Below, in pieces: positions 1-64,000 of a DNA stretch of 64,000 nucleotides. Position 1 is the stretch's first letter, and every line of letters begins with the position of its first letter. A model generated the notes under the pieces. That model did no database searches, was not told the origin of the DNA, and saw only the letters and a list, made by a program, of their open reading frames with translations. The stretch is from NCBI GenBank assembly GCA_904063045.1, contig CAJFCJ010000028.1, forward strand, positions 248,001-312,000, written 5' to 3'. The translations under genes and the position numbers were made by a program. This DNA is from Dimorphilus gyrociliatus. Taxonomy: Eukaryota > Animalia > Annelida.

Positions 1-3944
<3,944 letters not shown>

Positions 3945-4404
3945 TTCAGAAACGTTTATTCATCTCTTTGTGTAATTCTTATAATGTTTTCTAACGTGAC
4001 TAACACCTGTAAAGGTAAGTTGAAAAACTTAATTTCGGAAAAGTAATTTACTTGACAATGAATAAAACCGCATTTATAAAATAGGAAAGTTTTTCTAAAA
4101 AATATACATGCATATAACTAATCAGGATAAGTTTGAATTAGGAAATATATAGCAGTTTTTCGAAGATCTTCAATTTACCTCCCACATCTCGTAAGAACTC
4201 GCTATGAGTGTTTTGCTGTAGAAGCGTATTTTTTTTTAAATTTTTAATAAAACTCATATTTTTTAAACAATTGAAAGTAGTTTTAATTAAAAAAAATAAA
4301 AATTACTTTTTAATCTTGAAGAATAAAATTACGACTCGATAATTTTCCTTACCAGTTTTTAAAGAATACTACACACCGAAAGTTACCGGAAATCGCCATC
4401 TTAA

Positions 4405-4418
4405 CTTCCTTTTTTTCC
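4405..4418 (+). promoter_or_regulatory. Polypyrimidine TCT/5'TOP-like start site of RPS13, with an adjacent YY1-like CGCCATCTT
   Basis: CTTCCTTTTTTTCC lies 16 nt upstream of the RPS13 ATG. Such tracts are the established initiator of ribosomal protein genes. Confidence 0.65.
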
Positions 4419-4433
4419 GAAACATCCGCCATC

Positions 4434-5224
4434 ATGGGTCGCATGCACTCTTTCGGGTAAATTTTGACTTTTTAAAGGGTTCTAAGACTAAAATTGGATT
4501 AAAAATTATACTAGTTTATATTTAAATATGGGTTTCTTTGATTGGAGCCTTTTGTTAACGAAAATCTCCATTATATCAATAGTTGTCATTAATCACGTGT
4601 AACTGCCTATTTTCAGTAAGGGTATCTCCCAATCTGCTTTGCCGTATCGAAGAAGCGTTCCGACAGTAAGTAACTTAATAACATTTTTAATGGTATTTCA
4701 TACAGTTTTTAAAAAATTCTATCGTTTTTTAGTGGCTCAAAATGAGCAGCGAAGACGTAACGGAGCAAATCTTAAAGTTCGCCAAGAAAGGTCTTACTCC
4801 TTCTCAAATCGGTACGACTGCTAAGATAATTATTTACAAAGTATTCACCAATTAATTGATTTTAGGTGTCATCTTGCGTGACTCTCACGGAGTTGCCCAA
4901 GTTAGATTTGTAACTGGCAACAAGATTTTGAGAATCTTGAAATCTAAAGGATTGGCCCCATCCATCCCTGAAGATTTGTACTATTTAATCAAGAAGGGTG
5001 TTGCCATCAGGAAGCACTTGGAAAAGAACAGAAAGGTAAAGGAAGAGTATATAAAATACATAAAATGTTCAATTTTCGATACATTTCAGGACAGAGACGC
5101 CAAGTTCCGTTTGATCTTGGTTGAAAGTAGAATTCATCGTTTGGCCAGATACTACAAGACTAAGAAGGTCTTGCCACCAACCTGGAAATACGAATCTTCC
5201 ACAGCTTCAGCTTTGGTGGCCTAA
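4434..5224 (+). CDS. RPS13: 40S ribosomal protein S13 (uS15), multi-exon
   Basis: Spliced translation is MGRMHSFG|[16 protein letters not shown]|WLKMSSEDV...GLTPSQIG|[31 protein letters not shown]...KHLEKNRK|[23 protein letters not shown]...[13 protein letters not shown]. All introns are GT-AG. Confidence 0.98.
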
Positions 5225-5760
5225 ATTGTTTATGTCTAATGTAAGAGAGTTGAATAAAAACACTTTGAATGAACCTCCCGATTTGTTGTTATGTTTTAGT
5301 TATATACCACATATATCATTAAAAACGGCAAAGAGCAATATGCTCACTTTGAATCTATCCTTTAGAAGAACTGAAAAACGTCTTGAAAAAAGTTTTGACA
5401 TGTTAAAAATGCATTTAATGAAAGTAAAAGCATTTTCATACTAGATGTAAACACGTGTATTCCTTGTTAGAAGAAACCTTTTAAGACTACTGGGATATTC
5501 CCCAAAACAGTTAGGAAATTAGCGAGACATGTTTACCGCACAGTATGGACACTGCTAAAGTTACCGGTTTACACTACGAACAATATAGGCTGTCCACTGT
5601 TTTCCACAAGCCTCTTGTTTCCTTTTTCTGATACTCTCTTTCAATAAGAATCTTGAAGCTAAAAAACTTCTCTTTTGAATATTTACTTTATCACGATCTT
5701 AGAGTTCAGAGATCGGCTTGATTGGACTCATAATTCTATTTATGCCTTTTATCGCTCAAT

Positions 5761-7483
5761 ATGCCCATAATAATTGTCATAAACGATTTTCCCGAAGTGG
5801 AAGATGAATCCGAATACGAACAATTATGTGCTGGAGTACGCTTGGGAATAGAACAAATACTAACATTTGCAACAAAGAAATCCAACAAATTGGAGTATAT
5901 TGCAGTGGTTTGTATTTATCATGTAGTATCCTATATGACACATTACTTATTAGCTGTTAAAAAGATCACAGGAAAAGATTCTAACGCACATGTTTTGTCG
6001 CACCTAACTCGAGATTATGGTTCTATTAGAGAAAATTTGGATAGGCTTACCTTACCGGAAAAAATAGATTGGAGAGAAATTATATCATGTATAAATGAAT
6101 TAATTTTTGAGGAATGGATGATGGATGGAAAAACTTTTGTTTTCTGTTTAGTTGGAGAACGTCCAACCAAATGTAGGACTTTAATTTGTCTATTTATCCT
6201 TTTATTAAAGAATATTAACATAATTATTCCATATATCAGTAAGTAAATCTAGGAAACGTCCCGCTACCCCAGAGGCAGATTTCTACTTTAAATTTGAGTT
6301 TGAGTCTCATATCCAAATAATGATTATGGCTGAGGATGGTAATATGACAAAACGCTATTATGAGAAAGTCTTAGCGGGAAATAACCAGAAAGGATCAATT
6401 GAGTGTGTCAATTGGCAAAATAACGATACTATTTCTAAGAAATTTACCAGTTCTATAAGTCTTTTATCACCACCGCATATTGTTACTTTGCTTTGTGGGA
6501 AAATTTCTTGTCAAGTTCAATTATATCCCCCTGTTAAACCTTTCTTTGGGTAATTTATTAAATCAAGATATCGATCGTTAATTAATTCTTCTTGCTTTAC
6601 AGTATTGTCAAACATGAGCAAGTAAACAAAAGAATCGGATCTAAATTAAAGATATATGGATTTATCAGCTTGAACGATTTAGCTAGTCCACCTTTCTTTT
6701 CAAAACATTTTTTAATTCCGACTGGAAGTAGAACCGAAGATGCACCAAAAAAAGAAGATGACCGTGGAAACGTGCCAAATGTTACTGTCTTGTTGCACGG
6801 TTCATTAAAAGTTAGGCAAATGGCCGCGGTTGTTCAACTAGCGTAAGGTTTTCGTCGATATGCTTGTTAAGTAATTTTAACTTGTTTTTTTCTCTATTAG
6901 ACCAAATTGGTTTGGATTGATTTGCTCGTGTTCAGATTCAAAGAAAAAATCTAACTTAATATTATATGTATTGGAAGCAGGAAGTGAACCAGTTACTTGG
7001 CTAGGAGATTTTACTTCAATGATGATATCTAATGAATTGTCTGATAATAATCCATTTTTAAGCGAAAAGAAATCGCCTTTTCCAATAAAGACTGATGAGC
7101 GTCCAAGTTACAATCAGCCAACTATTTCTTGGATAAAATCTTCGGGAGTTCAAGTAAATATCAATTTGTTTGCTCCACGTCCGTGTTCTTTTTAAATCTA
7201 ACATCAATTTCGTTTTTAGGCAGATATTCAAAAAGTTGTCAGATTTGCTAAAAAACTACCAGAGAAGGAAAATTTGTTCTATAAAGAAGTCAATAGGGTC
7301 AAGAAGGCAGCATTGAGCTATGGTTTTACATCTTTGATTCTTGGACTATCGGATATACTCGAAAGAGAAATGACATCCAACGATAGTTTATCAAGCAGTG
7401 CAAAAGACCATTTAAGCCGTACGGTTGCAGCCTTAAGATCACCAGCTGCTTGTAATGTCGATTTTATTATAAGTTCTAAATAA
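5761..7483 (+). CDS. INTS14: Integrator complex subunit 14 (VWA9), multi-exon
   Basis: Matches remembered human INTS14 motifs: IYGFISLNDLASPPFFSKHFLIP, PNVTVLLHGSLKVRQMAAVVQL, DSKKKSNL, KSPFP, WIKSSGVQ, DIQKVVRFAKKLPEKENLFYKEVNRVKKAALSYGF. Confidence 0.9.
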
Positions 7484-7988
7484 AAGATTTAATAATTAAT
7501 TGTTTTATAACTACTTTTTTGTATTGCTGCTTTAAAAATGTGAAAGAAAAGAATATTTTCTACCAAAATACAACGTGGATAAACGCTTTAATAAAACAAA
7601 GATAGACGAAAAAAAAGACACGAAAACATTCAAAGACCATGCGTGATTCAGTTTTGCCTGCGTCACACTATCCACAAAATTATTACCACATTTATTCTTG
7701 CATTGTTAGGCATCGCTTCAGTACATGTAAATCCATAATAAAATAAAGCTTCACAAAAGACAATGCGTTTTTAGTGCAAACGTGAACAAGGATGCGATTT
7801 CCACTATTTCTGGAGGGGTAATATTATGAGGAGAGTTTTTTTTAAGTCTATTTGTTAATTACTCTTTTTCATTTAAATAAAAAAATGGTATTACAAAACT
7901 ATGTGACGCAGGCAAAAAAATATTGGCCTGAGATATCTATTGTTTTAGGAGTTGTTGGTAGAGGAAACGATTAAAAAAGTAGTAATCC

Positions 7989-9490
7989 TTATTGATGAGG
8001 AACGTAACGTATTTCTGTAAATGCGAAACCGTTTAATTCAGGTTGGAATTCAATAAAATCGTCGAACACGTTAACACCATCCATATTGTAATCTGGTATC
8101 TATTTAAAAAAAGAAAAAGAAAGAAAAATGATTAAAAGTTAAATAAAATTCACTAAAAGAATCTAATTTTAACGTTTAAAAATTACCGAAAAGAAAATCA
8201 TGCAAAAATTATAAAAATTTAGAGGTCGGAAGAGCCATTCGTGAGTCCCGTTTTCTCAAGGCCATTACTGGAAGTATTACTCTTGATTTGTGTACCCTAG
8301 AATAATTTTTTTCATGCAAAAGTTTAAAAAATAAAACACCAATGTTTACTACACTTTTACTCACAATCAACTGCAACAAATAATCCGTGATGTAGTTGAC
8401 GTTGTCTTGTACTTTAACCAGACCAAGACGGGCGTTTTCTAGGGCTTTTTGAGGAACATCTTCCAGTTTGAATGTTTTCAGAATTGTAGAGCAGTGATTA
8501 ACAGCAGCTTGAGAGGAACGGTGGGCATGATTACAGACATGAGAGAGGGACCAATAAAAATCATCTGTTAATTTTCTGGTTTCTGATAGGCGTCCGGAAA
8601 CTGCTGGGGGTAAAACTTTGACAGTTGAGAAGGAACTTATCGTACGTTTCAACTGTATGGTTAAATGACGGGCAGTGGCGATAATTCTCTTTTCAATAGT
8701 TTCTGCGTTCGAAATGGGTTTGTTGTTCAGCTCCTCTCTATGGTCATTTTCAACTTCTTCTTCGTTCTTTTGGATTTCATTCCACACATAGCGAACTTTT
8801 CCATCAACAGCTTTCGCATACTCTATTAAATTAACGGTATGCTTGAGACGGTCAATAGCCTCAGCAGAACGTCTTTTCACATTTCTAACTTGGTTCATAG
8901 CTTGAATAAACATTCTTCTACGAACTTTTGTAGAAATAGCGACCACTTTTTCAGTTGGTCCCGAGTCTTTCTCATCTTCCTCTTTGTTTTCTTCAAATTC
9001 CTTCTTTTCATCGCCTACAGCAGGCATGTAATAGTCAACAGTGCGATCAGCATAATCTAAAATTGGGTCGACTTTGGGTAGAAACGATCCCAATTTATTT
9101 GCTCCATATTGTTTTACAGCTCCGTAAGTTTCAGAAATAAACTGTAAAGTTCAATCGATTTAATTAAAGAAAAAAAAGATCAATCGTTAAATACAATACC
9201 TCTTCAGCAGGAGCTTTTATAATTGGATACTTCTCCTCAATTACATCCAATTTCGAACAAGCGTATTCGTCCAATCTTCCAATAGGCTTTTCCAACTTTG
9301 TTACTACTGGGGCAGCAGTCTTAGCAACTACGTGCATGCCAGTTTCAGCCTTCTCCAAAGTAAACTTGACAAGAGCGGAGGACTCTTTAGAACGTTGGTA
9401 GAAGGTCGACAAGGAACCAAAGGCTGATGCAACGACCGGAAGCGTTCCAACTCGCTGGACAATGATGAAGGATTGACCTTCAGACTTCAT
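7989..9490 (-). CDS. PLIN: Perilipin (PAT family lipid-droplet protein) with two candidate terminal exons (stop at 8219 or 7989)
   Basis: N-terminal PAT domain: IVQRVGTLPVVASAFGSLSTFYQRSKES...KLEKPIGRLDEYACSKLDVIEEKYPIIKAP, then LDYADRTVDYYMP. The GTGAGT donor at 8364 can join acceptors at 8297 or 8100. Confidence 0.88.
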
Positions 9491-10130
9491 ATTTATCTAA
9501 GTTGGGGAAGAAAAGAGAAGAGTAATTTTGATGAATTGTATAAGTTTATCGTTAAAAAGCAGATCTTCACGAATAATCGAACAACAAACCCAAAAAGAAT
9601 TATTTGTGTATTAAAAAAGCGTCACACAAAATAATGTTAATTAATAGTAAAAACTATCAATTTATTTCTACTCACCTATCTTTACTTTAAAACAAAGTAA
9701 AAAGAATGAGAGTTGGTAGCTTGTTTTTAATATTTATTACGAAAAGGTATCACTCAGTAAGCACGTGATTTAAAGGTTACTTATTTGGTGCCAATGTCAT
9801 GGTACATCCAATGAGCGATTTTTAATGGGAAGCCTAAACCAGACTCTTATGATGGAGTCAGAGTACACGCAATGCAGACGATGTTTACTCATATTGTACT
9901 AGATCAGGGTAAAGTTCGAAAGTTCAAAGATTGATTCTTATCATTTTGATTTCTGTTACACAATTAATCAATGATAAGTAGGAGAAAAACGATTGCTTCG
10001 TCGAAATATAGACTCAAAAACTTCAAAGTACTTTATTGATTATCAAGGTCATAAACTATAACTGACGAAAAGCTCTTCTAAACCGTTTTCTCAGCTACTA
10101 AATAAACTCTTGCGCAATTTAAAAGGAAAA

Positions 10131-10547
10131 ATGTCCAATGATGACTGTATATTTTGTAAAATATCTTCCGGAAGAGACGAAAAGACACAGCTTGTCTATG
10201 AAGATGAACAATTCGTTTCTTTTAAAGATCACAAACCGGGTTCAGATACACATTATCTAGTTGTTCCAAAAGAGCATTTGGATAGCTGTAAAGTGTTAAC
10301 TGGAGAGCACGTTGACTTAATCAAAAGAATGAAGGAAATTGGGAAGGAGCTTGTAAAGGATGTGGACCAAAATCAAGTTCGATTTGGTTTTCATTGGCCA
10401 CCGATAATTTTGATTAAACATCTTCACCTTCACGTGATTGCTCCTGTTACAGGAATGTCATTTATGTCAAGGTTAATATTTAGAGAGAACTCTTGGTGGT
10501 TTGTGTCACCAGAATATATGATAGAAAGGCTTACAAAGCTGAAATAG
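10131..10547 (+). CDS. HINT3: Histidine triad nucleotide-binding protein 3-like, intronless
   Basis: CIFCKI, FKDHKPGSDTHYLVVPKEH, RFGFHWPP and the HIT motif HLHLHVI. The likely start is ATG 10131 (the ORF track starts at a TTG). Confidence 0.9.
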   Translation: MSNDDCIFCKISSGRDEKTQLVYEDEQFVSFKDHKPGSDTHYLVVPKEHLDSCKVLTGEHVDLIKRMKEIGKELVKDVDQNQVRFGFHWPPIILIKHLHLHVIAPVTGMSFMSRLIFRENSWWFVSPEYMIERLTKLK

Positions 10548-11405
10548 CAGTAAAACAAAATATACAAAACATATTATTGATTTTTGTAATGTTTGTAATT
10601 GTTAATGTCGTTATTTCAATCGATTGATTGAAATTTCGTTTTTTTTGTTATGTTACCTTTTTTTCTATAACACTTGTTAATCCTAAATTAATATCAGCTG
10701 AGTTTATTTACACAAATAATCAAAGCAATAGTTGAAAAGCCTTTTTTTTATACCCGTTTCCTTTAACAACTTAAGCTGTTTGCAACTAGGAAATGAAATT
10801 ATACTAATGGAAGAGAACATTTCCATAGCAACAGACACTTTTGTTCTAAAAAAAATTTTAGTTTTATTCATATTAAGTTAATTTATGAACAAGTTTTAAA
10901 AAAGAATGAAACGAGGATAGAATAAAAAAGAAAAGAGTGTTTTTTAGAATAAGTTCAACAGATATACGATATAAACGAGAAGAGAAGTAATATCAAGTGA
11001 AAGCTTATATCAAATTGATTTTCCTCTTTCACTCATAAAAGATAAAAATGGTAAATAGCTTAAATTTTCTTAATACAACATTTATATACAATATATATAC
11101 TGTATATATATATATTTATATATAAGAAATGGTTATTTTTGACGTAACGACACATTGCAATGAATATGCAGATTACTTTAATATCACAGGGAAAGACAAA
11201 AGTCAAACCTTTTACTCTGCTTCAATCATTCTTAGATATTGAATATTAATGATTTAGTTATTTTCGAAGAGGTAATCGGTATGTCTAAAGTATGGATGAT
11301 TTCAGCAAAAGTAATAATACATAAGTATGTAGCACGTAATTTCAAAATGAAAAAATTTAATGGACTAATTTCGCCTTGTTATTGTTATTATCGTTTTTTT
11401 ACATT

Positions 11406-12161
11406 TTAGCTAGCAATGTTGAAAATCTTCGAAACATCTACTTCTTTTGATGCTACATTGCAAAATTCATCTTTACTTATTAAACCATCTTTATCTTTGT
11501 CTAATTTTTGAAAAATTGAATCGGCTTGAACACACGCTTTTTCTTCAGCTGCTTCTTTCCCTTTCATTCGAAAAACTGCCTTAAGTACCTTAATTACCTC
11601 ATCTCTTGTCAGTGCACCCGTTCCGTCTATGTCATACATATCGAATACCCAATATAGTCGTTCCTCAGTGCTTCCGCGACACGTCACACTCAAGGTAGTC
11701 ATAAATTCCTTGAAATCTATGCGTCCGTTTCTGTCTTGATCATATGCATCAAAGACGTAGTCCGCTAATTCGTTGCTGTCCTGAATAGCGATTAATATAG
11801 ATATTAATTAATCGAATTATCCTCTTTTTTACTGTACTTAATTAAATAGAATATATGAAAAGAATAGATCAAGTAACTCTAGTATAGGCATTTAGAAAAT
11901 TAGGATGCAGAACAGATGACCTATTTTTACCTTTAACACTAATGAAATTATAAAATACCTTCCTACCTTTGCCGTAAGTTCTGAATACATTTTGCGAAAT
12001 TCGTGCCTCCTTATATGTCCGGATGGGAAATCTTTTTTAAATTTCTCATGCCACTCTCTAATTTCTTTCGATTTAAAATGAGTGTTTTCTTTCAGATCGT
12101 GAACAAAGCTCTCTTCTAGGCCTAACTCGTCAGAATCTTCTCTTGAAGTACTTGATCCCAT
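11406..12161 (-). CDS. Neuronal calcium sensor family EF-hand protein (neurocalcin/recoverin-like), 2 exons
   Basis: MGSSTS myristoylation-type start; THFKSKEIREWHEKFKKDFPSG; EF loops DQDRNGRIDFKEF, DIDGTGALTRDE and DKDKDGLISKDEF. One intron of about 190 nt. Confidence 0.9.
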
Positions 12162-12684
12162 AGTTTCTTGTTAATGAAGCCTCGTCGGGAGCTCAATATT
12201 TTAATCAAATGTTACGTTGATCAATAAGCGTCTCCTAGGTGTTGAATCAATGATTTTCGAAACGAATCGCTAGAATATGCGAGTTTTTCCTGCTTGGCAT
12301 TCACTCTGTAGGAATCCCTCGTAAGTCGTAGGCCTGAAGATGTGTATTGATCAAATGAAACTGAAATCCCCAAAAACTTAACTAGATGGCGCCTTTTGCA
12401 ATTCTTTAATAAAATGGTGAACAAGTGCCAGTAATATAAGACTCTTTGTACTATTATTATTCCTATATGAATAAACTATAAAATAGCAGAAATAAAAATT
12501 TAATTATATAAGGGAAATGAGTTAAAACTTTTTATATAATACTAATAAATCAGAACAATTTTTTATTTTCTGAGTATGGAATAGGTTTAAACAAATTTAC
12601 ATAACTATTCTTATTCAAAAGATTATAATATTAAATATATTTATATCCATATATATATATATATATATATATTATTTGTTTATA

Positions 12685-13596
12685 ATGACTAGAAAGGAAA
12701 TTGTCTCTTTGTCAATCATATTAATATTAAAAAATTACCAATTTTGTAAATCGTCCAAATGCAGTAAAACTTGTGGTCATGGATATCGCATTGAATATGT
12801 TAATAATTATAAGTTATATAGGCATTGCTATAATGAAAGGTTAAGCTTAAAAACTTTTCTATTAAACTTCTACAATTACTCTAATGGTGTGTTTTACAGA
12901 TGTAAAAATATTGAGGCACTATCCATTGGAAAATGGACAGTTTGGTCCTCATGGAGTGACTGCTCATCATCATGTGGATACGGTAAACAATCTAGGCAGA
13001 GAGAATGCTTGTCAGTCAATAGTCTGGACAAATTGGAAACTTGTCGTGGACTATCAAAAATGAATAGGCTATGTTTTAATCCTACATGTTCAATCCATGG
13101 TATTTAAAAAGTGATTATTTCTCCTGTTCTAAAGAGATGAATTTAAAACTTGAATTATCATTTAGGTTCATTTTCTCAGTGGTCTAAATGGTCAAAATGT
13201 AATTTAGAGATATGCAAAATAGTAAGAGAGAGAAAGTGTAACAATCCCGAACCAGCTTTTGGAGGTAATTCGTGTTTGGGACAATATAGAGAAATTAAAA
13301 ATTGCACAGAAAAGTGCATTATTTCTAAGGACATTGTATTATTAAACGATGTTGAAATGTCTGATAAATTTTTCATACTTGATCCCTATCTTTTCCTGAT
13401 CCAACTAATAATTGTTAATATAACGGCTTTTGGAGTTTATTTAACTTTATGCGAGTTTAATAGAAACCGCTATCCTCCTTGGAACTTGTCAGATAGAATC
13501 AAAAAATTAACTAACGAAGATAGTAACTTTGCTAAAACTGATACTCAATTTATTAAAGATTTATTTAACGAATTGCAATCAAAGGAGCTTTCATAA
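12685..13596 (+). CDS. Thrombospondin type-1 repeat protein with a C-terminal hydrophobic (TM-like) segment, 3 exons
   Basis: Repeats CSKTCGHG, WTVWSSWSDCSSSCGYGKQSRQREC and FSQWSKWSKC...RERKCNNPEPAFGGNSC. Hydrophobic LFLIQLIIVNITAFGVYLTL. Introns at about 12841-12900 and 13101-13166. Confidence 0.75.
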
Positions 13597-14084
13597 AAAA
13601 CATAATAGAAACGTAAGAGTAATAAAATATTACTATGTCATTAATAAGTCTTTTTTATTATTATTTCTGTTAACTAATTATTTATCTTATTATCAATTGA
13701 TACTTTTTATATTGATCATGCTTTTAAATACATTTTAAGGGAGGTTTTATAAAAATTTAATCGAAAGTAAAAGAATAATTGTAAAATCAGCGGCTATTGG
13801 TCGAATATTTTCAGAACGGTATCCACGCTTGTCAATAATCCTCATGAATATTTATAACACTATGCAAGTTACTGATATTTTGATTGTTAGTTAACTTGTC
13901 ATAGATTTTCATTTATTGTACTTGGTGAGTGTCGGTTTAATAGATCAGTCTTGTTTAGAACTTTGACCCTTTGAAATAAACATGTGAATCAAGTACATTA
14001 AACCTGATCAACAAACATCAAACGTGTTTTTTTTTAAATCTTTAACTATTATTTGTATTATCGCTCAGGTTTTGAAACGGCACG

Positions 14085-15153
14085 ATGCCGATTGCTATAG
14101 GATTTGAGGGAAGTGCTAATAAGATTGGAGTAGGAATTATTCGAGATGGAGAGGTTATATCTAATCCACGGATGACGTACATTACACCTCCAGGACTCGG
14201 TTTTCAACCAAGAGATACGGCAAAACACCATAGGGAGAACGTTTTAAGTATATTAAAGGAAGCTCTACGTGAAGCAAATATAACTCCAAAAGAAATTGAT
14301 GTTGTTTGTTTCACAAAAGGCCCCGGTATGGCGGCCCCATTAATCTCTGTAGCGGTTGTTGCGAGAACTTTAGCGCAACTCTGGAAGAAACCACTTTTAG
14401 GTGTAAATCATTGCATTGGACATATTGAAATGGGCAGGGTTGTCACCAAAGCTGATAATCCAACTGTTTTGTATGTTAGTGGAGGAAATACGCAAGTTAT
14501 AGCCTACTCCGAGAATCGTTATCGTATTTTCGGTGAAACAATAGATTTAGCTGTTGGAAACTGTCTTGATCGTTTCGCTCGACTGCTAAATCTTTCAAAT
14601 GACCCTAGTCCCGGTTATAATATAGAATTATTAGCAAGAAATGGTAAAAAATTTCTCGAGTTGCCTTATTGCGTTAAAGGAATGGATGTATCATTTAGTG
14701 GTCTTTTATCTTTTATCGAGGAACGAGCTGCCTCATTGTTAAGAAAAAACGAATATACAAGAGAAGATCTATGTTTTTCTCTCCAAGAAACGATTTTTGC
14801 TATGCTTGTTGAAATAACTGAAAGGGCTATGGCTCATTGTGGCTCGAAGCAAGTTCTGGTTGTAGGCGGAGTCGGTTGTAACATAAGGTATTTGATTGTA
14901 TTTAAAAACTTATTGTGCATCGAAAGATAATCCCATCTAATGTTACAGATTACAACAGATGTTACAAATAATGGCAGAGGAAAGAAATGCATCTGTATGT
15001 GCAATGGACGAAAGATACTGCATTGATAACGGTGCAATGATAGCTCAAGCTGGCTTGCAAATGTTTACGCACGGTCAAAGGATGGATTGGAATGAAACGT
15101 TTTGTACTCAAAGATATAGAACGGACGATGTGTACGTTTCTTGGAGAGATTGA
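14085..15153 (+). CDS. OSGEP: tRNA N6-threonylcarbamoyladenosine transferase (KEOPS subunit Kae1/OSGEP), 2 coding exons
   Basis: [54 protein letters not shown]|[32 protein letters not shown]. Confidence 0.97.
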
Positions 15154-16344
15154 AAAATTAGTGTATTCTCTCTACTGTTGCTTTTTTCATACAGTTTTTT
15201 ATATTCAATTTATTATTTGTTAAATAAATCAATTTTTCATTTGTAAAGAAATCAAAAATTCAGGAAAGAAAGAATAAAATTAAAAATAATATAACTTTAT
15301 CCCAGTTTTAAAAGAAAACTTCTTATTGATTAACCTATTTTACATTTTGTAAATAACCATTCTTACATCTGCTGAGATGAGGTTATTTTATGCATACAAT
15401 TTCAATAGCCTAGTTTCAATAAATGTTCATTTGGTGTAATATTCTAAACTATCAATATTAGAGAATCCACGTGTCGTTCGCTTGTAGTTATTTTCGTACG
15501 ATTTTTTAATCATAAATATAATAATCTTATCTGAAAGGAATATTCATTATAGATAAAAAAAAGACATATTTATGCTTTAATTGATAGCGAAAGATAATCT
15601 TCTCCCTTAAACTTCCGCAATTCAACCCTATTCTGCTTTCTTTTCATGTGCTTCAAGCGTTATAGGTTGCAACTGTGGTAAGATATTAAAAAAATAATTG
15701 TTTATTAAATTATATTTATAATTGAAATGCGTGAGCAAAATATAGGCTTATTTCTACTAAATGTTAAAATGCTTTAACTTTATTTAATTCATTCATTAAA
15801 CTAAAGAAGTTTGGTCTTTTGAGAAACAAAAGCAAAAATAATATCTGTAAAGATAGACTACGTAACATATATATACCGCACTTAAGCCGCTTTAGCTGGC
15901 CTAGATACCCTATATAACTCTACTTCAATGTCTTGGTTCATTTTATATTTTGGCGAAACTTGAATGATGCAATTTCCGAAATTTAAATAAGAGGCCATTC
16001 ACTTGCTGTTCGGAGTTTCAATAAAGCATTTTAAAACAATACCTTTATATCTGTATTTAAAACTATCTGGCTTTAAAGGAAAATTCAACTGATAATTAAA
16101 AAGTAAGCTTATGTTTTCTTGATATGACAGCGCAATAACATCCTATACAAAAAATGTCTTTAGATTGCTTTCTAAACGTAAGGAAAGTGATCGATGTGAG
16201 AAGAAATCCATGTGTTTCTATTTCACAATACGATATATCTAAATTTCAATCTATATAGTGAAAGTGACGTGTACAGCACAGCTGTTTATAAAGTTCTGCG
16301 ATTTTGTTTCTATTACTTTTTTCTATTCTTCTTCGCAGGTCGAT

Positions 16345-19300
16345 ATGAGAATATTAACTGCCGCTCAAAAATTTTCCAAAACAACCAAACTCTGTTTGGA
16401 ACGTAATTTTTCTGTAACATCCCAGTTAGCACTCTCAAATAGAAAGGTTTACATTTTTTAAATTAATATATTTATAATGCATAAACTAACTGTACATTAA
16501 TTTAGCCTACAAAGGCTTCACTTATTTTGGAAAATGGAAAACGAATGCAAGGTTATACCTTCGGAAGTGAAGTTTCCAGTGCTGGAGAAGTAGTTTTCAA
16601 CACAGGATTAGTAGGGTAAGAATATAATATATTATATTTCTTGTTCGATATTTAATTACAAAACTTTAACTTTAACTTTAAAGATATCCAGAAGCTTTGA
16701 CAGATCCAAGCTATAGAGGTCAAATTTTAGCCTTAACATATCCTATTGTTGGCAATTATGGTGTGCCAAATACAAAAGAATTAGATGAGTTTGGACTTAG
16801 GAAATATGTCGAAAGTGATAAAATCCAGGTTTTCAACTTTTTTATTTGGCTTTTTTTGTTGAAGAACAAAAAAAACAAATTTAATTAATTAGCTAATTAA
16901 TCAATCAGGTTGCTGGGCTTTTGGTTCAAGACTATAGTCATCACTATTCCCATTGGAACGCAACCAAATCCCTATCGGACTGGTTGAAAGAGGACAATGT
17001 TCCAGCCTTGTACGGAATTGATACGAGACAACTTACAAAGCATATTCGAGATAAGGTAAAAAAGATAAAATTTGGATAATTTTAGATGTACCGGAAAATA
17101 AATATTCTCGTTTATTTAGGGAACGGTTCTGGGTAAAATTGAATTTACCGACCAGCCAATTGATTTCGTTGATCCAAACTTGAGAAATTTAATGGCTGAA
17201 GTATCAGTTAAAGAACCTCAGATATTTGGAAAAGGCAACAAATATAGAATTGTCGCATTGGACTGTGGCATAAAGCATAACATGATAAGAAATCTTGTAA
17301 AGGTAAGATAACTTAAAATTTTTTACAAGACTTTTTTCTTGATTACCTAGTTTTTAAAAAAAAAAAGCTTTATCATGGAATTTTTGTTTCCTAACCGTTG
17401 CTATAAATAACTGTAGAGAGGTGCTGAGGTCAAACTTGTACCATGGAATTATGATATATCGCAAGAGGAATACGATGGACTTTTCTTATCAAATGGACCA
17501 GGCGATCCAGCTTTATCAACTGATGCTATTAAAAACTTGAAAAAAGTTTGTATTTTATTAATTATTGGTTTTAATGGAATAGTTTGCAAATTAATTTTTT
17601 CTTAATTATCAAGGTATTGGATAGTGATAGGAAAGAACCTTTATTTGGTATTTGTATGGGTAACCAATTGACGGCTCTTGCAGCTGGTGCTGAAACATAT
17701 AAGCTCCCTTTGGGAAATAGAGGTCATAACCAACCAGTAATTAATATGTTAAATGGACAAGCATTCATTACATCTCAAAACCATGGATTCGCAATTAATG
17801 ACAAGACTTTGCCGGATGGATGGAAACCACTTTTTGTCAACGCAAATGACCAAACAAATGAAGGAATAATGCACGAAACCAAACCAATCTATACTGCTCA
17901 ATTTCATCCAGAAGCGTACGGTGGACCAACAGATACTGAGGTTTGTTTTTACATGAAATAAGCTTGTTATCTAGAAATAACTGTGTCCTTTTCAGTATTT
18001 GTTTGACAATTTTATGGATTTAGTTAAATCTCAGGGAAAGCATATTTCTAAAGTAGCTAAGCCTGTTATACCTATGCCTGAACGAATTCAAGTAAAGAAA
18101 GTTTTGGTTCTCGGAAGTGGTGGTCTATCTATTGGACAGGCTGGCGAATTTGATTATAGCGGTTCTCAAGCTATTAAGGCCCTAAAGGAGGAGAACATTG
18201 AAACAATTCTTATGAATCCTAATATTGCTTCTGTACAAACAAATGCTGAGGGTGAGAAACAAGCTGACAACGTTTATTTCTTACCAATTACACCTGATTA
18301 CGTTGAGAGTGTTATCAAGGAGGAGAAACCCGACGGTATTCTATTATCTATGGGAGGTCAAACAGCCTTAAACTGCGGTGTAGAATTATACAAGAAAGGA
18401 ATTTTTAAGAAATATGACGTTAAAGTACTTGGCACACAAATCGATTCAATCATATCAACAGAAGATAGGCAAATTTTTGCTGATAAACTAAAAGAAATTA
18501 ATGAAAAGTTGGCTCCTTCCATAGCTGTCGAAACTGTCGAAGATGCAATTAAGGTCAAATTTCAAATGCGTAGCATTTTTAAGCATAGATATATTATATT
18601 TCTATATTATATGTTATATTTACTAATTTGGTAAATTGTTGTAGGCTGCTGAAGAAATAAAATATCCAGTCATGCTTAGAGCGGCATATGCCCTAGGAGG
18701 CTTCGGTTCTGGTGTGGCTGAGAATGAAGAAAAACTTCGAGATATTGCAACTAAAGCTTTGGCTTATTCCAGTCAAATCTTAGTAGAACAAAGTTTACTT
18801 GGGTGGAAAGAAGTAGAATACGAAGTGGTTAGAGACGCACATGATAATTGCATTACTGTATGTAACATGGAAAATTTCGATCCTCTTGGCGTTCATACAG
18901 GAGACTCTATTGTTGTTGCTCCAAGTCAGACATTATCTAATCAAGAATATCACATGTTGAGAGAAACTGCTATTAAGGTTGTTAGACACTTTGGAATTGT
19001 TGGAGAGTGCAATATTCAATACGCATTGCATCCTGAATCTTTAGAATATTGTATTATTGAAATTAACGCCCGATTGTCAAGAAGCTCGGCTTTGGCATCC
19101 AAAGCTACCGGATATCCTTTGGCTTTTATAGCAGCTAAATTGGCTTTGGGAATTACTTTACCAAAGATTCCTAATGCTACAACAATGTCCACAACTGCAT
19201 GTTTTGAACCTAGTCTCGACTATATCGTGACCAAAATTCCAAGATGGGACTTGGATAGATTTCAACATACATCTAAAGAAATTGGTAGTTCAATGAAAAG

Positions 19301-22145
19301 TGTGGGCGAAGTAAGAACTAAATATCAATCTCTATCGAACATTCAATTTTTTTTTAATTACAGGTTATGGCTATAGGTAGAACTTTTGAAGAGAGTTTAC
19401 AAAAAGCTCTTCGAATGACACATCCATCTGTGGATGGATTCACAGCAAAACTTCCGGCTGGCAAAGACTATCCTGAAGATTTCAAGTTAAACGATAATCT
19501 AAAACAGCCACAAAATTCCCGTATTCATTATATCTGCAAGGTCTACTTTTAAATTAATTAATCTAAATTCATAAAACTGACTTCAAAAATGAACAATACA
19601 TAGGCCCTACAAGAAGGAAAAACTGTTAATGACATTCATCAATTAACACAAATTGATCCATGGTTCCTGCATAAACTTAATCGTATTGTAAAAATGGAAA
19701 AGAACTTTGCAAAACTTGATTGGTAAAAATATAATAATTATTTATTTATTATTTATATCATATTATAAAAAAATTATAGGTCTCAACTAGACAATGAAGA
19801 TATACTACTTGCCAAACAGGCAGGTTTTTCAGATAAACAATTAGGATCTGCGTTGAAGTTGCCAGAAAGTGAAGTAAGAAAGATAAGAGAAAGTAAAAAC
19901 ATTAAGCCCTTCGTTAAACAAGTATGATTTTTAATGAGAATAACTCTTGTTTAAAAGTTACTATTTTATGATTAGATTGATACAATGGCTGCTGAATATC
20001 CTGCAGTAACAAACTATTTATATTGTTCATACAATGGAATGGTAGATATCTTTTATTTGATAGCTAATTTCTTCATTGATAATCTTTTCATTATTATATT
20101 TTTAAAAGGAACATGATGTGACCTTTAATGACAAGGGAACAATGGTTATGGGTTGCGGTCCCTACCATATTGGTAGTTCTGTTGAATTTGATTGGTGTGC
20201 CGTATCTTCTATTAGAACTTTAAGACAGGACGGCGAAAAGACTATTGTTGTTAATCATAATCCAGAAACAGTGTCAACTGATTTTGATGAGTGTGATAAA
20301 TTATATTTTGAAGAATTATCTTTGGAAAGAGTGATGGATATCTACGAACAAGTACGTCAATATCTGTATCCACTATGGTAAAAGAAACACCATAGATTAT
20401 AGGAGCAGTTTATTAATAGTTTAATATCAAATGCCATCTATTTATATATATATATATATGTTTACAGGAAAAATGCAAGGGAGTTATAGTATCCGTCGGA
20501 GGGCAAATCCCAAACAATCTTGCTTTACCGTTGTATAAGAATGGGGTAAACGTATTGGGTACTTCGCCGATAATGATTGACAAAGCCGAAGATAGATCCG
20601 TATTTTCTGCAATTTGTGATGAAATTGGAGTAGAACAAGCCTCTTGGAGAAGTTTGAGCAGTTTGGTAAGTTGTTCATATAAATTTAATTAGCTTAATAA
20701 ACAATTAATAAATTATTGTCAACTCTTACAGGAAGATGCTTTGGACTTTGCTGCATCTGTTGGTTATCCGTGTTTGCTTCGACCATCCTATATCCTTTCA
20801 GGTTCTGCCATGAATGTAGCCTATGGGCCTCAAGAATTGAAAAAATTCTTGCAGCAAGCTGCTGAAGTTTCCCAGGATCATCCTGTTGTTATTACTAAAT
20901 TCATTCTTGGAGCTAGAGAAGTTGAAATGGATGCTGTTGCAAAGGATGGACAGGCTCGTTTTTTCTTTATTTTCTTTTTAATTTAATTAATGCTATTGTT
21001 TTCATTTAGGTTGTGGGTCACGCAATGTCAGAGCATGTCGAGGATGCTGGAGTTCACAGTGGAGATGCTACACACATCCTTCCAACTCAAACTATAAGCG
21101 AAGAAGCCATTAACAAAGTAGATATATTATTTAAATACTCTTCTTAATTTTATATTTTCAAAAATTTCGTTTAAAGATTAAAGATGTCACTCGTAAAATT
21201 GCCAAACGATTTGAAATATCAGGACCTATGAATATGCAGTTTTTAGTAAAAGATAAGGATGTTTTCGTGATAGAAATGAACCTTAGAGCCTCAAGATCAT
21301 TCCCATTTGTATCAAAGACTATCGGAACTGATTTGATAGCATTAGCAACGAAGATTATGACTAATCATCCGATTGATATTGAATCTCTTCCAACATTAGA
21401 AAACCCTCATAATCCCAAAGATTATATTGGGCTAAAAGCGCCTATGTTTTCTTGGCCTCGTTTAAGAGATGCTGACCCTCTTCTCCGATGTGAAATGTCC
21501 TCCACTGGTGAGGTAGCTTGCTTCGGAAAGGACGTTCATTCAGCCTTCTTGAAAGCTATAATGTCAACTGGGTACGAATAGAAGATTACTGTTTACCTTT
21601 TCGATTCTTTTTCCTATGTATTTAATTTTCAATTTTAGATTTAAACTGCCGCCAAAGAATGGAAAAATCTTAATTGGAATCCAACATAGCTTCCAGCCTG
21701 ACTTTTTACCAACTGCAAAGGCGTTCAATGATAGAGGATATCAACTCTATGCCACACAGGCCACCGCTGAATATTTAGAACAGCATAACATACCAGCCAA
21801 AACGGTCGGATGGCAAGTAGCTAAAAATGCTGGTGATGAAGAATTTCCAACAGCAACCAAATTAATTCAAAATAAGGAAGTGGATTTGGTTGTGAATCTT
21901 CCAAATCATAACACGAAGTATGTCCAAGATAATTACTTGATAAGACGATCGGCTATAGATGCCGGTGTACCTCTACTAACAAACTTTCAGGTTTGTAATC
22001 AAAACTCTATTACCATTAATACTTATTAGACTTTCACCTACAGATTGTAAAGTTATTCGCTGAAGCTTTGGATCACGCTGAAGACTTAGATGTATCTTCA
22101 TTGTTTCATTATAGATTGAAAAAAGATAAAACATCCTCTGTTTAG
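16345..22145 (+). CDS. CPS1: Mitochondrial carbamoyl-phosphate synthetase, CPS1 orthologue of CPS III type (about 19 exons)
   Basis: Basic transit-like N-terminus [15 protein letters not shown]; [66 protein letters not shown]. It ends IVKLFAEAL...SLFHYR like CPS1 and does not continue into DHOase/ATCase as CAD would. Confidence 0.95.
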
Positions 22146-22458
22146 TTGTTTGATCTAAATAAAAGAAATGCAATTGCTTGCATAAACCAGTAGCAACGAG
22201 CGTTTTCTATTATCTTTAAAGATAATTTAAAGAGCTGTAATAGTATGTCACATATTGACATTCACCATGCACTGTAGAATTAGTCTATTTGATATTATTC
22301 ATATTTTAGGAGCATGGTATAGTTAATTTTAGTAATAGTCGAAAAGAATTGATTTGAAATTTCCGCCAAAAAATATAATTTACGAATGCTGTTTTCAGCT
22401 ATAGGTGGCGCTAAATAATTTTCCGAAATAGTTGAAGATCCGGTGAACAGCGATGTGG

Positions 22459-22470
22459 CTCTTCCTTTCC
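22459..22470 (+). promoter_or_regulatory. TCT/5'TOP-like start of RPS28
   Basis: CTCTTCCTTTCC lies 14 nt upstream of the RPS28 ATG. Confidence 0.7.
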
Positions 22471-22484
22471 GCCATTAAACCAGC

Positions 22485-22872
22485 ATGGACAAGCAAGGAA
22501 ATCCTGTTAGACTCGCTAAAGTAAGAATTTAATTATTTCTTATGAAAGTTTTTGATTTTAACTTACTCTGTTAAAGTTAAAGAACATTTCTAACCAAGAA
22601 AATTTAAAAAAAATGCTTTTAACAATGATTTGTTCCTTTATCTGACGATAATGGGGAAGCATGTCGCTGCCATTTTGTATTAAGTTTTTTTTTCCTTTCA
22701 GGTTACTAAAATTTTAGGCCGTACTGGCTCGCAAGGGCAATGTACCCAAGTTCGCGTCGAATTTATCGATGAACAGAACCGTTCTATCATCCGTAACGTT
22801 AAAGGCCCAGTTCGTGAAGGCGACATTTTGACTCTTCTCGAATCTGAAAGAGAAGCAAGAAGACTCCGATAG
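22485..22872 (+). CDS. RPS28: 40S ribosomal protein S28 (eS28); 2 coding exons plus two 3'UTR exons (23137-23168 and 23324-~23400)
   Basis: [12 protein letters not shown]|[56 protein letters not shown]. The stop TAG is immediately followed by GTAATT; AATAAA at 23375. Not in the ORF track. Confidence 0.97.
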
Positions 22873-22987
22873 GTAATTATTAAAACCTTTCACTCATAGA
22901 CAAGTGTTCGATAGCACGCTGCATAAGCACGATGCATTTTAACTCAAAATTCTGACGTGTTGTCGAACCACGTGCTACGTAGAGCAA

Positions 22988-23114
22988 CCCACTTCCAGCT
23001 CCTAAGAGATAAGAAATTCGTTTCTTAGGCGTTTTCCCTTGTGGGAGATTAGTATCTTTGATCTATATTTAGTATTGATATATAAATGCTAGATACGCTT
23101 GCAAAGTTACAACT
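22988..23114 (+). ncRNA. Box H/ACA snoRNA, SNORA10/ACA10-like (predicted guide for LSU rRNA pseudouridine), in an RPS28 3'UTR intron
   Basis: Hairpin CCCAC/GTGGG with upper stem CCTAAGA/TCTTAGG and pocket TTCCAGCT / CGTTTTC. H box AGATTA at 23046-23051, a second hairpin (ATCTATATTTA/TAAATGCTAGAT), ACA at 23109-23111, total about 127 nt. The pocket is complementary to LSU rRNA GGGAACG-U-G-AGCUGGG. Confidence 0.8.
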
Positions 23115-23715
23115 CTAATAATTTTTTTCTCTGCAGATTTCGTGAACTGTCCAAAGAAGATCAGACAGGTAATAGTCCTTAGTTTCAACTCTGGCCTCCA
23201 CCATTCTAAACGTAATTAACTATTTGTACTTAATTACCTATAACAATAAATAAGACATACTACCTACTATACGTTTTTTAAGTATTCGTTATGAAAAACA
23301 CTGATGATTGTTAATTTTTACAGGTCCGTCAGATGTCTATTGTTATGGCGTTATAAATGTACATTTCACTTGCGAATAAAAAAATTACATGATCAGATAT
23401 TGTTATGTTTGTTATTTATTTTCTTTAAAAAATACAATAAATTGTTCTGAAAAAACGTGAGTTATTGTAAATATAGGTGTCGCTAGTTATTAAAAAAAAT
23501 CATACCGGAAACGGAAACAAGTGATTTCAATATTTTTGCTCTTTAAGACTTCTCACTTGATCACTCTTTCGGGCTTTGTAGTTTAACTACTGCCGCAACG
23601 TGGGTTATGGGCTAGCAATGATTTGATTTATGACCAACTCTAAGTGTTTGCGTCGTATTAATACATAAAGGAAGGAAGCTAGCTTAATAAAATTACCTAT
23701 AAATTTATAATCGAG

Positions 23716-25649
23716 ATGTCGTCAAAGAAGTTAAATGAAGCAAACGTCCAAAAGAAGCTCAAGGAAGTTGAGAATACCATAGACAGTATTCAAACGTTAT
23801 CTTTATGGATAATTCATCATAAGGCTAATCATGAAAGAATTGTAGATCTTTGGCTGAAGTCACTTCAAGAAGGTTGTTATTTTTTAAACAGCTTTAACGA
23901 TAATTGCTATATTTCTCTTTCTTTCATAGCAACTCTGGCCCACAGAGTGACATTGTTCAACTTATGTAATGATGTTGTTCAAAATTGCAAACGAAAACAC
24001 GCTCCAATGTATCAAGATTCATTTAAGAGAGTTTTGACGGATGCTGCTGAATACGTTAAGTAAGATATGAAAGCAATTCTATGTAGATTATAACAGTAAT
24101 GGCTGATATGATAAACAAATATTAGCATAATTCTGACATTTATGACGCTTCCACTTTTTCATTAATTTCTATTTGTTACTATTTTAGAGATGAAGCAATC
24201 CGACAGAAAATTACGCGATTAGTTAAGATTTGGGCAGATAGAAAAGTATACGACAAAGAATTTTTGGTTAATTTAGCTGGAATACTAGGTAGTATGCTAA
24301 TACAATTATTCAAAGTTTGTTCGATTAACAATAATTGTAGTATAAAGCGACAGCTTTTTCAATAGTGTCGATAATTTATTCTGAAAGCTGCTGCAATAAT
24401 GCACGTGTGTGTATTATAAAAAAGAAAAGCGAAATAAAGTATTTTATTTAATTCATTATTTTGTCATATAGATGGCAGAAAAGTAGATACTGATGCTTCG
24501 CACGTTGCGTCTGTGGTTGATGACTTCAAAGTAAGTAAAGTTATTATTCGCTGAATAAATAGTCTTATTTCTAAAATGTAATTATGTTTAAAAGCCTGAG
24601 AAAATTTTAAAAAGGGCAAATAGCTTAAATCCTATTAAAGCTAAGACGGAGAACTTGGACAAGGCACTACGAAATGCAAGAGTTGACGCATCGAACATTG
24701 AGGCAATTAAACAATTAAAAGGTTTATTATTAAAATATAAAGATTCAATAATTACTTAATCTGTAAATATTTACAAGAACAATTCTTAACAGATTTGAAT
24801 CAAGGAAAAGAGTTTTATCAGAATTTTGAAGATTCAGTTGTGAAACTAAAGACCTACGTTGGATATTTAAAGGATGAAATAGTTCAGAGGAAAAGTCTGA
24901 TTGAAGTTTTAGAAGAAGGTTCTAATTATTATTCAACACAAGAAAACGATGCTAAAATAGTAGCAAAAGCTTACAAAAACTTTGGAAAAAGAATGCAAAA
25001 CTGTTCAACTTTGTTGGATCAAAAAATCAAAATCCTTCCTGAACCTGCTACTGACGACAGGGAGCAAGTTGATATGGATCTAGAAGATGATCAGGACTTA
25101 GATCTCCAACTATCACCAATAGCTCCAGAATCAATGAAACCTCTACCGAATCGTGTTCCACCCATGGTAAAAAATACAGCTGCCTCGTTCATGGGAAACT
25201 CAAATATGGGCCAGCAAATTCAAACTTTGGAACTCAATCAAAATGATCCGCGATCCAGACGACGAGAAAAGAATACAGGGATGGAATTTCTGTCTAATTT
25301 ATTTGCACACAATGAACATGGCAATAAAATGCCAACATCTTTCATGCCTGAAGCTTGGAGAAATTCCGGTTCTCAGGGTGATACGCGAAAACCTGCCCAT
25401 CCTTCGTCTGTCCCCTCACCATACACAAGCAACAGACCTTTGAACCCTCCTACTCCCAACTATTACCATAATCGTGCCTCCATACCTAGAACAGGGATCG
25501 AATTAGATCCAATTGCAGCCGATCAACAAAAATTTATCGAAAGACTAAAAGATAGTCGCCAGCCCAGTAGTTTTCAACGGGTAGAGGAAGAACTGCATTC
25601 AGATGGAACACCAGTTCACGATGAAAATAGTGGATTAGCACTAATATAA
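23716..25649 (+). CDS. RPRD2: CTD-interacting domain protein, RPRD2-like; 3' end uncertain (possible further exon at ~25697-25810)
   Basis: CID: TIDSIQTLSLWIIHHK, HRVTLFNLCNDVVQNCKRK, LVKIWADRKVY. The second region ARVDAS...KTYV...YSTQENDAKIVAKAYKNFGKRM resembles RPRD2 more than RPRD1. Confidence 0.8.
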
Positions 25650-26187
25650 ACTTTTCAATATTTTAAGTTTTGTTGTGCCACATCTATTTATCGTAGAGAA
25701 AAAATCTGCGACGCACGACCTATAAAATTAAAACTAGGATTACGAAGAAACGGACCATCAATAAACTGACAGAATTTAGAACAAAAGACCCTGAGGTTTT
25801 CATTTGATGTAACGCTGGCCAAAATAATATTTTATTTTTTTTGTCTGGTAAAAAATATATATAAAGATAGATAAATTGTTAACTGAAATTCTTTGAGAAA
25901 AAACAAGAAAGTGTCCTCTTTTGTTACGTAAAATGATTTTATATGCATATTTATTATATTACTCTGTTACTAGATTTATAACCTTTCCAGGAAACATTCT
26001 TTTCACTGAAGTTAGAATTAGATATAATCAAACTTATGAAAAAATACGGTGGAATGTAATAAGATATGTGATGGATATTTTACAGGAAACCTAAATAGTT
26101 CATAACTGAAACGAGAGAAAAAGATGATAATTTTTTTGATGATTTATGATGGCAGTTAATTTATAAGCTACATTAAGCGCATATTTA

Positions 26188-26806
26188 TCATGTCGCTGAT
26201 GTGTGTATTGTTTCTAGCTGGTTCTTTATATCGGGCAATTGTTCTGCGCTGAAAAATTTTTGTTTTTTTGTTAATTTTTATATGAAACTGTTGAAAAAAG
26301 ATAAAAAATAATCATATTTGATACTATACAAACCTAGTGTTGATGGCGTCTATTCTGTTATAGGAGAGGAAGGGGAAACAGAATTTTATATCATTTCATT
26401 ATAGAAAAGGATCACTTACTGATAATTTAAATGTTGAGATAATAACGACATCTTCTTTAAAGTCTATAAAACAATAAAAATTTAGTCGTAATTTTATAAC
26501 CTAAAACTATGGATGAAGATTTGTCTTACAGTTAATGAATTTTCTATAGCACCTTCTAATAGAGTAAAGTTCTTGCTTGTTTTTTCTATAGCCTAAAAAG
26601 GTTTTTCATTTGAGAACGATCAATCATAATAAATGATGATTTTAAAATTTGATGATAAATATATACGCATAACTAACCTCTAGTGATTTGGAACCTTTCG
26701 ATACTTGCTTACAAAGAGATCCAAGATCATTTATGTTATTTGCAACCTTCTCAGATAATCGAGATTTTATTTCTTGATGCCAGTTTTTTGATCCGGAACC
26801 CGCCAT
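26188..26806 (-). CDS. BORCS7: BLOC-1-related complex subunit 7, 5 small exons, 105 aa
   Basis: Exons 26806-26678, 26592-26530, 26463-26420, 26354-26334 and 26248-26188 (all GT-AG, in frame) give MAGSGSKNWHQEIKSRLSEKVANNINDLGSLCKQVSKGSKSLEAIEKTSKNFTLLEGAIENSLTTLKKMSLLSQHLNYQIDAINTSAEQLPDIKNQLETIHTSAT*. This is collinear with remembered human BORCS7 (VKGLLTEKV...LTKQVLKGSRSSE...LRKMAIITTHLQYQ). Confidence 0.88.
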
Positions 26807-26904
26807 GTTTGTTTATAGCATAAAAAGTAAAATAGTCTTCATTTTGTGCTCTTTCCGTCTGCTGAGCTATATAAATCGAAAGTAAGAGTCATAATTCAGC
26901 AAAA

Positions 26905-28062
26905 ATGTCAGAAGTAATAGAGGATGATAGTATTGATATGAACAAGTTAAATCAAGTATTAAAATCCTTGAATCAATAGTAAGTATGTGTATTGAGCGAT
27001 AAAATAATAGTTTAATTTACAATTATTCCTAGTACTGAATATGATATTCTTGCAAGAGAAGTCTTAGGTAAAGATATTGTTGTGTTCGAAGACAAAGTTG
27101 CATTTTCCGTTGAACTATCTACTAGTATTGCTCGAAATGCTCTAAAAAAGCTATTTCATTCAAATAAAGAACTGGATAATTTTGAAGTTTGCCGGCTATC
27201 AACAATTTTACTTCTTTTCTTTCCCGATGTTAATAGTGCTTGGAATCGAAGAAGGCACTTAATTCTAACAGGATTTCTACAACCAAAGGATGAGCTAATC
27301 TTTAGTAGTCTTATTTTAGGAAAATTTCCCAAGTGCTTTTCGGCTTTTTGTTATAGGTAATTGAATCCAATTATTTCAATCACATTATTAATCATATCTA
27401 TTTTAGGAGGTTTATAATTACTAGATGTGGCTTGTGTCTTGAAGATATAGTACAAAAGGAGGTTGAGGTGTGCGACAAAACAGCAAGATTATATAGTAAC
27501 AATTATTATTCATGGACTCATAGAATCTGGTTTGTTCAGTTATATTGTAAATCATCAGCTAAGAAATCAGAGGTAAAAAGACTTTGTATCTTATATTCTA
27601 ATTAAATAATTTCAATGTAATATCTATTTTATTTAGTTGTTAACTACTGAATTTTCAATATCGAAGAAATATGTCGAATACCATATAAGTGATTATAGTG
27701 GATTACAGTATCGTCAATTTCTTTTATCTTTAATGAATGAGTGCTTAAAAGAAGAGCTATATTTTACAGATTCCCTTATAAGAATCTATTCTGAGCACGA
27801 ATCTCTGTGGTATCATAAAAGATATGTACTTAATCAAATATTAAAAGGACGAAATAATCTAGAAAGAAAAGACTTAATAGAAAATGAAAAATTGTTTATC
27901 GATGACTTAAAAAAGAGGTTGTAATCTGCTAAATATGCATTAGAAGCTGTTTATTAAATGATTTTGTTTATTAACATTTACAGGAACGGCGATAATGAAA
28001 ATTTTATACAAAGAAACGTTCAGAATTATGAATCTTGGTTAAAAAGATCTTTAATGGCTTAA
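26905..28062 (+). CDS. PTAR1: Protein prenyltransferase alpha subunit repeat-containing protein 1 (GGTase-III alpha), 5 exons
   Basis: LLLFFPDVNSAWNRRRHLI, LILGKFPK, NNYYSWTHRIW, HISDYSGLQYRQFLL, HESLWYHKRY: successive PPTA repeats as in PTAR1. Confidence 0.85.
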
Positions 28063-29015
28063 TGGAGCAATTGTTCATATTGAAGATGTCTCCTTGAAAT
28101 TTATTACTCAGCTTTAATGATATCTTCTCAAAGTCACATTGAAAGAAATCAACCTTAATCTAATTTTAGCTGTTACGAAAAGACTCGCAGGTCTAATTAT
28201 AAAGAATTTAAGCCATATGATATATCTTAATGTTTTGCGTAATTGGTTTTGTCTTTCGTGGCTGTAAGCTGTGCTTAAGTAATATCAACATGTATATTGA
28301 ATATTCTTAGTAATTGCAGACTTCACCTTCAAGAAAGACATTTCATTTCGTTTAAATATTATAAAAAGTTTATAAGGGTTTCCAGTAAATTGCTCAGTTT
28401 CTATATTAAATAATATTATTTGTGGGTGTATTTTTGTTATATAAATAGATCCCTATTGTCAGCAGGAATTCTGTACAAAGTAAGTTCTAAAACTCTACTA
28501 CACTAAGTCATATTGTTTTTTATTAATTATTAAATATAATTATACTATTTATATGTAATGTTGCTTTGTTTATAATTAGGTTATTATATAGCTTCCGTCA
28601 ACAATTCCTTTGAATAGTCACGAGCTTTGTGTTCTTTCAAATTGAGGAACAAAGCTAATTAGGAGGAATAGGTTCTATTCAAAAATTTATTATTCGGATA
28701 TTTTATCAATTTTAATTGGTATATGTTCACTAAAATTTAATGAAATAAATTTGCAGCATTAGGATCGAAATAATGAAAAAAAGACATGCAGCCATGAACT
28801 AAATATAATCTCTGCAAATAAAGATCACATAAAAATTTCGCCAGTGAATCGAAAGAACAGACAAGATCTCATTGATTTTCTGATCGTGTATAACAAAAAA
28901 TAAGGAAATATGTTTTATATCCTGCAAACTCTTTTATGCGGCATTTCCTTCTTTGAGGCGGATGTAACAGACAAATCGTGAATATATATTATGCCAGTAG
29001 ATATTTTTTCTCCGC

Positions 29016-36873
<7,858 letters not shown>

Positions 36874-38985
36874 ATCTTTTTTATAATGATGTGTTTAAGG
36901 CTGCCAATCAAATTTGATACTGCGAAGAATTTTTTTGAAGTTAGGAGCGTCACTCGTTGGGGAAGAGTGGTAGCGACCTTTAGTCCTTCTAGAATCTAGA
37001 TCAGTTCATCAACATAAGCAATTCAAGGCACTGCTCGAAAAGAGGAATATATATTGTTTATTGGCCAGAAGAGTAAAAGTTAACACTACCTTATTGTTTT
37101 GTTTAGATAACAAATTTAATATTATTAATAATAAATTTCGACCCACTGTAATTGCTCGATCTCGTGAAAAAATATATAATTTTTTCCTAAAGTTTCGTCA
37201 ACAAATGCCAGGGTCTTACTAAAATCTGCTTTTTATATTAGTAACACTTGTTTCGATAGTTTTAGTAAACTCTCATTTTACAACAAATGCTATTCTTTTT
37301 CCATCAACACAAATGTTATTCGTTAGAGATTTGAAGTATCAAAAAATGTGGTACATCAATTCTATTTTTAAATAATATATTCATTCAATTAATTATTAAT
37401 AATAAAATCATTTCAATAGAATTTTTGAATTAGAATCTAATTTTTATGATGATATAATAAAAAAACCTATTATTACAGTAAAATTCCCCATTTTTTTTGG
37501 AGAAAAACAAGTAAATAAGAAATAAAACATCAAGAAATATTTACAAGTATTACAGAGAAATGTGGCTTCTGTTGCTGCTTTGAAATTCTCAGTTAAAAAA
37601 TTCATTCACTCTCCCTCCTTCTTATTCCTAGAAAAAACATTAGAAAGTTACTTGAAGATAAAAAAAAAGAGAAATTTGGACTTTAATCATATAAACTCGG
37701 TTCAGGAAGGAAATAAAACTATTGTTCCATAACGAAATGTATACACTAATAGATAGAAGAAAGAAGACAGTATAAATGAGTAATAGGTGGAGAGAGGTTG
37801 GTGGTTGGGACACTCGGTGCACAAAACAAAGAAGATAACAGATTGTCCAGAGGAATAGATACAGACGATTTATCCTTGCCAATAATCAAGTGGAAATGAA
37901 ATTTATTTTGTCAATATATCGTCGAAGAAAATGATATATAAACTTTTTTTAAATATAGAAATACATTATCTTCATATCTAAACATATTCTATTTAATCAT
38001 TTAGTTGATTAGGTATCGAATAGATTAAAGCTTTGTAATATTAGCTATATTATTATACTTATTTCTATAATTCTCTTTTTATATGAAATGCTCCCTTCTA
38101 TCAGAAAGGAATAACATTTTGCTCTTTGCTATTTCCTCTCATTTTTCCCCCTTAATTTTCTTTTCATTTCTTTTTTTACAGATGTATAGACCTATAATTA
38201 TGAGTGAACACTATATGATGTTTTTTTTTATCTATTGTTAAATCCTCTACAATGATTGATTCGGCGGAAAAAGCATCAAGAAGAGAAAGGAAGTGATTGA
38301 TTGATGATAATTGCTTTAAAATGTTAAAATCTTAAATTTCACTCTTCTTCCTCCTCTTCTGACTCCAAGTGACAATAAGAGAAAATAGGAAAATGTTGAA
38401 AAAAGGCTGAAGTATTTATTGGAAAAGAAAAGAGGAAAAAGAGGAAGTAAATATCTTTCGAGATTAGTTTGATTATAAAACAAACTGAATTAACAAATTT
38501 AGATTAATTTATTCTCAAATAAGATAACATGATATTCCAGTAAGACCCTCTTATTAATAATATTCTATTACTATAAAATATCTACTATTTAAAGAGAAAT
38601 ATATAATAAACGAATAAAACAAACAAATAGAATGAACAGCGGGATATTTAATTACGCCTATCAAAACATACCTGTAAATTTTAGCAATTATCAATATACA
38701 TTTCAAAAACATAAAGTATCATTATCATTAAAATCATTCATTTATCACTAATTACAAACCTCTGAATAACATTAATAAAGAAAAAGAAGAGTAACTGTAG
38801 GGGAGAATATTGCTTAAATGTTATTTTTGTGGTTTTAATAAGTTACGGTAACTCTATATATATATTATAAGTGAATGTCTTTATTGATTCTTATTCAATG
38901 TTCCTCGCATGACTGACTAGTCATACCATACATGATATCTGAAACTTCTCGCTATTCAAACATATGTCTCAATTCCCGAGTATTT

Positions 38986-39506
38986 ATGGCACGAAAGCTG
39001 TTATACTTTCTCGTTTTAAATGTCATAGATAACTTGGTTATTTCAGCCGACTCTTGTAATAATTGTACAGAGTTTGAATATTGTGATAGAGGCGGCCAAA
39101 ATGAATGCTTACCTTGTTCCAAGATTCAAACGGAGGATCAGTTCGAGAAAAGCTGTCCTTTTGTCTCAGCAATTAAAAAGTTTTGCTTAAAGGGTAAAGA
39201 AGCAAATATTCTTTTGAATAAGTTGGATTATTGCAAGAATATGAAAATTTACACTACAAAAACAGGTATGAGCAATTTAACTTCAATATTACTAGCTTTT
39301 CCCCATTTCTAAATGTCTTTTACTTAGAAGCAAACTGTACAAAATGCAATTCAATTGGCCTTCCAGTAATCTGCTCAGTTTCTGTCTTCCTAAATGTCGT
39401 AACACTAATTTATCTCATAAGCTCTTATCAATATCGAAAGAGAAACCGTCCACCCGTTCGCCGTTTTGTGGAAGAAACCGGAAATAGGATCGTTGATGTA
39501 TCATGA
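38986..39506 (+). CDS. Small type I membrane protein with a Cys-rich ectodomain (possible atypical TNF-receptor-like), 2 exons
   Basis: Signal-like MARKLLYFLVLNVIDNLVISA, then CNNCTEFEYCDRGGQNECLPC. A 62-nt GT-AG intron at 39266-39327, TM LPVICSVSVFLNVVTLIYLI, stop-transfer YRKRNR. The CDS itself is well supported; the family call is tentative. Confidence 0.65.
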
Positions 39507-40144
39507 ACAAAAAAAAAATTCACAGCCCCGATTAGCTAATCAAGAAGACAACAAGAAAGTAAACTAATAATGAACAAGCCATCGAACAACTTATTAATTG
39601 AAGACATTCCGTAAAGAGTATTGTAAATAGCAAGTCAGTTTTCTCAAGTGATGAAATTGTTTCATATAAGAATAAAGCATAATATTTTCATATGTAAAAC
39701 GTTTTCATGGATACGCTATTCGTCTGATAGTCAAAATATATATTCAGGAGCTATTAACATGAAATGCTACCTATTGATTGTCGGCGCTCTATTGTAGAGA
39801 GAACGAAGGGTATATTATATATTGTATACCTTTATGTGTAATATCAAGTTTAAATTTCTATAAAAGTAAAATCTTTTGCAGTTATGTTACAGTTTTTATT
39901 AAAACAAGTAAACAAAGTTTCGTATTCTGTATATATATATATATATGTATATATTAATATATTTTTCCTATTTTGTTCTGTTTTTTTTTTCTATTAAAAT
40001 GAAAATGTTTCTTTTAAAAATATATTGGAAAACGCTGAATAAATTAAATAAATTTAAAGAGTTTAAGAGCACAAAAGCAGATCCTTCCAACTTGATCAAA
40101 CTTAATGAATCGCAAATCATAAAAGTTTTTCCATGAAGATATAA

Positions 40145-40179
40145 ATATATATATATATATATACTGTATATATACTGTA

Positions 40180-40226
<47 letters not shown>
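40145..40226. repeat. (AT)n microsatellite, interrupted
   Basis: Direct reading of the sequence. Confidence 0.95.
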
Positions 40227-40229
<3 letters not shown>

Positions 40230-40437
40230 GAAAGAGTGGTATTTTTTTATTCCTACAGCTTTTAGTTTAAACCAAAGAAAATAACGAAAAAAAGAAAAAA
40301 ATAAAGAAATATATAATGAACTTTTATACAATCAACAAGACTTATCTTAAAGTATCAACAATAAAAAAATATAATATAACTTTTTATAAATTTAAAACAT
40401 GTACAATAACATACAAAAGAAAAGCTAAGGTGATAAA

Positions 40438-41928
40438 CTAACTAATCTGCTTTTGCAATCCTTTTATCTTTTGTACGAAGAATTTTTCTAGTCCATCAGC
40501 GCATTTATAATAATTTGTGTTTGAATCATTATATAGTCTGCAATTATGAAATACCCTCATGACGTCGTTAGTAAATTGATCTAGAGTTGCGTATTCCCTT
40601 CCAGTTGCTCGCTCCTGAATAGTTTTAAAGTCAATTGGATCTTTGATAACTTGATAATAATCGGGGGCGTCTTTTTTGTCGACGGGTTCTAAGAAAGGCC
40701 ATGCGTATCTATGTACTTTAAGTTGTTTTAAAAGGTTTTCTAATTCTCTGTAATCGGCATCAGACAGCTGTTTGTTGCTATTGCTATCTGTCGTACAGCG
40801 AGGACAAACGTATGTAGCTAGATCGTCCGCTTCTCCTTTGGATATTCCTACACAATCTCCATGAAACCAATCTTGACATCTGTCGCATCCTATGTAGAAT
40901 TCTGTCGGATCATAGGGTTTACGGCATAGACAGTACACTTCATTCTCCGTCTTATTTTGCTGGGTTTTACACTCGTCACAAACGTAAGACTCGATAGCCC
41001 TCGCTTCATCTTCTTCTATTCCCACGCAACTTCCATGAAACCAATTTGAACACATATCACAGCCTATGTAAAATTTGCTCTCATCGTACGGGGTCTTGCA
41101 AACGCAAAACAATCGATTCGTTCTCTTCGGTATCCTTTTCCCTCTCATTGATTCCATTTCCATAGGAAAAGGACGCTTTCTCGGAGGTGGTATAGATGAC
41201 GGAGATAGCGTAACTGCTGTGGACGAAATTGTACCACTAGATGACAAAAGTCTCTTTTGTCTCTCCGACAATGGATTTGAAGATGGATATGACGGATCAA
41301 CTTCCATTCCTTTAGATGGGTGATCTGTTTCAAGGTTACGTTGCATGGCTGCTAATTTAGCTTGTTTATCAGGATCAGATGTTTGTTCCATTGCTCTTCG
41401 AACCACTGAAGGAAGATTTGAGAGAGATAAGATGAGTTTCGAAAACAGAAAAGAATTCACGAAATTATATATAAAAAAGAACATATATATGTCTATATAT
41501 ATATCTAATTAATAACTTTTTTAATAATACATTGACTCTTTTATAGACAATTCTATCTAGGGACTTACTAAAGATTCTTTCCTCTAAACAAGGTACAAAA
41601 CAACTACTATAATTAAACATTCTCTATATGGATAACGATAGGAAAATTGTTGATTGATTAGTAATTTCGCCTGATATTATAATTATTTTTTTTTCTCTTT
41701 TTTTACACAAATAACCGATAAAAAGAAATATTAGAGAAATATTTATTCAAATTTAAAATATCACGTAATTATTATATAAAATAAAAGAGGATAATTATTA
41801 AAGAATTTTTATATTCTTAAATAAGCTACTTTTTTAATATTTTTTTTGCACTGGATGATGAGTATTGAATAATGAACAACAGGGAGAGGAGGGAGGGTGG
41901 GGTTGTAATAGTTGACAAAGGATAAGTT

Positions 41929-41962
<34 letters not shown>

Positions 41963-44900
41963 CTTTAAATTTATATATATATATATATTTAAATTTATAT
42001 ATATAAGCATATTAAATATCTTGCTTTCACAAAAAAAGAAAGAATATGCAATAGGTCATTAACCTTGCAAAAAAAAAAAGAAAGAAGATAAAACCACTTG
42101 TAAACTTAGTATACTGACTTTTTTTATTAAATAACTGACAAAATTAATTTTCTAAAAGAATAAACTAAATTTTTTGTAATTTTTTTAAAAAAAAACAACA
42201 AAGATTAACCATTTGTTTCTTTAAATATCAAATATTCTGATTTACCCGCATATATACTTACTGTGATGTAACATTTCTGAAGATATTTTATATTTTCCTT
42301 GTTGGTCTTGTGATTGCTGTGAATTATTTGGTACAGTTGTGGTAGAAGCTGCAGATGGTTGTTTTACGTCTTGGGCGCCTGGAGAGGCATTTGTTGTTGC
42401 CAAAGTTGTCACACTGGAGGTATTTACCATAGTAACTGGTGCAGTTTGAGATGTTAGTTTAGCGGGTGATGGTTGCAGTTGAACAGTTTGGACGGGAGTT
42501 TGTTGCTGTTGAAAAAATATATTTTAAAAACTAATATGCTTATGTAAGAATAGTTTCCTTACCCTAACAATGACAGGTTGAGGAACTGCCTGTCTAATTA
42601 TAACTTGTGGTGCGGTCTTTTGTACAAACTGAGCCCTCACAACTCCCCCTGAACTTATTGGAATCAAACGAACAGGATTATTTCCTTGCTGCTGTACATT
42701 CAGTAAAACAGGCCTTTGCTGCTGCTGAGATTGCTGCACCTGTCCTTGTTGAATTGCTTGTGGCTTAATAGCAATTTGGGGCTGTGCGTTCTGTTGCGGA
42801 CTCCTGACAGCTAATTGAGCTCTCATTAGCTGCCCCGTTGGTGTTCTTATCACTAATTGTCTTTCTTGACCTGGCTGTGATGGTTGTTGGACGATTATTT
42901 GTTGTTGAGGGGATTGCTGATTTTGCTGTTGACTTTGTTGCTGTTGTTGTTGCTGCTGCTGAGAAGACTGAAACACAACTTGAGGTCGTCTTGTTTGAAC
43001 AACAAATCGACCATCAGGGGTTTGTACAATTTGTTGATGTGGTTGAAGACCTCGAACTTGAATTCTACCAGATGCATCTTTTATAATGGAAACACCTGAG
43101 GATCCCGATGAAGGTGAACTTTGTATTGGTTTCTTTATGGTTGAAGTAGGTAGTCTAACAAAATTTTTTGCTGAAACTGAAGGACTTTGAACTACCAATG
43201 TTCTTGGAGCCAGTGGTCTGTGAATCGCCGTTGGAGAAGGCCGAATTTGAAGTTTCGGTGTCTCCAGTTTCTTCTTATCTTCATTTAACTTCTCAAGCAC
43301 ATTTGCTTTACTTCTAGCTGTTACCCGATGTTCTGAGAATTGCTTAATTTGCCATAATTCCAATTGATCTTCATTTATCCATTCTTCGGTAACTGACGGA
43401 TCTTTTTGTTTGGGAGAGGCTGCTCTACGTCTCTCTCGCAAGCCACTACGAATAGGGGTGTATTCGTCACGATGACCAACTCCTCCTATAGGAACCACAA
43501 TCTTTCTCTGCAAATATTGAGTTTGTAAACCATATACTCCTCTATGTCTTTTTTGTAAAAGTTCTGTAGTAATTATTTCATTATCAGTTGAAACTGTGTG
43601 TGGACCAGGAGCCGTAGTCGGTTTATAATCCAAATCATCCCAACGTATACATGCCCATAAAACTCTTAATTGCAAAGCACATGCTGATAGACAACTGCTT
43701 AGAGTCATTCGAAATCGCCAGCAAGTTGAAAATAAAGGCCGAGGACAAGGATATATCCATTCAGGCACTGACTTTGAGCCATAGTGAAATCCTGGTATTT
43801 GCTTTGTGATATTTCTCGCTAAACGACGTAATTCCAATTTGTCACAGAGCAATATAGATCGTTTCCCCCTTAAACAGAATTTTTGAACAACGGGTAAATG
43901 ACCACGCCGTTTCTTTCGCTGACCAGTACCTGGCGGCTGCTTAACCTGTTTCAAGACAATTAATATGAAAATAATTTAAATAAAACGAAGGAAGAGGCAC
44001 TCACTTTATCTTTCGTATCAAATTTGTATTGTTCTATTTTCGTTTCTAAGGCTGTTGCCAATTTGGAATCTACAGCTATAGTATTTCCACTTGGTGTAGT
44101 AACGTAAGCAACCATATCATTCTTATCTATTCTGCCTTCAGTAACTTTAAGTTGACGGCCAATACAAGTTGGAGAATAGCAATTCTGATCACAACTTGGG
44201 GAATAACATGTCGTTGATGTCCCTCTCTTTTTTAAATTTCCTCCTTCTTGCGCCTTTTTATATGCATTGAGCGCTATTAGAAGAGATCTACGGTGTTTTA
44301 TAGTATTAACAACTTGTCGTGATCTTCTTTCTAATAAAGCATCTAATTTAGCTGCTTTATCTGTCATTTTCGGAAACCACGTCCTATCCGCTAAACCTTT
44401 AGACACATCTATCACGCCATCTTGTTGCTGTAATTCTTTCTCGTCCGATTTACTCTTATTGTCTATTTCTTCTGCAGATGGCTGTAATTCATTTTCAGTG
44501 TCAAATTTTGTCTCATTCTCATTCGTATCCATTTTTTCCTTTCCCTCATTACTTTCTTCCTCAATCTTATTCCTGTTTCTGTTTGCAATCCCACGCAATC
44601 CGACTGAACTCATATCGATAATCCTATGTTTACGAGTTATTGAAACCCATAGCCAACCGAAGCAACCCCAATATAATCTGTATTCTTCACCTTTTTGTTT
44701 CCACACCTGATGCCTAAATCCTTTGCTATTCTTTATCCAGGCAGTTTTGGCAACATACTCTTCATCATCCTTCTTTTTCTTTTTTCTTTCATCTCTTGCA
44801 GCTTGGGTTTGACGTATCAATCTATAATGGCCAACATGTTCGTTCCAAATAGGATTTAATACTACAGATTTTATGCAAGCCTCTAAAATAGCAAGGGCTA

Positions 44901-47128
44901 ACGAAAAATCTTTGGGAGACATACACATGTTGATAGCTCTCAGCCAGTTATGCCTATGTGATGGCCAATTATGATGCATGAAAACAGGTGGAATTGCATT
45001 TTCTAATTGTTCGACACTTGATCTTAGAGTTCTAACAATACTTTCATGATTGCCGAATGTTGTACCATTCCAGGAAAAGTGAGACACGGTAGTTAAAGAG
45101 AATTTATGAGACAGATGCCGTCTTCTATCTCGTTCTTCTTGATTTTGTTGCTTTGTAAGTCCGAGTTCAGATGAATTCATATGGTTAACATATTGTCTAT
45201 AATTTCCCTCCATCCCTAATTTATATAGAGAGTCAGGAGGACGGGCAGGAAGTGGTGGCATTTCAAACTGACGCTGCTGGCGAGGAGCCCTGGTCCCCGA
45301 TACAGAGTCAGTAAAAACACGAGGGGTTAGTGATCCTGTTTTAGAACGTGTTACAATACCACGACGCTCTGCAAAAGAGTTGTTAGATGACAGAGTTAGT
45401 TTAGAATTAATTAAGAGTATCAGTCTTTTTTCTTTAATATATATATAATATATATATCTTACCATTAGATTCCAGTGTATCTTCTATATCTTCTCCACTT
45501 CGTTCAGATGTAGCTTCAGGAGAATTCTAGAATAACAATGGTAAATTACCTTCGAACATAATGATAACAAATAAAAGTAAAAATACCGTTGTTTCTTCCT
45601 TAATCTCATCTTTTATTTCATTATTTAATGGTTGTTCTTCTTTAATATCTGTTTCAGACTTTGTTTCCGTCATTTCCAGATCTTCACCATTTGGAATGTT
45701 TTCACTGGGACTACCTGTATCTTGTATATCGTTTACAATATCTGCTTCCTCCAATTCACCTTTAACGCCATTAATTGATTCAGTTCTTTCATCTGCTAGA
45801 GATTTAAATGCTTTAGATTCTTCTTCTAAAACAGTTTGACAGCCCTTTGGTATTCTATATTTATCTGTCAAAGTTTTTGTTATTTCCATATGTTCTGTTA
45901 ATAGAGCCTCGTGACTCAATAATTCAGATTTGAGCCTCTTCTCATACTTCTCTCCGTCCAATTTTTCAATGATTTCTTTTAAGCCTTGAACAGAAGAGAA
46001 ATAATAAATTTTATCCGTAGATTCTACAATAAGGCGTCTAGAAAGGAGCCAATATCTTCTTCCGTGTCTATCAAATCCTAGAGCTTCCTGTCGTAAATGT
46101 TCTAAAGGTAAACAATCAGTAACTCCTGTTACCAATGATGCCCTACATATGCCACACAACCACTCATCCTGAGGAACTTGAGCTAGTGGAGGATCTGCAC
46201 ATTCCAAATGATATACAGCCGGACATCTATCACAGCAAATTAAATCTCCTCCTTTATAACACAATCTGCAATGTTCTTCGTGTCGAATATCTTCAGGTGT
46301 TTTCGAAATTTCATTTCGAACAGCACTCGTTGTTAAAAAGATATCGACAAGAGTTTTTAGAACAATTAAACGTTCCTTGACGTTCGTTAGGGAGTAATGT
46401 TGCTTGCTTAGTATCTCTTCCGCGGAACTTGGAACATCTTTTCTTGAATTCAAGTAAGATCTCACAGCCTCACACCAGGTTATAGAGTCATTGAAAAAAA
46501 AACAAACGTTAATTGAGTCTTTGGCATCCTGAGGCCCAAAAGTGGTATTAGTGCTATCTTCTTCTCTCATGATTGCTTTAAAAAGTGTAATATGCACTTC
46601 GCTTAAAATCATACTATTCTCAGACACAGATAAAGCCATGCAGAAATCTTCTAATCGAAATGGAGAGAGCCTCAATATAGTTTTAAATCTCCACAGAACT
46701 TCATATACTTCTAGGCATGTAGTAACATCATCTACTTCAAGTAAAAGGTCTGTACAAGACTCTGGCAGTACCAACTCAGGTAGATTCTCATCATCTGGAA
46801 TTGGAATTGGTGTTCTGACGGGAGAGGGAGGAATTGAATCAAAGTTTATTTCTTCATCTTCCTCCTCCTCTTCTAGTGGGGAAGTTACTCCTAAGCTAGA
46901 GAGTTCATCTTCGCTTTCAGGCTCTTCCAAAACATCCTTATAAATTTCTTCAAATTTTCGCTTTGAGCGATTTCTCGTTAAAACCCCAGTGTGAAGGTCG
47001 TCCTCTTCCGGATGTTCATCATCGTCGCTTGGCGCGTACCATCGGGGTTTTCGTGGTTTTACAACGTTTTTCGCGCGAGTGGTACTTTTACGACCTTTTC
47101 CGCGGCCTCTACCTTTAGCTCGAGGCAT
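40438..47128 (-). CDS. BPTF: Nucleosome-remodelling factor subunit BPTF/NURF301 (DDT, PHD, WHIM/WSD, Q-rich, PHD-PHD-bromo), about 6 exons
   Basis: [22 protein letters not shown] (DDT), [25 protein letters not shown] (PHD), [23 protein letters not shown], two PHDs [28 protein letters not shown] and [28 protein letters not shown], bromodomain [21 protein letters not shown]. Confidence 0.96.
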
Positions 47129-48051
47129 CCGAATTTACAATTTTGATCCAACAGGCTCAGGAATGACAGATTTCCTAACGAAAACAGTACTTTTCTTTTC
47201 AAATTACCGGCTTTCGAATGTTTTCGTGCAAACTCTTCACAGCAGCCATCTTAGTTATTGTAGTCACGTGATGTATTCATCTAACCTATCACCGTCCTTC
47301 GTTGTTTCGCTTTTAATAGCTATATTTTTTCAATTACTACCTTTGCACAAAGTTACTTAATACGTTCAGGTGTTAAATTTGCTCGAAAATGAGTTTTAAG
47401 CCAACAATCCACAATTTTTAACCGTCTGTACGCTAGGACGCTGTGCAAGCGCTGTCAGATCGCCGACTATTCGCTGTACTTAATGTCGTATGTATGTTGC
47501 GTATCATAGTGAAAAAAAGTCAATTTTTTTAAAGAAGTGGACAAAAATTAAACTTGTGAGTGAAAAGTAATATACTTTCTGGTTATCCAATGTTTAATTA
47601 GACGGATATTTGAGGCCTTTCGAATCAATGACGTCATTGAAAAGCATCCAATCAGCAATGATGTTACATTTCAAAAACGTATACCAGCTTGCATCAGTTC
47701 AACTTCTCATATCTTCACGTACAAAACTGAGCGGAACAAGGAACCAGATTATGTTTGCATTTCAAACTTCCGGAATTGAAGTTTAAATAAAGATGCTTTA
47801 TAAACAATTAAGATAACAATTAGAAGTGATGTATACTGTTTCCAGGCAGTGAATTTAAATATTTTTTATGACTTGTATATTATGATTAAGTCTCGTATGC
47901 AATTACTTGAATATTCGATACTAATGAAACAGTTTCATCTTCATTGTTTGACATTTTACAATAATTCTTTTTTACAGTTTTCTTTCCATTTGATTCTTAC
48001 AATTGTATAGTTTATGACATTCAGTAAAAAGATACTTAGAAGTGACATCAT

Positions 48052-48209
48052 CTATGAGTGTTCATATAATGGTGCTAATAAGTCATACAGCATGTATTCG
48101 TCATCACTTAATACACTAAAAAAAATTCTCTGAAAAAGCATGTAATTTTCTGCAGCTTTAAACCAATTTGTTTTCTCTTCATACAATTTGTAACAAAAAT
48201 CATTGAAGT
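48052..48209 (-). pseudogene. Decayed partial duplicate of the first CTLD exon of the neighbouring lectin gene
   Basis: After an AG it reads FNDFCYKLYEEKTNWFKAAENYMLFQRIFFSVLSDDE...HS*, versus FNNYCYKLNEEKTNWFKAEENCNAQGGNLISILSEDE at ~51835-51935. The conserved Cys is lost and there is an early stop. Confidence 0.7.
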
Positions 48210-49060
48210 CTATTTAATTAACTAGACATTTGGAAACGACTATGACAAACAAATATAATATATTCATACTATACACGCTGTACACAATAGTGTATATAAA
48301 GCCTTTAATTGATAATAAGATTCTTTTACTTACCTACCGTAAAATTATCTCAGCTTTGTTTTCATTATACTCTCATTGTTAAATCACAGAGTACGATTTG
48401 TTCTTCAGCTAAATTCTTTCTTCATGCCAATGCATGATTTGATAGAATATATTCCTAAGAATGAAATGTCAACATTTTTTCTGGAAAGTAATTGAGCCAG
48501 TTTGTCTATAAAACAAACAAACAGGATTTAATTAATGAAAATTTCCTGCCTCTTGTTTTTTCCTAAATTTTTCCCGACATTAACTGTTTAGTTTCCCCAA
48601 AAGAGTTACTTTTAGAAATATACGCTTATTTACATCTGCACATAATTTTTACCAAGAGAAACCTCTTATCTGTTAACTAGCTGATAAGGGGCATAGAGCA
48701 ATAGTGAAGTGATTTAAATATATAAGACTTATATTGAAATTGAGGTTAAATCAAGTCTTATATCTTTAAAACTTAATCTTTTTTACAATCTAACGTTAAA
48801 ATTATTATTAATTAATTTTAACTTGTACTCAATCTTCAGTCCATTCCCTATATTACTGTAGATATTTAAAGAGTCAGACAATGATTTGGATTTAATATTT
48901 ATTAAAAAATATATATTTAATAATTGTAATCCACAGAAAGAGAATCATTTTTTCTTTTATTTATTCCATTGATCTTTTCTCCACTTGTTAAAAATATTTA
49001 TTTATAAATAAAGATAAATGCCTTTTATTACCTATCTATATACTGTATATACCGAATTCA

Positions 49061-52000
49061 TTATGCATCATACTGTTTTTTATTTTCAAGTGTTATTTCA
49101 TTTGTACTAGCGAAACTGTTTGTTCTAGCTTGATATGGTGTTTCTCTATAACTTTTCCATTTGTAAATAATAGCAGCAAACACGCTAACAACAAGACCGA
49201 GAGCAATCGTTATCCCTATACCAAGTCCTATTTTTGACGCAGTTGATAGAGACACAGTTGGTTTTTGAGTTGGATCTGCAGATAAAATAATGTTCCTTTC
49301 ATATAATTGACATAATATTACAAAGAATATACCTAATAAAAGCTGTGTTTGGCAAACATAAGGAAAATAACGCCCAGTGCAACTCTGACTAGTCCAATAA
49401 CCGTGTTTAGTCAAGTTTAAAGTAACACAATCTCTTTTCTTTCTGTCATTGTGATACCAAAACTCAAAGGCTGGTAGTTTACCTGATTCCCAAATATATC
49501 CACTTCTGTTTCGTCTCCTCATACCAATCCATACACCCTCTTGGAAAGAAGGTATATGTTTTTCAGCATATTGTTTAATAAAATAATTTTCCTCAAATGA
49601 TTCAATCTCTGCTAAAGTAGCGCCAGCTCTTGTACAATCCCTTAACGCTTCTTTGTAATCTACCATATGAGATTTTCCAAAAAGTAAGCATTTATCACCA
49701 AATATTTCCCAGACATCCTCGTTAGAAGGCTTCTGAGGGCATCTTCCTTTTACAGGCACAGGAGTAGTTGGATATAGAAGTTTTCTAACTTTGCATGCAT
49801 ACTTAATTTTGGAACGACTTTTACAAGGTGTACTCTCCCAGAAGCCAGTAATTCTTTTATCTTTTTCAACCTTAAGAACAGCACAGTTTTCGCTTGTAGG
49901 ATGATTATCAGCCCAGTTTTCATAAGACAAAGGAGTGTAATCAGACCATTTGTATGGATGGTTCGGGGATCTACGATGTATTCCCAACCATAGTGATTCA
50001 TCTCTACTATATTTTGCCTTAATCGTTTCAGTTAACCAAGCTTGCTCCGTTATATCATGAACGCTCATTAGGCTAGCATGACGGGAGCCTAGTCTGACAC
50101 ATCTTTGTTTTGCCTCTAGAAAGCTTCTAGCCTCCCAATTTCTCTCTGAAAATAAATAGCAATAGCTGCCACGACCAATCCAAGTTCCCTGATTTGGATC
50201 AGGGCACAATCCATTGACGTAGGAAGGCGTCGTCAACATTAAGCCATAGGGTGTTTTGCAAATGCTTGGCAATTTTTCATTGCAGCTCAATGATTTCCAC
50301 TTCCCAGTAGATGAAATAGCAACGCACTTCTCTTTATTTTCAGGGGTTTCCTCCCATTTCGTATAAACAACAACTGAACCATCGCTCCAGAGAAAAGTAC
50401 CATTAGAATTAACACTATTCATTCCAATCCAATAATATTTATCACTATGAACAATGTGAAAAGTTAATGCAGCATTCAACATCTCCGAGTGAATAGATGC
50501 CAAGTTCATTTTCTATTATTATTTCAATTTTTTTATAATTTTAAAAGAGATAAATAAAAATTAAAAGACCTGATTTTTACAAGAGTTCAATGCTTGTGCC
50601 CAAGTATGAACTTTATTTTGCATATTATAACAGCCATCACCTAGAAATTTTCCTTTTTCACACTTTGTCTTAACGATGGGAGTTGATAATAAATCACTCT
50701 GAGCTGATAGATGTTAAAAGATGATTTATATAATATAGAAGTAATAATTACAATTTGATGTAACTGAATTTACTTTTTTTCATGCTGCATACATAGCCTT
50801 TTTTATCCGATCTACCCGAACTTGTTTGCCACATACCTTCTTTCAAACTTGAATCATCCGGTCCAAAAGTTGATAAGTAAGCGTAATACTACAATATTAC
50901 AATTACCCTTTTAATTTACATTTCATATATTAATTATTTCTTAATTGTAAATAAAACAGACCTTATACAGCGTTGGTTCACCATCGTACCAATTACCATA
51001 ATCATCATCTGTACGTCTTGGAGAATTGTCAGACCAAACCCATTCTGCATTGCCTGTACCTATTGGCTCGTGTAAACCAAACCATATGCCGTTGTTAAGA
51101 TCTGTATTTATCATTTTTGAAGTAATTAAAAGATTCTCTTCGAAACTATTGATTGTTGCTAAGTCGGATGCCGGGTTTAACGTTCTACATTTATTCTGAG
51201 CTTCATTCCAAGATAGTCCATTGTTTTCATCCAAAAATACTATTCTAAAACACTTTTCAGAAGATCCTATCCAACTTTTTGGACAATATCCTTTCAGAGG
51301 TGTGGGATTTGTCGTTGGTTTAGGTGTAGGCTTTTCTCCCTTTTTAACCTTGCAAATATATGGTCTATGACTTCCACAATTAAGTGTTTTCCATTCAGGT
51401 GGATTCAAACTAACTACAATCAGAATATATTTTTTAAACATGTATAAAAAAATTAATAAACCCAAATTAATTAAATTTTATGCTTACATCTATTCCTGTA
51501 ATTTTGAACACATCGAAAATTATCAGGCTCTTTAGGTTGTTCGGGTTCTTTAAAGTTTTTATAATCATATTTTTTACCATCAGACCATCTACAGTAAGTC
51601 ATGAAAAGAAGTAAACATGTGTAAAATGTTAAATAATTAATGTATAGTAATAAAGAGTACAAACTCGAATTTCTTTCGATTTAATATATTAAGACCAATG
51701 AAGACCTGCTCTATTTCTCCAGAGTCAGTTTTCTAAGAATAAAAGATTTTTATTAACAGTTTGAACAGAAAATTGAATACACTGGTGTGTTTTACTGTTA
51801 AATTATCGTTGACGAACAACTGTTCATCTTCGCTTAGTATACTAATTAAATTTCCTCCTTGAGCATTACAATTTTCTTCTGCTTTAAACCAATTAGTTTT
51901 CTCTTCATTTAATTTATAGCAATAATTATTAAATTCTTTCCACTTATCTAAGCATTTCGAAATATCTATAAAATAGATCTAGTATATATAATCATAGTAC

Positions 52001-52101
52001 TTTATTTATTATATATACATATATAGTATATAGAAACCTTTATGAGCAGTTGAAAAGGTAATCAATGATAAAAGAAGTATTATTCCTTGACTGTAGGTCA
52101 T
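49061..52101 (-). CDS. Multi-domain C-type lectin receptor (mannose-receptor-like), signal peptide, 5 CTLDs, TM, short tail
   Basis: Signal exon MTYSQGIILLLSLITFSTAHK (ATG 52101). CTLD motifs CYKL..WFKAEENC, WFGLHE, YWIGMN, LWLGIH and VWIGMR. TM IGLGIGITIALGLVVSVFAAIIY. Confidence 0.88.
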
Positions 52102-54451
52102 TTTCGCATTAAATAAATTCTTTTAAACGCATTTTTCTTTATCAATTAAATTTGTAAGCCAATTCAAAACCATACTTGAGATTATCTAGTTTTTGTTCAT
52201 GATGACTATGCGTTGCTTAATTTTTTTAATCCACTTGAAATAGGAGATAAAACTGTCTATAGAAGACTAAGTTTAATCAAGTTTTTCTTAATTATTGCAT
52301 CTAAGGAAATCTTCTTATTAAGCACTTTTTAATTATATTTAAGCTATAGAATATAAAAAGTCATGTTTTTATTGTAAATTATAAATAGTATATAATTTAT
52401 TTGAATATATATTATACATGCTTTTACAGATTATCATATAAAACGCTTACTTCTTATCGATTACCTTGATATCAGTAGCTAATTATCAACATGTATAAAA
52501 AGTGCAAAAATTAAAAATGATAATTACATATTTTATTACCCGGAATAGGTTTAAATGGTTTCTATATCGACGCAATTCGGTTTTCAATTTTTAATAGACT
52601 AATCATAGATAACTGACATAATTGTTCAAACAATGTCACAAATGGTACAGAGAAACAAAGGCGATATATACAATATATATATATACTGTATATCCATTTG
52701 CAAAGGTAAAATATTTTCCACAAGTTGATTCAGTTCGATTTAAGGTTCCATTAGCGTTTCCAACGTTTTTCATTTTCTTCCTTGAAAGCAAATTTATCTG
52801 TCATTCTTTTGTGAAAGAAAAACGTTTATAGGCTTATATATACTATATTGGACAGTAATATATTCTTTAGATATATAGTATATACGTAAAAAAAAATTGT
52901 ATTTATTACTGTGTAAGCATTGATTGTAAAATATTTTTTTTGTCCTCCTCTACCCTTTCGAGGGAATTGGAAATGTCAATTTTCTCTATTTAATACGCCT
53001 GTAGAAGTTTGATTACAGCAATTGGTATATTATACGAAACTATAATCGTTCCTTTTGTAGGTATAAATTCAATATTTATAGAATATACTGACTAGTCTAA
53101 TAGTACGTGCGGTCTGTCATAAACCATCTATTCCATTAGATTGGTTATTTTATTATTATTTTTTTATATACCTAATAAATATATGAGTCTTTGGTTGTTT
53201 CATTTTTCATTATCGAAATAGACACATAGTTATGCTAAAATTGTTAGTAGAACCAATATATTCTTCTTTATCCATCAAGAATTATCCTCTCTTAAAAAGA
53301 CTTTTAACAAATATCCCAGAAAATATCTCAAAGGAAAAATTCTTTAGAAAGTTTAGGAATTGAAAACTTTGAGAAGATACAATACGAATGGTTATATATA
53401 GTCATACTAGAGGACTTGAAGAGTTTTTTTTTGGTAGAGATAGGATTGTACAAGAGTTGTTGACTTGTATAATGGATACCTGAGTGTCCTATTAAATCAA
53501 GAAATAAATTAGCAAGAAATATTTATCTAGTAAATATAGGTCAAAAAGTGCGACATATTATAGATGAGTAAAAGTTGAATAAATATAGACCAACAGAATC
53601 AAAGGTTCAATGTCTTTAGAAAGTTATTAATCATAATAATTAAAACACTTAGACTTTTAGTTTATAGAAAGATAAACAAACTATAAATGCAGCAGTGTAA
53701 CATTAAAATATTTCAAATTAACGAGTCAGAAACTTATATTATAATCGTTTAGACTATTTTCATTAGTAACTAAGATTTATAATAATAACTATATCTCTAA
53801 GATAAAGATGTTTCTTTCTAAAAATAATACTTTGTTAAAAGAACAAGATCTTTTGATAAAACTTTAATAAACTTCTCTGTAAAATATCAAAAAAGAAGCT
53901 TTTATATAGTGCATTAAATAATTCTACATGTACAGTAGAACTTCACATCTATTCTATGATCTTTTGTTTTATATCATATTGTCTTTAGCATAAAATCATT
54001 TAAATGGTTACGTTTCATGACGAAAGTATGTTATTTATTCCAGACATATAAGTTTGCGATATTAGTATTACGAACTTTAGAATTACTTGTGCTATTAATC
54101 ATCATTTCAGCAATGTTCTTAGTCATATGAGGAAACATTAAGATACCCCTTGAGTTTAGTGCAAATATTAACTTATTCCCTCTAGTCTTAATCTACATTG
54201 AAATGTATTGAATTAGTTTTTTTCCTTTGTTTTTCTGGCATAAATCCTCAATATCTAATAAATATGTATTAGTGTGAAAAGTTCTGGTATACTGTCAATA
54301 TTTATATCAATATGAGTTTGAAACCTAAAAGCTAAGAGATATGATAACAGATATGGTGTTTAAATTACTATTAAGTTGTATTATAATTTTAGCCTAAAAG
54401 AGGTTATGTTTGGTATTCTGAAATATTCTTGTTAAAGTCTTATATCACCCG

Positions 54452-55720
54452 TTATTCCTTGTTTAGGTCATGTAATTTGTCTTCGTCAACATTTTCTAAA
54501 TTTGTGATCTTTATCGATCCTTTGATAGAAATTTTTCCAATTGGACTATCCCTGCAAATGTCTTCACCATCGACTCTCCGACAAATCCAATCAAGTACTC
54601 GTATGTTCTCGCCAAATCCAGGCCACAATAGTGAATGAGATTTTGGATCTTCCCTAAACCAATTAACATGAAAGACTTTTGGCATTTTTCTTCCAGGTTT
54701 TTCTATAGAGTATCAGTGTTGTAGATATAACCTTAAGCTGTGTAAAAAATGCGTCTCATGGCCATTGGATCGTTTATGAGACTACCTCTTTCGAATAGCC
54801 CAGAACGGGTATGTTGAGACTTGAAAGAAGCTCCAACATAAACGCCAAGCTGCCAATCGAGAGATTCGTAAACTAATGGGCTACCTTCTAGCTGTCTGGT
54901 GCCAAAGTGTATAGAGTCAATTGAAAAACTTGCGGGTTCATTATAGTCCTCATGGATCATGGTGAAATTTTTCTTTTAACAGTACAATCTTGAAATTGCA
55001 TGAGCTATTCGAGCAATTTCTCCAACTTTACCATCCTTGTTAAGATATGTTTTAACTTCAGCTCCGTTTTCGATCCCATCTAAGCCTTTCCAATATGGCC
55101 TTTTATCATCAGTAATACCGGTGTTTGTAAAAATAGCATCTTTTTTGCATGCAGCCAAGGCGAGGGGATTCGTTTTTGAAGAAGTTCCAGGGGCAACTCC
55201 GAAAAATCTATTTATGGGCTAACAGCCCGAAGATTTCGCCCGGAATCGAATTTTATCTAAGCAATGTCATCCCTGATGCATTTAATTTTCCATTTCTTGT
55301 TAAAGCCATCAGAAGGTTGCATCATTGCCATATTAGTCTTTTCCAAACGACGAAGAAAAGCCGCCGGCTATAAAACATTCTTTTCCCTGGGGAGAGGTCA
55401 AGGACACGATTATCATGTCCTATGCTAACCATCCTTCCTATAATCCAAGTTTGGAGGCTATTCGAAGAATAAGGTACTTTTTAGGCATGATAAAGTTGTC
55501 ACCAAATCCACTACGGAAACCAACCGAAAGCTTTGGTTTAGTCCTGATATGATGAAATATGTAGATTTCTCAGGGTCACAAGGTCATGTATTTTCAATGC
55601 CATCTGATTTACTTCCATGACAACCTAATAAACGAAAAAGTTCGTTCAGAATTATATACAGTATATATGTATTCAGTTGAAAATCCTGTAAATGATCGCC
55701 ATCTACAGGTTAACTGTTTT
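54452..55720 (-). pseudogene. PCK: GTP-dependent phosphoenolpyruvate carboxykinase pseudogene (3' ~60% of the gene)
   Basis: Recognisable blocks NT*PCDPE, LRIAS..*EGWLA*DM, GKTNMAMM (frameshifted), DDIA*IKFD, FFGVAPGTS, LVYESLDWQLGVYVGA, DPMAMR, PKVFHVNWFR, WPGFGENIRVLDWI. Multiple in-frame stops and frameshifts. Confidence 0.9.
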
Positions 55721-57928
55721 TTTGTTTTTAAATCATTCTTTTCTACTTCCTTCCTCATTATTTCCGAGGAAGAGTAACTCTAATTATTACTTGTTAGGAA
55801 ATTCTTAACTATGTAGGCCTATATCGTGCCAAAATAAAAACAAGAAGAGTGTAACTAAGAGGATTAATCGTTGGTGTGAAATAAATAATTAACAAAAAAC
55901 TCATAATCTATGCAAACAAAAGCACACTAGCACTATGTGAGCTTCTTGCGTAATGCCTGCTCTCCTCCTCTCCTGACAGATCTTATCATGAAGCACATGA
56001 GAAATTTTACTCATTATTCACATGCGTGATACCACATAGGGTGAATCGGTTATCTGAACACCATATTGCACCATATCAGAATCTATTGGTTCGAGTGCAA
56101 AGGGTAAAGCGTATGTAGTTCTCCCTTTGCATCTTCTATCTCTTTTGCTTCTTTAACGAAACTTCCATTTTGCCTACATTCGAATTTCAACATTCTACAG
56201 TTATACACAACTATCTCGTTTCAGGCAAAAATGGGGAGCGAACAATTTTCACACGGGCAATTGAAAGCTAATAAATTAATAGCAAAATGAAATTATTCCT
56301 TAAACTAACCTAGATTATCTAATTACAACGAACGAATTAATAAATTCTATATGATTGTATGCATTCAGTCATTCTCTCTTCTTGTAAGTATGGCTATCAA
56401 TTAAATTAGAAAAAATTACCAACTACACGATTTGATCTTTGTTATTTTATTATAATTTGATAACATCACGATTTGAGAAATATAAAATGCAGAATTTCAG
56501 TGAATAGCCTATATTATAATGTATACTGTATATATAAAATTATACATATTTATACGTCTATTCTAAATATGTAAGGAGCGAAGGAAAAAGAAAACTGAGA
56601 GAGCATTGGGGTAAATAAGGCGTCGATAATCTACTAGCCATCGAATATTAACTACAGTGCCACTTTTAGGCACCTATCTCGTTTTCCCAACGGATTTTGG
56701 CGTCGCAGGCGTCTATTAAATTGACTAGCATGGTTTTTGATGATTTTTCATGTTACTATACAGCTTTTACTTATTCAACATTGGCGATTACTTCTTTTTT
56801 GATACATCTAATTCCCTTAAGGCGGATACATCGTTTTGTAAAAGATTCCCGTTCTATAGCTTCATTAGACGTTAATTTATGTTAATTTTATGCACAAAAT
56901 GCCCTTGTTGAGCTTAACGAAGCGGCCGTAGAATTATTGGATAATGTCGAATAAATCGTGATGGTGTGAGATGGGCGGAAATTTACAATGTATTCTTATA
57001 AAGGAGACGCCTTTGTATTTTCAACGTCTTAGTGGCATCTTGGTACATTAACATCATTATCAAAAGGATATCTTGAAGAAATTTATGTAAGGAACGTTTA
57101 TCGTAATCATTACATATTTTATTATCAGCAACTCCCCCTGGTGATTGGTAAAATTCCGCAACTCAATAGTTCTTTCACGACTTAAGCGTTATAAATCTTA
57201 TGGACGTTACATAATTATAGCATTGGAGAAAAATTGTTCATTTCTAGAGTTTTCTAGTGCATTCTATTTCGTCTAATAGGCCTAATTTATTCTACTAGCG
57301 ACGGTTTTATATTTCGTTACTGTAGATTACTTGGTTGCAGCTTATTGTGTAGGAAAAGGCAACCAAGTGTAAAACTATATGGGATGTTAAGCAACAGTGA
57401 CATGTGTCAATTTTCGAATGACAAACAAAGATTAATACAAACATGCCTACATTTTAGGGTGAAGAGTACGCTGTAGCCCACACATAAACACTATATAGCA
57501 GGTTAAAAATAGACTTGCATATATATATTTATCACCTAATGGTCATTTTCTACTAACAGCGTGACGCTCAATCCAACAGTAACGTATTAAATGAGACGTC
57601 TGAAAGCGCTTTTGAATTTAGTTTTCTTATGAATATTTCCTCGTTTTTAAATCTGTCTAATTATACGTCTAAGTGAGAAATCGACGCTAAATCTTTCCTC
57701 TTTAATGTAATTTCTCAGGTCGTCACTGTTTTTATTCCCAGATGATTAACGAAGAAGAAAAGATAAAGCTAGAAAGACAGAGTGAAGAAGTGATGGGAGG
57801 AGTGTGGGGGAGAGTTAAGACGAAATATTTAGTTTCATTAAAATAACCTAAATTGTTTTTCTTAATAATTTAATAGAACTTTCATTAATTTTTAATAAAA
57901 ATAAAAAAAGACTAAGAATAGTAACAGT

Positions 57929-57929
<1 letters not shown>

Positions 57930-57960
<31 letters not shown>
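57930..57960. repeat. (AG)n microsatellite
   Basis: Direct reading of the sequence. Confidence 0.95.
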
Positions 57961-57964
<4 letters not shown>

Positions 57965-58193
57965 AAGAGAGAGGGAGAATAGGAAAAAAACTCATCATTA
58001 AACCTGATGTTTTGTTTGGATGGTTTTAAAAGTCTCTTTACTATCCAATAAACACTATCTCACCCATAATAACTTTGTGTAATAAATCATGCAGACAAGC
58101 TGAGTGGAGTTAAGTCTTTTTTATTGTATTTTCCTAAGAATAAATAAAAATTATATAAAATATAGGGTGCTGTATATTATATATTTCTATATT

Positions 58194-58224
<31 letters not shown>

Positions 58225-58653
58225 CATGTTTATTTATAAGTATACAATATATAATGTATTTATTGCGCAATAACACTAAATATCTTGCTAATCAATAGCA
58301 ATATTTATTTTTTGTTTTGTAAAGAATTGGCGGCAAATTACCGTTTTGATTTGGAATATACGGTATTTAATAATTTTTATGTTTTTATTCTGTCATAGAA
58401 ATATGACAAAATAGCTTTGTAATACTGGATTATTTATTCAACAACTTCATTCGTATAATATTTAATATAAACGATATAATAAACAATAATAGATGTTGAT
58501 AAATTGTGCAGTAAAACTTCCAATATGTACAGATGTTGATGTAAAAGTAGGCTATTTCTTTTTAGTATTATTTTGCAGTATAATGCAGTGCAATGACATG
58601 TTTCTTTTTATATACACCAATAACAATCCTAGTAAAATATATAGGCGGTAGTA

Positions 58654-59145
58654 TCAAAAACATATATCCAAATCGTCAGTTAGATTAACCGATAATCTTG
58701 ATAATCCAGACTCAAACGACGAACAAGGCGTGAGAGGATTAGAGAAAGGTTTGGTCGGCCTATGATCGAACGTTAACACTATCCATTCGTTAATCTCGGA
58801 ATCTCTCCTCCCCGAGGCCTCCAATTTCTCTAAGGCATCGGAAAAATCGCCCGCATCTTTTTCCAGTACATCGTCTAATTCTTTTTCATAAACGCCGTCA
58901 TAGTTGTCATCAACGCTATCAAAGCTATCCTCGGCTGAGAATCGACCCGAATCCCTAGGAGATGAGAGTGAGGCCCAAGAATGTTTCTTCGGGACAACAT
59001 CTTCTATTTCGCATGCGTCTATTTTCGATGTAACGGAATCTATTCTTTTGATAAGAGTTTTAACATCCGTTACAACGGCTTTAATATTATCCAGAACATT
59101 CTTCAATCCAGAGACGACGGAGCGAAGTTTTTGCTGCACGGACAT
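58654..59145 (-). CDS. 163-aa protein with an N-terminal helix resembling the Largen (PRR16)/INSYN1 family
   Basis: Open 163-codon frame with protein-like composition directly after a TTTTTCAG acceptor. VQQKLRSVVSGLKNVLDNIKAVVTDVKTLIKRIDSVTSKID aligns ungapped with remembered INSYN1 IRQRMKMVIGQLEGILRELKEVAKELREVVSQIDKLTSDFD. Confidence 0.7.
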   Translation of the reverse strand: MSVQQKLRSVVSGLKNVLDNIKAVVTDVKTLIKRIDSVTSKIDACEIEDVVPKKHSWASLSSPRDSGRFSAEDSFDSVDDNYDGVYEKELDDVLEKDAGDFSDALEKLEASGRRDSEINEWIVLTFDHRPTKPFSNPLTPCSSFESGLSRLSVNLTDDLDICF

Positions 59146-59270
59146 CTGAAAAAGTTAATGTCTACTTAAGACGTCTAAGTACCTTGTTATGTCAGCTTCA
59201 TTAATGTACCGGAGGCGATGTTCTCGTTAGTGAAAATTTGCTCGCTTTTAGGAGCTTAACTGCTGCAAAA

Positions 59271-59290
59271 GGGCGGAAGTGGGCGGGGTT
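59271..59290 (-). promoter_or_regulatory. Tandem GC boxes plus an ETS-like site upstream of the Largen/INSYN1-like gene
   Basis: GGGCGGAAGTGGGCGGGGTT in otherwise very AT-rich DNA, about 130 nt upstream of the ATG. Confidence 0.5.
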
Positions 59291-62200
59291 AGGGGCTTTT
59301 ACGTAGATTCCACTTATCGACAGGTAATGAGAAATATTAAGAGCCTAAAGACCTTAAAGGATTTAAATTTATATAAAGAAGAGTAATAGAAGAAGAAAAA
59401 ATAAAACCAAAGTAAAAATAAATGAAGCTTATTTTCCTTGGAGAAATTTTTTAATTATCTTTTCAAAAATGATAATCAAAGTCGTAAATCTACGGTAAGA
59501 CGGAGTCTCGGGAGTTATTTCAGAAAAGAAATTACTTTCTTTAAAATGGATAAAAAAAAAACAACACTGCTAGAAAATAAAACGTCCAGCCAATATTAAT
59601 TACCCTACTAGATTAAATAATTAACAAATGATTAATATAAAAAGGTAATACAATATATTATCTCTGAACGTATAATTATTGAAATAACATACGTGCTCTA
59701 TTACAGAGAGAGAGAGAGAGAAAGATTGAACTGAAAGGGAATAAAGGGAAAAACAACCTATAAAGTCTATTCAAAGGAAAGAGAAATATATGTGTAATTT
59801 TCTATTTAAAGCATAATTTCCGATAGTAAATTAACAAACAAAACTGGTATTTTTGAACGATAGCCAAGTATAGCCTATTAACTGTTTCTATAGAATATAT
59901 GAAAGATTACAAAAAATGAAGGATTTTGGCCAAATCGAGCCCTGGGGTGTATTTTTTTTATCTAAACAAAGCTTCTTTTGCATTATTAATTTTACTATAT
60001 TTTCTCCATTCCTTCGCACAGCTAATTATCTGGGCAGGAAATCCTACTAACGACTTTCAAACTAATCAGAAATTAAGTTTTATTCAATTGAATCGGGGTT
60101 TTTTTTTTGGAAATTAAGTAAAGTATATTGTGAATAATTAATAGAAGAGAAAAAAATCAAAGGTTTCATGGCAGAAGAGAGAAGGGAGGGGAAGAGAAAG
60201 CGAGTGAAAGAATTGGATATTGTCTTTGGTAAAGAAGAGCCAAACTTTTATTTTTGTTTATAATACTTTTATTTAGTTTATACTTACTTATCTGCAACCA
60301 ATTTATTGCTTGTAACAATTTATAAATACGGCTAATAAATACAGGCAATCAACACCTATTTATTCATGTATACTTATATAAAATGTATGAAAATCTATAT
60401 GTACATTATATATAAAAGAAAAAATGCTATAGAAGAAGAAATGCGACAAATTTCATTTACTGAAAGATGCAAAAAAAAAGCATTTATTTTTAAGAAACAA
60501 GACGAAATTCGCCCTTTAAGAGCCCCTCTGGCGTCTCATTACGGCGTTTGCCGGCTATGTAATAGATATATAACAGAAAAAAATTCCCTTCCAAATTAGA
60601 ACGATTCTGCCTGGAGGAGAATTTTTGCATTTCTCTCTTTCTCTTTCTCTCTCTATCTGTCTATTTCTATCTCTCTTATTCTGTTTAATAACTAGGGATA
60701 GAGTGAATAATTTCCCACGTCTATATTTTAAAATTAACACATACAAATATCGCTTAAATTGCTCTTAATTGCAATTATTGATTCTTTACATTTCCTTTAT
60801 TATTTTTACACTTTTTCCATTTGATTAAGATTTACTTAAAGAGAGGAGAATAAAGAAGGAGAAGAAGAAGAAGGGGAGGGGAGGAGGAGTAGAAGGGGGT
60901 GAAAAGTAGTAATAAAAGCAGCTATTATAAAGAGAGAGGAAGAGAAGTAGGAGGAGAGGGGGAAGTCTTAATTTTATACTTCGAAGTTTAAGAGATTTCC
61001 TATTGAAATACACCAAAGAACAATTTATTATCATTGTAATCAAGTATTAAAAAAGCACTTATTCTTGTCTAATTTTTTCTTAGTCAGTCGGTATTTCACT
61101 AGCCCATTGATTAGGTTCCTATAAAATTCGTTCTTGTTCTATGCAATATTCTATATGGGCTACTTTTTATATGTATACATGCCTGAACATACAATATATA
61201 CATACAGTATATATATACGTGTGTGTATATTTTATATAGTGTATAATACGTACTGTATGTACATATTAAATCTATTCATTTAGTTTATTGGCTTATTGAT
61301 TAAAATAGACATGCTGTGGTTCTTTTTTTAATATACATATAAATTATATATATATATCATGTATATATTTTCTTTTATATTTAAATAAGTATATCACTGC
61401 TGTATATTTTAATAATTACTAAATATAGATAGACGTAGAAAGGGAATGACCAGATGTATTTAATTTGTTTTAAATTTCCAAATTTCTCTTATTCTTTAGG
61501 CAAAGTATTGCTAAGTGTTATATCCCTAACTACAAATTCAACTAAATTGCTCGATGCAGCTGTAAAGAAGAACCAAGTGCTTTACTGCAGTTTTATCTGT
61601 ATTGCCCGATTTCCTACAGATTACATAATCTGATATTGGTTTATCGATTCGTTATATTTTCTTTATATGCTATTCGATATTTTTCATATACGAAAGGTTT
61701 TATTACATTGATCGTTTCAATGCGAAGAGTAAAAATTTTTGTTTCCCACCCCCTACTTTCTATTCTTATCCATTCTTTTCCTATCATTCTTCACCTTCAT
61801 TCCCCTCTCTCTCTTCTCCTTTTTACATTCAATCTTTGCTGCTCACTCTATCTTCCTATCTCTCATCGTCCCCCCTCTCTCTCTATCCTCCTTCTCACTG
61901 CCCCTTCCCCTTCCCTCTTCTCTCACTCTCTTTCTCTGTTTGATTTTCAGTTTTTCCCCATAACAAAGACAAGAATAAGAGTATTTTTAAGCTTTTATCT
62001 ATAAAGATTGCAATATATCTTTTACTATCATCTTATTTAATTCTTACAATTTTATGATTTACGTATTAGCTATGATTGATGTAGGGATTATTCATATTGT
62101 TGGGTTATTCTATCGCTGTTGAATACTCAAGGCGTGTCCATAAAAACGATCGATCAAAGATTATTCACTTTTTTATATTATTTAACTTTTGTACACAGAT

Positions 62201-62808
62201 TTTTTTCAGTAAATTAGACCTAGTTTTACGGTAATAAATAACGTTTATTTATTGCAGTAACGCACCGCATCAATCTACAGCTTCTAACAATTCAAATACG
62301 AATTGGCGCCAAAAGATATCAGTACAAGATAAGGGAAAAGGGAGCGGAGCTCTCCAACCAAGGAACCGTTAAGGCCTATTTCTTTTCTTCTTTTCATTAT
62401 CAGTTTGATGAGATGAAAGAAATAATTAAGACAGGCTAGCGCAAAGTACATCTCATCAAAACTTTCGATTAAAAATACTATACGTAGAGAGAGAGAGAAC
62501 TAAAAAAGGATAGAGAAGAAAAGTGAAAGAAACAGCAATACAAATAAATAAAGGATTAAAGAAACTATACAAGAGTGGAAAGAATATATATATATATATA
62601 AATTTATGAATTTTCACATTATTGATTATCATACATAATAAATATAAATATAATTTATTATGCAATAAACTCAGTCAATTGTTAAATACATTTCTCTTTT
62701 TTTAACACTAATATATATATATATACAAGACATACTATATACATCTATTAATTTATCTCTTATCTTACCCCTTCTCTCCGCTTTTCCCCCTCTTGTTCAC
62801 TATCTGCC

Positions 62809-62809
<1 letters not shown>

Positions 62810-62844
<35 letters not shown>
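62810..62844. repeat. (CT)n microsatellite
   Basis: Direct reading of the sequence. Confidence 0.95.
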
Positions 62845-62847
<3 letters not shown>

Positions 62848-64000
62848 AACTTACGTCTTTCTTCCCCTATTTCTCTTTCTCTCTTACACATACTTTCAAC
62901 TCCTACTTCTCCTCCCTCTTTTTTTCCCTTAGTATACAGATTACCCTTCATCGTACGTTAGCTTATATTGTTAATTGTACGAAAATCTTGACAAATTATA
63001 GTTTATATTGATCGATTAAGTGGAAAAAAATGTAGAAGAAATTGAAAAATAATTAGGGAAAGTGGTAGTTTTGGACGACTAGGCCTATGAACTAAGCGAA
63101 TTAGAGCGGGCTTGCAAGGAATAAACAAATTGTAACAAATTAACGAGATAACAAATATATACAAAACCTGGGAAAAGGGCAAATCGAGGAATATACAGGC
63201 TTTATAAAATCTATTGAAAACCAACCGAAAAAACGTTCTATTTGTAATAAGTTGTCAGTCTTATGTAAATATTACAGCGAATGAGAAAAAGAAAATATTA
63301 AGCTAAAAAAAAAAAGAATGAGAGTTTTCCCATTTTGCAGTAGCTTTTCAAATTTATTTTCCTTTTAAAACTTTTAATTAAGTTTCCTACGACAAAAAAG
63401 CAAAAAATAAAACTATGTTCAAAATACGAACCTTTCGCAAAGGATGTCGGAGAAAAACTGCAAAGTAATGCTATCCCAACGACGACCGTCGCGCTACTGC
63501 AAAAAAACGATAGACTGGATATTTCTACTGCAATAGACAGCAATAGCGCCTCACTGCCCGAGAAAAAATGTTGAAAGCTTAATTAGGTTAGATTAGTAGG
63601 ACTGAGGAGGGTCTTATGAATATTAAATAGATCTAAAATTCGAATCATGTCTTTCGGACTGTTTGTTGGCGGTTAAATCGTGTTCGATCCCAGTCACGTG
63701 ATACGACTACAATTGATTAATAGGGGACGTCACTCTCAGGAGACGTTTAGCGAGCGTCAACGTTCACGAGTGAGAATTCGACTAGATACTGATAGACGAA
63801 ATATATCAAGCTTACGACTTGTGACCTTTCAATTGATGTAGTAGTAAATTTGATAAAACCGTTTTGTACTGTATGGATAATATACCATTCATAAATCTTA
63901 AAGCATAGAAAGTATCAAGATATATATATATATATAAATTTATATATATATATATAGGATTGTTAGTTGAAGATCCTTTCCATTCAGAAGACAAGAATAA

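Follow-up and report, generated by a model that had tools for sequence, protein, structure and literature searches.

A predicted SNORA63-type dual-guide box H/ACA snoRNA in a 3'UTR intron of RPS28 in Dimorphilus gyrociliatus

We identified a predicted box H/ACA snoRNA of about 127 nt at positions 22988 to 23114 of the window, meaning the whole 64,000-nucleotide stretch of Dimorphilus gyrociliatus DNA that we analyzed. Our reading is that this is an intron-borne dual guide of the SNORA63 type, directed at 28S U3420 and 28S U3319, and that it is probably the SNORA63 ortholog in a different host gene. We give this reading a probability of roughly 85%. Judged from its sequence, the feature appears to be real and is very probably a functional snoRNA. 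It provides an unannotated but well-supported candidate rRNA modification guide for a miniature annelid model, and our literature search found no paper describing snoRNAs of D. gyrociliatus. It is also an example of a snoRNA-bearing 3'UTR intron. A new host gene for the known SNORA63 family would not surprise a snoRNA specialist; the assignment itself is a correction, since the same RNA had previously been placed with SNORA10.

Host gene and anatomy

The ATG of RPS28 is at 22485 and the stop codon TAG is at 22870-22872. Translation of exon 2 gave the C-terminal 56 residues of eS28, which were 100% identical to the D. gyrociliatus protein DgyrCDS13840. For this search, exon 2 alone served as the query, and the full length of 68 residues is that of the database entry. 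The original prediction had placed an H/ACA guide in a 3'UTR intron of RPS28, and both the match to DgyrCDS13840 and the anatomy described below agree with it. A minor correction concerns the intron itself: with the stop at 22870-22872, the host intron runs from 22873 to 23136. The positions of all features are collected in Table 1. The model of the RPS28 3'UTR introns is based on GT-AG sites and conservation only, and in a two-species comparison, conservation falls at the exon borders of these introns.

Table 1. Positions of the RPS28 features and of the parts of the predicted snoRNA in the window. HP1 and HP2, first and second hairpin; relative, the related worm described in the text.
Feature	Position	Strand	Remarks
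RPS28 coding region	22485-22872	+	exon 1 22485-22520, intron 22521-22701, exon 2 22702-22872
First 3'UTR intron of RPS28 (host intron)	22873-23136	+	GT directly after the stop TAG, AG 23135-23136; GT..AG in both species
Predicted mature box H/ACA snoRNA, SNORA63-type dual guide	22988-23114	+	about 127 nt; hairpin-H-hairpin-ACA layout, conservation, ortholog fold
HP1 lower stem	22988-22992 (CCCAC) with 23041-23045 (GUGGG)	+	5 of 5 pairs invariant in both species
HP1 pocket, 5' strand UUCCAGCU	22993-23000	+	pairs with 28S AGCUGGG 3' of U-G; 7 pairs, 1 G-U
HP1 upper stem, 10 bp, and 9-nt loop	23001-23029	+	23001-23010 with 23020-23029
HP1 pocket, 3' strand CGUUUUCCCUU	23030-23040	+	first 7 nt (CGUUUUC) pair with 28S GGGAACG 5' of U3420; 7 pairs, 2 G-U
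H box AGAUUA (ANANNA)	23046-23051	+	16 nt after the pocket top (23030-23045)
HP2 lower stem	23054-23060 with 23102-23108	+	one mismatch per species, at different places
HP2 pocket, 5' strand	23061-23066	+	CUAU (23063-23066) pairs with 28S AUAG 3' of U-C
HP2 upper stem, 10 bp, and 8-nt loop	23067-23094	+	100% of cells paired over both species
HP2 pocket, 3' strand ACGCUUG	23095-23101	+	pairs with 28S CAAGCGU 5' of U3319; 7 Watson-Crick pairs
ACA box	23109-23111	+	invariant in the relative; 25 nt before the 3' splice site (AG 23135-23136); 3 nt from the predicted 3' end
3'UTR mini-exon, 32 nt	23137-23168	+	inferred model; 94% identity to the relative; AG and GT flanks in both species
Second 3'UTR intron, without snoRNA	23169-23323	+	57.5% identity to the relative
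Terminal 3'UTR exon	23324-23400 (end approximate)	+	AATAAA 23375-23380; 94% identity to the relative

The RNA has the features that define the box H/ACA class: an ANANNA hinge, an ACA tail, pockets 14 to 16 nt from the boxes, and bipartite antisense elements flanking a U-N dinucleotide. The layout that had been read from the letters (a unit of about 127 nt, the AGATTA hinge, 16 nt from the pocket top to the H box, and an ACA box 25 nt before the 3' splice site) was present in every part. The 16-nt distance in HP1 lies within the usual range but near its upper limit. The second hairpin spans 23054-23108, and the 3' strand of its pocket lies 14 nt before ACA (23095-23108). The region 22988-23114 folded better than all of 200 shuffles (z = -4.7), with two hairpins in the minimum free energy fold. 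The unit is single-copy in the 78-Mb D. gyrociliatus assembly that we used for all genome-wide searches. We rejected a classification as a scaRNA; no UGAG CAB box is found in either apical loop.

We also considered whether the second 3'UTR intron holds a box C/D snoRNA, as low-scoring matches to snR48 (21.9 bits) and U13 (13.8 bits) were seen at 23284-23399. This candidate was rejected because the matches extend across the intron/exon border and the relative lacks an intact C box: the C-box-like TGATGA at 23302-23307 reads TCATGA there.

From established H/ACA biology, we infer that the RNA would be expressed by release from the spliced first 3'UTR intron of RPS28 and would then be processed by exonucleolytic trimming. 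It would be packaged with dyskerin/Cbf5, Nop10, Nhp2, and Gar1. In the resulting particle, the 5' pocket would position 28S U3420 and the 3' pocket 28S U3319 for pseudouridylation, so that both uridines would be isomerized in the pre-28S rRNA. Hosting a snoRNA in this place need not destabilize the RPS28 mRNA. The usual limit for exon junction complex-dependent nonsense-mediated decay is 50 to 55 nt after the stop codon, and the two 3'UTR exon junctions of the model, at 0 and 32 nt after the RPS28 stop, would both fall under it.

Two further genes border the locus. Upstream, ORF translation indicates a gene resembling carbamoyl-phosphate synthase in the same orientation, and a gene with a CID domain starts at 23716 (the Pfam CID domain was found on the copy of the relative).

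Conservation in a related worm

The same eS28 protein is encoded on the Logan contig L010 (run SRR23372215), and a second run gave an identical sequence (L037). The contig is genomic and syntenic with our locus: the promoter and both 3'UTR introns are on it, as is the beginning of the neighboring CID-domain gene. We assign it to another species on sequence grounds, because the N-terminal 115 residues of the CID-domain neighbor are 76% identical and the introns are largely unalignable. A search with this neighboring gene reached the same related species again, so that our comparisons involve one relative in all.

Identity to the relative varied by segment. The coding exons were 97 to 100% identical, the 3'UTR exons 94%, the second 3'UTR intron 57.5%, and the host intron upstream of the snoRNA 41%. 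The snoRNA itself was 88.9% identical. Its differences to the relative, 16 in total, were distributed unevenly: one fell among the 39 guide and box positions and 15 among the 88 others (Fisher p = 0.02). The ortholog, when folded alone, assumed the same H/ACA shape (z = -3.7). Over the two species, 95% of stem cells were paired, with one compensatory change and two changes from G-U to a Watson-Crick pair, a covariation that carries no statistical weight with two species compared.

The individual parts of the RNA can be followed in the same way. In the 5' strand of the HP1 pocket, CCAGCU is the same in the relative, and the 3' strand of this pocket is invariant. The HP1 upper stem of the relative has one compensatory change from A-U to U-A, one from G-U to A-U, and one broken pair. 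Its H box reads AUAUUA, so the change is only at a free N position. Both strands of the HP2 pocket are invariant. The HP2 upper stem shows one change from U-G to C-G, and its loop sequence is unlike between the species. From this pattern of substitutions, we conclude that the guide strands and boxes are under purifying selection.

One difference in gene structure was seen in the same comparison. At the position of the RPS28 coding intron (22521-22701), the relative has no intron and the exons are fused precisely (L010:183-184), and both 3'UTR introns are kept. This could be a loss of the coding intron in the relative or a gain in D. gyrociliatus.

Pairing to 28S rRNA and equivalence of the target uridines

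To score the pockets against the rRNA of the species itself, we took one complete rDNA unit, delimited 18S, 5.8S, and 28S with Rfam, and tested both pockets against all 1495 uridines. The 5' pocket had been predicted to pair with GGGAACG-U-G-AGCUGGG of the conserved large-subunit sequence. The 28S rRNA of D. gyrociliatus carries this sequence, and GGGAACGTGAGCTGGG occurs at least 8 times in the genome, each time within LSU rDNA. Among the 1495 uridines, the best site for HP1 was 28S U3420, with 7 + 7 pairs including three G-U pairs and a score of 12.5, compared with 8.5 for the next-best site. The pairing to the organism's own 28S was thus as foreseen, with U3420 as the outstanding site. The 3' pocket had been left without analysis in the original prediction, and we can now assign it to 28S U3319. 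This was the best HP2 site among the 1495 uridines, with 4 + 7 pairs, all Watson-Crick, and a score of 11 compared with 4.5 for the next-best site. No 18S site scored above 6.5 in any register tried.

The fit of both pockets is better than chance. For HP1, the score was reached by 5 of 2000 shuffled pockets and by 8 of 2000 places drawn at random from the genome with the same geometry. The corresponding counts for HP2 were 15 of 2000 shuffled pockets and 13 of 2000 random genomic places, a figure about three times weaker than it looks, as the HP2 register (top 23066/23095) was picked among three tried. A loose scan that tolerated G-U pairs gave little but noise, and stricter tests took its place. 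When the whole genome was searched with strict patterns for guides to U3420 or U3319, which would miss weaker guides, the lists were at chance level and held no other convincing guide. When the pattern matches were inspected by eye, the RPS28 unit was alone in having its two strands joined directly by a proper stem.

In the course of the rDNA searches, we observed copies of the rDNA on at least six contigs (C5, C137, C164, C184, C222, and C223). The unit spacing is about 9.1 kb on C164, and two copies lie 18.3 kb apart on C5.

We then placed the two uridines on the rRNAs of other organisms. In an ungapped alignment to the annotated E. coli 23S rRNA, U3420 is E. coli 2575 and U3319 is E. coli 2474. 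U3420 follows the equivalent of the A-loop U2552, position 3397, by 23 nt. Yeast Ψ2944 lies at this same distance of 23 nt after Um2921, the equivalent of U2552. In yeast, snR37 guides Ψ2944, which equals human U4521, i.e., 4491 in older numbering (2026 bioRxiv preprint). U3319 is 101 nt upstream of U3420, and the distance between human 4491 and 4390 is also 101. By alignment and spacing, then, U3420 is equivalent to yeast Ψ2944 and human Ψ4491 (4521 in the new numbering), and U3319 is equivalent to human Ψ4390. For U3420, the alignment to E. coli 23S and the equivalence given in the preprint confirm the three counterparts (E. coli 2575, yeast Ψ2944, and human Ψ4491) that the original prediction had named. 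Both target sites are in domain V, adjoining the peptidyl-transferase center, and both are known pseudouridines of other eukaryotes.

Family assignment and alternative readings

SNORA63 (E3), a vertebrate H/ACA snoRNA, targets 28S-4390, and its formerly orphan pocket has an evolutionarily conserved antisense element to 28S-4491 (Deryusheva, Talross and Gall, PMC6984369). According to the same paper, the 4491 element of SNORA63 explains why Ψ4491 persists where SNORA10 has been lost or has diverged (PMC6984369). The annelid RNA has a pocket for the 28S-4491 equivalent and, in its 3' hairpin, a pocket for the 28S-4390 equivalent. Because this target pair occurs in the same hairpin order, we file the annelid RNA as SNORA63-type on the strength of its predicted targets, and it is probably the SNORA63 ortholog in a different host gene.

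Both RNAs are built of two hairpins in the H/ACA arrangement and measure about 130 nt. In SNORA63 (RF00092), the 5' pocket carries CGUU(C/U)(C/U)CC, antisense to the GGGAACG that lies 5' of 28S-4491, as it does in the annelid RNA, where the 3' strand of the HP1 pocket aligned to CGUUCCCC of the Rfam consensus. The 3' pocket of both has CUAU and ACGCUUG around 28S-4390, at 14 nt to ACA. Here, the 5' strand of the HP2 pocket aligned to ACUAU of the consensus, and ACGCUUG together with its 14-nt spacing to ACA is identical in the consensus. There are also differences. The Rfam consensus of SNORA63 is without the full 7-bp 5' strand (CCAGCU) of the 5' pocket, whereas the annelid RNA has one, and the distance from the pocket top to the H box is 16 nt in the annelid RNA compared with 14 nt in SNORA63. 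The vertebrate host of SNORA63 is EIF4A2, whereas the host in D. gyrociliatus is the 3'UTR intron of RPS28.

Rfam searches were made at two levels of stringency. At gathering thresholds, the whole 64-kb window gave no match, and a genome-wide search with RF00092 gave nothing. In a permissive search of 141 nt (E<=10, 4227 models), SNORA63 was the top match with 16.8 bits and an E value of about 0.9, far below the gathering threshold of 90 bits. The SNORA63 alignment ran end to end (1-130), with CGUU..CCC, CUAU, ACGCUUG, and ACA superposed. For the ortholog from the related worm, SNORA63 was again the top match (15.7 bits), and neither ortholog had a reported match to any other H/ACA family. This ranking rests on the same guide elements as the assignment by targets, and so it is consistent with that assignment rather than independent of it.

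The alternative that survives best is a genuine dual guide for the same two uridines that arose independently in the dinophilid lineage, by convergence or by pocket shuffling. The shuffling of antisense elements between snoRNA families is documented (PMC6984369), and the Rfam score above is not significant. The distribution of the guide is also in keeping with a separate origin. A comparable guide near RPS28 was absent within 4 kb in Helobdella and in three molluscs, and downstream of RPS28 in Capitella none was found in the approximately 250 nt available. An exact-pattern scan of metagenome contigs returned 0 matches. As far as our tests go, the RPS28 host location would appear to be known only from dinophilid-like worms. 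Descent from SNORA63 as opposed to convergence is therefore not proven, because the host differs from that of vertebrates and the same guide was not found near RPS28 in the other spiralians tested. Against an independent origin, the two targets occur in the same hairpin order as in SNORA63, the Rfam consensus shares the 3' guide strand ACGCUUG, its 14-nt distance to ACA, and the 4-bp CUAU side of the 3' pocket, and of the 4227 models no H/ACA family other than SNORA63 was reported for either ortholog. With these shared details in view, we regard an independent origin as unlikely, and we continue to read the RNA as a probable SNORA63 ortholog.

In the search for relatives, eS28 proteins that were at least 90% identical also came from intronless genes in dense clusters of ribosomal protein genes on environmental contigs (L011-L026). 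The sources of these contigs have compact genomes and are probably microbial eukaryotes, of no use for the comparison, and identity in eS28 says little about relatedness.

The original prediction had taken the RNA for an annelid ortholog of SNORA10 (ACA10) and yeast snR37, a guide for 4491/2944 that had moved to RPS28 from RPS2, the host of SNORA10. It also noted a presumed likeness to human SNORA10 (CAGCTCC...GGCGT). The 5' pocket does fit the equivalent of the 4491/2944 uridine, for which snR37 is the guide in yeast and SNORA10 the predicted one in humans, so that each shares one target with the annelid RNA. The second pocket, in contrast, argues against the SNORA10 assignment. Human SNORA10 targets 18S-210 in addition to 28S-4491 (PMC6984369), whereas the second pocket here is best at 28S U3319, scores at 18S sites stay at 6.5 or lower, and the published pair of 4491 and 4390 is that of SNORA63. 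Among the 4227 Rfam families, neither SNORA10 nor snR37 was reported even at E<=10 on the 141 nt, which is the outcome of the covariance-model check that had been suggested for SNORA10. Yeast snR37 differs further, in that large elements specific to it recruit Upa1-Upa2 and serve as a scaffold for pre-60S assembly (2026 bioRxiv preprint). The annelid RNA is a minimal two-hairpin guide of 127 nt with short loops, a second and different target, and no room for such elements. Thus, membership in the SNORA10/snR37 family is quite improbable. Of the earlier idea that the same guide sits in a different host gene, the 4491-equivalent target and the RPS28 host stand, while the SNORA10 identity gives way to a SNORA63-type one.

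Two readings deny that a working guide is present, and we consider both very improbable. The conserved block could act in cis as a structured element in splicing control or autoregulation of the RPS28 pre-mRNA, with a coincidental H/ACA look and rRNA complementarity; it is indeed conserved and lies in a 3'UTR intron, and yeast RPS28 mRNAs are reported to be autoregulated through elements in the 3'UTR, but two independent pockets each fall on their best rRNA site (p of about 0.003 to 0.008), both sites are known pseudouridines elsewhere, the boxes are at canonical distances, and substitutions avoid guide and box positions. A decaying or unexpressed snoRNA-like relic might explain the one mismatch that each species has in the HP2 lower stem, but the RNA is 89% identical across species whose other introns are near random, no guide strand or box is disrupted, and the genome searches gave no other convincing guide to U3420 or U3319.

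If the shared ancestry of the annelid RNA and SNORA63 is true, then the coupling in one guide of two pseudouridines near the peptidyl-transferase center would be ancient, with the host gene freely exchanged. We can offer a broader picture only tentatively. The two-target design of SNORA63, for the equivalents of Ψ4390 and Ψ4491 on either side of the peptidyl-transferase center, might date from the protostome-deuterostome ancestor and might have hopped hosts, to be found in EIF4A2 in vertebrates and in RPS28 in dinophilid annelids. In the compacted genomes of these worms, the snoRNA might also keep the RPS28 3'UTR intron alive, because the relative is without the RPS28 coding intron yet retains the host intron.

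Finally, two short noncoding elements near the snoRNA are kept in the relative. The sequence CACGTGCT, at 22969-22976 and 12 nt upstream of the snoRNA, contains an E-box-like CACGTG and is retained amid otherwise unalignable intron. It could be a promoter element, a processing element, or a chance match. In the intergenic region, a conserved block at 23504-23537 consists of ACCGGAAACGGAAAC followed by GATTTCAATATTTTT. The CID-domain gene begins about 180 nt downstream of this block, which is probably an ETS-type promoter element of that gene.
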